Source: Bacteroidia bacterium (GTDB taxonomy: Bacteria; Bacteroidota; Bacteroidia; 2-12-FULL-35-15). Taken from it: a stretch of 64,000 bases of DNA. How positions within the stretch are numbered: the first letter of the stretch is position 1; the number at the start of each line of letters is the position of its first letter. Location: NCBI GenBank assembly GCA_045805205.1, contig JBJMLR010000001.1, positions 120,677 to 184,676 on the forward strand, in the 5' to 3' direction. The translations under genes and the position numbers were made by a program. The notes below the pieces were generated by a model that was not told where the DNA came from, did not search any database, and saw only the letters and a list, made by a program, of their open reading frames with translations. Of this stretch, positions 1 through 64,000 are shown one piece after another.

Positions 1-106
1 TTTCCACTGGCACGGCTTTCTGCGCATCCCTTTCTACATATGGCCGGGCCTGCTTTTTTAGAATGCTGTTATACAAAAAACCAGTATTAACTTCTAAAAA
101 AACAAA

Positions 107-490
107 ATGAAAAAGAAAACAATTCTCGCATTATTCTTTGCCGGAGCAATGGGCCTGCTGACATTCACCGGTTGTGAAAAAGATGATGATAATTCCGGTT
201 CGACCGGATCATCAACAGGTTCTACCTCGAGCACGACAAGCACCACCGGCTCAACAGGCACTACCAGTAGCACAAGTACAACCGGCTCTACCGGCACAAC
301 AAGTACTACCAGCACTACCGGCTCTACCAGCACGACAAGTACTACCGGTACGACAAGTACAACAAGCAGCACCGGTACAACAAGTACGACAGGAACCAGC
401 AGCACCACGAGCTCTACTAGTACTACCGCCAGCACCGGTACAACCAGCTCAACCAGCACCACCAGCACTACTCCGGGTGCAACGACTTAA
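107..490 (+). CDS. Ser/Thr-rich low-complexity lipoprotein (tandem STTG-type repeats)
   Basis: 127 aa; N-terminus MKKKTILALFFAGAMGLLTFTGC gives a signal peptide plus lipobox Cys; remainder is degenerate (S/T)TTG(S/T) repeats encoded by ~27-nt nucleotide repeats. Confidence 0.45.
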   Translation: MKKKTILALFFAGAMGLLTFTGCEKDDDNSGSTGSSTGSTSSTTSTTGSTGTTSSTSTTGSTGTTSTTSTTGSTSTTSTTGTTSTTSSTGTTSTTGTSSTTSSTSTTASTGTTSSTSTTSTTPGATT

Positions 491-560
491 AGTATTCAAA
501 CGGGCGTTCTTAGAAATAAGAACGCTCCTTTGATTTTTTTAATTTTTAAAACCAGAAAAT

Positions 561-935
561 ATGAAAACAGAGATCCTCAAATTAGTACTTTCCGCCGGTA
601 TCGTTGTAGCTGTTACCGCCGGCTGTAACGACCGCAGCACTTCTACGTCACGCGGCGGTTCTGATCCCAACGGCAATGGCGTTAATCACAGAGCGGATGG
701 CAGCTCCACCGGCGCCGATAATCCCGTCAGCACCACCGCTTCAACCAAATCGAGCAGAACTTATTCAACTGCGTCAGGCACCGACAGCGATGCCAGCCTT
801 CGCATGGATTCCGGTTACAATACCGGCAAGAAGGACGATACGGAAAAGCTCAATAATATGAAAAAAGGAACGCGCGGTTCCACCGGCAGCGGCGGATCAG
901 CCGGAACTACCGGAAGCACAACGAAAAAGAAATAG
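561..935 (+). CDS. Ser/Thr/Gly-rich lipoprotein, hypothetical
   Basis: 124 aa; MKTEILKLVLSAGIVVAVTAGC lipoprotein signal; low-complexity S/T/G-rich body; lysine-rich C-terminus. Confidence 0.4.
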   Translation: MKTEILKLVLSAGIVVAVTAGCNDRSTSTSRGGSDPNGNGVNHRADGSSTGADNPVSTTASTKSSRTYSTASGTDSDASLRMDSGYNTGKKDDTEKLNNMKKGTRGSTGSGGSAGTTGSTTKKK

Positions 936-969
936 CGCCGGCTGGCTTCTTTTTTGTCTGCATTGTGAT

Positions 970-1818
970 ATGGGAAAGATCATTCTGATCGGCGGACACG
1001 TGGACATCGGCTCCGCATTGTCAGCCAGAGAACAAAAGGAGCTTGGCAAACCTAAAAAAATAAAAATGGTCAAGCCGGAGATCCTGGAACATTTCCTTAA
1101 AGAAATGAAAGGCGAAAGATCCCGGGTCGAGCTGATTACTTCCGCTTCCGAAATTCCTTTTGCGATCGGCTATGAATACCGCAGAGCGTTAAAAGCACTC
1201 GGCTGTAAGAATATCGGGATCATGCATTTCAGAAAAAGCAAAGAGGCTGAAAAAGAGGAAATGTATCAGCGCCTCAAAAATTGTGACGGCGTCCTTTTTA
1301 CCGGTGGCAGCCAGGTTTTGCTTTGTGAGGTTCTTCGCGGAACCAAGTTTCTGACGCTGCTGAAACGCAGGTTTCATGAAAAAAAGTTTGTGATCGCAGG
1401 AACGAGCGCCGGTGCAATGGCGCTTGGAGAAGAAATGATCGCCTATGGAGATACCGTCACCTCATTTGTAAAAGGGGAGATCAACATGATGAAAGGCCTG
1501 GGCCTGCTGCCAAAGATAATTGTGGACACGCATTTTGTACAGCGCAGGAGAATGGGACGCCTCATTGAGGCGGTTGCATATTTTCCGGATAAGCTGGGAA
1601 TCGGGCTGTCGGAAAATACCGCTGTTTTTTTTGAAAATCCCGGAAAAGTAGAGATCATCGGAAAGAATCTCGTTGTATTGGTCGACGGTACTCAGATCAC
1701 TTTTAACAATATCAGGGCCATCCGGAAGAATCATCACCTGTGCCTGGAAAATGTTAAGCTTCATATTCTCCCGAAAGGACATGTGTTCAACATATTAAAG
1801 CGAAGGATCCTGCGATAA
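970..1818 (+). CDS. peptidase S51 family, cyanophycinase-like
   Basis: 282 aa; FTGGSQ and GTSAGAMA (GxSxG nucleophile elbow) motifs typical of cyanophycinase/peptidase E fold. Confidence 0.55.
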   Translation: MGKIILIGGHVDIGSALSAREQKELGKPKKIKMVKPEILEHFLKEMKGERSRVELITSASEIPFAIGYEYRRALKALGCKNIGIMHFRKSKEAEKEEMYQRLKNCDGVLFTGGSQVLLCEVLRGTKFLTLLKRRFHEKKFVIAGTSAGAMALGEEMIAYGDTVTSFVKGEINMMKGLGLLPKIIVDTHFVQRRRMGRLIEAVAYFPDKLGIGLSENTAVFFENPGKVEIIGKNLVVLVDGTQITFNNIRAIRKNHHLCLENVKLHILPKGHVFNILKRRILR

Positions 1819-1838
1819 GCCTGCAACGGTTGCTGAAA

Positions 1839-2882
1839 CTACAACGACGGCCACTTCTTTTTCAAAGCAGCCAGATACGCTTTCAGGTTGGAATGATAGG
1901 AATTTGCCAGCTCTGTTTCAAAAACATCATATTTTGAGTCGTAGCGTTTAAAGCTCATGAAGAATGCATTGCCTTCCCAAAAAGCTTGTTCCGTATACCG
2001 GAAGAAGCTTTTTTTCTTATACAACGGAAGTCTGTTCACACCCACTACGATATCCATAATGATCTCTTTTTTTGATTTTTTTATCTCTTCCTCCGGCTTC
2101 CCTCTTCCTAGCTCTTTATAAAGAGTGCCCAGTTGCTTCGCACCATCAAGGATGTAATCGTTATAGATCTTTTCATCCAGCTTTCGCTGGATAAAGTCCG
2201 TATATTCTTTTGACTCCTTTCCGAATTTCAAGGCCAGAAATTTTTCTGCACCTTTTTCACCGATGAAATTGGCAAGATTCTCATTGAAGTTGATGCTGTC
2301 TTTTACGAAAAGTGTTCCGTGGGTCAGCTCATGAATGATCAGGCTCGCTAATTCTCCCTCATCCCGTTTCAGCATATTGCTCAGGATCGGGTCCCGGAAC
2401 CAGCCCAACGTGGACCATCCCGATGGGCTGTAAACATCAACATCATAACCCTCTGTTTTTAGCTTCAGTATTTCTTTCCTTGCTTCCTCTTTATCGAAAA
2501 AGCCTTTGTAAGGCACAGAACCAAGGAAAGGGAACGACCATTCTTTGGGTGTAAAGGAATATGGATCGCAACCGGAAACTGTCAGCAGCAGTGCCTTGCC
2601 CTTTTGGTCGTAAACTGCTGCATAGTTGTCGCTCGGGTTCATTCCCAGGCTATCAGTGCAAAATACTTTGATCTCTTTTACAAGAATCAGTTTTTGCTTC
2701 AGGGAATCAGGAAATGCGGGATCGGCCAACGCTTCATCAATGGGCCGGGCGTTCCACACCAGTTCCAGCTGTCCTTTTGCCTGCGTCAGACCGTAAACAG
2801 CCATCTTATGCCAGATCATGCAAACAATGAAGAACAGCAGGAAAATGAAATTAAACAGAAGCCGGAGCGTTTTACGGAACAT
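1839..2882 (-). CDS. putative Zn-dependent aminopeptidase (DUF2265/PF10023-like), lipoprotein
   Basis: 347 aa; N-terminal TM/signal; HELTHG (HExxH) zinc motif; architecture resembles predicted aminopeptidases of Bacteroidota. Confidence 0.4.
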   Translation of the reverse strand: MFRKTLRLLFNFIFLLFFIVCMIWHKMAVYGLTQAKGQLELVWNARPIDEALADPAFPDSLKQKLILVKEIKVFCTDSLGMNPSDNYAAVYDQKGKALLLTVSGCDPYSFTPKEWSFPFLGSVPYKGFFDKEEARKEILKLKTEGYDVDVYSPSGWSTLGWFRDPILSNMLKRDEGELASLIIHELTHGTLFVKDSINFNENLANFIGEKGAEKFLALKFGKESKEYTDFIQRKLDEKIYNDYILDGAKQLGTLYKELGRGKPEEEIKKSKKEIIMDIVVGVNRLPLYKKKSFFRYTEQAFWEGNAFFMSFKRYDSKYDVFETELANSYHSNLKAYLAALKKKWPSL

Positions 2883-3051
2883 GAAACAAAGTTAGCTATA
2901 AGTTATGAGTGATGGATGATGAGTTGCCGGAGATTAGAACCATAGTTCTACTACAATTTGCCCTTTATCCTTTTTTCCCTTTTTTCCTTTATCCCCTCAT
3001 CACTTTATCCCTCATATCACCTTATCCCCCAATCCCCTGATTACTTTTTCC

Positions 3052-3059
3052 TATATTTG
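3052..3059 (+). promoter_or_regulatory. Bacteroidetes-type -7 promoter box TATATTTG (TAnnTTTG)
   Basis: Exact TAnnTTTG match 19 nt upstream of ATG at 3078; preceded by a pyrimidine-rich ttatccc-type repeat tract. Confidence 0.4.
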
Positions 3060-3077
3060 CGTCCAATTGAAAAAAGC

Positions 3078-3839
3078 ATGTTCTTTTTACTCTCAAAACT
3101 GCTTACGTTCATAATTACTCCCATTGTCTGGATCATTGGGCTGTTTTGCGTTGCGATCTGGTCGAAAAATGAGAAGCGCCGCAAAAAGTCTTTTATCTGG
3201 GCATTCGCACTCCTGATCTTTTTCAGCAACGGTTTTATTTTTGACGAGTTTGCCCGTGCCTGGGAAGTCCCCGCTACCAAATACGAGGATCTCCAGGTTT
3301 ACGATGTTGCGATCGTTCTCGGCGGAATGAGTGTCTACGATGAAAATTATGAGCGTGCGCAATTCTATCGCGGTGCTGACCGCATTCTCCAAACCATCGA
3401 GCTTTATAAATTGGGAATGGTGAAAAAGATCCTGCTTACGGGTGGTTCGGGAAGAGTGCTTCATCCGGAAATGAAAGAAGGGATCTATCTCAAACGCTAC
3501 ATTCTTTTTATGGGTGTGAAAGAGCAGGACCTTATCCTGGAATCAGAATCACAGAACACGCATGAGAATGCGCTCGATACAAAAAAAATACTGGAGGAAA
3601 AACAGATCAAGGGCCGGCTGCTCCTCGTAACATCTGCTTTCCACATGAGGAGAGCTCTTGGATGTTTCCGCACCGTGGGACTTGAAGTGGAACCATACAG
3701 CACGGATCGTTTCGCCGGTCCGCGTAAATTTGAGTTCGATCATCTCTTCATCCCGAATGCATCGGTGTTCAGCGATTGGACCACACTCATTCACGAATGG
3801 GTAGGAGCTCTTATTTACAAGGTGGTTGGTTACTCTTAA
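3078..3839 (+). CDS. YdcF/ElyC/SanA (DUF218) family protein
   Basis: VAIVLGGMSVYDENYERAQFYRGADRILQTIELYKLGMVKKILLTGGSG matches DUF218 core; start moved to Met at 3078 because the ORF-track N-terminal 40 aa come from the C/T-rich promoter tract. Confidence 0.55.
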   Translation: MFFLLSKLLTFIITPIVWIIGLFCVAIWSKNEKRRKKSFIWAFALLIFFSNGFIFDEFARAWEVPATKYEDLQVYDVAIVLGGMSVYDENYERAQFYRGADRILQTIELYKLGMVKKILLTGGSGRVLHPEMKEGIYLKRYILFMGVKEQDLILESESQNTHENALDTKKILEEKQIKGRLLLVTSAFHMRRALGCFRTVGLEVEPYSTDRFAGPRKFEFDHLFIPNASVFSDWTTLIHEWVGALIYKVVGYS

Positions 3840-5518
3840 TTTTCCTTTGAAAGTCTTTTATTCAGCTTCATCCCGTAATACTCATCCAGGCTGTTATCGT
3901 AGAAGTCGTACGTATCATCCAGCCCGATCGATTGAACCTTTGTAGTTGGCTCCAGGGTGATCGTTTTTCCATTTGTCCTGATTTTGACAGGCATTACAAA
4001 ATCATCATCCGTACAGGTCCATTTATAATACAAGCGGTTATTTTTCCTGCAGAATTCCAGGATCGGTGCTTCCCGCCTGAAAAGATATTGTTTGAAGAAC
4101 CAATTGTAATCCTTCCCGGTTTTTTTATTTACGAAATCGATAAATGCTTCCGACAAAATTTCTTTTTGATTGTTTTCCATGCGGAAGCTTTTCAGGATAT
4201 CAAAAAACAAGGGATCATCATCGATCACCGTCCGCAATGTATGAAGCACCCAGGATCCTTTTGAATAAACGTCTTCGTCATGATAATCGAAATAACGGAT
4301 CCCGCGCTGGCGCACAACCGGGCGCTTATTCATGATCGTTATGCGCTGCTGCCACATGTAGTTCGTGTACTCTTCCTTGCCCATAATGCTTTCCACATAA
4401 AGCGCTTCGCAATAGCTTGCAAAGCCTTCGTGGATCCAGGCATCGGCAAGATCAGCCGCAGTAACGCTGTTGCCCCACCATTCATGTGCGGTTTCATGCA
4501 GAATGATATAATCGAACATCCCGCTGTAATCATTTTTGTAGCCGTTCCCGTATGCAATTGCCGATTGATGCTCCATCCCTTCATAAGGAGATTCTACCAG
4601 CTTGAACCCGTCGTTCTGCCATGGATACGGACCGAACATCAATTCATAAAATGCCAGGTATTTCTTCAGCTGCTGGAAATGCGTTTTTGCTTTTTCGTAA
4701 TTGTCCGGCAGCACATAATGGTTCAGGTCAACGACTTTTCCTGTCACGCTGGTGTAGGTGTCGTGAAGCAGTTTCAAATCACCCACATATAAGGTAATAT
4801 TATAGTTGTTGATCGGGTAGGAGATGTGCCAGTGGTAAGCAGTCTCATTCCCGAGAGCTGTCGTGTCTTTGAGCTGTCCGTTGCTTACCGCCATCAAACC
4901 TTTCGGAACAGTAATGATCACATCCGTGCTGTCGGCTTCATCGTTCATAATATCTTTTGATGGCCACCACAGGCTGGAGCCTTCCGTTTCACAGGCGACA
5001 CCGATCCATGGATTTCCTTTTTTGTCTTTCTTCCACACAAATCCTCCGTCCCAGGGTGGTTTCCTTGCGATGACCGGGCGGCCTTCAAATTGCACGGAGA
5101 TATCGAATCGTTCTCCCTTCTTCACGGTTGACGGCATCTTAATGAAGATCGCTCCTTCCTCACGTTTGTAATTCAAAGGTGTATTAAGGGATCCGATGCT
5201 GTTGATCTTCATATTTTTGTAGAGATCGAGTTGCAGCGTATCAAAATCTGATTGCGCAGTTGCGGTGATGATAACATTTCCTTTCAGGTATTTCTTTTGA
5301 GGGTCTACATTCACCTCGAGCTTGTAGTGCGTAACATCAAAGCAGCTCCTGAATCTGCTGTCTTTTGCCCAGAGTGCAATTGCGCGTGTTTCCTTCGGAT
5401 ATTTTCCGGCCTTCTTCGGATTCTCCACTTTGTAGTGAATGCCGATCACACGGCAGGAAGACAATACCGTTATTACGAACAGCGTGATGAAAATATTCTT
5501 AAAAGTTTTCAGGCTCAT
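3836..5518 (-). CDS. M1 family zinc metallopeptidase (aminopeptidase N-like), lipoprotein
   Basis: 560 aa; HETAHEWWGN ... WIHEGFASY gives HEXXH plus a downstream Glu ligand, the gluzincin M1 signature; N-terminal signal with Cys. Confidence 0.75.
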   Translation of the reverse strand: MSLKTFKNIFITLFVITVLSSCRVIGIHYKVENPKKAGKYPKETRAIALWAKDSRFRSCFDVTHYKLEVNVDPQKKYLKGNVIITATAQSDFDTLQLDLYKNMKINSIGSLNTPLNYKREEGAIFIKMPSTVKKGERFDISVQFEGRPVIARKPPWDGGFVWKKDKKGNPWIGVACETEGSSLWWPSKDIMNDEADSTDVIITVPKGLMAVSNGQLKDTTALGNETAYHWHISYPINNYNITLYVGDLKLLHDTYTSVTGKVVDLNHYVLPDNYEKAKTHFQQLKKYLAFYELMFGPYPWQNDGFKLVESPYEGMEHQSAIAYGNGYKNDYSGMFDYIILHETAHEWWGNSVTAADLADAWIHEGFASYCEALYVESIMGKEEYTNYMWQQRITIMNKRPVVRQRGIRYFDYHDEDVYSKGSWVLHTLRTVIDDDPLFFDILKSFRMENNQKEILSEAFIDFVNKKTGKDYNWFFKQYLFRREAPILEFCRKNNRLYYKWTCTDDDFVMPVKIRTNGKTITLEPTTKVQSIGLDDTYDFYDNSLDEYYGMKLNKRLSKEN

Positions 5519-5540
5519 TTTTGTTTTCTTAGTTACTTAA

Positions 5541-5596
5541 TCACCCAGTCACCCAGTCACCCAGTCACCCAGTCACCCAGTCACCCAGTCACCCAG
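5541..5596. repeat. octanucleotide tandem repeat (TCACCCAG)x7
   Basis: 7 perfect head-to-tail copies counted directly; overlaps the last codons and stop of the 5581..6240 gene and lies 23 nt upstream of the M1 peptidase start codon. Confidence 0.95.
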
Positions 5597-6240
5597 TTGT
5601 AGATCCAAAGAAGCACCGGTTTCGACGAGGCTCTTAAGCAGGGATCAACCACTTTCATGAAAGCATTTGAAACAGCCGGACAGCCCCAGCCTTCAGGAAC
5701 ACCTTCCGGGTAGATCTCCGTATCCGAAACATCTTCCCAGGAATGTAAAACGATCTCCCGTTTTTTTGCATTGCTGTTGGTCGGTTCCAATCCATTTAAA
5801 ATATAGTTCACCTTAATTCCCCAGTTACTGTATCCTCTCTTGCCGATCATGAATTTTCCAAGCGAGCTGCAATGACTGTCAGGAACGTTGCTGAACACCG
5901 GCTTGTCTTTTGTATATGTGCTTGCCCAGGGATTTGCACCGCAGCCGTGCGCACACATGCCGGAAGCAAGAACACTGTCTTTTTTCAGATCATAAAGAAA
6001 GGCTCTTTTTTTACCCGAATGGATCGTCATGTCGATGAGAATACAAAACTCAGTATTATAGCCTTTCGTTTTACAAAAGGATCCTGCTTCTCTTGATTTT
6101 GTTTTCAGGCGGGTGGTCGTTTCATCAGTAGTAGTAAAACCTGAAATGCCTGTCAATAATAGCAAAAGAAAACCTCCTGCTTTCGCCCTTCGACTTCGCT
6201 CAGGGAAATACTCAAACAGGAGGTTTTTAATTAATTTCAT
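5581..6240 (-). CDS. murein L,D-transpeptidase catalytic-domain family protein (YkuD_2-like)
   Basis: 219 aa; CAHGCG ... FSNVPDSHCSSLG ... GLEPTNSNA ... IVLHSWEDV ... GWGCPAV pattern resembles PF13645; C-terminal NWVTG is encoded inside the octamer repeat. Confidence 0.5.
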   Translation of the reverse strand: MKLIKNLLFEYFPERSRRAKAGGFLLLLLTGISGFTTTDETTTRLKTKSREAGSFCKTKGYNTEFCILIDMTIHSGKKRAFLYDLKKDSVLASGMCAHGCGANPWASTYTKDKPVFSNVPDSHCSSLGKFMIGKRGYSNWGIKVNYILNGLEPTNSNAKKREIVLHSWEDVSDTEIYPEGVPEGWGCPAVSNAFMKVVDPCLRASSKPVLLWIYNWVTG

Positions 6241-6281
6241 GTTCTCTTAATCTGCACATTTGCACATCAGAAATCTGCACA

Positions 6282-8915
6282 TCAACTGAGTGCAGCGAGC
6301 TGCTCTTCCAGCGCTTTGATCTTCGCTTCCGCATCTGCCTGCTTCTTTCTTTCATTTTCGATCAGCTCGGGCTTGGCATTGGCAACGAATTTCTCATTCG
6401 CCAGCTTGCTTTGAACGGACTTCAGGAAGCCTTTATTGTAGTCGAGGTCTTTGGCGAGGCGTTCTTTTTCCGCAGCAACATCTACATTCTGCGAAAGCGG
6501 AACATAAAATTCAGCATGCTTTAGCACGAATGACATTGCACCGGCTACTTTTTCATTCACATAGCTGAAGCTCTCCAGGTTGCAGAGCTTGATAATGATC
6601 GGATCATAGGTTTTGATGATCTCTCCCTGGTTCACTTTTTCGAACACTTTCAGCTTTTCCTTCGGCGGAATATTTTTCTGCTTGCGGATGTTGCGGACGT
6701 TCGTGATCACCTCCATTACCACATCAAAGTGTTTTATGATCTCTGCATTAGTATTAGTCGGTTGTGGCCATTCGGCAACGATGATGCAATCTTTTTCGCC
6801 ACGTTCCCCGATGAGATGCCAGATCTCTTCGGTGATAAACGGCATGAAGGGATGCAATACTTTCAATATCTGTTCAAGGAAAACGATGCTTGTGTCATAT
6901 GTTGCTTTATCGATCGGCTGTGCTTTTCCGTCCGCAAATTCCGGCTTGATCATTTCAAGGTACCAGGCGCAGAAATCATCCCACACTAATTTGTAGGTGG
7001 TCATCAGCGCTTCGCTCATCCTGTACTTTGAATACAGGTCGTTGATGATCTCCAGCTGCTCGTTAAAGCGTGCTTCGAACCATCGTGCTGCGATCCTGTT
7101 GGTTTCAGGTTGTTGAATATCGGCGGTTTCAAAACCATTGATCAGCCTGAATGCGTTCCAGATCTTATTCGAAAAATTTCTTCCCTGCTCGCACATGCTG
7201 TCATCAAAAGGCAGGTCATTACCCGCAGGCGAGCATAATAACATTCCTACACGTACGCCATCCGCGCCGTATTTTTCAATCAGTTCGATCGGGTCCGGAG
7301 AATTACCGAGCGACTTGCTCATTTTACGTCCAAGCTTATCACGGACAATCCCCGTGAGGTAAACATTCGTAAACGGTTTTTGCCCTTTGTATTCGTACCC
7401 TGCAATGATCATTCGTGCAACCCAGAAGAAAAGGATCTCGGGTGCGGTTACCAGGTCATTCGTTGGATAGTAATAGTTAATATCAGCATTATCCGGATCT
7501 TTAAAACCGTCAAAAACGCTGATCGGCCAAAGCCAGGATGAGAACCAGGTATCGAGAACATCTTCATCCTGCTTTAAGTCCTCCGCTCTGAACTTTGAAC
7601 TTTGAACTTTAAGTTTTTCGAATGCCTCTTCTCTGGTCTTCGCCACTATGGTTGTTCCGTCCGGAGCATACCAGGCCGGAATCCGCTGTCCCCACCATAA
7701 TTGCCGGCTAATGCACCAATCGTGTACATTCTCCATCCAGTGCTTGTAAGTATTCACGAACTTCTCCGGGATGAGCCTGATCTCGCCGTTCAATACATTT
7801 TCCAGCGCCGGTTTCGAGATCTTGTCCATTTTCAGGAACCACTGCAATGAAAGCTTCGGTTCGATCACGGCGTTCGTGCGCTCGCTGTAGCCAACCTTGT
7901 TCTTAATATCCTCCACTTTCGCGATCTGTCCCATTTCTTCAAGGTCCTTCGCGATCTGCTTTCTTACAGCAAACCGGTCCATGCCCACATAAAACTGCGC
8001 CGCAGCGCTCATTTTTCCGTCCGGTGCGATTGTGTCGATCACCTCCAGCTTATGCTTAACGCCCAGGTTATAGTCATTAATATCGTGTGCCGGAGTAACC
8101 TTCAGGGCACCTGTTCCGAATTCAAGATCGATGTAGGTGTCGTATATAATGGGAACGGCACGGTTCACCATCGGAACGATCGCTTTTTTACCTTTCAGGT
8201 GCTTATAGCGTTCATCATCAGGGTGAACACAAATAGCAGTATCGCCAAGGATCGTTTCCGGCCGGGTGGTTGCAACGGTGATCCATTCATCTGTAGTCCC
8301 TTCGATTTTGTATTTTACATAGAACAGCTTGGAATTCACCTCTTTGTGGATCACTTCTTCATCGGAGACCGCAGTTAGTCCTTGCGGGTCCCAGTTCACC
8401 ATCCTTACACCGCGGTAGATCTGTCCTTTATTATAGAGGTCGATAAAAACATCGGTCACAGCTTCGCTCAGGTCCTCTTCCATCGTAAAGCGGGTGCGGT
8501 CCCAGTCGCAGGAAGCACCCAGTTTTTCAAGCTGTTTGAGAATAATTCCGCCGTATTTTTCTTTCCATTCCCAGGCATATTCCAGGAATTTTTCCCGGGT
8601 AAGATCGGTCTTTTTTATGCCTTTTTCCGCCAGCAACGCCACTACTTTAGCTTCGGTTGCAATGGAAGCGTGATCGGTTCCCGGTACCCAGCAGGCATTT
8701 TTACCCTGCATCCTTGCCCTGCGGATCAGCACATCCTGGATGGTATTATTCAGCATGTGCCCCATGTGGAGTACGCCGGTCACATTAGGCGGGGGGATCA
8801 CAATCGTATATGGCTCGCGGGAATCAGGCGTAGAGCGAAAGAATTTATGTTTGAGCCAATGGGAATACCACTTGTCTTCGGTAATTTTTGGGTCGTAGGT
8901 TTTAGGAATTTCCAT
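6282..8915 (-). CDS. valS: valine--tRNA ligase
   Basis: Long class-I aaRS with the [13 protein letters not shown] (HIGH) region and KMSKS; canonical N-terminus [17 protein letters not shown] begins at 8915; the ORF-track 171-aa upstream extension is hydrophobic junk. Confidence 0.9.
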
Positions 8916-9057
8916 ATTTATTTCCTTACTTCGTTTGTCTGAAAAGGACAACAAAGCTAGCAAAAAATAAATTTCTTTCTTTTCCCTGATTATGGCACGG
9001 TTTTGGCTAGCAGTCGGGACAAGAAATTTAACCTTAAAACGATTAAATTTTAATAGT

Positions 9058-9534
9058 ATGAAAAAAGTAATTTTTGCCCTTTCGATCGCTGTTTTAGGCA
9101 CTTTTGGACTGAAAGCACAGGAGAAAACAACCACTCCTCCCGCTCCAACCAGCAATGCCGAAATCACTTTTGATACAGAGAGCCATGATTTCGGGCAGAT
9201 CGAATATGCCGGAAACGGAACATATGAATTCAAATTCAAGAATACCGGTAAAGAGCCATTAATTATCTCCGACGCAAAAGGATCCTGTGGGTGCACCGTT
9301 CCAACGTATCCTAAAAATGTTCCGATCAAGCCGGGACAAATTGAAGTGATCAAGGTAACGTATGATACAAAACGTCCGGGGAATTTTACGAAAACAGTAA
9401 CCGTAACCTCAAATGCAAAAACACCCACAAAAGTATTGACAATAAAAGGGAAAGTAGATCCTGCACCAACTGAGGAAGCCTTTCCGACAAATGGAAAAAA
9501 AGATGACGGTGCAACACCATTCGAGAAACATTAA
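9058..9534 (+). CDS. DUF1573 domain protein, secreted
   Basis: Signal peptide [21 protein letters not shown]; conserved GSCGCT motif; Pro/Thr-rich C-terminal tail; first of three tandem paralogues. Confidence 0.6.
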
Positions 9535-9581
9535 TAACAGGAAAATAAAATCAATCAATCTCAACTAAAAAATCACAAACA

Positions 9582-10040
9582 ATGAAAAAAGTAATCTTTT
9601 CGATCGGCTTAATGCTATGTGTAGCTGTCGGTGCAAAAGCGCAGGAAGTAGCTACTCCAAACCCGGTAAATCCGAATGCTCCGAAATTCAAATTTGAAAC
9701 AGAAGTAGTGGATTATGGTACCATCGAACACAATGCTGATGGAAACCGCGAGTTCAAATTCACGAACGTAGGTAAAGAGCCGCTGATCATTTCCAATGCA
9801 GTTGGATCTTGTGGATGTACCACTCCTAACTGGCCGCATGAGCCGATCAAGCCAGGTGCTTCTGCAGTTATTAAAGTTCACTATGCAACTGATCGTGTCG
9901 GACAGTTTGAAAAAACAGTTACCATCACTTCAAATGCTGATACTCCGCAGAAAGTGATCAAGATCAAAGGCGTTGTTAAGCCAGATCCTACGCCTGCTCC
10001 TGATAATACGACTACAGCTCCAACTGAGCAAAAACACTAA
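9582..10040 (+). CDS. DUF1573 domain protein, secreted
   Basis: Signal peptide; GSCGCT motif; same domain order as 9058..9534; PAPDNTTTAPTEQ tail. Confidence 0.6.
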   Translation: MKKVIFSIGLMLCVAVGAKAQEVATPNPVNPNAPKFKFETEVVDYGTIEHNADGNREFKFTNVGKEPLIISNAVGSCGCTTPNWPHEPIKPGASAVIKVHYATDRVGQFEKTVTITSNADTPQKVIKIKGVVKPDPTPAPDNTTTAPTEQKH

Positions 10041-10067
10041 TATTTGTTTGTTTATTAGTATCTCTTC

Positions 10068-10102
10068 AACCCCTTTCAGAGTTTCGGCTTTGAAAGGGGT
10101 TG
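10068..10102 (+). terminator. hairpin terminator after second DUF1573 gene
   Basis: Perfect 11-bp inverted repeat aacccctttca / tgaaaggggtt with a 12-nt loop, followed by a T-containing tract. Confidence 0.45.
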
Positions 10103-10158
10103 TCGTTTAATGAGACTTGCATTCTTTTTGAATGCATTAGTCGAATTATCCCGAAGAA

Positions 10159-10539
10159 ATGAAATTTCAATACTTTATCATTTTCATTTTCTTATCTGCC
10201 GCTTTCCCAAGCTGCGCACAGGAAATAAAATTTAAAGAAACCAAAAAGAACTTTGGCTTTGTCCACGAAGGAGACACGGTATTGCTGAGCTATGAGCTGA
10301 AGAACGTAGGAGATCTTTCGCTGATCATTTCAGACTATGAAGTGGAGTGCGGCTGTACCGTTATGGAAAGGGTCCGGCATAGCATCGAGCCCGGAGAAAG
10401 CTATACGATCAAAGTATCTTTTGATACGCATGATAAATACGACCGGCAGGACCGGACAGTGAAGCTGATCTCCAACGCCACGAATTCCCCTACAGTAATC
10501 CGTTTCAAGGGCGTTGTGCTCAAACCCAAGAAAAAGTGA
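10159..10539 (+). CDS. DUF1573 domain protein, secreted
   Basis: Signal peptide; ECGCT motif in place of GSCGCT; divergent third paralogue. Confidence 0.5.
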   Translation: MKFQYFIIFIFLSAAFPSCAQEIKFKETKKNFGFVHEGDTVLLSYELKNVGDLSLIISDYEVECGCTVMERVRHSIEPGESYTIKVSFDTHDKYDRQDRTVKLISNATNSPTVIRFKGVVLKPKKK

Positions 10540-10596
10540 TTTTTTCCCGGCATTTACCTGTGAAATACTAATTTTGCAGGACTAATATTAAACACA

Positions 10597-11796
10597 ATGC
10601 CAAAAGTCTCTGCAAAAGGACAGGCGATGCCTTCCTCTCCCATTCGCAAACTGGTGCCCTTCGCTGAAGCCGCAAAGAAACGCGGAACAAAGATCTATCA
10701 CCTGAACATCGGTCAGCCGGATATTGAAACACCCCAGGTAATGCTGGATGCGATCAAAACCGCTGATATCAAAATTGTGGAGTACTCACACTCGGCAGGC
10801 ATCGAATCATACCGTAAAAAACTCGCTGAGTATTATGGCTTATTCAATATTAACATCGATTATAATGACATCATCATTACGACCGGCGGATCCGAAGCAA
10901 TTGCCATTGCGATGATGACCTGTTTTAATGAGGGTGATGAGATCATCATTCCCGAGCCGTTTTATGCTAATTACAATGGATTCTCCTGCGCTGCAGATGT
11001 AAAAGTAGTGCCGGTAAAATCATTCATCGAAAATGGATTTGCTCTTCCGCCGATTGCTGAATTTGAAAAGCTGATCACACCAAAAACAAAAGGGATCATG
11101 ATCTGCAACCCCGGAAACCCAACCGGGTATTTGTATTCACGTGAAGAGCTGGAATCACTGAAGCAGCTGGTTTTAAAATATGATCTGTTCCTGCTGAGCG
11201 ATGAGGTATATCGTGAATTCTGCTACGATGGAAAAGAATATGTTTCCGTCATGCACTTAAGCGGCATCGATAACAATGTTATTCTTCTGGATTCGATTTC
11301 GAAAAGATACAGTGCCTGCGGCGCACGGATCGGCGCGCTGATCTCCAGGAACAAGGACGTAATGAACACCGCAATGAAATTTGCGCAGGCACGTTTGAGC
11401 CCGCCTACATTCGGGCAGATCGGTGCGGAAGCTGCGCTGAAAACACCGAAAGAGTATTTCGATAAAGTTCAAAAAGAATATGTTTCCCGCCGCGATTTTG
11501 TCATCGATTCACTCAACAAGATGAACGGCGTATTTTGTCCGAAACCGAGCGGAGCATTTTATTGCATTGCACGCCTCCCGATCGATAATGCAGATACGTT
11601 CTGCCAATGGCTCCTTGAATCTTTCGAGCACGAAGGCCAGACGGTGATGCTGGCGCCGGCAACCGGATTCTATTCTACACCCGGAGCAGGGATCAATGAG
11701 GTCCGGCTTGCTTATGTATTAAACAAAGAAGCATTGAAAAATGCGATGGCATGTTTAGAAAAGGCATTGCAAATATACCCGGGAAAAACAGCTTAA
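10597..11796 (+). CDS. pyridoxal-phosphate-dependent aminotransferase, class I/II (aspartate/aromatic type)
   Basis: 399 aa; fold-type I aminotransferase pattern (SISKRYSACGARIG region with PLP-lysine context, NPGNPTG). Confidence 0.8.
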   Translation: MPKVSAKGQAMPSSPIRKLVPFAEAAKKRGTKIYHLNIGQPDIETPQVMLDAIKTADIKIVEYSHSAGIESYRKKLAEYYGLFNINIDYNDIIITTGGSEAIAIAMMTCFNEGDEIIIPEPFYANYNGFSCAADVKVVPVKSFIENGFALPPIAEFEKLITPKTKGIMICNPGNPTGYLYSREELESLKQLVLKYDLFLLSDEVYREFCYDGKEYVSVMHLSGIDNNVILLDSISKRYSACGARIGALISRNKDVMNTAMKFAQARLSPPTFGQIGAEAALKTPKEYFDKVQKEYVSRRDFVIDSLNKMNGVFCPKPSGAFYCIARLPIDNADTFCQWLLESFEHEGQTVMLAPATGFYSTPGAGINEVRLAYVLNKEALKNAMACLEKALQIYPGKTA

Positions 11797-11813
11797 ATTT
11801 TAATAACGGAATT

Positions 11814-13358
11814 ATGAAAAAATTATCATACCTGGTCATGGTGTGCCTGAACTTAAATGTTCTCGCTCAGGATGTTCAGCAAAGTTATATTCAGACGGAT
11901 AAAAATGTGGACAATTGCGGATTCGCAGGTGTGATCGGGAGTACATTTTATACTGTTACGAGGGATAAGAAAGCGAAGGAAGCCGGCTATTCCATTAATA
12001 GCAATTCGTGCGAAACGATGGAAATGAAAGAAAGTAAAGTGATCGTGAATGATGGCGTTAAGATGGGCAGTGATAACTGGAAAATTGTAAAGCTGGACGA
12101 CAGATTGGTATTGATCGTCACTGTCTGGAAACGGGATGCACCCAATGAGATCTATGCAAAAGTGATCGTGAATTCAAATAACGAGATCAATGCAGCGGGC
12201 CCCCTGACTCTTATTAAAGAATGGGAAAGCCCGGTCTATAACGGCAAGAAATTGACCCTGGGCTCCGAAATATTTATTGTCGGACCGCAAAGCAGCGACC
12301 CCGGCAATAAGGCTCTCGTGTACTACAAGAAGGATCGTCCGTTCAGTGTTAAGGATTACGATCTGAAAACAGACATCCTCAGTTTCGTTCTTATTGACAA
12401 GGATCTTAAAGTGTTCGATGATAAGATCACCGACTTTGAAGGTGAAAATATCCCTCTTGCGGAACCTCTTCTTGACCCCAAAGGAAATTTTTACGTGCTT
12501 CCAAAATCAGGAATTCTCGGAATGTATTCAAATGCCGAAGCGATCAACAGTGGTTATGTGTTTTGCTATAATTCCGGAAAGAAATCGATGATGAAGAAGA
12601 AAGATATTTTCAAAGCATCCTTTAAAAATGGGGAAATTGCATCTTCGATCCAGGATGCACGCGTGAAAGCAGATGGAACACTGGTGTACACCGGATTTTA
12701 TGATCCACAGCCAGGCAGCACAAATCAAGGCGGATTGTATATCGCTGAGCTTAATATGAATTCTGCGCCCGGAGTTTTTCACGCGCCGCTGTCGGATAAG
12801 GTATTTACCAGAAAATATGTCAGCGAAAAAAAGAATGTAGCTAATTACGGCGGTATCCTGGATGCCTTTATTGCAGGTGATCGTGTTGTTGTTCAGCAGC
12901 GGACCGTTGGATTGGATAAGAAAGGCATTACTTTGGAATCCGTGGGAATGGATTATGCTCTTTTTACAAAAGACGCAAACGCAGGATATACGTACGGAAA
13001 AACATACTCCTGCAACGTGGGAATGTACAAAACGACCAAGACGCTGCGGATGTCAACGCGCGATGCGATATCTCTGGCTCCATTATTTATGGAAGACGGG
13101 AATAAATTGCAGATGGTTTTTCTTTTGCAAAAGGAAGGATTCGGCTATGACAAGCTGGATGTAAAGCCCAAGGCATATTACGCCGTGGTGATGAACACTT
13201 TTGGAGCGGACGGAGAGATGACTACGAAATACTTGTATGATCTTGATCCTACTCAAAAAGGGGGGCCATCACCGGACGAATCGGTGAAAACAGGAGCACA
13301 TTCCTGGCTGATCACAGAAAGTTCTTTCCGGGGATTTCCGGTGAAACTTACATTTTAA
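11814..13358 (+). CDS. hypothetical secreted protein
   Basis: Start moved to MKKLSYLVMVCLNLNVLAQ signal peptide at 11814; no recognisable domain. Confidence 0.4.
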   Translation: MKKLSYLVMVCLNLNVLAQDVQQSYIQTDKNVDNCGFAGVIGSTFYTVTRDKKAKEAGYSINSNSCETMEMKESKVIVNDGVKMGSDNWKIVKLDDRLVLIVTVWKRDAPNEIYAKVIVNSNNEINAAGPLTLIKEWESPVYNGKKLTLGSEIFIVGPQSSDPGNKALVYYKKDRPFSVKDYDLKTDILSFVLIDKDLKVFDDKITDFEGENIPLAEPLLDPKGNFYVLPKSGILGMYSNAEAINSGYVFCYNSGKKSMMKKKDIFKASFKNGEIASSIQDARVKADGTLVYTGFYDPQPGSTNQGGLYIAELNMNSAPGVFHAPLSDKVFTRKYVSEKKNVANYGGILDAFIAGDRVVVQQRTVGLDKKGITLESVGMDYALFTKDANAGYTYGKTYSCNVGMYKTTKTLRMSTRDAISLAPLFMEDGNKLQMVFLLQKEGFGYDKLDVKPKAYYAVVMNTFGADGEMTTKYLYDLDPTQKGGPSPDESVKTGAHSWLITESSFRGFPVKLTF

Positions 13359-13428
13359 CAGCTCCGGATTTGCTTATTTCCTCAAAATCATTAATTTAGC
13401 GTTCCAATTTTAACCGGGTAGGGCTAAA

Positions 13429-14436
13429 ATGAACGCTTTCAGAAACTCCCTTTTCTTTAAAGTATCCGCAGTACTATTCTTGTCGGTTGTTTGCTTTTGC
13501 AGTAATGCCCGGGCAGGAGAACCTGTTGGCGGATCTAAAGACAGCACCAATACCATCCGGTCCGGAAGCATCGTAGCGAATATGAACCGTGAGCAGCTCG
13601 GCACACTGGTAGATCTTCTGTTCGAAATGGATACCATTCCTCCTGACCTGATGAAGGAGGTAAACAAGGCCATCGCTTTTTTTAATGCCGAAGATGAGCG
13701 TGAAGAAGCCCTGAATGCGATGAAGCCAACCATTCCGTCCTCTGATTTTTATTCCAGCTGGGAGATCAACAAGCTGTTCCCCGAAAAGGACATGCTTCAG
13801 CTGAAAGGAGATACATCTGTAACGCTTACCTTACGTGGAGGAGAGCGGGGAGAGTACTTTCATCCCTTCGATGGTCCGGTTACGTCCGGTTTTGGATGGC
13901 GCGACAGTGCCCAGCACAACGGGATCGATATTGACCTGAATAAAGGCGATAAGGTAGCCGCCGCATTTGACGGTATGGTCAGGATCGCGAAGCGGGAAGG
14001 AGGCTTCGGAAATGTGGTAATCATCCGTCACTACAACGGCCTGGAAACAGTGTACGGGCATCTTTCAAAATTAAAAGTAAAGCCGGGACAAGTAGTCGTA
14101 TCGGGTCAAACGATCGGGTTGGGAGGAAGCACCGGGCATTCAACAGGTTCCCACCTTCATTTTGAAGTTCGTTTTAAAGGAGTTCCGATCAATCCGAAAT
14201 ACCTCATTTCGTTCAGTGACGAAAAGTTACTCTGTGATGAGATCACGATCAGGAAAACAAAATGGGGCCTTGCGGCTTACCCGGAGGGACAAAAATGCTA
14301 TACGATTGAAAAAGGCGATACTATTTTCGAGATCGCGAAACGCTATGCAACCACCACTGCTTCGATAAAGCAAATGAATGGCTTCAGCGGCAAAATAAGG
14401 CTGAAGCCGGGGATGGTGATTAATGTTGTACAGTGA
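13429..14436 (+). CDS. M23 family metallopeptidase with C-terminal LysM domain
   Basis: HNGIDIDL ... GHSTGSHLHFEV (HxxxD / HxH M23 motifs); C-terminal YTIEKGDTIFEIAKRY ... LKPGMVINV LysM. Confidence 0.8.
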   Translation: MNAFRNSLFFKVSAVLFLSVVCFCSNARAGEPVGGSKDSTNTIRSGSIVANMNREQLGTLVDLLFEMDTIPPDLMKEVNKAIAFFNAEDEREEALNAMKPTIPSSDFYSSWEINKLFPEKDMLQLKGDTSVTLTLRGGERGEYFHPFDGPVTSGFGWRDSAQHNGIDIDLNKGDKVAAAFDGMVRIAKREGGFGNVVIIRHYNGLETVYGHLSKLKVKPGQVVVSGQTIGLGGSTGHSTGSHLHFEVRFKGVPINPKYLISFSDEKLLCDEITIRKTKWGLAAYPEGQKCYTIEKGDTIFEIAKRYATTTASIKQMNGFSGKIRLKPGMVINVVQ

Positions 14437-14737
14437 GGGAGATTTTGCCTATCAGGCGTTGTTCAGTTTTTTTAAGCATCTCATAAAAGCATCCCGCATC
14501 CCTTCGTACTGAGATTCCCGCCCGAGATTCTTGGTGCGATGCGCTTCATTGATCACTTCATTTACATGAACAAGCTGCTGATTGAGCCACTGAACTACTT
14601 CTTGTAATTGTTCCTGGTTCATCAGTTTTGTGTTTAGAGTTGATAATTCCTACGGCATGTTTATAAATTGGTTGCGCTATTTCGCTCAAAAGCGCTTTAT
14701 TTACCATCTTTGAGCCGGAAAAAAACGGTAATATTTA

Positions 14738-15391
14738 ATGTTTCGGGACTTTATAAGCAGGTTGGAGATCCGCCTTGGACAAGAGCTGCCGGGTGAAAGC
14801 GCTCAGTTCTCGATGGCTCCTTATTCCCGGAAGAGGATCAGCGAGATTTCCATGGAAAAATACAACCCGCGGCAAAGCGCTGTGCTCATTGTGCTTTTCC
14901 CTGAATCGGATTCCATACACACATTATTGATCCAGCGGCCGGAATATGAAGGTGTACATAGCGGCCAGATCGGCTTTCCGGGAGGAAAATTTGAAGAGGC
15001 CGATGGTGAGCTCCGGACAACAGCGCTGAGAGAGGCGTCAGAAGAGATCGGCATCGATCCGTCGGAAATAAAAGTGATCGGACATCTGACAGATCTTTAT
15101 ATCACACCGAGCAACTTTCTCGTGAGCCCTTTTGTCGGATTTGCTGCTTCCAGACCCGCTTTGCACCCGGATCTAAGAGAAGTGCAAAGGATCATCGAAG
15201 TGGATCTCTTTAAGCTGAACGACCCGGAAATAAAAGGAGAAAAAGTGATCAGCCACAGCAATGGCTTTAAAATAAAAACCCCCTATTACGAAATAGAGGG
15301 CTTAACAGTATGGGGCGCAACAGCAATGATGATCAGCGAGCTGAATGCCGTTGTTTCTGAGGTTATCGCTTCTTCACAAAATCCGTCATGA
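14738..15391 (+). CDS. NUDIX hydrolase, CoA pyrophosphatase-like
   Basis: Nudix box GQIGFPGGKFEEADGELRTTALREASEEIGI; NudL-like context. Confidence 0.65.
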   Translation: MFRDFISRLEIRLGQELPGESAQFSMAPYSRKRISEISMEKYNPRQSAVLIVLFPESDSIHTLLIQRPEYEGVHSGQIGFPGGKFEEADGELRTTALREASEEIGIDPSEIKVIGHLTDLYITPSNFLVSPFVGFAASRPALHPDLREVQRIIEVDLFKLNDPEIKGEKVISHSNGFKIKTPYYEIEGLTVWGATAMMISELNAVVSEVIASSQNPS

Positions 15392-16151
15392 CATTATCAT
15401 AACAGAGATAGTACGAACCTTTTTCAAGGTTTGCAATGTCGAGCTTATTACCGAAACCGCGCTTTACGACGTTTCCGTATGCATCAAATACCTCATACAT
15501 GGTTTCCGCAGAGAACTGAATAAAGTTTCCTGATTTATCCATCAAATACGTCGGTTGTCCGACAGCTGACACAAATGTCACGTCATTTGATTTTTTGGTT
15601 GCACCGCCGTATCCGACCTGCTTCACCCGGAACTTGTTTTCTCCTGAATGAGAAGTGGTCTGGAAAGAATACGCATTGTTATCCATTGCTCCTTTTCCGT
15701 CTACCTCGCCGACCGGGATCCACTTATTCCAGCGGAACTGCTCAACAACATAAGGCAAAGAGCCCATTTCATTTTTTGTCGACCAGCTTAATAATCCGTT
15801 CTTATCGATGTCAATATTCACAACATCAAAAGTTGCTTTTGGCTTCAGTGCTTCCGGGTTCAGTACTTTCGGGCTGCAGTCGTCTTTATGCTTGATCTCA
15901 ACAACAACAGGCGTTCCCGGCTTGATCTGGAAAGCAGCAAAATCGATCTCGAACGCGCTGGAGTTTACTTCATCGGTTGATGTTTTTCCATTGATCGTAA
16001 CTTCATAAGTACAGAAGCCCACGCCATTGCCCGCATAGCCATTCTGCACGTAAAGATTTTTGTCCTGGTATTTTCCTTCTATGACAATAATGCCGGCAAA
16101 TGAATTGCAGATGGTGAGCATTAACGCTGAAAAAAAGAGTAGTTTTTTCAT
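15363..16151 (-). CDS. hypothetical secreted protein, possible T9SS-type C-terminal tail
   Basis: Signal peptide MKKLLFFSALMLTICNSFA (ORF track begins 7 codons earlier at 16172); C-terminus YEVFDAYGNVVKRGFGNKLDIANLEKGSYYLCYDN resembles Por-secretion CTDs. Confidence 0.3.
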   Translation of the reverse strand: MKKLLFFSALMLTICNSFAGIIVIEGKYQDKNLYVQNGYAGNGVGFCTYEVTINGKTSTDEVNSSAFEIDFAAFQIKPGTPVVVEIKHKDDCSPKVLNPEALKPKATFDVVNIDIDKNGLLSWSTKNEMGSLPYVVEQFRWNKWIPVGEVDGKGAMDNNAYSFQTTSHSGENKFRVKQVGYGGATKKSNDVTFVSAVGQPTYLMDKSGNFIQFSAETMYEVFDAYGNVVKRGFGNKLDIANLEKGSYYLCYDNVMTDFVKKR

Positions 16152-16294
16152 TTTACTTATAAAAAATTTCAAATTCGTCTACAAATATATATAATTTATC
16201 GATGATATATGCAATACATCTAAACTAAATATTCATCGAATTTTCGTCGAATTAACCTTAATGTATTGATGGTCAGAGCTTTGTGTATGTTTGA

Positions 16295-16492
16295 TCAGGG
16301 AGCAAGCAAATGCTTAAGTTTGACGAGCCCGTACAATGCAAAGAAAACGAACAGCGAAAATAGCAGCACTTTATAGCTTCCTTTGAAAAATGCTTTGTTA
16401 CCTCCTTTGTCTTTACGATACGCCCAGATAATGCCGATCACAAAACAAATGAAGAACACAAGCGCAAAGATCAGCTGTCCCCTTGAAAACAT
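16295..16492 (-). CDS. small membrane protein, hypothetical
   Basis: 65 aa with two predicted TM helices; low confidence that it is expressed. Confidence 0.25.
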   Translation of the reverse strand: MFSRGQLIFALVFFICFVIGIIWAYRKDKGGNKAFFKGSYKVLLFSLFVFFALYGLVKLKHLLAP

Positions 16493-16579
16493 TCGATGGT
16501 ATTTAATTTTCTATTCGACATCAAAAGTACTAATTAATCATCGGGGAGTAGTATTTTTACGAAAAAAATATGCCGTTAT

Positions 16580-18703
16580 ATGCTGAGGCTTAAACCGCTT
16601 TTTTTGTTGGTGATTCTTTGTCTTCCGGGCTTTTTGTCCGCCGGAAAGCTCAGCAAAGGTTATGATGCGCTCCGGATCTACAACTACTTTGAAGCGAAGC
16701 GTATTTTTGAAAGATCTCTCAAAAAGGAAACTTCACCCGCGGCCTATGGACTCAGCATTATTTATTACAGGAACGACAATCCCTTCTCAAATATTGATAG
16801 TGCATACAAATATATTATTCTTGCCGATCAGCGTTTTGAAACCTTAAGTCCTAAAAATAAAACCGCTTATGCGGTCTTTGGTCTGAGCCGGACGTCGATC
16901 GATTCACTCAAAGACCTGGTTCACCGGAAAGCATTTGAGTTTTATAAGTCGCAGAACTCCATTGCCGCGCTCGATAAATTCATTCGCGTGTATGTAACCG
17001 CTCCGCAATGTTTTGATGCAACTCATCTTCGTAACAGCATGGCTTTCGCGGAAGCAAAAAAGATCGATACCTGGCAGGCTTACAAACAATTTATTGAAAC
17101 CTATCCTTTTGCAATGGAGCTGGAGGAAGCAGAAGCCAGGTATTACTTAACGATGTTCCAGAGCTCAACAAGGAACAATACGATCGAAGAATTTGAGAAG
17201 TTTATTTCCGACAATCCCAATAGTCCTTTTATCAGTGAAGCGGAAAACAGGATCTATGAGCTGGCAACAAAATCCGGAACCAAAGAAGACTATTTTGAGT
17301 TCATAAAGATGTATCCGAAAAACCATAACGTAGGAACAGCCTGGAAAATGCTTTACCTGGTAAGCACAATGGATTACAGCTATCCTGCGATCCATCACTT
17401 TAAGCAGATGTATCCGGAATATCCTTTTATGGATGAATTGAACACCGATCTCGAGCTTTCCCTGAGGCGATTGCTCCCGGTGAAAGAAAATGAGAAATGG
17501 GGGTTTGCAGATACGCTTGGTCACATCACGATCCCCTGCATTTATGAATGGGTGGAAAATTATTCCGGCGGACTTGCTGAATGCGGTCTGGGTGGAAAAG
17601 CCGGCTTTATTGATAAATCGGGGCGACTGGTTATTCCATTTCAGTACGAAGAGGTGGAAAAGTTCAGCAACGGAACAGCGGTTGTGCAGGAAAATAAAAA
17701 ATACGGGGTGATCAATAAACTCGGGAAGCTGATCGTGCCGTATGAATATGATGAGATCTCGGAATTCTCGGAAGGGCTTGCATCCGTTTCGCTTGGAGAC
17801 AAGTTCGGTTATATCGATACTCGCGGTGAGCTGGTTATTCCCATTGGCTTTACCAAAGCGGCGGATTTTTCAGAAGGACTCGCCGCTGTGGAAATGGGCG
17901 GGCAAACGGGCTACATCGATCACAATGGGAAGAGCGTGATTGGTTTTAAATATGACTGGGCCGATAATTTCCATGACGGACTTGCTAAAGTGAAGTCGCT
18001 GAAAAAGCTTGGGATCATTAACAAATCGGGCGACGTGATCATTCCCTGCGAATACGATATCCTTGGTGATTTTTCGGAAGATGCGATCCTTCTTGTGAAA
18101 GATCAGAAATACGGCTTTGCGGACAGAAGCGGGAAGATCATCATCCCCATGGAATTTGATTACGGCGGCGAGCTGTGGATGCCGCTTTCATTTTACGAAG
18201 GAGTAACTGTTGCGCAAAAAGGAAACAAGCAGGGATTGATCGATAAGTCAGGAAAATACATTACGGCAAAAGATTTTGATCACATCGAAGCATTTCATGA
18301 AGGCCTGGCGCCGGTGATGAAAAAAGATAAATGGGGTTATATTGATCAAAAGCAGAAGCTGCAGATCCCTTATTCATTTCAGTCCGTTGATCATTTTCAC
18401 GATTGCCTCGCAAGAGTTGAAAAAAATGAAAAGTATGGCTTTATCAATAAGAGCGGAAAGCTGGTAGCGGATTATATTTACGATGGTGCCGAAGATTTTG
18501 ATAAGCTCGGAAACGGATTTTGTGCGGTAGTAAAAGATGATCTCAGCGGACTTATAGATGCATCAGGGGCTTTGGTTATTCCCTGTGAGATGGAAACGAT
18601 CGAGAAGATCAGTCCGACAACATTGAAGTTTGAAAGAAACGATAAGCTTGCTTATTTTAATATGCCAGGCAGAACCTATATCTGGAAGGAAGAAGGATTT
18701 TAG
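16580..18703 (+). CDS. WG repeat-containing protein (KWG/WG beta-repeats)
   Basis: At least 12 repeats of the form (K/E)(W/F/Y)G(F/Y/V)ID..G..VIP; N-terminal signal peptide. Confidence 0.7.
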   Translation: MLRLKPLFLLVILCLPGFLSAGKLSKGYDALRIYNYFEAKRIFERSLKKETSPAAYGLSIIYYRNDNPFSNIDSAYKYIILADQRFETLSPKNKTAYAVFGLSRTSIDSLKDLVHRKAFEFYKSQNSIAALDKFIRVYVTAPQCFDATHLRNSMAFAEAKKIDTWQAYKQFIETYPFAMELEEAEARYYLTMFQSSTRNNTIEEFEKFISDNPNSPFISEAENRIYELATKSGTKEDYFEFIKMYPKNHNVGTAWKMLYLVSTMDYSYPAIHHFKQMYPEYPFMDELNTDLELSLRRLLPVKENEKWGFADTLGHITIPCIYEWVENYSGGLAECGLGGKAGFIDKSGRLVIPFQYEEVEKFSNGTAVVQENKKYGVINKLGKLIVPYEYDEISEFSEGLASVSLGDKFGYIDTRGELVIPIGFTKAADFSEGLAAVEMGGQTGYIDHNGKSVIGFKYDWADNFHDGLAKVKSLKKLGIINKSGDVIIPCEYDILGDFSEDAILLVKDQKYGFADRSGKIIIPMEFDYGGELWMPLSFYEGVTVAQKGNKQGLIDKSGKYITAKDFDHIEAFHEGLAPVMKKDKWGYIDQKQKLQIPYSFQSVDHFHDCLARVEKNEKYGFINKSGKLVADYIYDGAEDFDKLGNGFCAVVKDDLSGLIDASGALVIPCEMETIEKISPTTLKFERNDKLAYFNMPGRTYIWKEEGF

Positions 18704-18743
18704 GAGGGAAAGGGAAAAGGAAAATGTGAAAAGCCCATTTTAC

Positions 18744-19631
18744 CTAGATCTTCAGCTTTTGTCCGAGGCGCAGTGTTGTAGTACTTTTGATCCCGTTTTT
18801 CTTGCAGATCGCAGTTGTCGTAGTGCCATATCTTTTCGCGATCGCCGAAAGTGTATCTCCTCTCCTCACCACGTAAATTCCTTTTTTTCCTTTTGAATTA
18901 GCGGCTGTTTTAGCAGCTGCTTTTTTTGCCTCGGCTACATATTTGAAGGTTTCCTGGCTGAGGCAAAAGGTATTTGAAAGAAGCTGGCCATTGTCAAATG
19001 AAATGATCTCGGTCGGATCGATCGGCTGTCCCAGGTAACGGATCTCGAAGTGCAAATGGCTGCCGTGTGAATGCCCTGTATTGCCGCCCAGCCCGATCAC
19101 ATCGCCTGCAAGCACTTCCTGTCCGGGAACCACATCAAGCTTCGACAGGTGTGCATAATACGTTTCAAGTCCGTTGCTGTGACGGATCACGATCACATTC
19201 CCATAGCTTTTGCTTTTCTTCGCGATGCGCACCCGCCCGTCAAACGCCGCACTTACGGAATCTCCGGTCTCCAGGTCGATATCGACACCATAATGAAATC
19301 GTCTTTTCCTCGGGCCGAATTTAGAGGTTACTTTCCCTGAGAACGGATGTACATATCCACAGCTGCCGGCGTTGTATAGCGTTACTTCGCGCATGCTGTC
19401 TTTCATTGTCTTGATGTCAAATTTTGGATAATGGATATTCGTCGTGTCCCAATTACAATAAAGTCCGGAAGATGGAAATGCGATCAGGGAGTCGTCGTAA
19501 TCCAATACTTCGTCCTCTTCAAATATAGAAGGGACAGTATCTGTCGAGGGCGTAGTGTTTGTCTGCGATCGCAGGTTCGCGTAAGAGAAAGTGAAAGAAA
19601 AAAGGGAGATTATAAAAAGAATTCGTTTCAT
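18744..19631 (-). CDS. M23 family metallopeptidase with C-terminal LysM domain (paralogue of 13429..14436)
   Basis: HYGVDIDL ... GHSHGSHLHFEI M23 motifs; C-terminal IYVVRRGDTLSAIAKRYGTT ... LRLGQKLKI LysM. Confidence 0.8.
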   Translation of the reverse strand: MKRILFIISLFSFTFSYANLRSQTNTTPSTDTVPSIFEEDEVLDYDDSLIAFPSSGLYCNWDTTNIHYPKFDIKTMKDSMREVTLYNAGSCGYVHPFSGKVTSKFGPRKRRFHYGVDIDLETGDSVSAAFDGRVRIAKKSKSYGNVIVIRHSNGLETYYAHLSKLDVVPGQEVLAGDVIGLGGNTGHSHGSHLHFEIRYLGQPIDPTEIISFDNGQLLSNTFCLSQETFKYVAEAKKAAAKTAANSKGKKGIYVVRRGDTLSAIAKRYGTTTTAICKKNGIKSTTTLRLGQKLKI

Positions 19632-19892
19632 ACATTAAGCTTTTGACATCCCGCCTCTTTGAGGAATGGCTCTGCTCAATGCAAATGATCAGGCAGAGAG
19701 CACAAAGGATGTGTTCATTTGTAATTCAGGAAAGTATGTACTATCAGGATCCATATTAATTTTAAGGATATGCAAAGATGTATATTTTTTTGAATTATGC
19801 AAGTGTTAATATTTGTTAAGCAGTTTTTTCTTGTTCACACTGATTTTTTAGAACGCTTTGAAATCTATGTGCTGATGAGTTCTGTATGTTTA

Positions 19893-20000
19893 AAAATTAA
19901 CACATAGGAACATAGATTGCACAAGCACATAGTATTGATCTTTTGAATTCTTTGTTCCCATGTGTCTATGTGCTTAAAAAATCATCACATAGGAACATCC
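19893..20000. repeat. direct-repeat / inverted-repeat element between the ccp 3' end and the M23 promoter
   Basis: Two ~23-nt direct repeats aaaaat(t/c)a(a/t)cacataggaacat flank a perfect 10-bp inverted repeat aagcacatag ... ctatgtgctt (19924-19933 / 19966-19975). Confidence 0.5.
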
Positions 20001-20953
20001 TATTGCCTTATCTGAAACCGGTCATCCGTCAGCGTTTTCAGAAATTCCAGCAAATCGCTTTTTTCTGCGGAGCTAAGATTCAATTTCTGCATGAGTGTAT
20101 CGGAGTTGATCGCACCTTTCACAAATTTTTCCGGATCATTGTAATGTTCAATTACTTCTTCGAGTGTTCTGAACATGCCGTTGTGCATATACGGTCCTGT
20201 AACGGACACGTTCCGCAATCCCGGAGTTTTGAATTTTCCTATGTCCGCACTGTCTTTTGAAATTTCCGAACGTCCTTTGTCGCTCAATTCCTTTCCGTTA
20301 TACAACCCGATGTTCCGGAATTGATCGCCGGTAAAATCCGGGCCGAAATGGCAATCAAAACATTTCGCCTTGATATTAAAAATCTGCTGTCCGCGCTTTG
20401 CTGCATCACTGATGGCTTTTTCATCGCCCTTCATAAACCGGTCAAAAGGAGTTGCGCTGGTTTCCAGTGTCCGCTCGAATGAAACGATGGCATCGAGCAG
20501 ATTTGCCCTGTTTGGTAATTCGCCGTACAGTTTCCGGAACCATTTTGAATAATCCGGATCTGCATTTAGCCGCTTCACAGCTTCAGCCACAGGCAAATTC
20601 ATTTCCGCCGGGTTTTCGATCGGGCCCGAAGCCTGCTCTTCCATGCTCGCTGCACGTCCATCCCAAAAAAAGCTATTTCTTGCGCTGAGATTCATCGAGG
20701 AGGGAGTGTTGCGTGTTCCGCGCTTTCCGCCCACACCTTTGCTCAGAGCGGAGGTGTCTGCGAAAGCATGCTCGGGGATATGACAGCTGGCGCAGCTGAC
20801 AGAGTGATCATCGGAAAGAATAGCATCGGAAAACAACATCTTGCCCAGCTCTACTTTGTCTGCGGGCTCCGGTTTTTGTTCTTCAGGAGCAGGAGCGTTG
20901 CAGGAAATTGTTGCAATGGTCAGAAAGGCAGGGAGTAAAAGGAGTTTGCGCAT
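20000..20953 (-). CDS. di-haem cytochrome c peroxidase (CcpA/MauG family)
   Basis: Two CxxCH haem motifs (CASCH, CFDCH); size and spacing typical of bacterial CCP. Confidence 0.85.
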   Translation of the reverse strand: MRKLLLLPAFLTIATISCNAPAPEEQKPEPADKVELGKMLFSDAILSDDHSVSCASCHIPEHAFADTSALSKGVGGKRGTRNTPSSMNLSARNSFFWDGRAASMEEQASGPIENPAEMNLPVAEAVKRLNADPDYSKWFRKLYGELPNRANLLDAIVSFERTLETSATPFDRFMKGDEKAISDAAKRGQQIFNIKAKCFDCHFGPDFTGDQFRNIGLYNGKELSDKGRSEISKDSADIGKFKTPGLRNVSVTGPYMHNGMFRTLEEVIEHYNDPEKFVKGAINSDTLMQKLNLSSAEKSDLLEFLKTLTDDRFQIRQ

Positions 20954-20996
20954 TATAAAATTTTAAAAAACGCGCAAATTTAAGTTTTCTAAATGT

Positions 20997-21004
20997 TATA
21001 TTTG
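20997..21004 (+). promoter_or_regulatory. -7 box TATATTTG upstream of the cyclophilin gene
   Basis: Exact TAnnTTTG 33 nt before ATG at 21037. Confidence 0.4.
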
Positions 21005-21036
21005 TGTGCATCTAATTATTAATAGAAAAAATAAAA

Positions 21037-21474
21037 ATGACAACAGCAGAAATCGTAACAGCCAAAGGCACAATGAAAGTGGAATTCTATGAGCAGGACG
21101 CTCCCGGAACAGTGAAGAATTTTGTGGACCTGGCAAAAAAAGGATTTTATGACGGATTAACGTTCCACCGTGTTATCCCCGGATTTGTGATCCAGGGCGG
21201 ATGTCCGAAAGGGATCGGTACCGGCGGACCGGGTTATACGATCAAATGTGAATTGGATGGCGGCAACCAGTTCCATGACCGCGGTGTGCTTTCAATGGCG
21301 CACGCAGGCAAAGATACCGGCGGTTCCCAGTTTTTTATTGTGATGAGCCGTGCGCAGACTGCTCACCTGGACAGAAAACATACGTGTTTTGGAAAAGTTG
21401 TGGAAGGACTTCCGGTGATCGAAGAGATCCGCCAGGGAGATAAGATCGAAAAGATCACCATTCATGAAAATTAG
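21037..21474 (+). CDS. peptidyl-prolyl cis-trans isomerase, cyclophilin type
   Basis: 145 aa; [13 protein letters not shown] ... [16 protein letters not shown] cyclophilin signature. Confidence 0.9.
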
Positions 21475-21645
21475 CCAGGCTTCCGCTGGTAGCTGAAATT
21501 TGCCATTCGTGTATTTTTAAGAAGCAAAATCAGCGGACCCGCGTAATTTAGCTATGAATATATTCCACTACTCTATTTTAGTGTGAGGATTCTCAAAAGG
21601 GAATGGTACCGTAGCAGCCATTCCCTTCTTTAATTAATAGCGAAC

Positions 21646-23487
21646 ATGAAATACCTGATCACTCCCCTTTTTGTTGTTTTACAGATCTGTCTTTTTGCTG
21701 AGAATAAATATTCATTCACGGTCGATCTGAACCAATGTGTAAATGATAAGCTCAGGATCGAGCTTACTGTTCCTGATCTGAATACCGGCGAAGCCATTTA
21801 TCGTCTTCCCAAAATAGTTCCGGGAACATACGAGATTCTGAACTTCGGCCGCTTTGTCAGCGATTTTGAAGCGTATGATACGGACGGAAAGCCACTCGCT
21901 GTGGATCATCCTGATGCCAATACATGGAAAGTCAGGAATGGGGAGCGTTTGAAAAAGGTGAGCTACCTGGTTGAAGATACCTGGGATACGAATATCAGAG
22001 AACCTATCGTGTTTGAGCCTGCCGGAAGCAATTTCGAAGCCGGCAGGAATTTTATGCTTAATACGCATTGTCTGTTCGGTTATTTCGAGGGGATGACACG
22101 CACACCCTATGAGGTAAAGATCCTGCATCCGCAGAATATGTATGGGTCTACGGGCCTAAGTGACGTTATTTCGAAAGAAAATACGGATACCTATTCAACC
22201 GACAATTATATGGAGCTCCAGGATTCGCCGATCATGTATTGCGAACCGGATACTGCTATCCTGAATGTGGGTGGAGCGAAGGTGCTCATTTCGGTATATT
22301 CGCAAAACAAGGTTGCCAGTGCCGCATTTATTGCCGGGGAGATCAAAGATATTCTTGCAGCACAGAAAGAATACCTTGGCGGCTCACTGCCGATCAAAAA
22401 GTATGCATACCTCATTTACCTGACAGGTACAACCGGGCTTTCAGGCGCGAATGGTGCTCTTGAGCATAGCTATTCATCCATGTATTATCTGAATGAGCGC
22501 GAACCAAAATACCTCGGACAAACGATCCGCGATGTAAGTGCGCATGAGTTCTTTCACATTGTAACACCACTCAGCATTCATTCGAAGGAGATCGGCGATT
22601 TTAATTACAGCGATCCGAAAATGTCGGAGCATCTCTGGCTGTATGAAGGCACCACTGAATATGCCGCCGGATTGGTCCAGGTCAAATATGGCTCGATGAC
22701 ACCTGATGAATACCTGAAGGTGATCGAAAGCAAGTATGCCGGCTCCATGAGCTACAATGACTCTGTTCCTTTTACAGTGATGAGTAAAGATTGTCTTGTG
22801 AAGTACAAGAATCAGTATAACAATGTGTATGAAAAAGGTGCGCTCATCGGTTTGTGCCTGGACATTAAGCTGCGTGCCTTATCGGATGGAAAATACGGCT
22901 TGCAGGAGCTCATGAAGGATCTTTCAAAAACCTATGGTAAGAACGTTTCTTTTAATGACGATGAATTGTTTGACCAGATCGTGAAGCTGACCTATCCCGA
23001 GATCGGTGATTTCTTCAAACGTTATGTCGCGGGTTCGGAACCATTGCCCCTGAAAGAAATGCTCGCGCTGACCGGAATCGCGTTTGGAGAGGAAAATGCC
23101 GAAAAGCATCTTTCTTTCGGAGGGGTCGCGATCGGTGTGAATGCCGCAACGAATAAATTGATGTTCGTGAATACAGCTTCAATGGATGATTTTGGCCGTA
23201 TGATGGATTACCATGAATACGATGAGTTGCGGAAATTCAACGGAAAAAAAGTTACGCTGCAGAATGCCCAGCAGGTGATCGGTGAATTTATGGCAAGTGC
23301 AAAGGAAGGAGATGAATTGGATGTTGTTGTAGGGAGAAAAAAATCTGAGAACGGCCGGGCAAAAAAAGTGAAGCTGCATGCAAAGCTGTTCCCCGTGGCG
23401 CCATCGAAGAAAAATAACCTGGTGCTCCGGACGGATGCAACGGATCAGCAACTGAAGATCCGCAGGGCCTGGATGGGAAGCCACTGA
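21646..23487 (+). CDS. M61-like metallopeptidase with C-terminal PDZ-like region
   Basis: 613 aa; signal peptide; HEFFH zinc motif followed by YEGTTEY; size and architecture like M61 glycyl aminopeptidases. Confidence 0.45.
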   Translation: MKYLITPLFVVLQICLFAENKYSFTVDLNQCVNDKLRIELTVPDLNTGEAIYRLPKIVPGTYEILNFGRFVSDFEAYDTDGKPLAVDHPDANTWKVRNGERLKKVSYLVEDTWDTNIREPIVFEPAGSNFEAGRNFMLNTHCLFGYFEGMTRTPYEVKILHPQNMYGSTGLSDVISKENTDTYSTDNYMELQDSPIMYCEPDTAILNVGGAKVLISVYSQNKVASAAFIAGEIKDILAAQKEYLGGSLPIKKYAYLIYLTGTTGLSGANGALEHSYSSMYYLNEREPKYLGQTIRDVSAHEFFHIVTPLSIHSKEIGDFNYSDPKMSEHLWLYEGTTEYAAGLVQVKYGSMTPDEYLKVIESKYAGSMSYNDSVPFTVMSKDCLVKYKNQYNNVYEKGALIGLCLDIKLRALSDGKYGLQELMKDLSKTYGKNVSFNDDELFDQIVKLTYPEIGDFFKRYVAGSEPLPLKEMLALTGIAFGEENAEKHLSFGGVAIGVNAATNKLMFVNTASMDDFGRMMDYHEYDELRKFNGKKVTLQNAQQVIGEFMASAKEGDELDVVVGRKKSENGRAKKVKLHAKLFPVAPSKKNNLVLRTDATDQQLKIRRAWMGSH

Positions 23488-23490
23488 GAG

Positions 23491-24528
23491 ATGGATAAAA
23501 AAAAGCTATACTGGATTTGCCAGACCGGCGGTTGGTCCTTCCTGGCCGTAATGAATGGTTTTTTTCTGAAGCTAAGCGGCAATGAAAATGTGACGATGAG
23601 CATGCTGATCCTGCTGCTGCTTGGAATTCTATTTTCTCATGTATACAGGAACCTGATCGTGCGTTTCGGCTGGCTCCGCTTCAAAGTGTTGTCGCTCATC
23701 CCGCGTGTGATCTTTGCAACGCTCCTGCTTTCCCTGCTGCTTTATTATGTAAAGTTTGTATTCGAGTTCATGTTCGGGATCACAGGCGATTTTCAGCATG
23801 ATCTATTGGAAGTGGTGACAAGTGTTTTGAATATCACCCCGTTTTTTTTTTCCTGGTCGCTGATCTATTTCCTGTTTCACTTTATCGAAAATTATAAAAA
23901 GGCGGAGATTGAAAATCTTAAATGGGAGGCGTCCATCAATGAAGTAGAGCTGAATAAGCTGAAGTCGCAGCTCAATCCTCATTTCATGTTCAACGCGATG
24001 AACAGCATCCGTGCTTTGGTGGACGAAAATCCCGGTAAATCCAAAGATGCGATCACACAGCTCTCGAACATTCTCCGGAACACTTTGCAAATGGGTAAGA
24101 ATCGCGTAATTCCCTTCGATGAAGAGCTGAAGATCGTAAATGATTATCTTGCGCTCGAGTCCATCCGTTATGAAGAACGTTTAAAAGCGATCGTGAAGAT
24201 CCATCCGCAAAGCAGGGATTTTAACGTTCCTCCGCTGATGATCCAGACACTGATCGAAAACGGGATCAAGCATGGGATTTCAAAGCTTGTACAGGGCGGC
24301 AAAATAGAGGTGGAAACGAATGTAGAGAATGAAAAGCTGACAGTGAAGATCTGCAACAGCGGACAGATTGTTGAGAAACCGGATTCAGAAAGCGGCTTCG
24401 GGATCAAAAATACATTGCAGCGCCTGCAATTATTATACGGAAATGGTGCTTCATTAAGTATCCGGAACCAGGATGGGGTCAGTGTAATAACAGAATTGGT
24501 AATCCCTAAAAAAATAGATCTTAAATGA
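23491..24528 (+). CDS. sensor histidine kinase, LytS/YehU family (His_kinase PF06580 type)
   Basis: N-terminal multi-TM domain; LNPHFMFNAMNSIRALV H-box typical of LytS-type kinases; HATPase region. Confidence 0.8.
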   Translation: MDKKKLYWICQTGGWSFLAVMNGFFLKLSGNENVTMSMLILLLLGILFSHVYRNLIVRFGWLRFKVLSLIPRVIFATLLLSLLLYYVKFVFEFMFGITGDFQHDLLEVVTSVLNITPFFFSWSLIYFLFHFIENYKKAEIENLKWEASINEVELNKLKSQLNPHFMFNAMNSIRALVDENPGKSKDAITQLSNILRNTLQMGKNRVIPFDEELKIVNDYLALESIRYEERLKAIVKIHPQSRDFNVPPLMIQTLIENGIKHGISKLVQGGKIEVETNVENEKLTVKICNSGQIVEKPDSESGFGIKNTLQRLQLLYGNGASLSIRNQDGVSVITELVIPKKIDLK

Positions 24529-25247
24529 AAGCAGTAGTAATTGATGACGAACGTCTTGCGCGCCAGGAGCTGAAAAGCTTGTTAAGCGCATATCCCGAGA
24601 TCCAGGTAGTAGGAGAGGCGAGCAACGTTGAAACCGGGATCGAAAGCATCAAACAGCTTAAGCCGGATGTCATCTTCCTGGATATCCAGATGCCCGGTAA
24701 GAATGGATTCGAGCTGCTGGAAGAGATCAGCGGTGTGCCGGAGGTGGTTTTTGTTACCGCTTATGACGAACATGCGATCAGGGCCTTTGAGGTGAATGCA
24801 CTCGACTACCTGCTGAAACCGGTGCAGCCGAACCGCCTTGCGGAAACGGTCAAAAAAATTCTCAACAAGGAAAGCAGCGAAAAGCAGGAGTCCAGGGAGC
24901 AAACAATGCCATTGAATGACACCGATCAGGTATTCGTAAAGGATGGCGAAAAATGCTGGTTCGTGAAGCTGAGCGAGATCCGTTTGTTTGAATCGGAGGG
25001 AAATTATGTTCGCATCTACTTTGACAAAAACCGCCCGCTGATCCTCCGCTCTCTGAATAACCTCGATGAGCGCCTGAATAACCGTACGTTCTTCCGCGCA
25101 AGCCGCAAGCATATCATCAATCTGAAGTGGGTGGAGAGCATTGAAAACTGGTTCAACGGCGGCCTGATGGTGAAACTCAGGGGAGGAGAACAGGTGGAGA
25201 TCTCACGCAGACAGGCAGCCAGACTGAAAGATATGATGAGTCTCTGA
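24525..25247 (+). CDS. LytTR family DNA-binding response regulator
   Basis: Receiver domain (DDERLAR ... IFLDIQMPGKNG) plus C-terminal LytTR domain; start overlaps the kinase stop (ATGA). Confidence 0.85.
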   Translation: MKAVVIDDERLARQELKSLLSAYPEIQVVGEASNVETGIESIKQLKPDVIFLDIQMPGKNGFELLEEISGVPEVVFVTAYDEHAIRAFEVNALDYLLKPVQPNRLAETVKKILNKESSEKQESREQTMPLNDTDQVFVKDGEKCWFVKLSEIRLFESEGNYVRIYFDKNRPLILRSLNNLDERLNNRTFFRASRKHIINLKWVESIENWFNGGLMVKLRGGEQVEISRRQAARLKDMMSL

Positions 25248-25861
25248 TGCAGCAGACAGGGTGGGAAAAATACTGGAAAGAGAAGCGAAACAAGAACAGG
25301 GTTCTTATCTCACTTTCCGCTCTCACACTTACGCTTTTTCTCTTCGTAAAATTTCTGACCTACAATGAAACACGTTCCGGATTTTGCTTCCCGGATCCGG
25401 TGCTTCATCTTTTTAAGCCTTACGCACTTTCCGAATACACATTCTTCATTACTTATGTTCTCGGAATTTATGGATTGATCACCTGCGCCCAGAAACCGCA
25501 TTTATTTTTACGCCTGATCCAGGCGTATACGATCATGACCCTGTTGAGAATGGGATGTATGTTCCTGCTCCCGCTTGAGCCGCCCGCAACCATTATTCCA
25601 TTGCGTGATTCATTTCTCCGGCATTCATTTTACTCCGGAAGGGAAAATTTGAAAGATCTGTTCTTTTCAGGGCACACGGCGACCATTTGCTTATTCGTTT
25701 TCATTTTTGAGAACGTGCGGTTTAAATGGTTCTATGCCGTAGGAGCAGCTGCGGTGGGAATGCTGCTGATATTGCAGCATGTGCATTACAGCATTGATGT
25801 AATGGCTGCGCCGTTGTTCGCCTGGTTAGGCGTCTTCATACAAAAAAAGGTGTTTTCCTGA
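25247..25861 (+). CDS. PAP2_C / sphingomyelin-synthase-like membrane phosphotransferase
   Basis: Multi-TM; FFSGHTAT (D3-like SGHT) and HVHYSIDV (D4-like HYxxDV) motifs; start overlaps the regulator stop (TGATG). Confidence 0.4.
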   Translation: MQQTGWEKYWKEKRNKNRVLISLSALTLTLFLFVKFLTYNETRSGFCFPDPVLHLFKPYALSEYTFFITYVLGIYGLITCAQKPHLFLRLIQAYTIMTLLRMGCMFLLPLEPPATIIPLRDSFLRHSFYSGRENLKDLFFSGHTATICLFVFIFENVRFKWFYAVGAAAVGMLLILQHVHYSIDVMAAPLFAWLGVFIQKKVFS

Positions 25862-26002
25862 TCTATAGTTCGTCCTTGTCTTCGAATTCGATCTCGAAAG
25901 GAGAGAGCAGGAACCCGATGATGCCAATAAACAATATCAGTAATAAGACAGATGCTTCCATTGTTTTTTTATTTGCAAAGGAAGCGATGTGGAATGAAGG
26001 AA

Positions 26003-26590
26003 TTATAAAGACTGTATTATCCTCCCGTTAACATATTCACGGAGCTCGGGAAAAAATTTCCGGAACTCATTTTCAAACGAGGAGTAATGTTCTTTCAGAT
26101 CATGTATTGATTTTTCCATGTTCGATTCGAATTTTGCACGTCCTGACATTCCCTGCAGCACCCGCTCAATTCCCTCCAGCTTTGCATAAGCGTTGAGGAT
26201 ATCATATTCCAGCATATACTTTGTAAAGCGCTGTGATTTGACGGGGAACGAATTGCTTCTCTCGCTCAGGAGCCGGTATATCTTCTTCGTGAAATCAGGC
26301 AGACTTTCATCCGAGTAGTTTTCCCAGTTTGCAGCGAGAAAATGATCATAATAAATATCCACGATCACTCCTGCATATTTCCTGTATTTTGGTCGTAACC
26401 GCCGCTTGCTCAGCTCGACAACCGGATGCTGATCCGTAAATGTGTCGATCTCCCGGTGCAGGACGATCCCTTTCCGGATCTCCTCAGGAAAATCATTAAT
26501 CACCTGTCCTTTTACCGAATCAGCAATATAATTGCCGATCAGGAGCCCTTCGGAATTGCCGGAAAGATAGATGTGGGAAAGGAAATTCAT
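26003..26590 (-). CDS. acyl carrier protein phosphodiesterase (AcpH)-like
   Basis: N-terminus MNFLSHIYLSGNSEGLLIGNYIADSVKG matches the AcpH N-terminal pattern (MNFLAHLHLA...). Confidence 0.5.
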   Translation of the reverse strand: MNFLSHIYLSGNSEGLLIGNYIADSVKGQVINDFPEEIRKGIVLHREIDTFTDQHPVVELSKRRLRPKYRKYAGVIVDIYYDHFLAANWENYSDESLPDFTKKIYRLLSERSNSFPVKSQRFTKYMLEYDILNAYAKLEGIERVLQGMSGRAKFESNMEKSIHDLKEHYSSFENEFRKFFPELREYVNGRIIQSL

Positions 26591-26626
26591 TGGTCCGCTA
26601 ATGTTTAGTAAATTTAAGCATTATTC

Positions 26627-27955
26627 ATGCTGATACGAACACTTCATAAAAGTATACTGCCGCTGATCATCGGGATCGTCCTGCTATGCTCTTCCAATAT
26701 CCAGTGGGGAGGGGACAAGTGGAAGGATATTATCGAAGCGGATGGCAACGGATATTACGCTTATCTGCCGGCGATGTTCATTTATCATGATCTGCATTTC
26801 GATTTTTATGACAGCATCGATAAAAAATATTCAAATCCGCATTTGCGTTATGATTACCGGATGAATGCGGATGGTGGAACTGTCGACAAATATTATGTGG
26901 GGACGGCCGTAGCGATGTCGCCTTTCTTCTTTATCGCACACGCATGCGCCAGTGACGCCGACGGGTTTTCGAAGATCTACCCGGTAATGATCAATGTAGC
27001 TGCCATCTTTTATCTTTTGCTGGCGCTGATCTTTTTAAGAAAGCTCCTGCTCCGGTTGGGTGCTGCAGATCATATCATTTCATTTATTCTTGTTGCGATC
27101 GTTTTCGGAACAAATGTGTTTTACTATGCCGTATGTGAACCGGCGATGTCGCATATTTATTCGTTTGCGTTCATTACGATATTTCTTTATTACCTGCAGG
27201 AGTTCTTCCGCTCAGCGAATACCAAAACACTCCTGCTGCTTTCTTTTTTACTCGGGATGATCGTCCTGATCAGGCCGGTGAACGGACTTGTTGTCTTGAT
27301 CATTCCTTTTATTGCGGGCGGGAAAGAGCCTCTGAAAAAAGCCTGGAGATGGTTATTGCAGCATCCCGTGTCAGCTGGTGCCGGCTTTGTTGTTCTGATG
27401 CTTATGATCGGGATTCAGCTGGTGATCTATAAAATTCAGACGGGACATTTTTTTGTTTATGCATACGGAAATGAAAATTTCAATTGGTCGGATCCCCATC
27501 CGCTGGATTTTCTGTTCAGTTATAAAAAAGGATTGTTTGTATATACCCCCCTGATCTTTTTGAGCTTATATGGCACGCTCCTGTATTTCAAAAAAAATAC
27601 TTTTCAGTTCTACTCCATTGCTTTCTTTTCGATTGTCCTCCTGTATGTTTTGTCCTCCTGGTGGAACTGGTGGTACGGCGGCAGCTTCAGCTCGCGGGTT
27701 TCGCTGGAATACTATGGCCTGGCAGCGATCATGCTCTGGACCGCATATGAAGAGATGCGTTCGAAAATATCAAGAAGTATTTTCTCCGGACTTATTGTTT
27801 GCTGCATTGTGCTTTGCCAGGTGCAGACATTTCAATACCGTTATTACCTGATCCATTGGGAAAAGATGGATAAGGAGCATTATTGGAGAGTATTTATGCG
27901 AATGGATAAAACGGGTGACGAAAACCCGAATAAAGATCTTCTGTCGGGCGGATAA
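26627..27955 (+). CDS. polytopic integral membrane protein, hypothetical (possibly glycosyltransferase-like)
   Basis: 442 aa with at least 10 predicted TM helices; no confident motif. Confidence 0.3.
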   Translation: MLIRTLHKSILPLIIGIVLLCSSNIQWGGDKWKDIIEADGNGYYAYLPAMFIYHDLHFDFYDSIDKKYSNPHLRYDYRMNADGGTVDKYYVGTAVAMSPFFFIAHACASDADGFSKIYPVMINVAAIFYLLLALIFLRKLLLRLGAADHIISFILVAIVFGTNVFYYAVCEPAMSHIYSFAFITIFLYYLQEFFRSANTKTLLLLSFLLGMIVLIRPVNGLVVLIIPFIAGGKEPLKKAWRWLLQHPVSAGAGFVVLMLMIGIQLVIYKIQTGHFFVYAYGNENFNWSDPHPLDFLFSYKKGLFVYTPLIFLSLYGTLLYFKKNTFQFYSIAFFSIVLLYVLSSWWNWWYGGSFSSRVSLEYYGLAAIMLWTAYEEMRSKISRSIFSGLIVCCIVLCQVQTFQYRYYLIHWEKMDKEHYWRVFMRMDKTGDENPNKDLLSGG

Positions 27956-27956
27956 G

Positions 27957-28724
27957 CTATAATTCCTTTGCTTTGTTCCAATAAACATCCATCTCAGCGA
28001 GGGTCATATCGCTGAGCTGTTTTCCGGACTTCTTTGCTTCTGATTCCAGGTACTGAAAGCGTTTGATGAATTTCTTGTTGGTTTTTTCAAGCGCATCTTC
28101 CGGATTAATATTTACGAAGCGCGCATAATTGATCAGGGAGAACAAAACATCTCCGAATTCTCCTTCGATCTTTTCCGTCGGCGCACCGCTGTCGATCTCC
28201 TCTTTCAGCTCATTGATCTCTTCCTGTACTTTTTCCCAGACCTGCTCCGGCTTTTCCCAATCGAATCCTACTGCCCGGGCTTTTTCCTGGATGCGCGAAG
28301 CTTTTACAAGCGAAGGAAGGGACGTCGGCACACCTCCGAGCACGGATTTATTGCCTTCTTTCAGCTTTAATTTTTCCCAGTTCTCCTTGACCTCCTGTTC
28401 ATTCTGAACCTTTACATCGCCGTAGATATGCGGGTGGCGGCTGATCAGCTTTTCACAAAGCGAATTGATCACATCCGCAATGTCAAACTCCTTTGTTTCT
28501 GAAGCAATGCGGGCATAAAAAACAATATGGAGAAGCACATCGCCAAGCTCTTTCTTAATATTTTGCATGTCCTTTTCAATGATCGCATCGGCAAGCTCAT
28601 AGGTCTCCTCAATGGTCAGGTGCCGCAGACTTTCGATCGTTTGTTTTTTGTCCCAGGGACACTGTTCACGCAATTCATCCATAATTATGAGCAGACGCTC
28701 AAAGGCTTTCAGTTTTTCTTCCAT
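27957..28724 (-). CDS. mazG: nucleoside triphosphate pyrophosphohydrolase MazG
   Basis: Tandem MazG domains; canonical N-terminus MEEKLKAFERLLIIMDELREQCPWDKKQT at 28724; the ORF-track 73-aa upstream extension overlaps the divergent promoter. Confidence 0.85.
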   Translation of the reverse strand: MEEKLKAFERLLIIMDELREQCPWDKKQTIESLRHLTIEETYELADAIIEKDMQNIKKELGDVLLHIVFYARIASETKEFDIADVINSLCEKLISRHPHIYGDVKVQNEQEVKENWEKLKLKEGNKSVLGGVPTSLPSLVKASRIQEKARAVGFDWEKPEQVWEKVQEEINELKEEIDSGAPTEKIEGEFGDVLFSLINYARFVNINPEDALEKTNKKFIKRFQYLESEAKKSGKQLSDMTLAEMDVYWNKAKEL

Positions 28725-28824
28725 TTTGAGTATTTTAGGGGAATATCGGCGTTTTCCGAGGGGGAAATTACGCAATAATCGAACGTGGGAAAGCCAATAA
28801 TTTTGATAATTTTGTAAACAACGA

Positions 28825-29955
28825 ATGAGTACCGCCAAGGCATATTTCCGGAGAGTCCGGCTCAGCATAATTGCGGCAGCTGTCATGCTGCTTTCTCTTT
28901 CTGCGCAAGCCGGGGATTCGACCCGTTGTAAAAAGAATTTCATTCTCTCAGCGCAGGGGCATTTCGGTTATTCTATCGCCCACCATGATTACATGGCCCA
29001 CCTGATCAAGGATCATATCTACGGTGCTGAGCTGAATTATATTTTCCGCACCTGCGGGAAGAAATGCTGGCAGCCGATGTATAAATTTCCGGAATTTGGT
29101 TTTTCGGGTGTTTTCGTTTACCTCGGTAATCCTGCTCAGCTTGGTAATCTTGTTGCATTATATCCTTATACAAATCTGCGGCTGAACAAAGAGCGGAGAA
29201 AATTCGATCTCGCGCTGCGCCTGGGATTTGGAATGGCTTATATCACAAAACCGTTTGACAGGATCACCAATCATCAGAACAATGCCATCGGCTCACATTA
29301 CAATGGCTTTGTGAATGTCCGGCTTTCCGGATCGTTCATGTTGGCAAAAGCCTGGCGGATGGATATGGGCGTCGGTCTGATGCATGCATCCAATGGCTCG
29401 ATGCGTACGCCGAACCTCGGACTGAACATGGCCACGGTCAATATGGGAGTAGGTTATGTATTCGGCGACAAAAATCTGCAGATGAAATGTGATTCTGTCA
29501 TGCCGAAAATTTCAAAACGCTGGCACAGCGCGGTAATTGGCGTTGCCGGTGTGAAAGAGCTCGAGCATCCGGGCGGCTCAAAATACATGGCTTATGGTCT
29601 TATGCTGAACAGTTACTGGTCGAAAAACTATAAGAACCGGTTCGGCGGCGGACTGGAAATTTCCTATAATAATGCAACCCGGCACGAAGCTATTTTTGAT
29701 ACGATCTCCGTCGTGAAAAATACCGAGATCCTGCAGGGAGGAGCCAAGCTGGGGTATGTGTTCCAGCTCGACCGGCTTTCCTTCCCGATTGAATTCGGAG
29801 CCTATTTTTACAGAAGCAAAGGAAATGACGATCTGTTCTTTCACAGGATCGGCCTTCGCTACATGATGAACAAACATTTTATCGCCAGTGTTACACTGCT
29901 GACACATTGGGCGAAAGCAGATTATTTTGAGTTTGGTTTTGGATACGAATTATAA
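28825..29955 (+). CDS. outer-membrane beta-barrel protein, possible lipid A deacylase / acyloxyacyl hydrolase (PagL-like)
   Basis: Signal peptide; beta-strand periodicity; MHASNGS H-x-S-N motif as in PagL-like hydrolases; weak assignment. Confidence 0.3.
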   Translation: MSTAKAYFRRVRLSIIAAAVMLLSLSAQAGDSTRCKKNFILSAQGHFGYSIAHHDYMAHLIKDHIYGAELNYIFRTCGKKCWQPMYKFPEFGFSGVFVYLGNPAQLGNLVALYPYTNLRLNKERRKFDLALRLGFGMAYITKPFDRITNHQNNAIGSHYNGFVNVRLSGSFMLAKAWRMDMGVGLMHASNGSMRTPNLGLNMATVNMGVGYVFGDKNLQMKCDSVMPKISKRWHSAVIGVAGVKELEHPGGSKYMAYGLMLNSYWSKNYKNRFGGGLEISYNNATRHEAIFDTISVVKNTEILQGGAKLGYVFQLDRLSFPIEFGAYFYRSKGNDDLFFHRIGLRYMMNKHFIASVTLLTHWAKADYFEFGFGYEL

Positions 29956-30691
29956 GATGAAGCAACTACGGAATATACTCTGCGTCTTCCTGCTGATAAC
30001 AGTTCTTTTTTCCTGTAAGAAAGAGAACCGCTGCGATTGTTTCAAGCGGACCGGTGAGATCATTACCGTTACGAGGAGCGTGAATGCGTTTGACCGCCTG
30101 CAGGTAGAGCAGAATGTAAATGTGTTCATTACAGATGCTGCTGTACAGGAAGTAAAAGTAGAAGCAGGAAAAAATATCGAGCCGCTCATTGAAACCGTTG
30201 TGCAGGATGGAATACTGATCATCCGGAATCACAACCGCTGTAACTGGGCAAGGAGCTATGATAAGCCGTTGAATGTGTACATAAAAACTCCGGGTCTGAA
30301 ATATATCACTTCAGATGGAACAGGAAAGATCTCTTCTCAGAACACGATCGTCAAAGACACATTCGACATCCGGATCATGAATTCGGGAAATATTGAGCTT
30401 ACGGTGAACTCAGGGAAGGTCATTTCGCATATCTTTGGTGCCGGCGATCTTACGCTTCATGGAAGAACAGCGGAGCACGCCTGCAGTATCGGTGGCGCAT
30501 CCTTTCTTCACGCGGAGGATCTCGATACCGATTACACCTGGATCCAGAGCTATACGACCGGCAACAGCTATGTATTTGCAAGAAACTTGTTTATCTGCCG
30601 CATCGATGATCTCGGTGATATTCATTGCACCGGCCATCCGCCGAATGTTACCAAGACCTTCAACGGAAAAGGAAACCTTTATTTTGACTGA
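29927..30691 (+). CDS. DUF2807 / head-GIN-domain lipoprotein-like protein
   Basis: Signal peptide with Cys; repeated V..G.G beta-solenoid-like segments; weak assignment. Confidence 0.3.
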   Translation: MSLVLDTNYKMKQLRNILCVFLLITVLFSCKKENRCDCFKRTGEIITVTRSVNAFDRLQVEQNVNVFITDAAVQEVKVEAGKNIEPLIETVVQDGILIIRNHNRCNWARSYDKPLNVYIKTPGLKYITSDGTGKISSQNTIVKDTFDIRIMNSGNIELTVNSGKVISHIFGAGDLTLHGRTAEHACSIGGASFLHAEDLDTDYTWIQSYTTGNSYVFARNLFICRIDDLGDIHCTGHPPNVTKTFNGKGNLYFD

Positions 30692-30700
30692 TAAAAGAAG

Positions 30701-31417
30701 ATGAAGTGGAATAAAATAAAAGTACATTATCTGCTCAGGCTGGCGTTATTCTGGTTCGTGTTCTTTGCTTTATTCCGGGTGCTTTTTATTATCTATCACC
30801 ACGCCCGGATCCCTGACGGACAGCATTCTGAGACCAGCATGAGCTTTTTGTACGCATTGCGGCTCGACCTTGCTACCACCTGTGCATTAATGATCATTCC
30901 GTTTTTTTTATGGGCTCTTCAGCAGTTCAATAAGAACCGGATGATCCATCGTGTGAACCTGGTCTACAACTATTTTGTGATCTCGCTTGCAAGTATTCTC
31001 AGTATTTTCAATATCAAGCTGTACGGTGAATACGGTACCCTGATGAATTCCGAGGATCTGGTCTATCTTCTGTATCCAAAAGAAGCACAAGCTTTCCTTT
31101 CGTTGTGGTCCTTTTTTCTTTTGCTTGCGGCTTCGGCTTTCTTTGCATATCTCGGGATCCAATCTTATCGCAGGAACATCACCAGCTTTTCTGTACCCTA
31201 TGAAAATAAAAAGAGCCGCTTAGCTCAGCTGATCGTCATTTCAATCGCGCTGTTCCTGGGGCTCAGAGGCGGCATCCGTGCATTGCCTGTCAACCAGGAG
31301 GACAGCCATTATTCCGGTGTTCAGATCAACAACGATATTGCAACCAATAACTTATGGTATTTGGGGCACAGCATTTGCCACCGCAAGGACGAAATTATCA
31401 AAAATGAAACGCATTGA
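30701..31417 (+). CDS. membrane protein resembling the N-terminal transmembrane module of LTA-synthase/sulfatase family proteins (catalytic domain absent)
   Basis: About 5 TM helices, then LRGGIRALPVNQEDSHYSGVQINNDIATNNLWYL, resembling the post-TM linker of LtaS/MdoB-like proteins; protein ends at 238 aa. Confidence 0.3.
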   Translation: MKWNKIKVHYLLRLALFWFVFFALFRVLFIIYHHARIPDGQHSETSMSFLYALRLDLATTCALMIIPFFLWALQQFNKNRMIHRVNLVYNYFVISLASILSIFNIKLYGEYGTLMNSEDLVYLLYPKEAQAFLSLWSFFLLLAASAFFAYLGIQSYRRNITSFSVPYENKKSRLAQLIVISIALFLGLRGGIRALPVNQEDSHYSGVQINNDIATNNLWYLGHSICHRKDEIIKNETH

Positions 31418-32753
31418 ACTCCTGGTGATCGCTTTCCTGGTGATCTGTTCGACGGCTGCCGGACAGAAAAAGACCAGCTTGTGGAAAGCGCTGAATACTC
31501 CGGCTGCAAAAGATACTACTGCTGATGATTATTACACGGACAATGTGCTTCGCTATGATGATCATATCTATAAAAAAAATATCAGAACTGTCCAGCTGCG
31601 TGATGAAAGCTTCGAGCTGAGCCATGCGATCCTGAGCCTGGGATCGGAAGAAAAGCTGAAGCTGAGCTTCGATGATCTTGATGCCGATCTGAAAAACTAC
31701 AATTACACGATCATCCATTGCGATGCTAACTGGCAGCCTTCCGATATTATGCAGAATGAATACATCGATGGTTTCCTGGAAAACAACATCAACGATTATC
31801 GTTATTCTTTTAATACGCTCCAGAAGTACACTCATTACAATGTGAGCTTTCCGAACAGCTCCCTGCGCATTACCAAATCGGGAAATTACATTCTGAAGGT
31901 TTACCTGAACAGCAACCAGGAAGATCTCGTTTTAACGCGCCGTTTCATGGTGTTCGAAAGCAAGATCGGTATCGAATCAAAGGTAGATGCAGCAAGCATT
32001 ATCGAATACAGAACGTTTAAGCATGAGATCGATTTTAAGATCGATTATACCGGCTACGAGATCAAAAATCCATACTCCGATCTCCAGGTCGTGATCACAC
32101 AGAACGGGCGCTGGGACAATGCAAAGCGGAACTTAAAACCCGTATACGTGAAAGATATGCAGCTGGTGTATGACTATGATGAGGAGAATGTTTTTCCCGG
32201 CGGCAATGAATTCCGTTTTTTTGACATCAGGAGTGTCCGCTATCATTCGGATCACGTTTATGCTGTGAACATGGATAGCTCAGGATATCATGTGGAACTG
32301 GTATCGGATGAAAAGCGCAGCTTCAAACGCTACTATTCTCAACCGGATATGAATGGCGATTTTCTTATCAAGGTCCAGGAAGGAAATAACAGCGAAGTGG
32401 AAGCGGACTATTGCTACGTTTCATTTTTTCTTCCGTATGATGCAGGATTGACCGACGGCAATTTATATGTATTCGGGGCATTCAATGCCTGGCAATGCAA
32501 TACGGAAAATTTAATGCATTATGATGCGAAACGTTTCGGGTATACCTGTACACTTTATCTGAAGCAGGGGTATTATAATTATGAATATGTTTTTCTGAAA
32601 GACGGAGAAGCCGCTGCTGACGAAACACTGATAGAAGGAATGCATTATGAAACGGAGGACGATTATACGATCTATGTTTATCACCATGCGCCGGGGACTT
32701 TTTACGATCAGCTGATCGGGGTAAAGCGCCTTAACTCCATGAAGCAGTACTGA
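31404..32753 (+). CDS. secreted protein, DUF5103-like, hypothetical
   Basis: Start moved to MKRIELLVIAFLVICSTAAGQ signal peptide at 31404 (14-nt overlap with the upstream gene); Tyr-rich C-terminal half. Confidence 0.35.
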   Translation: MKRIELLVIAFLVICSTAAGQKKTSLWKALNTPAAKDTTADDYYTDNVLRYDDHIYKKNIRTVQLRDESFELSHAILSLGSEEKLKLSFDDLDADLKNYNYTIIHCDANWQPSDIMQNEYIDGFLENNINDYRYSFNTLQKYTHYNVSFPNSSLRITKSGNYILKVYLNSNQEDLVLTRRFMVFESKIGIESKVDAASIIEYRTFKHEIDFKIDYTGYEIKNPYSDLQVVITQNGRWDNAKRNLKPVYVKDMQLVYDYDEENVFPGGNEFRFFDIRSVRYHSDHVYAVNMDSSGYHVELVSDEKRSFKRYYSQPDMNGDFLIKVQEGNNSEVEADYCYVSFFLPYDAGLTDGNLYVFGAFNAWQCNTENLMHYDAKRFGYTCTLYLKQGYYNYEYVFLKDGEAAADETLIEGMHYETEDDYTIYVYHHAPGTFYDQLIGVKRLNSMKQY

Positions 32754-32963
32754 TCTGGCAGTTTTTTTGACAATTGAGGCGGAAGCCCGTTTTTACAGGG
32801 CGGACAGGTTAAAACGGCAGGCAACCATTCATTAAAAAAATGCGTCTTATTGCATAATTATCAGCCACTTAGTGTTGAAAACCTTTTGGCTTGATACTTG
32901 TTTATTGGGGGCCGGAATGATTAATATTGTACCAGTTAATCCAAACATTATAAACATATTGTT

Positions 32964-33359
32964 ATGGGAGCACAATCTACTCAGGTAACACACGGCATCA
33001 AGATCAGTGTGGAAACCAAATTTCAAAGTGAGCATTCTATTGCAGAGCATCGTCATTTCCTTTTTTCATATCGCATTACGATTGAGAACAACAGCGAATA
33101 CACCGTACAGCTTCTGTCGCGTCATTGGGATATCTATGATTCCAGCTCTGAGCACAGCGAAGTGGACGGAGAAGGAGTAGTGGGTGAGCAGCCGGTATTG
33201 GAACCCGGAGAATTATTTGAATATGAAAGCGCCTGCAGCCTCACTACCGATATGGGCAAAATGAGCGGACGCTACCTGATGGAAAGAAAAGTTGACAAGG
33301 CCCGCTTTTATGTAACGATCCCCGAATTTGAGCTGATCGTTCCGCAGCGACTGAATTGA
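32964..33359 (+). CDS. apaG: ApaG domain protein
   Basis: 131 aa; VQLLSRHWDIYD ... GEGVVGEQPVLEPGE is the ApaG/DUF525 signature. Confidence 0.85.
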   Translation: MGAQSTQVTHGIKISVETKFQSEHSIAEHRHFLFSYRITIENNSEYTVQLLSRHWDIYDSSSEHSEVDGEGVVGEQPVLEPGELFEYESACSLTTDMGKMSGRYLMERKVDKARFYVTIPEFELIVPQRLN

Positions 33360-33365
33360 TATAGA

Positions 33366-33393
33366 ATCCCCTTAAATCAAGGGGATTTTTTTT
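33366..33393. terminator. bidirectional hairpin terminator between apaG and the convergent NUDIX gene
   Basis: Perfect 9-bp stem aatcccctt / aaggggatt followed by a T8 run. Confidence 0.55.
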
Positions 33394-33402
33394 GGCCTGT
33401 TT

Positions 33403-33858
33403 TCAGGAGCTGTATTTTTCGCGCAGCATTCTCCCTACGATCTTGTCGATAGCAAGTGTGAAGTCATTTTCGGAAATTTCTTTCAAGGGAATCCAGCGGA
33501 ATGTCTGGACATACCGTTTATCATCTCCGAAATCAAAGACCTTATCCGTCGTTTTCAGCTGGAAAGTTGACACCGGTTTTACAGCGTAATAGATGCTGAT
33601 GATCTGGTGCGTCCTGTCGTATGCGGAAACCTGGAAATAATCAGTGGTATAGAAATGATCGGTCACTTCCACTTCATTCCCGGTTTCCTCAATAAATTCT
33701 CTTTTGATGCATTCCAGGGTGCCTTCCCCGAATTCCAATCCGCCGCCTGGAAATTTCGTGATGGGATTCCCTTTGATCAGCTCGTCGGTCACTAAAACCC
33801 TTTCCTTCTCATCAATGAGGATCCCGTATACGCGGATATTGAATTTATTCACTTGCAT
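33403..33858 (-). CDS. NUDIX hydrolase
   Basis: Nudix box KFPGGGLEFGEGTLECIKREFIEETG. Confidence 0.75.
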   Translation of the reverse strand: MQVNKFNIRVYGILIDEKERVLVTDELIKGNPITKFPGGGLEFGEGTLECIKREFIEETGNEVEVTDHFYTTDYFQVSAYDRTHQIISIYYAVKPVSTFQLKTTDKVFDFGDDKRYVQTFRWIPLKEISENDFTLAIDKIVGRMLREKYSS

Positions 33859-33917
33859 TCTGCTAATTTACTTGAGATTTTAAGAACAATAAAATATCTT
33901 TACGGAAAAGAGATCTG

Positions 33918-34565
33918 ATGCTTGCAAAAAAACTGAAACTCGGTGAAAATATGACCATCGTCACCATGAATGCACCGGCTGATTATAAAAAGTCGCTGGG
34001 TGCTTTGCCAAAGGGAACAAAGGTCACGGACAAACCGGCAAAAGCAAATGAGTTCATTCACATCTTTGTGAAGAATAAAGCAGAGCTGGAAAAAAATATT
34101 GCAAGAGCGGTGAAGCTCTCTGCCCCCGGCGGACTGATCTGGATCTCCTATCCGAAAGGAAGTTCAGGGATTCAGACCGATCTGACACGCGACAAAGGAT
34201 GGGACTGTCTGAAAGAGCTCAACATGGATTGGCTGTCGTTGATCTCCTTTGACGGGAACTGGAGCGCTTTTGCGATGAGAAACACACCGCCGAAAGGACA
34301 AAGCAGAGCTTCAAAAGATTATCACGCAAATCAGAATGCTTATGCAGATGCTAAAACGAAAACCGTAATTGTGCCCGAAGATCTTAAAGCTGCATTTCTG
34401 AAAAGTAAAAAGGCGCAATCGTTTTTTGATGCGCTCTCGTTTACAGGAAAAAAAGAATATGTGATGTGGATTGTTGGTGCAAAAAGAGAAGAAACAAGAT
34501 TCGAAAGAGTAAAAAAGACCATTGAAAAATTACTTCAGGGAAAGAAAAATCCGACGGAAAAATAA
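33918..34565 (+). CDS. YdeI/OmpD-associated family protein (DUF1905 N-domain plus C-terminal helical domain)
   Basis: C-terminus YVMWIVGAKREETRFERVKKTIEKLL resembles the OmdA-type domain. Confidence 0.4.
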   Translation: MLAKKLKLGENMTIVTMNAPADYKKSLGALPKGTKVTDKPAKANEFIHIFVKNKAELEKNIARAVKLSAPGGLIWISYPKGSSGIQTDLTRDKGWDCLKELNMDWLSLISFDGNWSAFAMRNTPPKGQSRASKDYHANQNAYADAKTKTVIVPEDLKAAFLKSKKAQSFFDALSFTGKKEYVMWIVGAKREETRFERVKKTIEKLLQGKKNPTEK

Positions 34566-34941
34566 TTTTGAGGAAGACAAAAGAACGGGCAGAACCGTGA
34601 TCCTGAATGTTTCGCTGGCTTGCTTCTTCTGGTTCTTATCGATCGTTATTGCCGGCTTGGGTGAGTATCCGTATAGTGCCTGGACCCTGGTCGGGATGTT
34701 CTTCCCGGGCATTCTATTCTACTGCATCCGCAAAGGAGCAAAGACCGTTACCAGCATTCTGTTAATTGCAAATTTTGCTTCGCTGTTTTATCCATTGCTG
34801 GCATTTGCATCCGTCGTTGCTAATTTTGCCATAGGTAAATGGGAAATAGCAGAGGTCATCTATTTGCTGGTAACCCTCACTGCGATCTATTTCTTCGTCC
34901 GAAGCTCGCTGAAGCTTTTTTCGGGGAACCTTAAAGCCTGA
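34522..34941 (+). CDS. hypothetical membrane protein
   Basis: 139 aa, about 4 TM helices; start uncertain. Confidence 0.3.
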   Translation: MKNYFRERKIRRKNNFEEDKRTGRTVILNVSLACFFWFLSIVIAGLGEYPYSAWTLVGMFFPGILFYCIRKGAKTVTSILLIANFASLFYPLLAFASVVANFAIGKWEIAEVIYLLVTLTAIYFFVRSSLKLFSGNLKA

Positions 34942-35638
34942 TCGCTCTCACCATTTCTCTTTTTCCGGGTGGTCCCGGTACTTTTTCAACTGTAAATCCT
35001 GCTCGCTTCATGCAGCGCTGTACTTCACCTTTTGAACAATAGGTAACAAGGACTCCGCCCAGGTTTGTAAGTGCAAAAATCTTAGCAAAAATTTCATCTG
35101 TCCACATTTCGGGCTGCACCCGCGGACCGAAGGCATCGAAATAGATGAGGTCGTATTTCCCGGTCAGCTTCACTTCCTGGAGACTTTCCTTGATCTTGTG
35201 CAGAACAAAATTACCGGGGAGCTTAATTTCTTTTTCCCATTCAGAGGAATGAATTGCTCCATATTTTTCATTCACTTCATCATGAGCGTCACTCTGAGCG
35301 GAGCCAGAAGGTGCATTATTCGTAAGCAATTCGCGATAATTCAAACTGTCGGTAATTTCCTGTTCCAGCGGATATGCTTCCAGTCCTGTATAGCGAATAT
35401 TAATATCCAGCTTTTCCGCTTCGATCCATGTCAGCAGCGCATTCAAACCGGTTCCCAGGCCGATTTCAAGAATGGAGATCTCCTTCATTCCTTTTTCGGT
35501 AAGATGATGCAATCCCATCTTAATAAAAACATGCAATGATTCCTGGATCGCGCCGTGTTTGGAATGATAGTTCTCGTCCAGTCCTTCCACATAAAGCGAA
35601 TGGGAGCCGTCGGCGGTGGTGATGAGTTTGCGTTGCAT
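34931..35638 (-). CDS. tRNA 5-methylaminomethyl-2-thiouridine methyltransferase domain protein (MnmC N-domain / MnmD-like, DUF752)
   Basis: 235 aa; EIGLGTGLN SAM motif; DAFGP ... PEMWT pattern of the MnmC methyltransferase half. Confidence 0.55.
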   Translation of the reverse strand: MQRKLITTADGSHSLYVEGLDENYHSKHGAIQESLHVFIKMGLHHLTEKGMKEISILEIGLGTGLNALLTWIEAEKLDINIRYTGLEAYPLEQEITDSLNYRELLTNNAPSGSAQSDAHDEVNEKYGAIHSSEWEKEIKLPGNFVLHKIKESLQEVKLTGKYDLIYFDAFGPRVQPEMWTDEIFAKIFALTNLGGVLVTYCSKGEVQRCMKRAGFTVEKVPGPPGKREMVRAIRL

Positions 35639-35651
35639 GGATAGAAATTAC

Positions 35652-35740
35652 CGTCATTGCGAATGAGTTCCTTAACGAACGAAGCAATCTCTTTTCGGAA
35701 TGAGATTGCTTCTCCGCCATGCGGCGGATCGCGATGACGG
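35652..35740. repeat. nested-hairpin intergenic repeat element, copy 1 of 3
   Basis: cgtcattgcga ... gaagcaatctc-ttttcggaat-gagattgcttc-tccgcc-atg-cggcgg-atcgcgatgacgg; outer and inner perfect stems; ~80% identical to elements at 42184 and 51384. Confidence 0.7.
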
Positions 35741-35749
35741 TTGAAAAAA

Positions 35750-37804
35750 TTATTTAGCCAGGATCTTGAATTCTGTTCTTCTGTTCAGCTGGCGCCCTTC
35801 GTCTGTATCATTGGTAGCGATCGGCTGCTCTTCACCGTAACCCACCGAGGTCAACCGGCCGGCGGAGATCCCTGCCTTTACGAGATAGTCAAGAACTGCT
35901 TTCGCACGGTTGTTCGACAGCGTTTTATTATAATCATCCGCACCCTTTGAATCCGTATGGCCCGAGATCTCGATCTTCAGGGATGGAACATCATTGAGCA
36001 GCTTGGTCAAACGTTCCAATTCATTGTTTGATTCCGGGCGAAGTGTTGCTTTGTCGAAATCAAAGAAGATGTTCTTAAGAACGATCTTGCTTCCCACCGC
36101 GATATTCTTCAATGCCACATCCTTTACGACTTCCTGGTAAGCGGCAGTGTTCGGGATGTCGAAGTTCTCGGAGTGGAAGAGGTAATTGTCTTTTTTTACA
36201 GCGATACCGTAGTTTCGTCCGGCAGGAAGAGAAACAAGATATTTCCCGGTGGAGCTGTTTGATGTAAAGCTGGCGATCACTTCGTTCTTCAGGTTATCCA
36301 CAATTTCAACTGTCGCTTCCAGGGGCTGTTTCGTCAATTCATCGGTGATCACTCCTTTCAGGATCGTCAGCTGAGCTTCTTTGATCGCAAGGGTTGGAGC
36401 GATGACGGTTTCTTTTACAGGAGCTGCCTGGCTTGCCAGAAGATTATCTTCGTTATTCTGGATCATCGGTTTTTCCTGTCCGAGGAATGTAACCATGTAA
36501 ATATCTTTTTCGCCGTATCCGTTTGGATTGAAGCAGGCATAGTACCCGTGTTTTCCGCTCGCATTTGTCACAAAGAAAACATCATCATCAGGTGTGTTCA
36601 CAGGATAACCGAGGTTTTCAGGCTCGCTCCAGGTTTTTGTCGTTACATCATAAACAGACTTGAAGATATCATATCCGCCCATACTCTTATGTCCCTTGGA
36701 GCTGAAATAAAGTGTTTTGCCATCGGGGTGCATGAACACGCCTTCTTCTGCGTACTGGGTATTGATCGTTGGACCGAGGTTCACTGCCTTTCCCCATTTT
36801 CCTTTTTCATCTTTGGTCGACATATAGATATCAAGATCTCCTAAGCTTCCTTCCGGCTTGTCGGAAACGAAATAAACCGATTTGCCGTCCGGGCTGTAAT
36901 AAGCAGAAGTTTCATGTCCATCGGTATTGATGTTCTTGTTCATGTGGTCAGGCTTACTCCACTTATCTCCTTTTAATTCGGATTCATAAAGATCTCCGCC
37001 ATGGTCTCCGATGTAGATCAGGAACTTTTGTCCGTCAGCGGAGAGTCCTGAGTTTGCATCGTGATTGTCGGTATTGATCGGCGGACCGATGTTTACGGCT
37101 GGCCCCCAGTGTCCGTCTTTGCGCAGCGACATATAAATATCTTCAAACGGTTCATTGATGTCTTCCGCAATTTTACCGCCGGTGGTATTGGGTCTGCGGG
37201 AAGTAAAATACATTACCGATTCATCGGCAGAAATTACCGCGCCGTATTCAGGATATTGCGTATTCACATCGGGGCCGATATTATCGATGAACACACGCAC
37301 CGGGTTCTTTACCATTTCTTTTCCGGTAAGGCACTGTGCTACGCGGTTGTTGATATCCGCTCCAAGCTCTGCTAACTCTTCTCCCTTCAGCGTTTGCTGG
37401 AAAGTCTGATATTCCTTGATCGCTTTATCCCACTGCATATCGAGATGATAGGCTCTTCCCATGAGGAAGTGGATCTGCGGATCAACAGCCGGGTTCAGCT
37501 GGATCGCTTTTTCGAGGAATGGGATTGATTTCAGTTTATAGCTTGAATACAGGTAACATTTCCCGATCTTATAATTCAATAATGCATTGTTCGGATTGAA
37601 TTTGTTTGCCGCCAGGTAGGGTTCTATGGCTTCCCTGTAATGAGATTCTGCCAGCGCAAAAAGTTCGTCTCCTTTTTCGAGATTTTTCTTCGCTTCTTTC
37701 AGCCCGTCTTTATCTTCCTTGAAGTTGTCTTTCGTGAATTCCACGTTTTGCGCAAACAGGTTTGCGGTAATAACGAAACTCAGTATTGTAAATATTTTTT
37801 TCAT
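35750..37804 (-). CDS. OmpA-family protein with N-terminal TPR and WD40-like/PD40 beta-propeller repeats
   Basis: C-terminal OmpA domain (ISGHTDSKGADDYNKTLSNNRAKAV ... NRRTEF); TolB-like PD40 repeats; signal peptide. Confidence 0.8.
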   Translation of the reverse strand: MKKIFTILSFVITANLFAQNVEFTKDNFKEDKDGLKEAKKNLEKGDELFALAESHYREAIEPYLAANKFNPNNALLNYKIGKCYLYSSYKLKSIPFLEKAIQLNPAVDPQIHFLMGRAYHLDMQWDKAIKEYQTFQQTLKGEELAELGADINNRVAQCLTGKEMVKNPVRVFIDNIGPDVNTQYPEYGAVISADESVMYFTSRRPNTTGGKIAEDINEPFEDIYMSLRKDGHWGPAVNIGPPINTDNHDANSGLSADGQKFLIYIGDHGGDLYESELKGDKWSKPDHMNKNINTDGHETSAYYSPDGKSVYFVSDKPEGSLGDLDIYMSTKDEKGKWGKAVNLGPTINTQYAEEGVFMHPDGKTLYFSSKGHKSMGGYDIFKSVYDVTTKTWSEPENLGYPVNTPDDDVFFVTNASGKHGYYACFNPNGYGEKDIYMVTFLGQEKPMIQNNEDNLLASQAAPVKETVIAPTLAIKEAQLTILKGVITDELTKQPLEATVEIVDNLKNEVIASFTSNSSTGKYLVSLPAGRNYGIAVKKDNYLFHSENFDIPNTAAYQEVVKDVALKNIAVGSKIVLKNIFFDFDKATLRPESNNELERLTKLLNDVPSLKIEISGHTDSKGADDYNKTLSNNRAKAVLDYLVKAGISAGRLTSVGYGEEQPIATNDTDEGRQLNRRTEFKILAK

Positions 37805-37878
37805 AATGTTCTATCTGAAATATTACATCTTACATTTTACTTTTTTCATCTTACGTATTACATCTTACGTATTATGTA

Positions 37879-38967
37879 TCAATGACAATCGCCGGTATAG
37901 TTTCGCGCAGCTTCCACGCCCATCTGTGCCGCTTTGTTCCAGTCGTCACAAGCTCCTTTAGTATCTCTCAGCATTTCCTCTGCGATTCCGCGGTTCAGAT
38001 ATGCTTCACCGTAAGATGAATTGAGCTGGATCGCTTTACTGCAATCATCGATCGCACCCCGGTAGTCCTTCATTTTGTATTTCGCTACAGCGCGGTTATT
38101 GTATGCAAATGCATAATCTGATTTTAGCTGGATCGCTTTATTGAAATCATCGATCGCACCGCTGAAATCTGCATTGTCGATCTTTGCGCTTCCGCGGTTA
38201 TTGTAAGCAACATAGTAATCTTTCTTCTGGTTGATCGCTTCTGTGTAATCGCTGATAGCGCCTCTGAAATCGCCCTGTTTGCGTTTTGCGCTGGCAAGGT
38301 TATTATAAGCGAATGCCATTTCCGAGTTTGCCACGAGTGCTTTGTTGTAGTCTGAAATAGCGCCTTTTATATCATCGAGCTGGCGCTTCGCGCTTCCGCG
38401 GTCATTGTATGCATAGGCATAATCCGGTTTGATCGTGATGGCTTTTGTAAAATCATCGATCGCTCCTTTATAGTCTTTATTTTCAAATTTTACTCCGCCG
38501 CGGTAGTAATACGCTTGCGCATAATCAGGCTTTATCTCCGTGGTTTTGGTGTAGTCGGCAACTGCGTCATCCTTTTTACCCAATGCGTACTTGGCTTGTC
38601 CGCGGCTGAAATAGCTGTCCGCGGTTTCAGCCAATGTGAGCGCTTTATCGAAGTCAGCAATCGCACCATTATAGTCTTTCATCTCAAATTTCGTTGTTCC
38701 GCGGTTGTAGTAGGCGCGTTCAAAATCCGGTTTCAGGGAAATGGCCTGGTTAAAATCGTTCAGGGCTCCGCTGAAATTCCTGGCTGCGAAATCCGAAATT
38801 CCGGTGTTATAGAATTTTTCAGCATCCTGCGAACCGTCATCCAGGATCTTCGCTTTAACAATGGAATCTGTTTGTGCATAGCCAAAGGCCGTAAGTACAC
38901 AACATGCCCCCACCAATAATTTTTTGAGATTCATAGTTTTATCTTTAGAATATGATAAATATAACAA
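37879..38967 (-). CDS. tetratricopeptide repeat protein, secreted
   Basis: About 9 consecutive 34-aa TPRs (A..YNNRG.AK....Y.GAI.D..KAI...P). Confidence 0.8.
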   Translation of the reverse strand: MLYLSYSKDKTMNLKKLLVGACCVLTAFGYAQTDSIVKAKILDDGSQDAEKFYNTGISDFAARNFSGALNDFNQAISLKPDFERAYYNRGTTKFEMKDYNGAIADFDKALTLAETADSYFSRGQAKYALGKKDDAVADYTKTTEIKPDYAQAYYYRGGVKFENKDYKGAIDDFTKAITIKPDYAYAYNDRGSAKRQLDDIKGAISDYNKALVANSEMAFAYNNLASAKRKQGDFRGAISDYTEAINQKKDYYVAYNNRGSAKIDNADFSGAIDDFNKAIQLKSDYAFAYNNRAVAKYKMKDYRGAIDDCSKAIQLNSSYGEAYLNRGIAEEMLRDTKGACDDWNKAAQMGVEAARNYTGDCH

Positions 38968-39071
38968 GTTTTTTTGATTATAAAAAAGACCGGTATTATC
39001 TGTAAAATAACATTGTCAAGTATTTTCCTGATACCAAACAATTTAGTTAAGTTTGTCATTCTCTAACATTT

Positions 39072-40328
39072 ATGAGTCGACCAAAAGAACATCGTTCTCC
39101 GCTCCTTACCATCTTTCTGACGGTCTTTATTGATATGCTCGGCGTGGGGATCGTGATCCCGGTGATCGCTCCGCTCATGCTGGATCCTTCACATCACATG
39201 CTGGATGCGGCAGCGAGCGTTCATACCCGCACGGTCGCCCTCGGTTTCCTGATCGCTGCCTATCCGCTGGCCCAGTTCTTCGGAGCGCCGATGCTTGGTG
39301 CATTGTCGGACCGCTTCGGCAGAAAACGCTTATTGTTTATCTCACTCGCCGGGACGCTGATCGGTTATATCCTTTTTGCAATGGCGATCCTCCAGCAAAA
39401 TATCCAGTTGCTGTTCTTCAGCAGGCTTCTTGATGGCTTTACCGGCGGCAACATTTCGATAGCCCTTTCATCCATTTCCGATTTCAGCGATGAAAAATCG
39501 AAGGCGAAAAATTTCGGAATGGTGGGGGCTGCTTTCGGACTGGGGTTTATCCTGGGTCCATATATTGGTGGGAAATTTGCGGATCCGAATGTCATCTCCT
39601 GGTTCAATGCAGCCACGCCGTTTTGGTTTGCCGCGATCCTGACAGCGGTGAATCTTGCATTTGTCTGGCTCGCCTTTCCGGAAACACTTCGTGAACGAAG
39701 AAACACTCCTGTCAGCATATTTACCGGGGTCCGGAACCTGGGAAAAGCTTTTCAGCTTCGACAGATGCGAACCATCTTCCTCGTTGTTTTTCTGCTGACG
39801 CTTGGATTTAATTTTTTTACGCAGTTCTTTACCGTTTTCCTGATCAGTAAATTTCAGTTCTCTATTTCCAACATCGCGGATACGTTTGCATTCATCGGGA
39901 TCTGGATCGTGGTTGCACAGGGAGGATTGCAGCGTCCTTTATCCAAAAAAGTATTGCCTTTGAAAATGCTGCAGGTGGCAGGGCTTTGCCTTGGACTGAC
40001 ATTGCCTTTACTGCTGCTGCCGTCGAAATCGCTGTACATTTTCTATGTGCTTCCTTTTATTGCGATCTTCCAGGGACTTACGCAGCCGAATATCACATCG
40101 GTTGTTTCCAGCCAGGCAAGCAAGGATGAGCAAGGGCAGATCCTCGGGATCAACCAATCGATCCAGTCCCTCGGAATGGCGATTCCGCCGATCATAGCAA
40201 GCTATATCAATATGGTGAACATCAACCTGCCGATAGCAACAGCATCCTTTTGCATCATTCTGGGATGGATCATACTCGTGGCATTTTTTAAAAATAGAAA
40301 CGAACAATCCGAATCAACATTTTCATAA
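39072..40328 (+). CDS. MFS transporter (Tet/TCR-like family)
   Basis: 12 TM; motif A GALSDRFGRKRLL between TM2 and TM3. Confidence 0.8.
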   Translation: MSRPKEHRSPLLTIFLTVFIDMLGVGIVIPVIAPLMLDPSHHMLDAAASVHTRTVALGFLIAAYPLAQFFGAPMLGALSDRFGRKRLLFISLAGTLIGYILFAMAILQQNIQLLFFSRLLDGFTGGNISIALSSISDFSDEKSKAKNFGMVGAAFGLGFILGPYIGGKFADPNVISWFNAATPFWFAAILTAVNLAFVWLAFPETLRERRNTPVSIFTGVRNLGKAFQLRQMRTIFLVVFLLTLGFNFFTQFFTVFLISKFQFSISNIADTFAFIGIWIVVAQGGLQRPLSKKVLPLKMLQVAGLCLGLTLPLLLLPSKSLYIFYVLPFIAIFQGLTQPNITSVVSSQASKDEQGQILGINQSIQSLGMAIPPIIASYINMVNINLPIATASFCIILGWIILVAFFKNRNEQSESTFS

Positions 40329-42167
40329 ATGAAAAAATATATTTACCAGTCAGTTTTAGGCGCTGCGTTGCTCCTTAGCGCATGTGGCGGCGACAAAACA
40401 GCCAGTTCCGGAAAAGCATCAGCGGATGAGATCGCTGCTGAAAGTAAAAAGGCGAATGCTTTTTTCGACCGCGTATTTGACGGAAAGATCGATCGCGATC
40501 CGATGCAGCAATCGTTGCTTGGAATAAAAAAAGATTATGGCAAATGGCAGGATATCAGTGAAGCAAATGCTGAGAAAGAACTAGCGATCACAAAGCAGGC
40601 CCTGGATTCATTGAAGCAGATCGACAGCACAAAGCTGGATGAGCAAACACTGATCAGCTATCGCTTATTTGCGAAGTCCTGCCGTGAGGGCATCGACAAT
40701 TTCAAATGGCACCTGTATGATTACCCGGTTACGCAGATGGGCGGGTTGCACGCAGACATTCCTACATTCATGATCAATGTGCACCTGGTGGATAATAAGA
40801 GCGATGCGGAAGCATATGTTTCCCGTCTGAGCGGGATCCAGTCGCTGTTTGACCAGCTGATCGTAAACCTGAAGCTGCGGGAAGATCTGGGCGTTATTCC
40901 GCCGAAGTTTGTTTTTCCATATGTGGCGAATGATTGCCGGAACATGCTCAGCGGAGAACCTTTTGAAAAAGGAAAAGGAATGAATCCGCTGATGGAAGAC
41001 TTCGCTAAAAAAGTAGAGGCACTGAAAGACATAGATGAGGCGACAAAAAATGAACTGAAAGAAAAAGCGAAAGCGGCGCTCCTGGAAAATGTGAAGCCTG
41101 CTTATGAAAAGCTGATAGCCTATTGGAACGAGCTGGAAAAAAAGGCTACAACGGATGATGGCATCTGGAAAGTGAAAAACGGAGACGCATATTATGATAA
41201 TATGCTGAAGCAGACGACAACGACAAATCTTACGGCAGATGAGATCCATGAGATCGGTCTGAAAGAAGTGGAGCGCATTCACAACGAAATGCGTGAGATC
41301 ATGAAAAAAGTGAATTTCAAGAATGATAACCTCCGGGACTTTTTTGAGTTCATGCGTGTCGACAAGCAATTTTATTATCCGAACGATGCAGCCGGAAAAG
41401 AAGCATACCGTGTGAAAGCGGTAAAGATCATCGACGACATGAAAGTGCAATTGGACAAATTATTTCTTACAAAGCCAAAAGCAGATATTGTGGTGAAGCC
41501 GGTGGAAGCTTTTCGTGAGAAATCGGCGGGAGGTGCATTCTATGAAGACCCGGCGCAGGATGGCTCACGTCCCGGACGTTATTATATTAATTTATATAAT
41601 ATGGCCGACCAGGCGAATTACCAGATGGAAGCTTTGGCTTACCACGAAGGAATTCCGGGGCACCACATGCAGATCGCGATCGCGCAGGAATTGAAAGGAT
41701 TGCCGAAATTCAGGATGCACGGCGGAAATGTTGCTTACGTGGAAGGCTGGGCATTGTATTCGGAACTGGTCCCGAAAGAGATCGGCTTCTACCAGGATCC
41801 TTATTCTGATTTCGGACGGCTGGCCATGGAGCTGTTCCGCGCAGCACGGCTGGTGGTGGATACGGGAATCCACCGCAAGCATTGGACGCGCCAGCAGGCC
41901 CTGGATTATTTCAAGGAGAATACCCCGAATCCGGAAGGAGACAATAAAAAAGAGATAGAACGCTATATCGTTTGGCCTTCCCAGGCGACAGGATATAAGA
42001 TCGGTATGAACAAGATCCTGGAGCTGAGAGAAGATGCAAAAAAGAAATTGGGTGATAAATTTGACATCCGGGAGTTTCATGACGTAGTTTTGACCTCCGG
42101 ACCGGTCCCCCTGGATATTCTGGAGGAAATGGTAAATACCTGGGTGGAGAAGAAATTGAAAATGTAA
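40329..42167 (+). CDS. DUF885 family lipoprotein (putative Zn-peptidase-like)
   Basis: Lipobox LLLSAC; HEGIPGHHMQ motif characteristic of DUF885. Confidence 0.75.
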   Translation: MKKYIYQSVLGAALLLSACGGDKTASSGKASADEIAAESKKANAFFDRVFDGKIDRDPMQQSLLGIKKDYGKWQDISEANAEKELAITKQALDSLKQIDSTKLDEQTLISYRLFAKSCREGIDNFKWHLYDYPVTQMGGLHADIPTFMINVHLVDNKSDAEAYVSRLSGIQSLFDQLIVNLKLREDLGVIPPKFVFPYVANDCRNMLSGEPFEKGKGMNPLMEDFAKKVEALKDIDEATKNELKEKAKAALLENVKPAYEKLIAYWNELEKKATTDDGIWKVKNGDAYYDNMLKQTTTTNLTADEIHEIGLKEVERIHNEMREIMKKVNFKNDNLRDFFEFMRVDKQFYYPNDAAGKEAYRVKAVKIIDDMKVQLDKLFLTKPKADIVVKPVEAFREKSAGGAFYEDPAQDGSRPGRYYINLYNMADQANYQMEALAYHEGIPGHHMQIAIAQELKGLPKFRMHGGNVAYVEGWALYSELVPKEIGFYQDPYSDFGRLAMELFRAARLVVDTGIHRKHWTRQQALDYFKENTPNPEGDNKKEIERYIVWPSQATGYKIGMNKILELREDAKKKLGDKFDIREFHDVVLTSGPVPLDILEEMVNTWVEKKLKM

Positions 42168-42183
42168 GTAACTTGTTCAGGGT

Positions 42184-42260
42184 GTCATTGCGAGTAGGAA
42201 CGACGAAGCAATCTCTTCAATGAAGAGATCGCTTCTCCGCCGGGCGGATCGTGATGATGA
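42184..42260. repeat. nested-hairpin intergenic repeat element, copy 2 of 3
   Basis: gtcattgcgag ... gaagcaatctcttcaatgaagagatcgcttctccgccgggcggatcgtgatgatga; compensatory U-G pairs keep the outer stem. Confidence 0.7.
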
Positions 42261-42288
42261 TTAAATTCAAAATCTGTGGTTAAAAAAT

Positions 42289-43404
42289 ATGGCAAAAAAA
42301 ACAATCAAAAAGAAAACATCCGGATCGATCCTCAATCAAAAGTCGCTGGACTTTTTGAGGGCATACATCAATAATCCTTCTCCAACGGGATTTGAGAGCG
42401 AAGGTCAGAAGCTCTGGCTGAACTATATCAAACCGTATACGGACGATTATTTCACCGATAATTACGGTACTGCTGTAGCGGTGATCAATCCGAAAGCTTC
42501 CTATAAAGTTGTGATCGAAGCGCATGCAGACGAGATCTCCTGGTTTGTGCATTATATCACCAGTGATGGATTCATCTATCTCCGCAGAAATGGCGGAAGC
42601 GACCACATGATCGCGCCTTCGAAGCGGGTGAACATCCACACGGATAAAGGAATTGTGAAAGCGATCTTCGGCTGGCCGGCAATCCATGTGCGTGATGCAG
42701 CGCGCGAAGAAGCTCCGTCATTAAAAAATATTTTCCTGGATTGCGGATGTACAACGAAAAAAGAAGTGGAAGATCTCGGCGTGCATGTGGGATGCGTGGT
42801 TACGTATGAAGATGAGTTCATGGTTTTGAACGATCGTCATTATGTCGGGCGGGCATTGGATAACCGCATTGGTGGTTTCATGATCGCGGAGGTGGCCCGG
42901 CTGATAAAAGAAAGCAAAACGAAATTGCCGTATGCATTGTACATCACAAATTCGGTGCAGGAGGAAGTTGGTTTACGGGGTGCGGAAATGATCTCTCAAA
43001 CCATCAAACCCGATGTTGCTATCATCACCGATGTTTGTCATGATACACAGTCGCCGATGATGAGCAAGGTAGCCAGCGGTGACCAGGCTTGCGGGAAAGG
43101 CCCGGTGTTGACATATGGTCCGGCTGTTCAGAATAATCTCCTGAAGCTGATCATCAATGCTGCACAGGGAAAAAAGATACCGTTCCAGCGAGCTGCTGCT
43201 TCCAGGGCAACCGGCACCGATACAGATGCTTTTGCGTATTCCGTGGGCGGAGTTCCATCAGCGCTCATTTCATTGCCGCTGCGTTATATGCACACCACCG
43301 TAGAAAGCGTTCATAAGGATGATGTGGAAAATGTGATCAGGCTTATTTTCGAGTCGCTGAAAGCAATAAAAAGCGGCCATGATTTCAAGTATATCAAGAA
43401 GTAA
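42289..43404 (+). CDS. M42 family peptidase (glutamyl aminopeptidase / FrvX-like)
   Basis: VVIEAHADEISWFVHYITSDGFIYLRRNGG and downstream metal-ligand pattern typical of M42. Confidence 0.8.
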   Translation: MAKKTIKKKTSGSILNQKSLDFLRAYINNPSPTGFESEGQKLWLNYIKPYTDDYFTDNYGTAVAVINPKASYKVVIEAHADEISWFVHYITSDGFIYLRRNGGSDHMIAPSKRVNIHTDKGIVKAIFGWPAIHVRDAAREEAPSLKNIFLDCGCTTKKEVEDLGVHVGCVVTYEDEFMVLNDRHYVGRALDNRIGGFMIAEVARLIKESKTKLPYALYITNSVQEEVGLRGAEMISQTIKPDVAIITDVCHDTQSPMMSKVASGDQACGKGPVLTYGPAVQNNLLKLIINAAQGKKIPFQRAAASRATGTDTDAFAYSVGGVPSALISLPLRYMHTTVESVHKDDVENVIRLIFESLKAIKSGHDFKYIKK

Positions 43405-43480
43405 AACAAGCTGAGCTACTGCATTTTAGCTGCTGAAACTTTAGCCGCTTTTTGCCGTATACCCGCACAAACCATTTTCT

Positions 43481-44341
43481 ATGTCTCACCGTTCCGGACT
43501 CCCAATTTCTCTATTCATCCTGGCCATCAGCCTCTCGTCCTGTAACAGTGATAAGCCCGTAAAAGAGAACGTACTGACGACCGAAGATTCCCTCGCGATG
43601 GTTGATAATACCACAACTGTTGAAAGTAAAGGGAAGTTCGACATGGTCATCAGTGATATCCCTTTCCCGTTCGAGATCCTGGATAATTTATACACTAAGC
43701 ACGTTCCCTTTGAAGTGAAAGCGATGAATCCGACATCGCAGGCTTCAAAATATAATCAATACAACTCCAAAGCGCTTAACCTCGGTATTTATGGTGCGGA
43801 TCTCGCCTATGCCGTTACTTACGAGCAGTTCCAGGAGATCGGAGGATATGTAAAAACAACCAAGCGGCTGGCGGAGGATCTGAATATTCCTTATGCATTT
43901 GACGACAGCATGATGGATAAATACAACAAGTTCAAGGATAATAAGGATTCTCTCACAAAAGTCGTTTATGATTCTTATAACCAGGTCGACAAAGCCCTGA
44001 AAGGGGATGAAAGAGTCGGAATGGCTGCATTGGTGGTGACCGGCAGCTGGCTGGAAGGACTCTATTTGTCGACCCAGGCATTCCTTGACGTTGAGAAAAC
44101 GCCGGAAAACAGCGGAATGTACAAGACCATCCAGGAGCAGAAGCAGAGTTTAGTGATCGTGATAAAGCTGCTCGATGAATATAAGAATGATCCTTATATC
44201 GGCCGTTTGATCGATGAGCTCAAAGGCATTACGGCTGAGTATAACCATATTACTTCCGATGAAACGATGAATGAAAAGCAGCTGATCACGATCCATTCCA
44301 AGGTGGAAGCGCTGCGGATCAAGATTGTTGAAGGTCTCTGA
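43481..44341 (+). CDS. hypothetical lipoprotein
   Basis: Signal with lipobox LSSC; no recognisable domain. Confidence 0.35.
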   Translation: MSHRSGLPISLFILAISLSSCNSDKPVKENVLTTEDSLAMVDNTTTVESKGKFDMVISDIPFPFEILDNLYTKHVPFEVKAMNPTSQASKYNQYNSKALNLGIYGADLAYAVTYEQFQEIGGYVKTTKRLAEDLNIPYAFDDSMMDKYNKFKDNKDSLTKVVYDSYNQVDKALKGDERVGMAALVVTGSWLEGLYLSTQAFLDVEKTPENSGMYKTIQEQKQSLVIVIKLLDEYKNDPYIGRLIDELKGITAEYNHITSDETMNEKQLITIHSKVEALRIKIVEGL

Positions 44342-44357
44342 TCTGAAGAGTACACGA

Positions 44358-45149
44358 TCATTTTTCCCTGAGAAACTCGTCGAGCATTTGCGGCTGATCT
44401 GTGTTGATCAGATCAACGCCGCAATCCAGCAAAAATTTCCAGACAATTTTATTTTCGGGGGAGGCCCATAACCGCACTTTCTTATCGTGTCGATGTGCAT
44501 TCTCAACCAACCCGATCAGCTTTGCCTTTTCAGTAGGATCAACTTCACCTTTTCCTTTCCAGTGAAGTATGTTCGAGTATTTTGTGCTGGCCATCAGGAA
44601 GACATTCTGCAGGCGATCATTTTCGGTTCTTAATAAGCTGCCGTCGATGAAAGCACAGCGAACAGTTTCTGAGCAGATCTGATCATAAGGCTTATTTCCT
44701 GTGATGATCACGGTGATGGCGCCCGGGATAATATTGCCGTTCTCCGACCTGGTGAGCAGCGAGCTGTATTTTTTTAGTTTCTTTTCGAGCACCGCATAAG
44801 CAGCTTTGGCACCGGATTTAATATCGATCAGGAGAATGAGCGGAGCATCCGGATAGATCCTGCCATTGTGTTCCCTGCAGATCTTAGCAAGGGGCTCCAG
44901 GTAGAGGGAATCGAGCCGCTGCCTGTTTAACAGCGGATAAGTATGGGAAACATACAGATCGCCATCGATGAGAAAAATATCTGCCTCCACACTTGCAAAA
45001 CCATGACTTAATGCATCTTTCAACGGATGCTTCCGGAGATAATCATTATGAGAGTGGGCATTGGGAAGGTAATTTGCCTGTGCATTCAGCACACGGACCC
45101 AGAGTGAAAGAAGCAGACACAGGAATAGTCGGAATAGCATGAAATGCAA
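44358..45149 (-). CDS. PI-PLC X-domain / glycerophosphodiester-phosphodiesterase-like secreted protein
   Basis: Signal peptide; HNDY ... EADIF ... YVSHT arrangement resembling PI-PLC/GDPD catalytic residues; weak. Confidence 0.35.
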   Translation of the reverse strand: MHFMLFRLFLCLLLSLWVRVLNAQANYLPNAHSHNDYLRKHPLKDALSHGFASVEADIFLIDGDLYVSHTYPLLNRQRLDSLYLEPLAKICREHNGRIYPDAPLILLIDIKSGAKAAYAVLEKKLKKYSSLLTRSENGNIIPGAITVIITGNKPYDQICSETVRCAFIDGSLLRTENDRLQNVFLMASTKYSNILHWKGKGEVDPTEKAKLIGLVENAHRHDKKVRLWASPENKIVWKFLLDCGVDLINTDQPQMLDEFLREK

Positions 45150-45259
45150 TGGTTTTAGAGCTTCTTAATAATTGCTAAAAATGAGGATTTTTAGGTCAAA
45201 ATGACTATTTTTAGTCAAAATTTATTTAAAATTCCAGGTAATTAATACAGGAAACAAGG

Positions 45260-46789
45260 ATGGCAATAATCGGTTCGGTGATAAAGCGTACGTTTGAGAT
45301 CAGGGAGAGCCTGCCAAAGATCCGGAAAAGAAATGGATATAAGCAGCAGACCAAAACGCTGAAAAAGCTTCTTTCCAAAGCGGAATTCACCGCTTTCGGG
45401 GAACATTATAATTTTTCGAAGATCCTTGGTGAGGAAGACCTGATCGCCGCTTTCCAGCAAACGGTGAAAACACATGATTATGTGTCAATGTACAAGAACT
45501 GGTGGTATCGTACCCGTGAAGGAGAAGCGAACATCTGCTGGCCGGGAAAGATCAAGTATTTTGCATTGAGCTCCGGAACTTCGGATGCTGCCAGCAAATA
45601 CATTCCGGTTACCAGCGACATGCTGAAAGTGATCCGTAAGGCAGTTCTCCGGCAAATGATCTCTTTCGTGCACGTCGGACTTCCGAAAGAACATTTTGAA
45701 AAGGAAGTGCTGATGGTCGGAGGAAGCACCGATCTCAAATACAATGGCATTTACTATGAAGGCGACCTCAGCGGGATCACGACGGGCTCGGTGCCTTTTT
45801 ATGTACAAGGTTACAGCAAACCCGGCTTACGGATCACCAGCGTAAGCGACTGGGAAGCCAAACTGCAGGAGATCACCAACAATGCCTCGAAATGGGATAT
45901 TGGGATCGTATGTGGCGTTCCGGCCTGGATCCAGATCCTTTTTGAAAAGATCATCCGCGAATACAAAGTGGCTAATATTCACGAGATCTGGCCGAACCTG
46001 AACGTCTACATTCACGGTGGTGTTTCTTTTGCGCCTTACAAAAAAGGATTTGATAAGCTTCTCGGCCGCCCGATTGTGTACATGGACACTTATCTTGCAT
46101 CGGAAGGCTATGTGGCTTTTCAAACGCGCCAGGAAACGGACGGGATGAAGATGATGCTTGATAACGGATTGTTTTATGAATTCGTTCCTTTTACACCGGA
46201 GAATTTCGACGATGAAGGAAACATGGGAGAGCATCCGCAAACACTGCATATTGACCAGGTGCGTGAAGGAGTCGAGTACGCATTGCTGATCACGACCTGC
46301 TCAGGCGCCTGGCGTTATCTTATCGGTGATGTGATCAAGTTTACTTCCGTTGAGCAGCATGAGATCATCATTGTCGGAAGGACGAAACATTTTCTCAGTC
46401 TCTGTGGTGAGCATTTATCACAGGACAATATGAACAAGGCGATCGAGCTGGTTTCAGAAGAGTTGAAAATTGATATCAAAGAATTCACCGTGGCCGGGAT
46501 CAGCTATGACACGATGTTTGCACACCACTGGTTCATCGGCACGGATGGAAAGGTGGATGCAAAGCTGCTTCGTACACGCCTGGATGAAACGTTGAAGGAG
46601 CTGAATGATGATTATAAAGTGGAAAGGATCTCAGCATTAAAGGACGTCATTGTAGATGTTTATCCGGTACAAGTATTTTACGACTATATGCGTACAAAAG
46701 GTAAGGTTGGATCGCAATTTAAGTTTCCCAGGGTTTTGAAGAAAAATCAGCTGATTGAGTGGGAATCTTATTTGAAAATGAAGCGATAG
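45260..46789 (+). CDS. GH3 family protein (acyl-acid amido synthetase superfamily, ANL-like)
   Basis: 509 aa; FALSSGTSDAASKYIPVT adenylation motif; YASSEG-like YLASEGY motif. Confidence 0.65.
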   Translation: MAIIGSVIKRTFEIRESLPKIRKRNGYKQQTKTLKKLLSKAEFTAFGEHYNFSKILGEEDLIAAFQQTVKTHDYVSMYKNWWYRTREGEANICWPGKIKYFALSSGTSDAASKYIPVTSDMLKVIRKAVLRQMISFVHVGLPKEHFEKEVLMVGGSTDLKYNGIYYEGDLSGITTGSVPFYVQGYSKPGLRITSVSDWEAKLQEITNNASKWDIGIVCGVPAWIQILFEKIIREYKVANIHEIWPNLNVYIHGGVSFAPYKKGFDKLLGRPIVYMDTYLASEGYVAFQTRQETDGMKMMLDNGLFYEFVPFTPENFDDEGNMGEHPQTLHIDQVREGVEYALLITTCSGAWRYLIGDVIKFTSVEQHEIIIVGRTKHFLSLCGEHLSQDNMNKAIELVSEELKIDIKEFTVAGISYDTMFAHHWFIGTDGKVDAKLLRTRLDETLKELNDDYKVERISALKDVIVDVYPVQVFYDYMRTKGKVGSQFKFPRVLKKNQLIEWESYLKMKR

Positions 46790-46791
46790 TT

Positions 46792-46855
46792 AGTTCAATA
46801 GTTTATTAGTTCATTAGTTCATTGGTTCATTAGTTCAATAGTTCATAAGTTCACT
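46792..46855. repeat. degenerate octanucleotide tandem repeat (AGTTCATT)x8
   Basis: agttcaat agtttatt agttcatt agttcatt ggttcatt agttcaat agttcata agttcact, starting 3 nt after the GH3 stop codon. Confidence 0.9.
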
Positions 46856-46976
46856 GGTGCAGGGCGCAGTTGGCAAGTGATTGCAGGGAAATTTCGAACC
46901 TTGCAGATGTGGAAGCAATTTCATGATGAGGGAGTAAGTGTTCGTAAATTCGTAAATATTCGTATTTAGTAGTTGT

Positions 46977-47597
46977 ATGATCTTTAAAGCAATTTTTTCA
47001 GGTTTCGCATTGGGGCTTGCGCTGGCACTGTCTCTTGGGCCCTCTTTTTTTGCTTTGATCCAAACGAGCACTAAGCGCGGGTTTAAACCGGCCCTCGGAC
47101 TTGCGGCTGGGATTTTCATCAGCGACATGTTCTGCGTGATGCTCGCTTACCTCGGAATTGCGCAGTTTTTTGATGATCCCCAGAATAAAGTATATGTCGG
47201 GCTCATCGGAGGAACGGTGCTGGTGATGTTCGGCTTTTTCAGTGCTTTTCAGAAAAAGGAAGTGGAGAAGAAGGACATGGTGGTAAAAGAAGCGAGTATT
47301 CCTCTGTACATGGTGAAAGGCTTCTTCCTGAATCTGCTGAATCCCGTTGTGATCGGTCTTTGGATGGCTTGCGTGGTTTCAGTAAGCTCGAATAAGAATT
47401 ACAGGGGGATCCACATTTTCCTGTTTTTTGCGGCTTCGCTTCTTACGGTATTTTTTACTGACGCGCTCAAAGCGTATTCTGCTCAAAAGATCAGCAAATT
47501 CTTAAGTGAAAAAATATTGAGACTGGTCAGCATTATCGCCGGGATCATCCTGATGATCTCCGGGGTGATCATGGTCTACCGGGTGCTGGTAGACTGA
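46977..47597 (+). CDS. LysE/RhtB family amino-acid exporter
   Basis: 206 aa, 6 TM, size and topology typical of LysE translocators. Confidence 0.5.
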   Translation: MIFKAIFSGFALGLALALSLGPSFFALIQTSTKRGFKPALGLAAGIFISDMFCVMLAYLGIAQFFDDPQNKVYVGLIGGTVLVMFGFFSAFQKKEVEKKDMVVKEASIPLYMVKGFFLNLLNPVVIGLWMACVVSVSSNKNYRGIHIFLFFAASLLTVFFTDALKAYSAQKISKFLSEKILRLVSIIAGIILMISGVIMVYRVLVD

Positions 47598-48011
47598 TCA
47601 TTTTTCCAGGATCTTTCCGATATCCGGTTTGAAATAAAGTGCGCTCTTCAGGATCTTTCCGTCTTCCCGGAAGATTGGTTGTCCGTTCTCATCCAGCTTA
47701 CTCATATTGCTTCTCTGGATCTCATCAAACACTTCCTCGATCTTATGCTGCAGTCCGTGGCGCAGAATGGTCCCGAACAGGATATACAGCTGATCGCCCA
47801 GGGCATCTGCGATCTCTACAATATCGCCGTTTTTGGCAGCTTCCAGGTATTCCTCATTTTCTTCCTTGATCAGGTTATAACGAAGCATGTATTCATTTTC
47901 ACCGACGTTTGCAGTAGGTTCGTAACGATTCCCGATCTTAAAAGTATCATGGAACAGTTCAACATGTTTGATCTTATCGATCAGTGCTCCCGCTTTTTCT
48001 TTTGTTTCCAT
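47598..48011 (-). CDS. MazG-like nucleotide pyrophosphohydrolase family protein (single-domain)
   Basis: 137 aa; all-helical; EE ... E ... D pattern (EENEEYLEAAKNGDIVEIADALGD) resembling MazG-like PF12643. Confidence 0.4.
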   Translation of the reverse strand: METKEKAGALIDKIKHVELFHDTFKIGNRYEPTANVGENEYMLRYNLIKEENEEYLEAAKNGDIVEIADALGDQLYILFGTILRHGLQHKIEEVFDEIQRSNMSKLDENGQPIFREDGKILKSALYFKPDIGKILEK

Positions 48012-48026
48012 CTTATATCTTTTTAA

Positions 48027-48066
48027 CTAACACACTAACACACTAACACACTAACACTTTAACACC
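48027..48066. repeat. octanucleotide tandem repeat (CTAACACA)x5
   Basis: Four perfect copies and one degenerate copy between the start of 47598..48011 and the stop of 48075..48755. Confidence 0.9.
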
Positions 48067-48074
48067 TTGAAATA

Positions 48075-48755
48075 TCATTTCTTTCCTTTCGTTTCCTTGT
48101 ACTGAGCGTTCAGTCCGTCAAGGATCTCCTGTGTGATATCCAGGCTGTCGCTCGCAATGAGAACCGGGCTGAGCGGTCCTGCGCTGTATGCCATCACAAA
48201 CTGGTAGTTGGTTTTCTTGTTGTATTCCTTCAGGTACTCTTTGATGCTGGTGTTCATTTCATCCGAGCGTTCCTGGATCTTGTCCATGAGGTCCTGCGAC
48301 CTCTGCTCCAGCATGTCAAGCTCCTCTTTTCTTTTCTGAAATGCTTCCTGCTCGGAACTTACCTGGTTTTCCGATAATAATCCGGCCTGAGCTTTTTGCT
48401 GGAATGCTTCGTAATCCGCCTGGAGCTTTTGTCCTTTCGTCTGGTATTGCTTTTCCAGCGTGCTTTGTTCAGCCTTTGCGGCGGTGTTCACATCTTTAAT
48501 GTACTCATATTTTTCGTTCAGCACATCAAGATTTACATAAACGATCCGTGAATTCTTGATGTCTTTCGGAGAAAGTACGACCGGTTTTTCTTTTGCGGTT
48601 GAATCACCTGCATTTTCAGTAACTGTTGAAGAAGCCGGCGAAACCGAAGAGAAATGGAGATAATAGAGAACGCCGACTGCGATCACCAGCACGATATTCA
48701 GGATAACGGAAAAGTTCTTGTTCATATGGATTGGTTCATTGGGTTCATTCTTCAC
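48075..48755 (-). CDS. OmpH/Skp family periplasmic chaperone
   Basis: Signal peptide; long coiled-coil KAEQSTLEKQYQTKGQKLQADYEAFQQKAQ typical of Skp. Confidence 0.6.
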   Translation of the reverse strand: MKNEPNEPIHMNKNFSVILNIVLVIAVGVLYYLHFSSVSPASSTVTENAGDSTAKEKPVVLSPKDIKNSRIVYVNLDVLNEKYEYIKDVNTAAKAEQSTLEKQYQTKGQKLQADYEAFQQKAQAGLLSENQVSSEQEAFQKRKEELDMLEQRSQDLMDKIQERSDEMNTSIKEYLKEYNKKTNYQFVMAYSAGPLSPVLIASDSLDITQEILDGLNAQYKETKGKK

Positions 48756-48778
48756 TGACGAAATAAAAGGACCGGAGA

Positions 48779-49399
48779 TTACTCTGCCGGGTTAACATAT
48801 TTGAAAACAAGTGCGGCAATGGCTGATCCTGCAAACGGCCCGGCAATGTATAGATACAGATTGCTCATGTTTCCGTGTCCGAGTATGCTGTCGATAAAGA
48901 TCGGTCCGATCCCGACAGCCGGGTTATAAGCTCCGCCTGAGATTGGCCCGCCTGCAAATGCAGCTGCCAGCACGGTAAATCCGATCGCAAGACCATAAAA
49001 GGAGTTGCCGGCTGTTTTTGAATGCGTTGCAACGTTGAGTACTACTGAGGTCAGCGCGAAGGTAAACAGCATCTCTGTCATCAGCGGTTTCAGGTTGTAG
49101 TGATATCCCGCAGCAGGAGCCGGTGCAAAGGTTTTTCCGACGCAGAGATAAACGACAACGGCAGCCAGGGTTGCGCCAAGGATCTGAAAGATCATGTAAA
49201 TGAATGCATCTTTCGCCTCGATCTTTTTGCGCATCAGGATGGCAAGCGTCACCGCCGGGTTATAATGTGCCCCGGAGATATGTCCGCCCATGTATACCAT
49301 TGCCATCAGGATACAGCCGATCGCGATCGGATTGCCGGTTAAGCCGATGACTAAAACCAGGAAAAATGTGCCAACAAGCTCGATGAGATAGTTTTTCAT
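48779..49399 (-). CDS. MIP family channel (aquaporin)
   Basis: Two NPA boxes (HYNPAVT, GAYNPAVG); 6 TM. Confidence 0.85.
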   Translation of the reverse strand: MKNYLIELVGTFFLVLVIGLTGNPIAIGCILMAMVYMGGHISGAHYNPAVTLAILMRKKIEAKDAFIYMIFQILGATLAAVVVYLCVGKTFAPAPAAGYHYNLKPLMTEMLFTFALTSVVLNVATHSKTAGNSFYGLAIGFTVLAAAFAGGPISGGAYNPAVGIGPIFIDSILGHGNMSNLYLYIAGPFAGSAIAALVFKYVNPAE

Positions 49400-49437
49400 T
49401 TTTGTCGTTTTAAAAGTTCATTGCAAATATAAATTTT

Positions 49438-49445
49438 TAAATTTG
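49438..49445 (+). promoter_or_regulatory. -7 box TAAATTTG upstream of the peroxiredoxin gene
   Basis: TAnnTTTG match 64 nt before ATG at 49509. Confidence 0.35.
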
Positions 49446-49508
49446 CGGACATAGCCATCCTCTTTGGATTTTATTAACTTTTATTCATACTTATAAAAAA
49501 TCAATCAC

Positions 49509-49979
49509 ATGAGCACTCTAGTCGGACAAAAAGCCCCTTTATTCTCTCTTAAGGATTCAGATAAGAACCTTGTTAATCTTGCCGACTACAAAGGCAAGAA
49601 CGTCGTATTGCTATTCTTTCCTGCTGCATTCACAGGCACCTGCACCAAAGAGTTGTGCCAAACCCGTGACGAGCTGTCGTACTATAATGATCTGAATGCA
49701 GTTGTATTCGGAATTTCAGTGGACATGCCCTTCACGCTTGCAAAGTTCAAGGAAATGAACAATTACAATTTTCAGCTGCTTTCTGATTTCAATAAAGAAG
49801 CGTCAACTGCCTACAACTGCATCTACAAAGAGTGGATCCACGGTCTGCGTGGCGTCAGCAAGCGCGCTTCATTCGTGATCGATAAGGAAGGTGTTGTCCG
49901 TTTTGAGGAGATCCTGGAAGATGCCGGTTCTTATCCGAACTTCGATGCATTGAAAGATGCTTTGAACAAGCTGAAGTAA
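49509..49979 (+). CDS. peroxiredoxin, BCP/PrxQ-like (AhpC/TSA family)
   Basis: FTGTCTKELC active site with C-x4-C spacing; thioredoxin fold. Confidence 0.75.
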   Translation: MSTLVGQKAPLFSLKDSDKNLVNLADYKGKNVVLLFFPAAFTGTCTKELCQTRDELSYYNDLNAVVFGISVDMPFTLAKFKEMNNYNFQLLSDFNKEASTAYNCIYKEWIHGLRGVSKRASFVIDKEGVVRFEEILEDAGSYPNFDALKDALNKLK

Positions 49980-50002
49980 AAATTGCACCTGATATTCTAA
50001 GA

Positions 50003-50029
50003 AGCCGGACAATGTTCCGGCTTTTTTAT
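50003..50029 (+). terminator. rho-independent terminator after the peroxiredoxin gene
   Basis: gccgga-caatgt-tccggc stem-loop followed by a T6 run. Confidence 0.55.
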
Positions 50030-50040
50030 TGTTTGAATTT

Positions 50041-50650
50041 CATGTGCTCTGCGCTCTCCGCGCCTCTGCGAGACTCCTTTTTTCTGCGGCACTTTACGTA
50101 AACCTCCGTGCCCTCTGCGGTTAAAAACATACACCGCTCTGCGCTCTCTGCGCCTCTGCGAGACTCCTTTTTTCTGCGGTACTTTACGTAAACCTCCGTG
50201 CTCTCTGCGGTTAAAAATATTACACCGCTCTGCGCTCTCCGCGTCTCTGCGAGAATCATTTTCTCTGCACTCGACGTAAACCTCCGTACCCTCTGCAATT
50301 AAAAACATACACCGCTCTGCGCTCTCTGCGCCTTTGCGAGAATCCTTCTCCGCGGTACTTTACGTAAACCTTCGTACCCTCTGCAATTAAAAACAAACAC
50401 CGCTCTGCGCTCTCTGCGCCTCTGCGAGAATCCTTCTCCGCGGTACTCCGCGTAAACCTCCGTGCTCTCTGCGGTTAAAAATATTATACCGCTCTGCGCT
50501 CTCCGCGAGAATCCTTCTCCGCGGTACTCTGCGTAAACCTCCGTGCTCTCTGCGGTTAAAAATATTACACCGCTCTGCGCCCTCCGCGTCTCTGCGAGAA
50601 TCCTTCTCCGCGGTACTCTGCTTAAACCTCAGCGCCCTCTGCGGTTAGAA
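50041..50650. repeat. imperfect ~88-bp tandem repeat array, 7 copies
   Basis: Units start at 50041, 50132, 50223, 50310, 50398, 50488, 50568 (periods 80-91); each carries several CTCTGCG heptamers and a TTTACGTAAA palindrome (intact in 3 copies). Confidence 0.9.
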
Positions 50651-50653
50651 ACA

Positions 50654-51370
50654 CTATACAGTGACTATCGCGAAAGCAGCACCCAAAATGATCATCACGA
50701 ACTTGATCAGGTTGAAGCGGTGGTTCTCGCTCGACTCAAAAAGAATGGTTGTGGAGATGTGAAGAAAGATCCCGACCACTACGGCCATGATCGTATCCGT
50801 ATATTGGGCGAGATTGAACAGCATATTGGCGCCGATCGCATAGCTGGTGAATGTGCCCAGCGGCGTTACCAAAGCAAATACAAAAAGCCAGAATACAGCT
50901 TGTCCTTTGCTGATATGCGAGCCGAGGAGCATGGTCATCAGTGCAACGGCGATCGGGATATTGTGCATGATAATGCCGGTGAGCAAGGAATTGTGCGATT
51001 CCGACGTTCCGTTTGCAAGCGGCATCCCTTCCAGGAAAGAATGAATGGAAAGCCCGATCATCATCGCATACGGAAATGCATTGTGCTGGTGGTCATGTTT
51101 ATGAATGTGGATATGCCCGTGCTCGATCCCTTCCGTAAAGAACTCCAGGAGGATCTGCGCAAAAAAACCGATAAGAATGAAAACACCTATGTTCTTCGTC
51201 TGCGACTGGTAGATCTCAGGAATGAGATGAAGTACGCTGATCGCAAAAAGAAATGCTCCGCTGAAGGAGAGGATGAGCTTGAGGTTTTTGCTGCTGATGT
51301 TAATGTAAAGCACGCTCGTTCCGCTGACGATAACAGAGAGGAAAAGGAGAATGTACATTAATGTGTTCAT
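50654..51370 (-). CDS. ZIP family metal (zinc) transporter, ZupT-like
   Basis: 8 TM; His-rich loop HGHIHIHKHDHQH; HNIPIAVALM signature. Confidence 0.8.
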   Translation of the reverse strand: MNTLMYILLFLSVIVSGTSVLYINISSKNLKLILSFSGAFLFAISVLHLIPEIYQSQTKNIGVFILIGFFAQILLEFFTEGIEHGHIHIHKHDHQHNAFPYAMMIGLSIHSFLEGMPLANGTSESHNSLLTGIIMHNIPIAVALMTMLLGSHISKGQAVFWLFVFALVTPLGTFTSYAIGANMLFNLAQYTDTIMAVVVGIFLHISTTILFESSENHRFNLIKFVMIILGAAFAIVTV

Positions 51371-51383
51371 AGTTTCATATTTA

Positions 51384-51469
51384 CGTCATCGCGAGGAAGG
51401 TACGACCGAAGCGATCTCTTGATAAAAACAAGATTGCTTCTCCGCCGGCGGGCGGCTCGTCATGACGGG
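51384..51469. repeat. nested-hairpin intergenic repeat element, copy 3 of 3
   Basis: cgtcatcgcgagg ... gaagcgatctcttgataaaaacaagattgcttctccgccggcgggcggctcgtcatgacgg; same architecture as 35652 and 42184. Confidence 0.7.
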
Positions 51470-51477
51470 TAAAAAAA

Positions 51478-52239
51478 TCATTCCTTCCTTCCGATCAGTA
51501 TCGCCCGGTCCGAGCTCGCCGCATCAAATTCTTCCAGCTGATAGCTGCCCCGCAAATCTACTATTTTTAGTCCGTTTTGCACGAACATTACCTCGAGCTC
51601 GCTCATAGTGAAAGCGCTCACTTTCTCGGTATAGCGGTGATCTTTTCCCTTATCCCTGAACTCGATTTCTTTTACAATTATATTCTTCTCCAGCCTTTTG
51701 TGAATGGTGAAATCAATGCCTTCGATGCTGACCCGGTATTCCGGTTTAAGATCAGCAATTACTTTTGTGGAATTCATAAAGTCCAGAACGAACGTTCCGC
51801 CCGGCTTGAGCGCTTTTACAGCTGCATGGATCACTGCATTGTTGTCGCGTTCATTTTCAAAGTAACCAAAGCTGGTAAACAGGTTCAGCACGAGATCGAA
51901 ATAATTTGTCCGGAAAAGCTTCCGCATGTCATGTACATAAAAGTGCAGGTGATCGTTTTCCGATTGTTGTGCACATTCAATGCTGTGCTTCGAAAGATCG
52001 ATCCCGGTAACGTCGAATCCTTTTTGTGCGAGGTAAATCGAATGACGGCCTTTCCCGCAGGCAAGATCGAGGATCCGGGCCTTTTTTTCCGGATGCAATA
52101 ATGCGAGCACATTATCCATGAATTTTTCCGCTTCCGAATGATCGCGGTTACGGTAAAGAAGATGGTAATAAGGTGTATCGAACCAGCATGCAAACCAATC
52201 CGGATGTTTCTCGTCCTGCATTCTCTCAAGTTTATGCAA
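51478..52239 (-). CDS. class I SAM-dependent methyltransferase
   Basis: Motif I ILDLACGKGRHS; DL acidic loop; size 253 aa. Confidence 0.8.
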   Translation of the reverse strand: MHKLERMQDEKHPDWFACWFDTPYYHLLYRNRDHSEAEKFMDNVLALLHPEKKARILDLACGKGRHSIYLAQKGFDVTGIDLSKHSIECAQQSENDHLHFYVHDMRKLFRTNYFDLVLNLFTSFGYFENERDNNAVIHAAVKALKPGGTFVLDFMNSTKVIADLKPEYRVSIEGIDFTIHKRLEKNIIVKEIEFRDKGKDHRYTEKVSAFTMSELEVMFVQNGLKIVDLRGSYQLEEFDAASSDRAILIGRKE

Positions 52240-52290
52240 AAATAGGAATTATTGATGCTAATTGTTACATTTGACTGAGAAACCCGCATC

Positions 52291-53691
52291 ATGTCAAAGA
52301 ACAATCAAATGGCTCCGGTTGATTGGCGAGACGAGCTGAAAGCTGCTGCTTTTCGCTATCATGTGCTCATCGCGTGGGTTGCTGTTGGACTCAACCCGAT
52401 CTGGGCCGTCGGAGATTTTTTCAATAGTCCCAATCACTTTTTCGATTTTCTTGTATTCAGGATCGCAGTTTCCCTGGCGACACTGATCGCTGTGCTGATG
52501 AAAGGAAAGCTTCGTCAGCGGCCGGAGATCATTGCGCTCGTTCCGTTCATCGGCATCTCCATCCAGAATGCATATATGTTCAGCGTCATGAACATTAATG
52601 AATTGCAAAAACATACGTTCGCTTATATCGCTTTGTTCATCGGAGCAGGAATGTTCGTGCTCTGGCGCCCCGTTTATTCCGTCCTGATCGTAGTCGTTTC
52701 ACTCATTGCCAACATCGTTTTCTTTGCGCTCTTCGGACATCTGAAGGTCGGCGACATATTGATAAACGGAGGAATGCTTGTATTCTCCGTCGCACTTTTT
52801 ACGATCCTGCTGATCCATACCCGCTATAATCTGAATAAAAAAGAAATTATTGCCCGTCTTGCACTTGCCGAGTCCTACAAGGAGCTTGCTGTAAAGAACG
52901 AGATCATCGAAGAGAAGAGCAAAGATATCCGTGACAGCATTAATTATGCGCAGCGTATCCAGCAGGCGATCCTTCCGCCGTTTGAGCGGATCGACAAGCT
53001 GCTGAATGATTATTTTATTTTGTTCAAGCCAAAAGATGTGGTCAGCGGAGATTTTTACTGGCACACCGCTGTGACCACCACAAAAGGAAATGGCAGCGAG
53101 GAAAAAGTAGTGATCATGGCAGCTGTGGATTGCACGGGTCACGGGGTTCCCGGCGCGCTGATGAGCATTATCGGAAGCACGATTCTCAACCAGACAAGCA
53201 CGGCAGTGAGCGTCAATTCTCCTGCAGATGCGCTTGGATACCTGAACAAGGAAATTACGAAAACGCTCAATTCCATTAAGGACGGAATGGACATGGCGCT
53301 GTGTGCGATCAATTTCGAAAAGATGGAACTGCAGTACGCCGGCGCAAACAACCCGCTTTACATTGTGCGCCAAAAGCAATTCATCGAGGTGAAGCCCGAT
53401 AAAATGGCAATTGGAGCCGACACGGAAGGTGCGGCAGAAAAGGTTTTTACGAATCATGTCGTTAAGCTTGAAAAGGGAGATTCGATCTATCTCTTTACCG
53501 ATGGTTATGCGGACCAGTTCGGCGGACCGAACGGAAAGAAATTCAAATACAAGAAATTCCAGGAGCTGCTGATCGAGATCCAGGACAATAGCATGGAAGA
53601 ACAAAAGCATATCCTCAACTATCATCATGAGCAGTGGAAAGGAAAGCTCGAGCAGGTTGACGATATCCTCGTGATCGGTATCCGGGTTTAA
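52291..53691 (+). CDS. membrane-sensor PP2C/SpoIIE-family serine phosphatase (SiaA/RsbU-like)
   Basis: N-terminal ~190 aa with about 6 TM helices; C-terminal PP2C motifs DVVSGDFYW, AAVDCTGHGVPGALMS, DGYADQFGG. Confidence 0.75.
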   Translation: MSKNNQMAPVDWRDELKAAAFRYHVLIAWVAVGLNPIWAVGDFFNSPNHFFDFLVFRIAVSLATLIAVLMKGKLRQRPEIIALVPFIGISIQNAYMFSVMNINELQKHTFAYIALFIGAGMFVLWRPVYSVLIVVVSLIANIVFFALFGHLKVGDILINGGMLVFSVALFTILLIHTRYNLNKKEIIARLALAESYKELAVKNEIIEEKSKDIRDSINYAQRIQQAILPPFERIDKLLNDYFILFKPKDVVSGDFYWHTAVTTTKGNGSEEKVVIMAAVDCTGHGVPGALMSIIGSTILNQTSTAVSVNSPADALGYLNKEITKTLNSIKDGMDMALCAINFEKMELQYAGANNPLYIVRQKQFIEVKPDKMAIGADTEGAAEKVFTNHVVKLEKGDSIYLFTDGYADQFGGPNGKKFKYKKFQELLIEIQDNSMEEQKHILNYHHEQWKGKLEQVDDILVIGIRV

Positions 53692-53828
53692 TTATTCCTT
53701 CACCACAAAAACACAAGAAGCACCAGCTCTTATTGATTTCTCCGTGCCCTAAGTGCATTAGTGGTATGAATTCCGTCTATCCCCTGATCCCCTCATCGCC
53801 CTCCTCCGCCACCTAATCACTTTTTCCC

Positions 53829-53836
53829 TATATTTA
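53829..53836 (+). promoter_or_regulatory. -7-like box TATATTTA with a conserved upstream element
   Basis: aatcactttttccctatattta closely matches gattactttttcctatatttg at 3040-3059. Confidence 0.35.
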
Positions 53837-53841
53837 CTTCG

Positions 53842-56800
53842 TTGAATAGATTTTGCTCCATATACACCCGCATTTGCCTTTGCATAACACTGGTTTCCGG
53901 CGTTATTCCGGCCTCTTTTTCACAGGAATTTAAGTTCAGCCACATCGGATCAGATCAAGGCTTGTCGATGGGTGTGGTTAACTGCGTTCTCCAGGATAGC
54001 CGCGGATTCATGTGGTTCGGGACACAGGACGGACTGAATAAATACGATGGGTACAACATCACTGTTTTTAAGAATAACCAGCTCGATTCCAATACGCTTT
54101 CGAATAATTTCATCAACTGCCTGTACGAGGATAAAAATGGCGAGCTTCTCGTCGGTACCAACGGCGGCGGTTTTGATTCGTATAACCTCAGCACCGGTAA
54201 ATTCAAGCATCACATCGGCTCGGGAGCCAACAAAAACAGCCTGAGCAACAACAATGTAAAATCACTGCTGGAGGACAGAGACGGAATGCTCTGGATCGGT
54301 ACGGATGATGGCCTGAACAGTTTTGATCCGAAAACCAGGCGGTATTCGCGCTACCTGAACGACAGTAAAATCGTCAATACCATTTCCAGCAACAATGCAT
54401 GGTGCCTTCACGAAGGAAGCGATGGAAAGCTCTGGATCGGAACGTACGGAGGAGGATTGAACTCATTCGATAAGAAAACAGGAAAGTTCGAACATTTTTA
54501 CCAGTTCAACGACCGGGGTGAATTGATGTTCGACAACATTAATCTCATCCGCTCCATTTATGAAGATGCGGACGGAATATTCTGGATCGGAACGTACGGA
54601 GAAGGTGTTCAGATCTTTGATCCGCATTCGGGCCAGTTCATCAGGAATCTCCGCAATAATCCGAATGATCCCAATTCCCTGAACAATAACCAGGTGATGA
54701 GCATCACCGAAGATATGAACGGGATGCTGTGGATGGCGACGTACGGAGATGGCTTGAATCTCTACAATAAAAAAACCGGTCGCTTCAGAAGCATCACCTA
54801 CGATGAAAAAAATCCATCCGGTATTTCCAGCAACCAAATCAAGTGTGTGTATCACGATAAGGTCGGATCGGTATGGATCGGCACCGAAGGCGGAGGTGTG
54901 AACGCGCATTTCCGTGCGTCCAATAAATTTAAATTCTATCGCAATTCCGGGGAAGCAAACGGCTTAAAAAGTAACATCGTTTATGCATTGCAGGAGGACA
55001 AGGACGGCTTGCTCTGGATCGGAACGGGGCATGGCGGGCTGACCACTTTCGACCGGGAGAATAATATTTTTCAGCATTATCCGCAATTGTCTACATCCGG
55101 TAATAATTCGATCCTTTCTCTGTGTGAGGACCGCGATGGGATCATCTGGGTAGGAACCTGGGGCGACGGTCTGAATTCATACGATAAGAAGACGAAGCGG
55201 GTGACGAATTACGAGCAGAAGCTGAAGCAGGCAAAGGAAGCAAACGATGCGGTATTCGATCCCGTGAGCGCTGCTACGATCGTTTCGATCATGGAAGATT
55301 CTGAAGGAAAGATCTGGGTAGGAACCTATGGTGCAGGCGTTTTCGTTTACAATAAAAAGACAGGAAAATTCACTAATTATGATGCATCCAAAGGTTTGAG
55401 CATCGATAACGTTTATAATGTTTATGAAGATGGTCAGAAGAATTACTGGATCGCAACGGATGGAGGAGGAGTTGTAAAATACAATGAATATGCTAATGTT
55501 TTCAGAATCTATGCGCGTGATGAAAAAGCGAACAGCATCAGTTCCAATTCGGTGAATTGCAGCTATGAAGATAAAGATGGAAACATGTGGTTCGGAACAT
55601 CAAATGGCCTGAACCGGCTGGATGTGAAGACAGGAAAATTCAGTGCGTACTTCGAAAAGGATGGATTGCCGAATGATTTTATATACTCGATCCTGCCCGA
55701 CAGCAAAGGAAATCTCTGGATGAGCACGAATAAAGGTGTCTCCAAATTTAATCCGAACATGACGAACGAGAACGGATCCGCGTTCAGAAATTATGATGTC
55801 AATGATGGTTTGCAGGGACTTGAATTTAACCAGGGTGCTTATTATCAAAGCAAAGGAGGAGAGATCTTCCTGGGAGGAGTGAACGGCTTCAATGCGTTCT
55901 TTCCCGATAAGATCCAGGATAATCCGAACATTCCGCCGGTGCACATCATTTCATATAAACGTTTCGGAACCGAAGTAATGCTCGATACACTGATCTACGA
56001 CAAAAAATACCTGGAGCTTTCCTATAAGCAGAACTTCTTCTCTTTCGATTTTGTTGCGCTGGACTACCAGATGCCGGGGAAGAATAAATATTCCTATAAG
56101 CTGGAAGGAGTGGACGATGACTGGTCGCCGCCGAGCACAACCCGTTACGCAAGCTATACCGAGCTGAGCGGAGGTGATTACATTCTTAGGGTCCGGGGAG
56201 CCAATAACGACGGGACCTGGAACAATGACGGCGTAACGCTGTACATCCGGATCAATCCGCCGTTCTGGAAAACGAAATGGTTCTATGCTCTGAGTGTTCT
56301 TACGATCATAGCAGGATTTGCGGGATTTGTGAGATACAGGACCAGCGCGATCAAACGGGAGAAGAAGATCCTTGAAGAGAAAGTGGAAGAGCGGACACAG
56401 GAGCTGGCGCAGAAGAACAAGGATATTACCAGCAGCATTCAATATGCGAAACGGATCCAGCTTGCGATCCTGCCGCCGCTGGAGCAGATCTACAAATATT
56501 TTCCGACTTCCTTTGTGCTGTACAAACCGAAGGACATTGTCAGCGGCGATTTCTATTGGTTCGGAGTGAAGGACGGCAAGCGCATCATTGCGGCTGTAGA
56601 TTGTACGGGTCATGGAGTTCCCGGGGCCTTCATGAGTATGATCGGACATAATTTATTGAACCAGATCATCGGGGAAAACGGGATCACGGAACCGGATGAA
56701 ATCCTGAATGCGCTGCACAGAGGCGTGCAGTCGGCATTGCGACAGGGAACAAATATAGTGGACACGAGCGATGGTATGGATGTGGCGATCTGCTGTATTG

Positions 56801-57177
56801 ATGAAAGCAATGCTGAATTGACCTATGCGGGAGCTTATCGTCCGTTGTTTATTGTCAGGAACGGGGTGCTGGACAAGATCGAAGCGGATAAGAATCCTAT
56901 CGGGGGCTCTCAGCTGGATGCGGACCGGAAATTTACAGCTCATAAGGTAGTGATCGGTAAAGGAGATACTATTTATATGGCTTCCGATGGGTATGCCGAT
57001 CAGTTTGGCGGCGACAAAGGCAAAAAATTCATGATAAAACGCTTCCATGAGCTCATTCTGTCTATGCAGCAGGAGCCGATGGAAGAGCAGTGCCGTATAC
57101 TGGATCGTACATTTGAGGAGTGGCGCGGGGTTTATCAGCAGGTGGACGATATCCTGGTGATCGGGATTCGTTTCTGA
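53842..57177 (+). CDS. periplasmic Reg_prop beta-propeller plus Y_Y_Y sensor, TM, PP2C/SpoIIE serine phosphatase
   Basis: 1111 aa; repeated D..G.(L/M)W(I/F)GT..G(L/V)N.(Y/F)D propeller blades; Y_Y_Y domain; single TM (ALSVLTIIAGFAGFV); PP2C motifs DIVSGDFYW, AAVDCTGHGVPGAFMS, DGYADQFGG; start is TTG per the ORF track and is uncertain. Confidence 0.75.
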   Translation: MNRFCSIYTRICLCITLVSGVIPASFSQEFKFSHIGSDQGLSMGVVNCVLQDSRGFMWFGTQDGLNKYDGYNITVFKNNQLDSNTLSNNFINCLYEDKNGELLVGTNGGGFDSYNLSTGKFKHHIGSGANKNSLSNNNVKSLLEDRDGMLWIGTDDGLNSFDPKTRRYSRYLNDSKIVNTISSNNAWCLHEGSDGKLWIGTYGGGLNSFDKKTGKFEHFYQFNDRGELMFDNINLIRSIYEDADGIFWIGTYGEGVQIFDPHSGQFIRNLRNNPNDPNSLNNNQVMSITEDMNGMLWMATYGDGLNLYNKKTGRFRSITYDEKNPSGISSNQIKCVYHDKVGSVWIGTEGGGVNAHFRASNKFKFYRNSGEANGLKSNIVYALQEDKDGLLWIGTGHGGLTTFDRENNIFQHYPQLSTSGNNSILSLCEDRDGIIWVGTWGDGLNSYDKKTKRVTNYEQKLKQAKEANDAVFDPVSAATIVSIMEDSEGKIWVGTYGAGVFVYNKKTGKFTNYDASKGLSIDNVYNVYEDGQKNYWIATDGGGVVKYNEYANVFRIYARDEKANSISSNSVNCSYEDKDGNMWFGTSNGLNRLDVKTGKFSAYFEKDGLPNDFIYSILPDSKGNLWMSTNKGVSKFNPNMTNENGSAFRNYDVNDGLQGLEFNQGAYYQSKGGEIFLGGVNGFNAFFPDKIQDNPNIPPVHIISYKRFGTEVMLDTLIYDKKYLELSYKQNFFSFDFVALDYQMPGKNKYSYKLEGVDDDWSPPSTTRYASYTELSGGDYILRVRGANNDGTWNNDGVTLYIRINPPFWKTKWFYALSVLTIIAGFAGFVRYRTSAIKREKKILEEKVEERTQELAQKNKDITSSIQYAKRIQLAILPPLEQIYKYFPTSFVLYKPKDIVSGDFYWFGVKDGKRIIAAVDCTGHGVPGAFMSMIGHNLLNQIIGENGITEPDEILNALHRGVQSALRQGTNIVDTSDGMDVAICCIDESNAELTYAGAYRPLFIVRNGVLDKIEADKNPIGGSQLDADRKFTAHKVVIGKGDTIYMASDGYADQFGGDKGKKFMIKRFHELILSMQQEPMEEQCRILDRTFEEWRGVYQQVDDILVIGIRF

Positions 57178-57386
57178 TCAGAATGATCGGCGAAAATGAC
57201 CTTCCACCAGGATGAGTCAGCCTGCCCAGAGTCCGCAGTAGCGGATCGAAGGGATATCCTGGTGATCGGGATCCGTTTCTGATCAGAATGATCGGCGAAA
57301 ATGATCTTACACCAGGATGAGTCAGCCTGCCCAGAGTCCGCAGCAGCGGATCGAAGGGATATCCTGGTGATCGGGATCCGTTTCTG
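57148..57386. repeat. 105-bp tandem duplication (about 2.3 copies) spanning the last 30 nt of the PP2C gene
   Basis: gatatcctggtgatcggga(t/c)(t/c)cgtttctga recurs at 57148, 57253 and 57358; each full unit has the 12-bp palindrome TTCTGATCAGAA. Confidence 0.9.
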
Positions 57387-57545
57387 AGGTCTTGCCTGCA
57401 CATTTTTCCATTTCTCCGCGACTTGTTTGGCAAATTGTAAAATTTAGCTATATTTGAGGCTAGGATAAGATTTTTAACGACGAAACTCAATAAACAAAGG
57501 TCCGCCCCGCGGGTCCAATTGTGTAAATCATAAAAACCTGACAAA

Positions 57546-58391
57546 ATGAAGCGCATATTCCATTCAACACTCGTACTTATCAGCGCAGTTACTGCGCTTA
57601 CGCTCAACTCCTGTAAAAAGGAAGAGCCGGACACGGAAACTCAATCGGCCGTCGATAACAGTCTTTGTGAAGGCGAATTCACAGGACGCATGCCGGTCAT
57701 TAACAGCATTGCGATCAAGGAACAGGGCGTAAAGTCGATGATGTCGGCAATGGCTACGATGTCTGGACAGCCTACTATCATTATCAACCCGGCAGATACG
57801 CTGGACGGTTTCCCGGTGACGATGATCCTGGATTACGGAACCGGAACAACCGACTCGATCGATGGAAAGGTCCGCAAAGGGCAGGTATCCTGCAAATTCA
57901 GCAATTCCTGGGATACGATCGGAAGCAACATTACGGTTAAGCTGATCAATTACTGGGTTGCGAAGAGCGCCGGTGCCCCATGGTGGAAATATGCATGTGA
58001 CAGTATCATGATCAAGCATACTGCGGCGTATTCGTATACGAACCAGATCATCGGAGGACACTGTAATAATTCGGCCGGAGATGTGAACCTGGATTGGGCA
58101 GCAACCAGAACGCTGACACAGACAGCGGGAATGGGCGACTACAACCCTTATAACGATGTGTTTGAATTCACGGGCAACGCACAGGGCAAGAACCGCGAAG
58201 GAAAACATTATACAGTAAATGTAACAGTACCGGTCATCAAAAAAGCGGCATGCACCTGGATCACGCAGGGAAGGATCGATCTGACGCCAGAAGGACTTGC
58301 AACCCGAACGGTTGACTATGGCGACGGAACCTGTGATGATAAGGCGACGCTGACCATCAACGGCAACACGTTCCAGTTTACAATGAACTAA
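57546..58391 (+). CDS. hypothetical lipoprotein
   Basis: MKRIFHSTLVLISAVTALTLNSC lipoprotein signal; Cys-containing body; no recognised domain. Confidence 0.35.
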   Translation: MKRIFHSTLVLISAVTALTLNSCKKEEPDTETQSAVDNSLCEGEFTGRMPVINSIAIKEQGVKSMMSAMATMSGQPTIIINPADTLDGFPVTMILDYGTGTTDSIDGKVRKGQVSCKFSNSWDTIGSNITVKLINYWVAKSAGAPWWKYACDSIMIKHTAAYSYTNQIIGGHCNNSAGDVNLDWAATRTLTQTAGMGDYNPYNDVFEFTGNAQGKNREGKHYTVNVTVPVIKKAACTWITQGRIDLTPEGLATRTVDYGDGTCDDKATLTINGNTFQFTMN

Positions 58392-58398
58392 AAGAAAG

Positions 58399-58423
58399 AA
58401 GGGCGAAACAGCCCTTTTTTTTT
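58399..58423 (+). terminator. hairpin plus T9 terminator
   Basis: aagggc-gaaaca-gccctt followed by ttttttttt. Confidence 0.5.
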
Positions 58424-58492
58424 AGATATTTTATAAGTTAAATTGAAGCCTGAAAAAAAGAGTACGAATGTTTGTTTAATTGACTTTATTTA

Positions 58493-58500
58493 TATATTTG
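58493..58500 (+). promoter_or_regulatory. -7 box TATATTTG upstream of the kinase gene
   Basis: Exact TAnnTTTG 51 nt before ATG at 58551. Confidence 0.4.
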
Positions 58501-58550
58501 CTTAATTAATAACCAGAATTATCAGCTTTATCGATTTAACTTAGCGTTTT

Positions 58551-59096
58551 ATGATGTTAGATATTTACGATTTTTACGATAAAATGGAGCGTAACAACAT
58601 TATGCTCTCTTTTAAAGGCGATATTACTTCTGAGTTACTTACCTCGATCCTGCAAATAATGGAATCCAAACTGGACAACTTGCAGGAAGAACCAAAGATC
58701 AAAAAGAAAGTTTACAATGTTTTAGTGGAGTGTCTTCAGAATCTATATCACCATATGGATGAAGTTGCTCCCGATCAGAACGATGTTACCCGTTCAGCTA
58801 TATTTATGATCGGGAAGATCGATAACCAGTATAACATTGTGACCGGAAATTATATTAAGAAAGAGAACGTAGAAGGTCTGAAAAAAAGACTGGAAGATAT
58901 TAACCAGTTAACAAAGGAGGAACTAAAAGAATACTACAAATCCGTGCTCAATAATGGAGAGATGTCTTTGAAAGGCGGAGGCGGATTGGGAATGATAGAC
59001 ATAGCACGTAAAACAGGAGAGAAATTGAATTTTAATTTTTCACCGGTCGATGATAAATTTTCATTTTTCAGTTTAAATATCAAAATATCACAATAA
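58551..59096 (+). CDS. GHKL-type anti-sigma/partner-switch serine kinase (RsbW/SpoIIAB-like; SiaB-family-like)
   Basis: 181 aa; N-box VECLQNLYHH (E-x3-N-x3-H) and G-box GGGGLGMIDIA. Confidence 0.55.
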   Translation: MMLDIYDFYDKMERNNIMLSFKGDITSELLTSILQIMESKLDNLQEEPKIKKKVYNVLVECLQNLYHHMDEVAPDQNDVTRSAIFMIGKIDNQYNIVTGNYIKKENVEGLKKRLEDINQLTKEELKEYYKSVLNNGEMSLKGGGGLGMIDIARKTGEKLNFNFSPVDDKFSFFSLNIKISQ

Positions 59097-59107
59097 CAAA
59101 AAAGATT

Positions 59108-59488
59108 ATGGAAACAATTTCAATTGAAGGAACACCAAAAACCCCAACCATCACTTTTGACACAGGGAAAGGATTTTTAGAGATCAAAGGACGCTCTATC
59201 CCTGAAAACTCTATCGAGTTTTACAAGCCATTAGTGGATTGGCTGGAAAAGTATGCGGCAAAACCTCAGTCAGCAACCAATGTTAATATTCAACTGGAAT
59301 ATTTCAACACGAGCTCATCAAAGTGTATCCTTGATGTATTCAAAAAGTTGGAAGCAATCAATAAAGGTGGAAGCGCAGTGGTGATCAACTGGTATTATGA
59401 AGAGGATGATGAGGATATGCTCGAAGCAGGTGAGGATTACCAGGCAATTATCAATGTACCATTCAAGATGGTGCAGGTAGCAGAATAA
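59108..59488 (+). CDS. DUF1987 domain protein (SiaC-like phospho-switch substrate)
   Basis: 126 aa; METISIEGTPKTPTITFDTGKGFLEIKGRSIPENSIEFYKPLVDWL matches the DUF1987 N-terminal pattern; 12 nt after the kinase gene. Confidence 0.55.
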   Translation: METISIEGTPKTPTITFDTGKGFLEIKGRSIPENSIEFYKPLVDWLEKYAAKPQSATNVNIQLEYFNTSSSKCILDVFKKLEAINKGGSAVVINWYYEEDDEDMLEAGEDYQAIINVPFKMVQVAE

Positions 59489-59520
59489 TCTGATACTTCT
59501 TTAAATACATTCTATTTAAG

Positions 59521-59559
59521 GCGAGTCGGGATGCGTATGCATCGCGGCTCGCTTTTTTT
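59521..59559 (+). terminator. rho-independent terminator
   Basis: gcgagtcg ... cggctcgc stem (one G-U pair) plus T7. Confidence 0.6.
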
Positions 59560-59850
59560 GTCTGACCTGCCGGAGAATAATCGCCGGGCAAACTCACTCA
59601 CAGGTACCACCTGGAATTTCCTTCCCCGCTAAAATTCAGCTCAGCAAAAATCGTGTACAATATTCCGGGTCCAGCCGGGTCCTAAACGGAAAAATCATCC
59701 GATAGATGAAACGGTCTCCTGTTTTCCTCGAATCAAAAACCCCTTTTGACGAAATTCTGAGGGTCCCGGTATAAATTCTAGCTAATTTCGTCCCGTTCGC
59801 AATCTGAAGCGCCCATAATCGCGTAAATTCAACATAAACAGGCTCCCTGA

Positions 59851-60459
59851 ATGAACGTACAGGAATATATCGATTCCGGAATACTGGAAACCTACGTGCT
59901 AGGCGTTTCCACAAAAGCGGAATGTGCGGAAGTGGAGCGTATGGCATCTGTTCACCCGGAGATCCGGTCGGAAATTGAAGCGATTGAATATGCCATGGAA
60001 AAATATGCCATGGATAATGCTGTACGGCCGCATGCTGCGATCAAGCCGATGCTCTTGGCCACCATCGACTATATGGAACGGATGCAGAACGGAGAACCTT
60101 CTTCTTTTCCTCCGATCCTGAATGAAAAATCCCGGCCGGAAGATTATTATCAGTGGATCAGCCGCAGCGATATGAACGTTCCGAACGATTTTGAAGAGCT
60201 CTTCGCCAAGATCATCGGTTATTCATCGGAGGTCACGTCTGCAATTGTATGGATCAAGCACATGGCTCCGCAGGAAGTACACGATGATGAATTTGAAAAA
60301 TTCCTGATCCTGGAAGGGACCTGCGATATCGTTATCGGCGAAAAGATCCACAAGCTTGTTCCCGGTGATTATTTCCAGATCCCCCTGCATGCAAAACACG
60401 AAGTAAGAGTCACTTCTTCCATTCCATGTAAAGTTATTCTGCAGAGAGTGGCAGCATGA
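59851..60459 (+). CDS. cupin-domain protein with ChrR-like anti-sigma architecture (N-terminal helical ASD-like domain plus C-terminal cupin)
   Basis: N-terminus YVLGVSTKAECAEVERMASVHPEIRSEIEAIE resembles anti-sigma N-domains but lacks the zinc HxxxCxxC motif; C-terminal cupin strands (GDYFQIPLHAKHEV). Confidence 0.35.
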   Translation: MNVQEYIDSGILETYVLGVSTKAECAEVERMASVHPEIRSEIEAIEYAMEKYAMDNAVRPHAAIKPMLLATIDYMERMQNGEPSSFPPILNEKSRPEDYYQWISRSDMNVPNDFEELFAKIIGYSSEVTSAIVWIKHMAPQEVHDDEFEKFLILEGTCDIVIGEKIHKLVPGDYFQIPLHAKHEVRVTSSIPCKVILQRVAA

Positions 60460-60509
60460 TCCGGATTGCTGTTCCGGATCAAACACATTGCCAGGGCCGA
60501 GATCTTACT

Positions 60510-61505
60510 TTACTGTAAAACGATTTTCCTTACCGCTGTTCCTTCCGCTGAAATGATCTTAACGAAGTAAATCCCTTTCGGTAACTCCGAGGCGTCAATA
60601 GTCGTCTGGCTTTTTTGCAGGTTCTCGGACCTTAAGATCCGGCCAAGCTGATCACAGATCTGCAATTCGCATTTCTGGTTGACCGATGAGATCGAGATCG
60701 TAAGCTGGCCATTTGATGGATTGGGGTTTACCGCAAATGAATTCAGCACCGACTCTTCAATGCCTGTTGCACTTGCACATTCCAATGCGATCATTTGTCC
60801 GGCAGTTACCCAGCCTGTTCCGGAACATCCCGAAAGTGCTGCTGTACGGTTCCCGGTTGCGCCGGCGCTGCTGAAATTTTCGTCGGAGATCTCCAGGTTC
60901 TCATTTCCCCAGGGATGATTGCCGGTAGTGCTTACGTCGAGGCGCTCGGTCAGTGAGGCCGTCGGAATAATATTCGTTGCGCTGGAATTTACACTGCAGA
61001 TGAAAATATTTACAAGTTTTGTGCAGGCGGAAGTGGTTGTTACACCGGTTGTAGTGATAGCGCCGCAAGCATCCTGGGCGCCATTATTACTGTTCATGTT
61101 TATGGGAGTAGTTGTGTTCACGCCGCGGTAAGCCGCAATTCCGCCAACATACAGCTGGTTAGTATTACCGGTGAAAGTATAAGTCGAAGGTTCCGATGCC
61201 GTCGCGATCTTATAGAAAGTTGCCAGCTGTATGGTTGTATTGGAGGAGCCGCAGCCGGATCCTGTATTACTCGTCTGGTTGATCGCTATCCAGCCCGCAG
61301 GAGCTGTGATCGGACCTCCTGAATTACACCAGCCACAATGTACAGCTGCTATCAGCACATCGTTTGCCATGATCCCGCTGGGTGCAGATACGGTAACATT
61401 TACTGTGCTGCCTACTGCCTGTGCAGAGGAAACAAAAGTGATCTGTGCAGACATTTTTAATGCAGAAAAAGGGAGTAGAAGGAGAAGCAGGTAGATCTTT
61501 TTCAT
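60510..61505 (-). CDS. secreted protein with T9SS type-A C-terminal sorting domain
   Basis: Signal peptide; C-terminus ASELPKGIYFVKIISAEGTAVRKIVLQ is a canonical Por-secretion CTD. Confidence 0.6.
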   Translation of the reverse strand: MKKIYLLLLLLPFSALKMSAQITFVSSAQAVGSTVNVTVSAPSGIMANDVLIAAVHCGWCNSGGPITAPAGWIAINQTSNTGSGCGSSNTTIQLATFYKIATASEPSTYTFTGNTNQLYVGGIAAYRGVNTTTPINMNSNNGAQDACGAITTTGVTTTSACTKLVNIFICSVNSSATNIIPTASLTERLDVSTTGNHPWGNENLEISDENFSSAGATGNRTAALSGCSGTGWVTAGQMIALECASATGIEESVLNSFAVNPNPSNGQLTISISSVNQKCELQICDQLGRILRSENLQKSQTTIDASELPKGIYFVKIISAEGTAVRKIVLQ

Positions 61506-61636
61506 GTGAGTAGTTTTTTGTTTGAAGATGAAAGGTAAAATAATCCGGCGAGGAAAGCAAATTCATTTGCTACCGGCCTTAAATTTTTTGTGGTACAAAT
61601 CTTTTGAATCCGGTTCTAAAAAAAGCTACGTAAAAT

Positions 61637-62275
61637 ATGAAAAAGATCACTCCTTTAATCGCTGTTACCGTCATACTGCTGGCCGGCTGCTCAACATCCA
61701 CTTATATTACCGGCTCATGGAAATCTCCTTCGCCTCCATCGGCAGCATACAACAGTTTGCTCATTGCTGCAATGACAAAAAATACCGTCGTGCGGTCGAC
61801 ACTGGAGAATGATATGGCGGATGCCATCGGATCCGGTGTGCAAACGCTTAAAAGCATCAATGAATTTCCGCCGGATTTCAACGGTGCGGATTCCAATAAG
61901 CAGGTGATGCTGGATAATATGAAAAACCGGAACGTTCGCGGGATCCTAGTCATTTCCATTCTCAAAAAGGAAAATGATTCCCGCTATATCGGACCGGAGC
62001 CATATACTCCGATGGGATATGTTTACTATAACAATTTCTGGAGCTATTATAGCTATTGGTATCCTACCGTTTATGATCCGAATTATTATACGCCGGATAA
62101 GGTTTATTACATGGAGACCAATCTTTATGATACCCAGTCGGAAAAGCTGATCTGGTCGGCGCAATCGAAGACCTACACGCCGGATAATCTGATTCCTTTT
62201 TCAAAAGAGTTCGCGCAGGTGATCACCGGTAAGCTGAGGACCGATGGATTGCTTCCTCCGAAAGCTGCAAAATAA
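61637..62275 (+). CDS. hypothetical lipoprotein, Tyr-rich (DUF4136-like)
   Basis: Lipobox LLAGCSTS; Tyr-rich YVYYNNFWSYYSYWYPTVYDPNYY segment. Confidence 0.35.
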   Translation: MKKITPLIAVTVILLAGCSTSTYITGSWKSPSPPSAAYNSLLIAAMTKNTVVRSTLENDMADAIGSGVQTLKSINEFPPDFNGADSNKQVMLDNMKNRNVRGILVISILKKENDSRYIGPEPYTPMGYVYYNNFWSYYSYWYPTVYDPNYYTPDKVYYMETNLYDTQSEKLIWSAQSKTYTPDNLIPFSKEFAQVITGKLRTDGLLPPKAAK

Positions 62276-62904
62276 GGCTGGTGAATTGGATGGAGAAGAA
62301 ATTTGCTTTGCTGATTACACAGCTTGCAGCAAATAAAAAAGCCCTTGCCGATAGCTCGGAAGGACTTTTTCGAATCGTATCACACACTCCCAGATAGTGA
62401 TGCGATTATCTGAATGCAATTATAATATGAAAAGTTGGTATGAAGCTCAAATGTTGATAAATAGGGCATTTGGGCAAGAAATTCCACACTTTTTCCGCGA
62501 ATTATGCAGGAATAAAGTGATCCATTTTACGACTCTGCTGTTCGCTTTTATTAAAATGATTGATCACTGCGTTTGCGTGGGGTTCTAAAAGATGGACTAC
62601 TTCGCGGGGCTCGTAGTAAAGAAATGGACTACTTCGTTGCACTCGTAGTGAAAAAAAATAAGGACGCAGCCGTTCAAACTGCGCCCCCTCGCGATCGGAT
62701 ACTGTTGTTTTGCAACAACGTCTTAACCCCAATTAAAACTTATATCCGTTCGTTTTTCCGTATTAACAAAAGACGTACGAAGAAACAAAAAGTTTAGATT
62801 CAAAAAACGATTCTTCACAAAAATGGCAATTCCGCTATTAACGGCGGATATAGGTATAAATACCTGGTTTTGATGTCATATTTTGCAGCTATTGCTTTGC
62901 CCAT

Positions 62905-64000
62905 TTAAAACACGTATCCCGCCGAGACCTTAGCTGACAAAGGTGTTCCGGGTGTGAAATGAAGCTCGTCTACAGGTTTGTCCTCGAAAGGCAACCGGCT
63001 CTCCGTGTCAAACTGCGCCTCGTTCCATTCGGTGTTCAACAGGTTCTCAATGCTGAAGCCGATCTTCATCCGCTTTGTTTTGTAATTCAGGGAAAGGTCC
63101 AGAATAGTATATCCCTTAGCCGTGACACTGTTTGATTCATTAGCCGGCCGTGCTGCCATGTACCGGTATCGCAAACCGGCTTCCACCTTTTTGTGCCGGA
63201 GAGTAAGGCCTCCTGCTGATGTTGCTATGGGTGCCAAAGGGATATAATGGTTTGTACCTAGCCGGTCTCCGAAAGGTTGAGCGGTCAGTTCGTTTTGTGA
63301 AAGGTTCAGATCCGCGTCTGCAAAGAGCCATGGCGTGATCTGGTAGCGTGTGCTCAGATCGATTCCAAGTCTTCTGCTGGAACCTTTATTCTCTGTTGTT
63401 CCATCGTCGCCGGCATAGACCAGTTCATTTTCTGTTTCCAGCCACCATAGTGCAGCAGACGTCACGATTTTCCTTCCGGCATGCGCGAGTGTTCCGATCT
63501 CGCCGCCGACCGAACGGGGCAGCTGATGATTGGATGGCTCCTGCACGGCGGAACGTGCATCATTTGAATGATAGCCTCCTCCGACATTGATGAAGAGCTG
63601 CAGATTATTGTTCGCTGTATAAATGAAATTTACTTTCGGACTGAAAAGCGTTTGATAGTTGTAACCGGTATAATTTGTATGAGTGGAATCAGCCGGAAGC
63701 AGATCCTCCACATCAAATGTAAAATAATCATATCTGGCACCCAGCTCTAACCTGAAATGGTCATTAAAGCGGAAGGCTTCATTCGCGAATACTCCCGAGG
63801 ATCGCTGGTGAATCATCGCATGCGCCCTGGCTTCCAGCCGTTCGCGCTTCACAGCGTGCCAGAGCTGGTTCTCGATCTCGTCTGATCGGAATGAAGCTCC
63901 AATGCTGAATCTTTCGGTGCTTTTTCCAATCGAATGGGGAATCGTGTATTTCATATTCAGGCCATGGACGCTCCTGGTATCATCCTGTTCGATCTCATCT
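62905..64000 (-). CDS. TonB-dependent outer-membrane receptor, C-terminal part (gene continues beyond the window end)
   Basis: Beta-barrel strand periodicity; ends with C-terminal aromatic (...SAGYVF); no TonB box or plug within the window, so partial. Confidence 0.55.
   Translation of the reverse strand, partial: DEIEQDDTRSVHGLNMKYTIPHSIGKSTERFSIGASFRSDEIENQLWHAVKRERLEARAHAMIHQRSSGVFANEAFRFNDHFRLELGARYDYFTFDVEDLLPADSTHTNYTGYNYQTLFSPKVNFIYTANNNLQLFINVGGGYHSNDARSAVQEPSNHQLPRSVGGEIGTLAHAGRKIVTSAALWWLETENELVYAGDDGTTENKGSSRRLGIDLSTRYQITPWLFADADLNLSQNELTAQPFGDRLGTNHYIPLAPIATSAGGLTLRHKKVEAGLRYRYMAARPANESNSVTAKGYTILDLSLNYKTKRMKIGFSIENLLNTEWNEAQFDTESRLPFEDKPVDELHFTPGTPLSAKVSAGYVF

Follow-up and report, generated by a model that had tools for sequence, protein, structure and literature searches.

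Three inverted hairpin pairs in short intergenic spacers

The window analyzed in this work, by which we mean the entire 64-kb stretch of DNA from a Bacteroidia bacterium, carries three short elements in the spacers between ordinary and functionally unrelated genes. Copy 1 (35652-35739) separates two minus-strand genes, for a Methyltransf_30 and an OmpA/PD40 protein, and copy 2 (42183-42259) two plus-strand genes, for a DUF885 protein and an M42 peptidase. Copy 3 (51384-51467) directly follows the stop codon of a methyltransferase gene and ends 13 nt upstream of the start codon of a ZIP transporter gene. All three spacers are short and are flanked by co-directional genes. The first-pass annotation of this DNA had reported an intergenic element at each of these places, and both the elements and their gene context were found as described. 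GC skew is mostly positive over the region that holds the elements, an observation that concerns n=3 copies only.

The three elements align end to end. A covariance model derived from 81 family members and run on the window with filters off scores them at 62.6 (copy 1), 54.9 (copy 2) and 61.6 bits (copy 3), corresponding to E values of about 1e-11 to 1e-13 for the range of 55-63 bits. The next best score in the 64 kb is 12.7 bits (E 0.5), and searches of the window with the core motif likewise returned these three elements and no others.

Every element in the window is an inverted, tail-to-tail pair of one short unit, in the following referred to as a doublet, with the heads of the two units facing outward. 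The unit consists, in this order, of a head (C/T)GTC, box A (ATTGCGA), a variable insert, box B (GAAGCAAT) and a tail C(T/C). In copy 1, the left unit (35652-35691, plus strand) has the head CGTC, box A GTCATTGCGA at 35653-35662, box B GAAGCAATC at 35681-35689 and the tail TC, and its insert of 18 nt forms a weak GTTC/GAAC hairpin. The right unit (35702-35739, minus strand) combines head CGTC, box A GTCATCGCGA, box B GAAGCAATC and tail TC with the insert hairpin TCCGCC-GCAT-GGCGGA. The left unit of copy 2 (42183-42215, plus strand) reads head TGTC, box A GTCATTGCGA, box B GAAGCAATC and tail TC, with the insert GTAGGAACGAC, a variant of GGAGGAACGAC, which itself was seen 8 times in the unit census. 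Its right unit (42225-42259, minus strand) is degenerate, including the head, and contains box A ATCATCACGA, the hairpin TCCGCC-CGG-GGCGGA and box B GAAGCGATC; the C in its box A pairs with the G in its box B, a compensated change internal to the unit. In copy 3, the left unit (51384-51418, plus strand) comprises head CGTC, box A GTCATCGCGA, insert GGAAGGTACGACC and box B GAAGCGATC, so that its base stem takes the compensated form ATCGC/GCGAT. The right unit of copy 3 (51431-51467, minus strand) is again degenerate, with box A GTCATGACGA, box B GAAGCAATC and a GC-rich hairpin, CCGCC-CGCC-GGCGG. In total, three of the six units in the window are degenerate. CGTC heads are present in both arms of copies 1 and 3, and the TCCGCC..GGCGG hairpin is found on the right arm in all three copies.

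Anatomy of the repeat unit

As ATTGC pairs with GCAAT, a single unit is a hairpin by itself. Its base stem ATTGC/GCAAT is topped by a GA/GAA internal loop and then by an upper hairpin that varies and is usually formed by the insert, and a conserved C follows the stem. In the window, the inserts measure 11-18 nt and five Watson-Crick pairs precede the GA/GAA internal loop. The TCCGCC..GGCGGA sequence of the window copies is one such insert and can occupy either arm of a doublet or both, as exemplified by loci L129, L156 and L185. The shortest members of the family carry the insert GCGAAGC (16 occurrences) and come near the size of the described CGTC-tagged REPs.

GTCAT is preceded by T in 181 and by C in 164 of 382 units. 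The C after GCAAT is invariant in an alignment of 81 doublets. Directly behind GAAGCAATC, T is found in 76% and C in 21% of the units, and 48% have C one position further on; the tails in the window read CTC. At genome loci, pairs with the heads outside (81) outnumber tandem pairs (19) and pairs with the heads inside (16), a count that is biased because the loci were picked with the doublet pattern.

Conservation points to a single hairpin in each arm

The first-pass annotation had drawn the elements as nested stems, an outer and an inner one, that span the whole doublet and covary. The pairing itself stands, as these long-range stems are 97% paired across 81 doublets. The covariation does not, because both stems are almost invariant and thus carry little information on structure. 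Furthermore, the outer arms of copy 1, described as perfect inverted repeats, contain one T.G position (TCGCGATGACG as opposed to the exact complement TCGCAATGACG). The wobble pairs in copy 2 that were put forward as a sign of an RNA or single-stranded DNA structure are a weak argument as well: on the same strand the outer stem has T.G and the inner stem A.C, so that neither strand is consistently favoured, and the presumed U-G wobbles are largely the compensated C-G pair inside the right-hand unit.

The sole common variant in the boxes is at position 6, which is T or C in box A and A or G in box B. Within units, the two positions combine as T/A in 314, C/G in 11, T/G in 5 and C/A in 6 cases (Fisher p 4e-13). 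Across the arms of a doublet, on the other hand, the box A variant is discordant in nine cases and concordant in one. Covariation inside units and its absence between arms argue that selection keeps the hairpin of the individual unit and not a nested cruciform. The conserved structure is therefore one hairpin per arm with compensatory changes, and two units in the window, copy 3 left and copy 2 right, carry the compensated C/G form. In the minimum-energy fold, the ATTGC/GCAAT base stem is closed in 253 of 289 distinct units. The upper part of the hairpin is retained as a structure as well: four or more end-anchored pairs are present in 73 of 204 distinct inserts (shuffled inserts: mean 3.3, maximum 9), and the stems of these 73 inserts comprise 25 different sequences.

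Thermodynamics points in the opposite direction from covariation, since the favoured fold is the long-range fold of the whole doublet. Whole elements fold with -33 to -51 kcal/mol, and as plus-strand RNA they reach z scores of -7.8, -4.3 and -3.5 (copies 1, 2 and 3) against dinucleotide shuffles, with similar values for the minus strand. The isolated units from the window, folded as single-stranded DNA, give weak predicted structures with z of about 0 to -1.3. The sequences of the boxes are conserved across phyla, which suggests that sequence is recognized and not the stem alone.

Distribution of the repeats

Units occur in Bacteroidota, candidate-phyla-radiation bacteria, Planctomycetota and Proteobacteria, on cyanobacterial plasmids and on viral contigs. 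In the latter, the unit motif was encountered in more than 120 stretches, which is a lower bound. Doublets with a TCCGCC arm form a subtype found in 69 stretches of species-representative genomes, mostly from Bacteroidota; the other hosts of this subtype belong to Patescibacteria, Planctomycetota, Ignavibacteria, Caldithrix, Omnitrophica, Anaerolinea and Proteobacteria, and several genomes hold three to seven matches each. Among plasmids, a query of the ATTGC type matched replicons of Novosphingobium, Methylosinus, Methylocystis, Methylobacterium, Halomonas, cyanobacteria and Legionella, and the same boxes followed by a CCAG tail are present on plasmids of Novosphingobium, Methylosinus, Methylocystis, Methylobacterium and the cyanobacteria Aulosira and Calothrix. 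Viral contigs of one related group carry single units between structural genes. Records of cultured phages contain almost no copies apart from four weak matches, all of them in records derived from metagenomes.

Most of the classifiable elements at genome loci (74 of 82) lie outside open reading frames. The orientation of single units bears no relation to that of genes. In 279 flanks no target motif was apparent, the only deviation being a shortage of G upstream of the head, and no direct repeat or target-site duplication was found around the copies. These flanks bear on the possibility that the elements are classical MITEs of a DDE-type insertion sequence, which would have terminal inverted repeats and generate target-site duplications. 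Small size, inverted ends, intergenic position and presence or absence between relatives (see below) would agree with such an origin. It is nevertheless extremely unlikely, given the lack of flanking direct repeats and of a target motif. Moreover, what would be the ends of a MITE are complete hairpin units that are also found singly (111 of 183 units on viral contigs are unpaired, a count that includes chance matches to the motif), and the coding version of the element carries a gene of about 90 codons for a GIY-YIG protein and not a transposase.

Turnover between close relatives and the question of an RNA role

Four syntenic relatives with the same gene order, whose DUF885 protein is 78-85% identical to that encoded in the window, were available for comparison; three of them reach site 3, the position of copy 3. 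None of the four has an element at any covered site, and no unit is present in about 86 kb of their sequence. The absence of the elements from the orthologous spacers indicates a recent gain or loss. Site 1 is occupied by ordinary hairpins with A- and T-runs in L194 and L195, two of the relatives, and by a GC hairpin with a T-rich run behind it in a third, L192, whereas sites 2 and 3 are empty or different. In one relative, site 2 holds a free-standing TCCGCCTGTGGCGG hairpin only.

It is conceivable that the elements act mainly at the level of RNA, that is as transcribed stable hairpins which terminate transcription or shield upstream mRNA from 3' exonucleases. Protection of mRNA from such exonucleases has been proposed for the REPs of E. 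coli. The location of all three copies in short spacers between co-directional genes, the strongly negative folding energies of whole elements, the predominantly extragenic position of the family and the hairpins that take the place of copy 1 in L192, L194 and L195 would all be in line with this view. Against it, no U-run follows the hairpin on the transcribed strand, the A-run 3' of the elements on the plus strand coming before the hairpin on minus-strand transcripts, and a terminator scan calls nothing at the elements. Single units are placed without regard to the orientation of genes, the conservation of the boxes across phyla speaks for recognition of sequence, and the state of sites 2 and 3 in the relatives makes no conserved regulatory need apparent. 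A role exerted mainly through RNA is therefore unlikely, although an effect on transcripts could be a real side effect.

Dispersed small-RNA genes, which the first-pass annotation had considered, or cis-regulatory RNAs are scarcely credible. The predicted structure is stable and copy 3 lies close to a start codon, but Rfam, the consultation of which had been suggested, holds no match to any variant: at the gathering threshold no family was detected in the window or in 127 kb covering ten variant loci, and in E-value mode matches were at chance level only. The covariance model scores every element on both strands (47-63 bits), promoter and terminator signals are absent, the flanking genes are functionally unrelated, no rule links the elements to gene orientation, and the orthologous spacers of the relatives lack them. 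Furthermore, single-stranded DNA, not RNA, is the substrate of the enzyme family linked to such repeats (PMC11893778). The reading of the elements as REP- or BIME-like, offered in the same annotation, fares well: they are dispersed, intergenic and quasi-palindromic, they are missing from the corresponding spacers of close relatives, and they belong to a very large family.

A GIY-YIG gene enclosed by the same repeats

Two loci are particularly dense in units, L129 from an unclassified metagenome-assembled genome and L173 from a member of the Chitinophagaceae (Bacteroidota). In each, an open reading frame for a GIY-YIG protein (PF01541), of 95 aa in L129 and 91 aa in L173, resides within the loop of a doublet. 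The resulting cassette has the order left unit, short spacer, open reading frame, short spacer, inverted right unit. Both proteins consist of a single GIY-YIG domain and share 58-60% identity. Comparison with PADLOC, PHROG and NCBIfam gave no defence model and no informative family for the GIY-YIG protein, and its sole match among solved structures is the UPF0213 protein BH0048 (PDB 1ZG2).

When the L129 and L173 proteins were used to scan metagenomes, 80 loci with 81 gene copies were retrieved. Units of the ATTGC type lie within 300 nt of 25 of these 81 homologues and on both sides of 16. A CGTC-headed hairpin with any base stem is present within the same distance of 64 homologues, on both sides in 35. 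The latter figures derive from a looser rule, by which an HGTC head is followed by five stem bases beginning with A, by their reverse complement and by C. This rule returns six chance matches in the approximately 86 kb of unit-free sequence from the relatives. The base stems near the GIY-YIG genes are ATTGC (23), ATTCC (15), ATCCC (14) and ATCCT (8). The closest unit downstream of the gene is inverted and turns its tail to the stop codon in 41 of 53 cases (median distance 34 nt), and 15 genes are wholly enclosed between inward-facing tails.

A GIY-YIG protein of this size has been characterized in Neisseria, where the 94-aa single-domain SsnA, of the Ssn family (cd10448), binds and cuts NTS, an extended dRS3 repeat with the sequence CGTCATTCCCGCGMAVGCGGGAATCYRG (Chenal et al. 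2025; PMC11893778). Over 86 ungapped residues, the L129 protein shares 45% identity with the product of a 94-aa open reading frame of N. gonorrhoeae, the single homologue on the gonococcal chromosome, which was included among the plasmid records. This open reading frame has NTS copies on both sides, recognizable as CGTCATTCCCGC..GCGGGAATCC repeats, and judged by its length and these flanks it is probably the SsnA orthologue. Identity of 45% to this putative orthologue suggests that the proteins inside the ATTGC-type doublets are members of the Ssn family. The ssn gene of plasmid pNL2 of N. aromaticivorans is flanked by hairpins with a different stem, CGTC-GCCCCGTG. The Neisseria repeat adjacent to the ssnA stop codon is oriented opposite to that in the ATTGC-type cassettes.

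The neighbourhood of the repeats also bears on whether they are REPIN-type elements mobilized by a RAYT enzyme of the IS200/IS605 superfamily. The inverted-doublet hairpin architecture is the same and presence or absence between relatives would be expected, but the head is CGTC or TGTC instead of GTAG and the gene inside the doublets encodes a GIY-YIG nuclease. At 116 loci, no transposase recurs among the open reading frames that adjoin the elements or lie between them, and no Y1 transposase was detected in either group. Open reading frames between nearby elements are ordinary genes, and the only recurrent neighbour families are those for portal, capsid, terminase and adaptor proteins in one group of viral contigs. 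In addition, no RAYT flanked by CGTC repeats was found by Di Nocera et al. (2013; PMC3733652). Mobilization by a RAYT is thus very unlikely.

A tblastn search found no ssn homologue within the 64-kb window. Among 195 loci fetched through the repeat, an ssn gene adjoins the repeat in two, which means that most copies lie far from any nuclease gene.

Proposed origin and mode of action

The system to which the three elements belong is known in outline. The elements are REP-like, their structure had earlier been drawn wrong, and they are not an RNA family. The best explanation is that they are inverted pairs of a CGTC-headed REP hairpin, a class that is now linked to Ssn nucleases, and we assign a probability of roughly 60% to this interpretation. 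The doublets in the window would then be gene-less derivatives of a unit-ssn-unit cassette, and an Ssn protein encoded elsewhere in the genome may recognize them in trans whenever the DNA becomes single-stranded, that is during replication, transformation or conjugation. With the heads outward, each strand offers one forward unit, from which cuts just outside each end of the doublet are predicted. Effects on neighbouring genes through an RNA hairpin, termination or mRNA stability would be secondary; such an effect is conceivable in view of the position in co-directional spacers and of the replacement of a terminator-like hairpin at site 1.

Several observations weigh against this interpretation. 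The window has no ssn gene, the published search pattern for Ssn-related motifs is not matched by the window elements, folds of single units are weak, target-site duplications and a target motif are lacking, and the Neisseria repeats have the opposite orientation.

A more far-reaching version holds that the gene-less doublets are non-autonomous offspring of a mobile unit-ssn-unit cassette, and that Ssn is the long-missing enzyme that spreads or maintains CGTC-headed REPs via single-stranded DNA across Bacteroidota, candidate-phyla-radiation bacteria, Proteobacteria and phages. This wider proposal is tentative and, on balance, doubtful. If it were true, the copies between structural genes of phages would reflect phage-borne spread or a conflict between the nuclease and phage DNA.

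A survey from 2013 described CGTC repeats without a dedicated enzyme, and a paper on Ssn from 2025 tied an NTS-like subtype to a single-strand nuclease. Our findings add to this link a subtype that the published pattern misses, distinguished by another stem and by a modular inserted hairpin, and they bring Bacteroidota, candidate-phyla-radiation bacteria and viral contigs into the host range. They also identify the stem that is under selection and show that gene-less doublets come and go between close relatives. This should be useful for cataloguing pairs of Ssn proteins and repeats as tools for single-stranded DNA, and for the annotation of intergenic repeats, and of spurious open reading frames to which they may give rise, in metagenome-assembled genomes.

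Comparison with known repeat systems

REPINs and the REP/BIME sequences of E. coli are inverted doublets of a short hairpin repeat with a GTAG head, and the associated RAYT enzyme is an HUH transposase of the Y1 type. The ATTGC-type repeats share with them the inverted doublets, the clusters of units (L129, L173), the single enzyme gene flanked by repeats and, by extension from the work on Ssn (PMC11893778), recognition as single-stranded DNA. They differ in the head, CGTC or TGTC as opposed to GTAG, in the enzyme, GIY-YIG as opposed to HUH Y1, and in that no RAYT is found near the units.

Full-text literature searches with the box sequences yielded primer coincidences only, and the ATTGC-type sequence is absent from the RepRanger paper. 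The first-pass annotation had named a match to a described repeat family as grounds for refutation, and such a match exists, to the class that comprises the CGTC-tagged REPs (PMC3733652) and the Ssn-related motifs (PMC11893778). CGTC-tagged REPs have a CGTC or TGTC head (CCTC also occurs), A-T and T-A as first pairs, stems of 8-9 pairs, loops of 4-5 nt and a short tail that is mostly CCA. They fall into four families, reach high copy numbers in genomes, form mostly inverted dimers, often heterodimers, and are located intergenically between co-directional or convergent genes in five phyla, Bacteroidetes/Chlorobi included, with 'no dedicated transposase' (PMC3733652). The CGTC-1 family was equated with the Neisseria dRS3 repeat, and pSymB carries CGTC-3 (PMC3733652); an ATTGC-type query gave no match against pSymB. 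Head, first pairs, inverted dimers, intergenic location, presence in several phyla and the absence of a repeat-flanked transposase are common to these repeats and the ATTGC type. The CCA form of the short unpaired tail has its counterpart in the Novosphingobium copies with the same boxes (CCAG), and the tails in the window read CTC. The four described families have continuous stems of 8-9 pairs, and the ATTGC type is set beside them by description only.

A second close parallel is provided by the Ssn system. SsnA acts on single-stranded DNA only and in one orientation only, cutting a few nucleotides upstream of the repeat head, and through this system meningococci are less readily transformed by repeat-bearing DNA (PMC11893778). 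Across bacteria, an Ssn-related motif (SRM) is found beside 71% of the ssn genes and on both sides of 42%, a layout of repeat, gene and repeat that resembles an insertion sequence (PMC11893778). Of the genomes with more than 200 SRM, 81% encode an SsnA homologue (PMC11893778). The hosts treated here, namely Bacteroidota, candidate-phyla-radiation bacteria and viral contigs, are not discussed in the main text of that paper. The stems differ: NTS has eight pairs (ATTCCCGC) and a loop of 3-4 nt, whereas the ATTGC type has five pairs, an internal loop and an inserted hairpin. The published SRM pattern HGTCWYN(0-2)YYVSBRHN(0-5)WNVSBRGN(0-2)RNCYNB has no match on either strand of the window, while NTS as a control fits, and it matches 2 of the 81 ssn loci, compared with 64 for the looser rule of head, stem and tail. 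The ATTGC type is thus a variant that escapes this pattern. Like SRM and NTS, it is an oriented hairpin with a CGTCAT head, a stem that starts with A-T and T-A and a conserved C after the stem, and like them it is intergenic, present in multiple copies and found on the flanks of a gene for a single-domain GIY-YIG protein of about 94 aa.

Doublet sites in syntenic relatives

In the spacer that holds copy 1 of the doublet in the window (35639-35749), three syntenic relatives that have no doublet at this site carry hairpins of differing sequence (5345-5397 in L193, 6524-6592 in L194 and 6602-6658 in L195), and it is the position of these hairpins that is taken by the doublet in the window. The hairpins of L194 and L195 have an A-run and a T-run on their flanks and resemble two-way terminators. 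In the orthologue of the spacer with copy 2 (window 42168-42288), a fourth relative, L192, contains only a free-standing TCCGCCTGTGGCGG hairpin (11856-11869), which lies 4 nt past the stop codon of the DUF885 gene and is the same module as that occupying the right arm of copy 2. L136, L159, L182, L195 and L013 likewise contain free-standing hairpins of a similar kind that lack the boxes.

In the window, the spacer that separates the AhpC-like gene from the ZIP gene is filled by a tandem array (50046-50653), in which an 88-nt unit (GCTCTGCGCTCTCTGCGCCTCTGCGAGAATCC...CTCTGCGGTTAAAAACA) is repeated about 6.9 times with 85% matches. In L192 this spacer measures 52 nt. A CTCTGCG-rich stretch resembling the array comes after a hairpin unit in the viral contig L041. 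Further repeats in the window comprise two runs of 8-nt tandem repeats (46782-46861 and 5523-5602; TTAGTTCA-like and AGTCACCC) and four repeats of a periodic kind, namely a 9-nt repeat (223-483), five 102-nt repeats (37989-38504), a 105-nt direct repeat (57148-57357) and 44-nt matches that recur every 132-168 nt (54234-55470) within an open reading frame of 1111 aa (53842-57177).

Units in viral contigs

One set of related viral contigs (L006, L038, L042, L052, L060, L064, L107 and L116) carries single units in between its genes for portal, capsid, terminase and adaptor proteins. Some of these units are situated a few nucleotides 5' of the ribosome-binding site.

Hairpins at GIY-YIG genes

The locus taken to be that of ssnA, which encodes the Neisseria single-strand DNA nuclease with a single GIY-YIG domain, stems from Neisseria gonorrhoeae chromosomes among the PLSDB plasmid records; two such chromosomes of 2.17 Mb (NZ_CP119140.1 and NZ_CP119142.1) are classed there as plasmids.

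On a plasmid of the cultured Bacteroidota strain Spirosoma oryzicola (NZ_CP089542.1, L278), a doublet with the base stem ATCCC/GGGAT and the insert GAGGAACGA (440-525) precedes an annotated gene for a GIY-YIG nuclease by about 70 nt and is a sister type of the ATTGC-type doublets. Dense arrays of many units with several insert types surround small GIY-YIG genes in an unclassified metagenome-assembled genome (L129, 1-1500) and in a member of the Chitinophagaceae (L173, 2650-3760) and are BIME-like. Plasmid pNL2 of N. aromaticivorans (L277) bears ATTGC-type doublets and, elsewhere, an annotated GIY-YIG gene flanked by inverted hairpins of the form CGTC-GCCCCGTG-CTTGA-CACGGGGC (520-555 and 910-945). 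With a stem of 8 pairs and a loop of 5 nt, these hairpins agree in the size of both parts with the CGTC-2 family, which has been reported for this strain (PMC3733652).

Follow-up and report, generated by a model that had tools for sequence, protein, structure and literature searches.

A probable lineage-specific intergenic minisatellite of 88-bp units between convergent peroxiredoxin and ZIP transporter genes in a Bacteroidia bacterium

In a Bacteroidia bacterium, two convergent housekeeping genes, one for a peroxiredoxin (Prx) and one for a ZIP metal transporter, are separated by a spacer that is occupied by seven head-to-tail copies of a sequence of about 88 bp. Within the 64,000-nucleotide stretch of DNA analyzed here (the window), this array is non-coding and has no demonstrable sequence-specific job. 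It is probably a lineage-specific minisatellite that arose by VNTR-type tandem duplication, and it most likely belongs, as an orphan, to a familiar class of sequence, the bacterial intergenic minisatellites. The coordinates of the array, its units, and the surrounding features are collected in Table 1.

Table 1. Features of the array, its flanks, and other tandem repeats of the window (window coordinates).
Feature	Position	Strand	Description	Basis
Octamer array	5541-5597		(TCACCCAG)x7, near-perfect	TRF
Octamer array	46790-46853		(TTAGTTCA)x8, near-perfect	TRF
Octamer array	48026-48065		(ACTAACAC)x5, near-perfect	TRF
Prx gene	49509..49979	+	AhpC/TSA peroxiredoxin, 156 aa; convergent with ZIP	Pfam PF00578, E = 1e-34
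Prx intrinsic terminator	49999..50034 (stem 49999-50026)	+	11 pairs, then T-run; left array boundary	Inverted repeat I1
Spurious ORFs over array	49997-50308, 50026-50298, 50256-50396	-		ORF list
Whole tandem array	50041..50655	.	Seven head-to-tail units of ~88 bp	TRF, unit profile, composition
Unit 1	50041..50131	+	91 bp; degenerate 5' edge (CATGTG, not CACCG); has TTTACGTAAA	
Unit 2	50132..50222	+	91 bp; 90% identity to units 1 and 5; has TTTACGTAAA	
Unit 3	50223..50309	+	87 bp; CTCGACGTAAA variant; GCAAT variant at 3' end	
Unit 4	50310..50397	+	88 bp; has TTTACGTAAA; GCAAT variant in common with unit 3	
Unit 5	50398..50487	+	90 bp; palindrome replaced by CTCCGCGTAAA	
Unit 6	50488..50567	+	80 bp; exactly one 8-nt sub-repeat missing; palindrome replaced by CTCTGCGTAAA	
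Unit 7	50568..50655	+	88 bp; most diverged; reaches into ZIP stop (cta 50654-50656, + strand)	
Internal sub-repeat (example)	50137..50160	+	Three CTCTGCG(C/CT) copies, period 8-9	TRF period-9 rows, heptamer map
TTTACGTAAA palindrome	50093..50102, 50183-50192, 50359-50368	.	3 copies; variable position in unit	
ZIP gene	50654..51370	-	ZIP metal transporter, 238 aa	Pfam PF02535
Tandem duplication	57148-57387		105-bp unit, 2.3 copies, 97% identity; includes last codons and stop of upstream gene (…DILVIGIRF, stop)	

A sequence-only reading of the window had described a seven-copy, ~88-bp array between convergent peroxiredoxin and ZIP genes, preceded by a good terminator. Each part of this description holds, the gene assignments by Pfam and the terminator by its 11-pair stem and T-run. 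TRF places the array at 50046–50653 and reports it as the single dominant one, with a period of 88, 6.9 copies, 85% matches, 4% indels, and a score of 774. A profile HMM built from the units returns seven matches in register, at the unit starts given in Table 1, with E-values of 1e-23 to 1e-28. The array is therefore real repetition far beyond chance. Identity between the units had been put at 85–90%; measured pairwise and counting gaps, it ranges from 72 to 90% with a mean of 82%, corresponding to differences of 10–28%.

The array fills the whole gap between the Prx terminator on its left and the ZIP stop codon on its right, leaving about 14 nt from the terminator to the first unit and 0 nt from the last unit to the ZIP stop. 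Both neighboring genes are undisturbed: the ZIP C-terminus is intact, with 100% coverage against homologues and the conserved …VTV end before the stop codon. A terminator scan of the minus strand, from the ZIP stop to the far side of the array, finds no intrinsic terminator. The ZIP transcript therefore probably runs on through the array and includes it as a purine/G-rich 3' tail of ~615 nt. In the other direction, Rho could be loaded, by the C-rich, G-poor plus strand of the array, onto transcripts that escape the Prx terminator. The Bacteroidota -7 motif TAnnTTTG is absent from both strands of the array.

The array also stands out in composition. Its GC content is 53.5% versus 45% for the window, and its plus strand, with 63% pyrimidine, contains 35% C and 18.5% G and has a GC skew of about -0.3 throughout. 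On the same strand, there are 18.5 YC dinucleotides per 100 nt, versus 11.7 in the window.

The 88-bp unit is built hierarchically from smaller repeats. It opens with 25 nt made up of three tandem copies of CTCTGCG(C/CT) with a period of 8–9, and this three-copy block recurs at the start of every unit (a second instance lies at 50403–50426); TRF calls such blocks as separate small arrays. The block is followed by degenerate copies (TTCTCCGCGG), by the position at which some units carry a palindrome, by CTCTCTGCGG, and by an AT-rich 3' end (TTAAAAATATTA). Exact CTCTGCG heptamers number 21 on the plus strand of the array, 0 on its minus strand, and 2 in the rest of the window. Allowing up to one mismatch, 41 sites are found in 615 bp, all in a single orientation, which amounts to about six per unit and not the three or four originally claimed. 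Their spacing is irregular, at 8, 9, 16–18, 10, and 21–31 bp.

The palindrome was correctly described as intact in three units and degenerate in four. TTTACGTAAA occurs three times in the 64-kb window, always within the array, in units 1, 2, and 4. In the remaining units, these columns hold CTCGACGTAAA (unit 3), CTCCGCGTAAA (unit 5), CTCTGCGTAAA (unit 6), and CTCTGCTTAAA (unit 7). Because only three of the seven units carry it, and because units 5 and 6 align there with another copy of the heptamer, TTTACGTAAA is a variable heptamer position and no conserved operator.

The distribution of variants among the units is the one expected if copies were added locally, step by step, and then drifted. 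Column 56 separates units 1–4 from units 5–7, columns 42 and 45 separate units 1–3 from units 4–7, and neighboring units have variants in common, as with GCAAT in units 3 and 4. Twenty of the 28 variable columns differ by transitions only. These features, the exact loss of one 8-nt sub-repeat from unit 6, and the absence of the array from syntenic relatives all support a minisatellite subject to slippage, one of the possibilities raised from the letters alone. Mean column identity is 86% across the period; since the entire 88 bp is conserved between units, there are no unique spacers, and the array is not CRISPR-like, in agreement with the initial judgment.

No protein is encoded by the array. 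Stop codons break all six frames across it, and the reading frame shifts between units because most of them have a length that is not divisible by 3. Gene callers routinely translate tandem repeats of this kind, and protein collections were for this reason searched with the frames of the array. Neither the three minus-strand nor the three plus-strand frames have a homologue among 5.8 billion proteins (word-index search), and the 103-aa array ORF gives 0 matches among 1.84 billion representatives (exhaustive phmmer). Spurious peptides of the 'LRLCG/SAVK' type are familiar from Bacteroidota, and these searches detect no homology of the array ORFs to any of them. A protein-coding tandem repeat was accordingly rejected as a candidate, given a period that is not a multiple of 3, interrupted frames, and no homologues.

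The neighborhood of the array is conserved in related bacteria. Scanning GTDB genomes with the ZIP protein identifies 17 lake and groundwater MAGs of Bacteroidota, with ZIP identities of 61–84%, and the gene order SpoIIE-MT-ZIP-Prx-(MIP)-OmpH-PRA-PH-LysE is kept in most relatives. The ZIP-Prx spacer measures 74–3158 bp in the GTDB relatives and 28–3158 bp over all relatives, and the unit is present in none of them. Its contents differ widely from one relative to another, for example REP-like hairpins (CCCCTCTCC...GGAGAGGGG; GGTGTCCGCC..GGCGGACGG) or a terminator alone. The closest relative has a ZIP protein (P0001) with 90% amino acid identity, the best match in the 5.8-billion-protein collection. 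Exact copies of the Prx, ZIP, MIP, and PRA-PH proteins are missing from the collection, and no relative at strain level is on record. Over ~20 kb, the window aligns collinearly with contigs L020 and L021 of the closest relative at 76–84% nucleotide identity; these have the same gene order, with a ZIP-Prx spacer of 52 bp that contains one hairpin. The blastn alignments to these contigs end exactly at window positions 49980 and 50655. In another relative (L023/L024), the spacer is 28 bp long.

A search of relatives for the unit, which the sequence-only reading had called for, yields nothing: the unit profile has no match at E ≤ 0.1 in the syntenic loci of 21 related Bacteroidota contigs, 228 kb in total, and none of 19 related loci examined contains a CTCTGCG cluster. 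Because the unit is missing from all related loci, the array is a gain in the window's own lineage. The idea that the unit descends from the spacer of the ancestor or, through the common TTACACCG, from the 3' end of ZIP was rejected. Local alignment of the unit with the spacers of relatives and with the window flanks gives no significant similarity, with scores at shuffle level.

Searches beyond the related loci return no second copy either. In the 64-kb window, the unit profile finds nothing else below E = 6. The DNA pattern GCTCTGCGCTCTCYGCGN{20,45}GTAAACCT, which matches six of the seven units, has 0 matches in GTDB species genomes (one genome per species) and 0 in IMG/VR; in JGI metagenomes, it has two chance matches, both in unrelated sequence without an array. 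A second DNA pattern has 0 matches in IMG/VR viral contigs. With the 'distant' setting, blastn gives a single 30-nt chance match among plasmids and none among phages. Rfam 15 has 0 matches to the whole window at the gathering score, and an E-value scan of 49900–50800 gives two sub-threshold matches only, both anchored on the terminator hairpin. A literature search for the CTCTGCG heptamer retrieves primer sequences only. The inverted repeats at the array are limited to the terminator and the palindromes, with no terminal inverted repeats.

A simple sequence of events may account for such a structure. A short CTCTGCG(C) heptamer or octamer tract would have formed just past the ZIP stop codon, in parallel with similar 7–8-mer tracts that lie just 3' of other stop codons in the same genome and in relatives. 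After this tract had degenerated, a segment of ~88 bp with several motifs would have been copied head-to-tail up to seven times, by slipped-strand mispairing or unequal recombination, and the copies would afterwards have drifted apart to ~82% identity. Some findings count against a minisatellite. The GC content of the array is unusual for neutral intergenic DNA in a window of 45% GC, and both a fold z of about -3 in three of the four plus-strand units tested and the compensatory changes in unit 7 leave some room for structural constraint.

Among other explanations, the array may be a low-copy dispersed element, either a MITE with an internal minisatellite or a REP-type element, that arrived by transposition or recombination and not by local duplication. 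This origin is unlikely. It would fit the ZIP-Prx spacer of relatives, which is a hotspot of small repeat elements with REP-like hairpins in four loci (L006, L007, L009, and L010), and it would fit an array GC above that of the window. Moreover, BrickBuilt elements number 19 copies per 2.35 Mb (PMC4596501), a density at which one copy in 64 kb is unremarkable. However, the array has no terminal inverted repeats, its flanks of ~14 nt and 0 nt leave no room for a leader or tail, and its spurious ORFs have no relatives. Membership of a dispersed REP/MITE family had been named at the outset as the result that would overturn the first interpretation, and no other copy of the unit is found in the window, the relatives, GTDB genomes, JGI metagenomes, or IMG/VR. 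That the repeats are binding sites for a protein is highly improbable, whether as operators of a TTACGTAA-binding regulator, as the sequence-only reading had suggested, or as iteron- or centromere-like CTCTGCG repeats. The abundance of exact and near copies of one heptamer (21 and 41), all in one orientation, and the confinement of TTACGTAA to the array within the window are what such sites would lead one to expect, but the palindrome columns vary freely, with three of seven units intact, and the heptamers are irregularly spaced. The array also sits between two 3' ends without a promoter motif (no TAnnTTTG), it is flanked by syntenically conserved housekeeping genes and not by any gene for partition, replication, or regulation, and heptamer clusters occur in no related locus. 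Least credible is an assembly artefact, in which a repeat was wrongly expanded or a chimera formed. The array is indeed missing from all relatives, but its units differ by 10–28% and have unit-specific indels, so that each is individually anchored, and it joins its flanks cleanly: the terminator on the left is intact, as are the ZIP stop codon and C-terminus on the right.

Two further explanations assign the array a role at the RNA level. As a transcription insulator, its plus-strand RNA, 615 nt long, C-rich, and G-poor, would form a Rho-loading zone against Prx read-through antisense into ZIP, and the array would be maintained for this purpose. The C excess, negative GC skew, and raised YC frequency described above fit the composition of a rut site, and the array lies directly downstream of the Prx terminator. 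We nevertheless consider this quite unlikely: Prx already has a strong intrinsic terminator, relatives do with spacers of 28–74 bp and one hairpin, and the RNA made in the ZIP direction is G-rich, the opposite of a Rho-binding site. A functional RNA is very unlikely. It would take the form of small plus-strand hairpins, each with a conserved UAAACCUC(C) loop, or of a regulatory ZIP 3'-UTR on the minus strand. Three of the four plus-strand units tested fold with z = -3.0 to -3.3, and the whole plus strand has z = -5.95. In addition, the loop TAAACCT is invariant, and a 4-bp helix beneath it (columns 55–58/67–70) remains paired despite two double changes in unit 7, with G-U intermediates seen in units 5 and 6. 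This helix under the UAAACCUC loop leaves a low probability for the structured RNA suggested from the letters alone. The rest of the evidence goes the other way. No Rfam family matches, and the two small hairpins proposed by RNAalifold have a covariation term of 0.04 kcal/mol. Paired cells amount to 95.6% versus 93.3% in shuffles, and the pair statistics are reached by 23–26 of 500 shuffles (23 of 500 for the covariation score), a frequency that falls within the range of false positives stated for this tool on related sequences. Units 3 and 4 break the outer helix, quasi-palindromic CYGCGG and GCGC stretches of the heptamer itself supply most of the pairing, the evidence from seven paralogous units is not independent, and no relative has a homologous element. 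A separate hairpin across unit junctions (GCGGT...ACCGC) was rejected, as it is broken without compensation in units 3 and 4.

The minisatellite interpretation can also be set against known repeat systems. REP/BIME elements of enterobacteria lie between convergent genes and near stop codons, as imperfect palindromes of ~35 nt in hundreds of dispersed copies. The array resembles them in location, but its unit is neither palindromic nor dispersed in the window. A REP/BIME-type element was rejected on these grounds and on the strand asymmetry of the unit (CTCTGCG 21 on the plus strand versus 0 on the minus strand). More generally, the array lacks the testable defining features of a MITE, REP, CRISPR, or operator, whereas it shares with minisatellites a spacer-less, head-to-tail unit within the 10–100-bp range that does not code for protein.

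Closest in kind are the MIRU/VNTR loci of Mycobacterium tuberculosis. MIRUs are described as minisatellites that lie mainly between genes and are believed to be part of operon transcripts (PMC3635867). Like them, the array is intergenic, has imperfect units of tens of bp, lies at gene ends, and is probably co-transcribed with its neighbors; unlike them, it is known here from one locus, while MIRUs form a many-locus family defined by copy-number variation between strains. Within the Bacteroidota, BrickBuilt of Porphyromonas gingivalis has 23-nt units, a leader and tail with terminal inverted repeats, 19 copies, and promoter activity (PMC4596501). Both are strictly intergenic, consist of imperfect tandem copies without spacers, and have spurious ORFs called over them, but the array has an 88-bp unit and lacks terminal inverted repeats, a leader and tail, a second copy in the window, and a promoter motif. 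The STRRs of filamentous cyanobacteria are 7-bp intergenic tandem repeats of unknown function (PMC2670836). Their tracts resemble the tandem CTCTGCG(C) sub-structure of the array and the separate octamer arrays of the window. However, STRRs are simple heptamer runs in another phylum, with few families that recur genome-wide, and the heptamers of the array are embedded in an 88-bp unit. The array has no sequence in common with MIRU, BrickBuilt, or STRR. In practical terms, it is a possible strain-typing marker, and it is a warning that ORFs called over such sequence are spurious.

Near-perfect octamer arrays and a 105-bp duplication also occur in the window (Table 1), the 105-bp unit being single-copy in contig L020 of the closest relative. 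Together, they indicate that this genome yields short-period and ~100-bp duplications at gene 3' ends, and the 88-bp array resembles an older outcome of these processes on a larger scale, with a CTCTGCG(C) tract as its seed.

Relatives have different 7–8-mer arrays at equivalent sites, with octamer sequences that vary by site and species. Examples are (AGGTGATG)x12.8 between OmpH and PRA-PH (L006) and (GATGTGAT)x11 between MT and ZIP (L013). Considering the window and its relatives, an upstream stop codon lies no more than 16 nt from the start in 9 of the 13 non-coding 7–8-mer arrays; the 88-bp array likewise begins right after the ZIP stop codon. This side observation of repeats after stop codons is a more interesting lead than the array itself.

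These Bacteroidota have non-canonical promoters and little Shine-Dalgarno pairing. The array is perhaps the largest case of a habit among freshwater and groundwater Bacteroidota of placing tandem repeats after stop codons, at conserved intergenic positions and with species-specific sequences. Such repeats would not be neutral and would serve as a repeat-based 3'-end element, acting as a terminator substitute, a protector of mRNA ends, or a read-through trap. Although we consider this a long shot, the pattern would, if general and functional, amount to an unrecognized way of organizing gene 3' ends in these bacteria. In a variant of this idea, the plus-strand hairpins with their invariant UAAACCUC loop may be the functional module. 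Instances of the habit include the octamer arrays of the window and of four related loci (L006, L011, L012, and L013), along with the 105-bp duplication at a gene 3' end.

The spacer between the convergent genes for the ZIP metal transporter and the AhpC/TSA peroxiredoxin (Prx) is a hotspot for insertions, since it measures anywhere between 28 and 3158 bp in related Bacteroidota. In relatives, other small repeat elements occupy this spacer (listed in the table), among them the hairpins CCCCTCTCCnnnGGAGAGGGG and GGTGTCCGCCnnGGCGGACGGATGGGG and, in contig L006, a 23-bp repeat in 2.4 copies. In the window, the gap from the methyltransferase stop to the ZIP start contains a REP-like element, an imperfect palindrome reading cgtcatcgcgaggaagg…gatctcttgataaaaacaagattgcttctcc…ctcgtcatgacg. 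It presumably resembles a repeat that is widespread in Bacteroidota.

At the 3' end of the SpoIIE-domain gene (1111 aa), a 105-bp unit is present in 2.3 tandem copies with 97% identity. The unit comprises the final codons and stop of this gene (…DILVIGIRF*) followed by ~75 bp of downstream sequence, and it is single-copy in L020, from the closest relative. This repeat looks like a recent duplication of the gene 3' end. Contig L007, from a related MAG, carries a 93-bp repeat (2.3 copies, 99% identity) close to the end of its SpoIIE-type gene, which is a further ~100-bp tandem duplication within the clade.

Short intergenic spacers in the window and its relatives are also filled by near-perfect 7–8-mer tandem arrays, such as (TCACCCAG)x7, (TTAGTTCA)x8 and (ACTAACAC)x5 in the window and (AGGTGATG)x12.8 at the OmpH/PRA-PH site of L006. 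These arrays are similar to the STRR tracts of cyanobacteria. As a raw count, 9 of 13 non-coding arrays start ≤16 nt from the upstream stop codon, a closeness that is partly forced by the shortness of the spacers. Array sequence differs between related species at equivalent sites, including OmpH/PRA-PH.

Two other repeats in the window are both probably coding: a 102-bp unit in 2.2 tandem copies (76–80% identity), close to the 3' end of a minus-strand ORF, and a 9/27/36-bp periodic repeat within an ORF at the window start.

Positions of repeats and associated features
Feature	Contig	Position
ZIP–Prx spacer with small repeats	L006	3761-4102
	L007	6708-7089
	L009	6708-6927
	L010	1169-1393
REP-like element	window	51378-51470
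SpoIIE-domain gene	window	53842-57177
105-bp repeat	window	57148-57387
105-bp unit, single copy	L020	3898-3930 region
93-bp repeat	L007	3377-3591
7–8-mer array	window	5541-5597
	window	37823-37868
	window	46790-46853
	window	48026-48065
	L006	6031-6132
	L013	888-977
	L011	5929-5957
	L012	8757-8785
	L005	726-772
102-bp repeat	window	38017-38240
ORF with 102-bp repeat	window	37879-38967 (-)
9/27/36-bp repeat	window	239-391

Follow-up and report, generated by a model that had tools for sequence, protein, structure and literature searches.

The closest described counterpart of the locus studied here is the SiaABCD partner switch of Pseudomonas aeruginosa (PA0172-PA0169), which comprises the PP2C phosphatase SiaA with its own sensor and a HAMP domain, the kinase SiaB, the DUF1987 protein SiaC and the diguanylate cyclase SiaD. 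The biochemistry of SiaB and SiaC is on record (PMC7647112, PMC7278518): the phosphorylation of SiaC on T68 has been demonstrated (PMC7647112), SiaB interacts with SiaC and does not bind the effector (PMC7278518), and c-di-GMP is the only output of SiaC established experimentally (PMC8457831, PMC7278518). SiaC is structurally STAS-like (PMC7647112, PMC8457831). In the STAS-based switches RsbU/RsbV/RsbW-sigmaB, SpoIIE/SpoIIAA/SpoIIAB-sigmaF and HsbR/HsbA, too, a PP2C phosphatase and a GHKL-fold Ser/Thr kinase are combined with a small protein that serves as phospho-switch. On the sensory side, the reference is provided by the hybrid two-component systems (HTCS) of Bacteroides such as BT4663 (PDB 4A2L/4A2M), where Reg_prop propellers and a Y_Y_Y domain are followed by a TM helix and by histidine kinase, receiver and AraC DNA-binding domains. 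Literature searches returned nothing on DUF1987, DUF6272, SiaB or SiaC beyond P. aeruginosa, and nothing on propeller-PP2C proteins.

The sequence analysed here, called the window, is a stretch of 64,000 nt from an uncultured Bacteroidia bacterium. Its translation recovered the six ORFs of the preliminary description, all on the + strand, with their motifs and domains where they had been placed (translations, Pfam and NCBIfam; Table 1). The family-level matches of the cluster proteins in Pfam and NCBIfam range in E-value from 1e-20 to 1e-77 and lie well outside what chance would give. A survey of 88 Bacteroidota loci (the window and 87 others) drew on a search with an alignment of 14 SiaC sequences; 80 of the surveyed loci are the best matches to the window locus, and their ORF calls are crude (longest ORF, greedy). 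The SiaB/SiaC switch occurs in the genomes of at least several hundred Bacteroidota species.

Table 1. Coordinates of the features of the locus, counted from the first nucleotide of the window.
Feature	Position	Strand	Description
Phosphatase 1	52291-53691	+	466 aa; N-terminal domain with ~6 predicted TM segments, helical linker, SiaA-type PP2C ~195-466
Phosphatase 2	53842-57177	+	1111 aa; signal/anchor helix, propeller sensor, Y_Y_Y, TM, helical linker, SiaA-type PP2C
Lipoprotein	57546-58391	+	281 aa; signal peptide, lipobox LNS-C23
Terminator-like hairpin	58392-58423	+	13-bp stem and T-run; consensus scan
SiaB-family Ser/Thr kinase (predicted)	58551-59096	+	181 aa; NF038262, 6KKO_A, GHKL/Bergerat fold
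SiaC-family (DUF1987) switch protein	59108-59488	+	126 aa; PF09345; putative acceptor T68 at 59309-59311
Cupin/anti-sigma-like protein	59851-60459	+	202 aa

As in SiaABCD, a PP2C catalytic domain of the SiaA type is encoded together with a SiaB-family kinase and a SiaC of the DUF1987 family, the genes of the kinase and of its putative substrate are adjacent (11 nt apart), the predicted acceptor T68 lies within an NTSS motif and the partner-switch logic would be the same. It is SiaA, SiaB and SiaC in particular that the proteins match in the PDB and NCBIfam, which bears out the earlier assignment to a SiaABC-type switch. The recognition of this module is not new in itself, since the NCBI PGAP names "SiaB family protein kinase" and "DUF1987/SiaC" are already used in Bacteroidota MAGs. 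The locus differs from SiaABCD in several respects: the window contains no SiaD/GGDEF gene, the two phosphatases carry a polytopic membrane domain and an HTCS-type propeller, respectively, as input modules, the cluster encloses a conserved lipoprotein gene and at least two phosphatases per switch, and all three proteins score below the NCBIfam equivalog cutoffs. Unlike the STAS-based switches, its switch protein belongs to DUF1987 and not to the Pfam family STAS (PF01740), no sigma partner accompanies it, and the kinase is not detectable as HATPase_c by sequence, although its predicted structure resembles SpoIIAB and RsbW.

The product of the ORF 59108-59488 had been described as a DUF1987 protein, and it matches PF09345 with 155 bits (cutoff 24.5) and no other Pfam family. 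It is aligned with the SiaC structures 6KKO_C, 6KKP and 7E6G with an E-value of 7e-22, and its T68 falls on that of the P. aeruginosa protein, which locates the putative phospho-acceptor. With a score of 104.7 against a cutoff of 150 for the equivalog model NF038265, the protein is classified as a member of the SiaC family and not as an equivalog. T68 is invariant in the 88 loci, as is every position of the block L63-L75 except I74 (86 of 88), and 55 of the 126 positions are at least 98% identical. Between the same genomes, SiaC is 71-79% identical, SiaB 37-67% and the methyltransferase RlmL 39-51%. This conservation of SiaC, far better than that of SiaB or of the housekeeping enzyme RlmL, suggests a conserved target encoded elsewhere.

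SiaB is found immediately upstream of SiaC in 84 of the 88 loci. The preliminary description had taken it for a kinase of the RsbW/SpoIIAB type with the motifs VECLQNLYHH and GGGGLGMIDIA; both motifs are present in the translation, and the fold of the model agrees with that view, but no match to HATPase_c_2 (PF13581) was found in Pfam at E<=0.01 and the family is DUF6272/SiaB_fam (PF19788, 148 bits; NF038262 SiaB_fam_kinase, 171.5 bits for a cutoff of 85). The equivalog model NF038264 is matched with 97 bits (cutoff 225). The protein is aligned over its full length with PDB 6KKO_A (E 2e-16). In the AF2 model (pLDDT 82), this P. aeruginosa SiaB is also the best structural match, with TM scores of 0.80/0.85, followed by SpoIIAB, RsbW and UsfX (probability 1.0, TM ~0.5-0.6). 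A profile of SiaB orthologues searched against the PDB found SiaB alone and no other GHKL protein, and the kinship of SiaB with the GHKL proteins thus appears visible only at the level of the modelled fold. The residues E60, Q63, N64, G144 and G147 are invariant. We classify the 181-aa protein as a SiaB-family kinase whose fold is GHKL/Bergerat, as in the anti-sigma kinases, and whose activity is predicted.

The two phosphatases were expected to share their catalytic motifs and to differ in their input modules, and this is what their translations contain. The motifs KPKDVVSGDFYW / KPKDIVSGDFYW, AAVDCTGHGVPGA and DGYADQFGG are common to both, SpoIIE (PF07228) is matched with 73 and 71 bits (residues 273-466 in phosphatase 1), and the catalytic domains are 52% identical. 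The sole PDB match of the PP2C catalytic domain is SiaA (6K4E, E 4.5e-40). The SiaA model NF038263 is matched by the C-terminal half only, with 180 bits for phosphatase 1 and 207 bits for phosphatase 2, its cutoff of 700 being set for the whole protein. On these comparisons the likeness to SiaA is limited to the catalytic domains, the input domains of both phosphatases being unrelated to that of SiaA. In phosphatase 1, hydropathy predicts four strong TM segments between residues 20 and 175, along with about two weaker ones; this membrane domain, with short loops, matches no family. Phosphatase 2 displays 12 Reg_prop repeats (244 bits), a Y_Y_Y domain (741-804), a TM helix (~808-830) and the PP2C domain (~836-1111). 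Its residues 14-811 are aligned with the BT4663-type HTCS sensor 4A2L (E 1e-108) and with 3V9F (E 4e-93), so that the homology of its predicted periplasmic part to the glycan sensors of Bacteroides hybrid two-component systems extends from one end to the other; by homology to 4A2L, the repeats would form two propellers. The output is different from that of the HTCS: the only cytoplasmic domain found with Pfam is SpoIIE/PP2C, predicted to act on SiaC, with no HisKA, HATPase, receiver or AraC domain.

The proteins of the phosphatase 2 type sit three genes upstream of SiaC in 30 loci, among them 26 of the 33 lipoprotein loci with sufficient upstream DNA. Phosphatase 1, on the other hand, adjoins SiaBC in 7 of the 88 loci, all from close relatives. 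Of the four genes of the preliminary description, the propeller PP2C, SiaB and SiaC are widely co-conserved, and the membrane phosphatase is linked to them in the closest relatives only. In other loci, SiaA-type PP2Cs with TPR, GAF, HAMP, PAS or YfiR-like inputs adjoin a single SiaBC pair. Several differently fed PP2Cs beside one SiaBC pair are a recurring design.

The Cys-containing lipoprotein is as it had been described, with a lipobox LNSC and an invariant C23. It had been noted there as uncharacterised; it is not an interruption but a core part of the module and its most faithful non-cytoplasmic member, preceding SiaC by two genes in 42 of the 88 loci. Neighbourhoods centred on the lipoprotein gave the same module in five cases out of five, and the protein defines a small family confined to the SiaBC module. 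No match to any known family or fold was obtained for the 281 residues, which include further conserved cysteines, a conserved stretch CKKEEPDTETQSAVDN, two helices and a 14-strand antiparallel beta-sheet. Across relatives, the lipoprotein is 39-69% identical and the periplasmic sensor 40-79%, for 83-98% in SiaC and 76-97% in SiaB; the lipoprotein evolves at a sensor-like rate. Its gene linkage, predicted location and evolutionary rate suggest a putative role as extracytoplasmic co-sensor. Lipoproteins with a genetic or functional link to a signalling protein of the inner membrane that has a periplasmic domain are known from NlpE-CpxA and RcsF-IgaA; the likeness is one of analogy, with no kinship in sequence or fold, the coupling being suggested here by gene linkage only. 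Several loci (L013, L018, L021, L032-L034) contain the trio lipoprotein-SiaB-SiaC with no adjoining propeller-PP2C, and the tie of the lipoprotein may thus not be to that sensor specifically. The lipoprotein also contains a CKKEE motif, a type of motif that Lauber et al. (2016) reportedly described as a surface-export signal. If this motif acts as such a signal, the lipoprotein would be exported to the surface and could not directly touch the inner-membrane sensor.

The stop codon of the lipoprotein gene is followed directly by a hairpin with a T-run, which lies ahead of siaB and divides the lipoprotein gene from siaBC. Of 39 Type A loci, 7 have a similar T-tailed hairpin (dG <= -8 kcal/mol) 3' of the lipoprotein gene, and most of these belong to the subclade of the window. 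The hairpin 58392-58423 may set off the sensor genes from siaBC in transcription, as a boundary or an attenuator, and its position counts against the main reading given below.

Bacteroidota have few GGDEF proteins and rely little on c-di-GMP. Neither a GGDEF domain nor a GG[DE]EF motif was found in ~1.06 million six-frame residues of the window and the 87 other loci, a Pfam scan of the window ORFs between 39 and 64 kb gave no GGDEF, and no GGDEF-SiaC fusion was present among the long members scanned of the best 150 SiaC-family representatives. The fusions detected for SiaC are SiaB-SiaC, tandem SiaC, HEAT-SiaC, SLT-SiaC and a weak HTH_8; as none of them indicates an effector, they were set aside. 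A phmmer search with a SpoIIAA query detected no STAS protein in the window. STAS genes are found only in 18 distant Type B loci, at 4-9 genes from SiaBC (beside rpsA, beside an Hpt gene); not adjacent to SiaBC and absent from the window, they were treated as a separate system. ECF sigma factors are numerous in Bacteroidota. No sigma gene was found in the 64-kb window, and the ECF sigma genes of the survey, in 10 of the 88 loci and in two unrelated arrangements, were rejected as partners on these grounds. The earlier statement that GGDEF, STAS and sigma genes are missing here holds, and none of the three is a consistent neighbour in the 88 loci. The Type B upstream genes of ~509, 535, 195, 184 and 385 aa encode GuaA, an S41 protease, PnuC, a NadR-like AAA protein and an RlmL-like methyltransferase; they correspond to housekeeping synteny and were discarded as output or phosphatase. 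Besides SiaB, the lipoprotein and the PP2Cs, the commonest neighbour is an ABCG-type exporter operon (31 of 88 loci) encoding proteins of ~299, ~140 and ~1030 aa, the last combining an ATPase with an ABC-2 membrane domain and extended at its N-terminus.

The reading that we consider reasonably probable is a SiaABC-type threonine-phosphorylation partner switch which has lost SiaD or never had it, which has gained a dedicated envelope input and which acts on a non-cyclase effector in trans. The propeller-PP2C, the lipoprotein, SiaB and SiaC recur together across loci with variable flanks and, in one subclade, these four genes are 0-40 nt apart. By homology, SiaB would be the kinase and SiaC its substrate, with T68 as acceptor, and both PP2Cs would dephosphorylate phosphorylated SiaC through their SiaA-type catalytic domains. 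Phosphatase 2 may read a periplasmic ligand, probably an oligosaccharide, through its HTCS-like sensor, and the lipoprotein may act with this sensor outside the cytoplasm as co-sensor or ligand-presenting partner; phosphatase 1 would represent a second, membrane-embedded input in the sublineage of the window. When the phosphatases outweigh SiaB, unphosphorylated SiaC would bind and modulate a non-cyclase effector encoded elsewhere, and the phosphorylation of SiaC by SiaB would release it. The near-invariance of SiaC across Bacteroidota argues for an effector that belongs to the conserved components of the cell and for SiaC as a hub common to several phosphatases. A more ambitious proposal, which we make tentatively and hold to be less probable than its negation, is that SiaB/SiaC form a phylum-wide, almost invariant Bacteroidota hub gating a conserved non-c-di-GMP effector, with the ABCG operon as best positional candidate, and that the new lipoprotein family together with the HTCS-type sensor-PP2C constitutes a previously undescribed trans-envelope input.

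The specific version of the effector in trans in which unphosphorylated SiaC gates the ABCG/White-type exporter operon is unlikely. In the 31 loci that have it, this operon usually occupies the next position in convergent orientation; they include 22 of the 37 lipoprotein-less loci whose downstream DNA reaches 4 kb or more, and seven lipoprotein loci from the closest relatives (L002, L009, L011, L012). It is fairly conserved (53-60%), and its ABCG protein has a cytoplasmic N-terminal extension of ~250 aa without explanation. This support is positional alone. However, the convergent orientation implies that the operon is not co-transcribed with SiaBC, RlmL and other housekeeping genes are kept in the same block, so that the linkage may be inherited synteny, and the window contains only a lone gene similar to that of the ~299-aa protein (43481-44341), the rest of the operon being absent from the 64 kb.

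We regard as quite unlikely that the output passes through SiaB, which would sequester a regulator such as a sigma factor in the manner of RsbW/SpoIIAB until unphosphorylated SiaC displaces it. The rank of SpoIIAB, RsbW and UsfX directly after P. aeruginosa SiaB in the structural matches, the STAS-like structure of SiaC (PMC7647112, PMC8457831) and the anti-sigma-like protein and ECF sigma genes near some loci are consistent with this route. However, the scarcity of ECF sigma genes in the survey and their absence from the window argue against it, SiaB should be the better conserved of the two if it bound the conserved target, yet it is much less conserved than SiaC, and the P. aeruginosa SiaB does not bind the effector (PMC7278518).

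An output still based on c-di-GMP, made by a cyclase like SiaD whose gene lies outside the window, has in its favour that it is the sole experimentally established output of SiaC (PMC8457831, PMC7278518) and that the window represents 64 kb of the genome only, but it is very unlikely given the lack of any GGDEF in the window, in the 87 other loci and in the SiaC fusions scanned. Finally, the 202-aa protein as the partner of SiaC, put forward tentatively in the preliminary description, is highly improbable and as a general output is largely refuted by the locus survey: on the same strand 362 nt 3' of SiaC, it has a ChrR-like architecture, with 76 N-terminal residues 46% identical to an RskA-type anti-sigma domain and a C-terminal cupin, but it occupies this position in the window only (acyltransferase, HupE, DeoC, PriA, ABC or other genes are found elsewhere) with neither an adjoining sigma gene nor any ECF-type sigma detected in the window, in agreement with the earlier remark that it was not obviously linked.

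For the SiaB/SiaC switch with an effector in trans, the consequence concerns first the SiaC/DUF1987 family, whose experimental record is limited to the activation of a single diguanylate cyclase in a single species. As the switch occurs without a cyclase in the surveyed loci and SiaC is better conserved than a housekeeping enzyme, the family would have to act on at least one further class of target. Phosphatase 2 would moreover represent a glycan-type periplasmic sensor of the HTCS rewired to a Ser/Thr phosphatase output. Finding the target of SiaC would bring to light a general route of regulation in a phylum where c-di-GMP is little used.

The cytoplasmic core of the module is shown by homology to consist of a SiaB kinase, a SiaC protein carrying T68 and SiaA-type phosphatases. 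The six ORFs of the preliminary description are present on the + strand, at the coordinates it gave and with the quoted motifs in their translations, and its domain assignments were recovered for the SpoIIE/PP2C domain of both phosphatases (Pfam/NCBIfam) and for the DUF1987 protein (SiaC PF09345, 155 bits; Pfam). The latter matches the SiaC structures 6KKO_C, 6KKP and 7E6G (PDB, E 7e-22), and T68 in its motif FNTSS is aligned with T68 in the P. aeruginosa motif LNTSS, a residue experimentally shown to be phosphorylated by SiaB and dephosphorylated by SiaA (PMC7647112; PMC7278518). The kinase matches DUF6272 and NF038262, "SiaB family protein kinase" (171.5 bits for a cutoff of 85; Pfam, NCBIfam), and aligns from end to end with P. 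aeruginosa SiaB (PDB 6KKO_A, E 2e-16). Its description as an RsbW/SpoIIAB-type GHKL kinase holds at the level of the fold, since the AlphaFold model (pLDDT 82), best superposed on P. aeruginosa SiaB (TM 0.80/0.85), next matches SpoIIAB, RsbW and UsfX (probability 1.0), then histidine-kinase ATP-binding domains; the expected HATPase_c_2 family match was absent at E<=0.01 (Pfam/NCBIfam), and a sequence profile of SiaB orthologues retrieved SiaB alone from the PDB and no other GHKL protein. The PP2C catalytic domains of the two phosphatases are 52% identical, both retain the four metal-site motifs, and that of phosphatase 2 has one PDB match only, the SiaA PP2C domain 6K4E (E 4.5e-40).

Coordinates of the features in the window and in two related loci (L006, L071)
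Feature	Location	Coordinates	Strand	Product or unit
p299-like gene	window	43481-44341		286 aa
AhpC/Redoxin gene	window	49509-49979	+	
Tandem array	window	50046-50653		~88-nt unit, 6.9 copies, 85% matches
Zip transporter gene	window	50654-51370	-	
Phosphatase 1 (membrane PP2C)	window	52291-53691	+	466 aa
Phosphatase 2 (propeller-PP2C)	window	53842-57177	+	1111 aa
Tandem repeat	window	57148-57387		105-nt unit, 2.3 copies, 97% identity
Lipoprotein	window	57546-58391	+	281 aa
SiaB kinase	window	58551-59096	+	181 aa
SiaC (DUF1987)	window	59108-59488	+	126 aa
Cupin protein	window	59851-60459	+	202 aa
Propeller-PP2C	L006	5305-8501		four ORFs
Single-domain STAS genes	L071	2465-2812, 14766-15455		

Phosphatase 2 contains, as had been claimed, Reg_prop stretches (12) and a Y_Y_Y domain (Pfam). 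Its residues 14-811 match 4A2L (E 1e-108) and 3V9F (E 4e-93) in the PDB and over this whole span share homology with the periplasmic sensor found in Bacteroides hybrid two-component systems (HTCS); the protein joins a sensor of HTCS type to a phosphatase of SiaA type. Phosphatase 1 has a region of about six hydrophobic segments joined by short loops, with no family match in Pfam or NCBIfam. In other loci, extra SiaA-type PP2Cs are found beside one SiaBC pair, with inputs composed of TPR (L009, three phosphatases in a row), TPR and several GAF domains (L040), HAMP (L016), or PAS and YfiR-like plus PAS (L079, L084). These varied inputs support the earlier idea that different sensors converge on one switch, a convergence that we infer. 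In L079 and L084 a SiaB paralogue (~178 aa) is in tandem with the two PP2Cs, and L051, L064 and L072 have a SiaC paralogue (~127-134 aa); in each case the main SiaBC pair follows a few kb downstream. In L006 (Sphingobacteriaceae-labelled MAG GCA_016709575.1), the propeller-PP2C is split and the neighbouring genes are fragmented too, which suggests a frameshift-rich assembly or pseudogenisation.

SiaC relatives form 5,152 clusters at 50% identity. A pattern scan of the GTDB species genomes gave at least 600 stretches, 585 of those listed being confirmed SiaC relatives; the best 80 of these at least 585 all carry a Bacteroidota label or clearly belong to that phylum (Bacteroidales, Flavobacteriales, Salinivirgaceae, Vicingaceae and unclassified Bacteroidia). 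Mis-binning or mislabelling is the probable explanation for four records with the Bacteroidota-type module (L025, L032, L017, L034), which come from MAGs named "Candidatus Saccharibacteria bacterium", "Synechococcus sp. UW140" and "Chitinophaga pinensis". ORFs were called and clustered in the 88 loci closest to the window, a survey where the calling is crude and many contigs end short. SiaB is immediately upstream of SiaC in 84 of the 88 loci, and two contexts predominate. Type A, that of the window, comprises propeller-PP2C (30 loci), lipoprotein (42 loci), SiaB and SiaC; among the 33 lipoprotein loci whose contig extends 6 kb or more upstream, 26 have the propeller-PP2C. In Type B, SiaBC lies between an RlmL-like methyltransferase gene and a convergent ABCG-type ABC gene of ~1030 aa (31 loci), accompanied in 13-14 loci by uncharacterised genes of ~140 and ~299 aa; the remaining conserved upstream genes were rejected as housekeeping. 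Of the two phosphatases, it is the propeller-PP2C that is broadly conserved together with SiaBC, the membrane PP2C being adjacent in 7 loci only, all close relatives.

The lipoprotein is a core member of the module: the four-gene module was found around five of five divergent homologues. It has no family match (Pfam, NCBIfam), and the window protein is 100% identical to that of an NCBI "Bacteroidia bacterium" MAG. In this small family (about 270 proteins), the lipobox Cys is invariant and followed by a conserved CKKEEPDTETQSAVDN stretch, and four more Cys are conserved. The confident model (pLDDT 88) consists of two helices and a 14-strand antiparallel sheet, with no specific fold match in the PDB. 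In evolutionary rate the lipoprotein resembles the periplasmic sensor and not the cytoplasmic parts: identities to the window proteins are 39-69% for the lipoprotein, 40-79% for the sensor, 61-84% for the PP2C catalytic domain, 76-97% for SiaB and 83-98% for SiaC. The four genes are spaced by 0-40 nt in one subclade; in that of the window, the lipoprotein gene is often followed by a hairpin with a T-run. The lipoprotein-SiaB-SiaC trio also occurs without an adjoining propeller-PP2C, which leaves the propeller-PP2C as a possible physical partner of the lipoprotein and no more.

Two repeats are located in the window. The first 30 nt of the 105-nt unit are the end of the propeller-PP2C ORF, stop codon included (DILVIGIRF*), so that two more copies of this 3' end lie in the 368-nt spacer that precedes the lipoprotein gene. 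Either a recent tandem duplication or an assembly artefact could account for them. The ~88-nt array fills the gap between the AhpC/Redoxin and Zip transporter genes, where the relative L001 has a glycosyltransferase gene. It was rejected as a CRISPR array because the repetition takes in the entire unit and there are no unique spacers.

In the proposed mechanism, the phosphatases would be activated by a periplasmic ligand, probably a glycan, acting with the lipoprotein, and by a separate membrane cue. Dephosphorylated SiaC would then engage a non-cyclase effector encoded elsewhere, and SiaB would reset the switch. Of the proteins compared across one set of distant genome pairs, SiaC is the most conserved (71-79% identity, against 37-67% for SiaB, 53-60% for the ABCG protein and 39-51% for RlmL), and 55 of its 126 positions are at least 98% identical across the 88 loci; this constraint fits a need to dock with the kinase, with several phosphatases and with an effector that is itself conserved. 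The fusions seen in the 150 closest family representatives join SiaC to SiaB, to SiaC or to HEAT repeats, and to no enzyme domain naming an effector. Three of these chains are SiaB-SiaC (P0246), SiaB with three SiaC domains (P0257) and HEAT repeats with two SiaC domains (P0263).

Alternatively, the output could pass through SiaB acting as a sequestering kinase. A further alternative has as its specific effector the ABCG operon (~299-aa, ~140-aa and transporter genes, convergent to siaC), the sole recurrent non-housekeeping candidate near SiaBC. The evidence is positional, and the operon is absent from the window, where a lone p299-like gene, whose product has no family match and is homologous to the ~299-aa protein (E 3e-29), stands between M42 peptidase and GDPD-like genes. 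The last alternative, a cyclase encoded at a distant site, has against it that neither a GGDEF match, from a query of possibly reduced sensitivity, nor a GG[DE]EF motif was detected when the window and the other loci were translated in six frames (~1.06 million residues). In the window, neither a STAS nor a sigma gene was detected, in agreement with the preliminary description. Elsewhere, 10 of the 88 loci have ECF sigma genes, in unrelated arrangements, and STAS genes are confined to 18 Type B loci, several genes from SiaBC. In these Bacteroidales-like MAGs (L071 and 17 others), the STAS genes are single-domain and lie on the flanks of the SiaBC region, one adjoining rpsA and the other an Hpt-domain gene; the STAS-Hpt pair recalls HptB/HsbA-type phosphorelay-linked partner switches and may represent a second switch system near SiaBC. 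The cupin protein, suggested earlier as a partner, is not supported as output, since the gene downstream of SiaC varies between loci, which places it outside the system. Cupin models are its sole family matches (Pfam/NCBIfam); its N-domain, 46% identical over 76 aa to an RskA-type anti-sigma factor adjoining an ECF sigma gene in L002, gives it a ChrR-like architecture with the C-terminal cupin. It has no neighbouring sigma gene, and the 64-kb window as a whole yielded no ECF-type sigma.

The module would work like SiaABC, its proteins belonging by sequence to the SiaB and SiaC families. It departs from SiaABCD by the cyclase and the SiaA input architecture, all three Sia-type proteins being below the equivalog cutoffs (NCBIfam), and its membership excludes a STAS/sigma partner switch. 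The module is recognisable and already auto-annotated, PGAP having given such MAGs the protein names "SiaB family protein kinase" and "DUF1987/SiaC". The literature searched contained no paper on these proteins outside P. aeruginosa, and the missing output, the rewiring of an HTCS sensor to a PP2C, the module-specific lipoprotein family and the exceptional conservation of SiaC appear to be undescribed.
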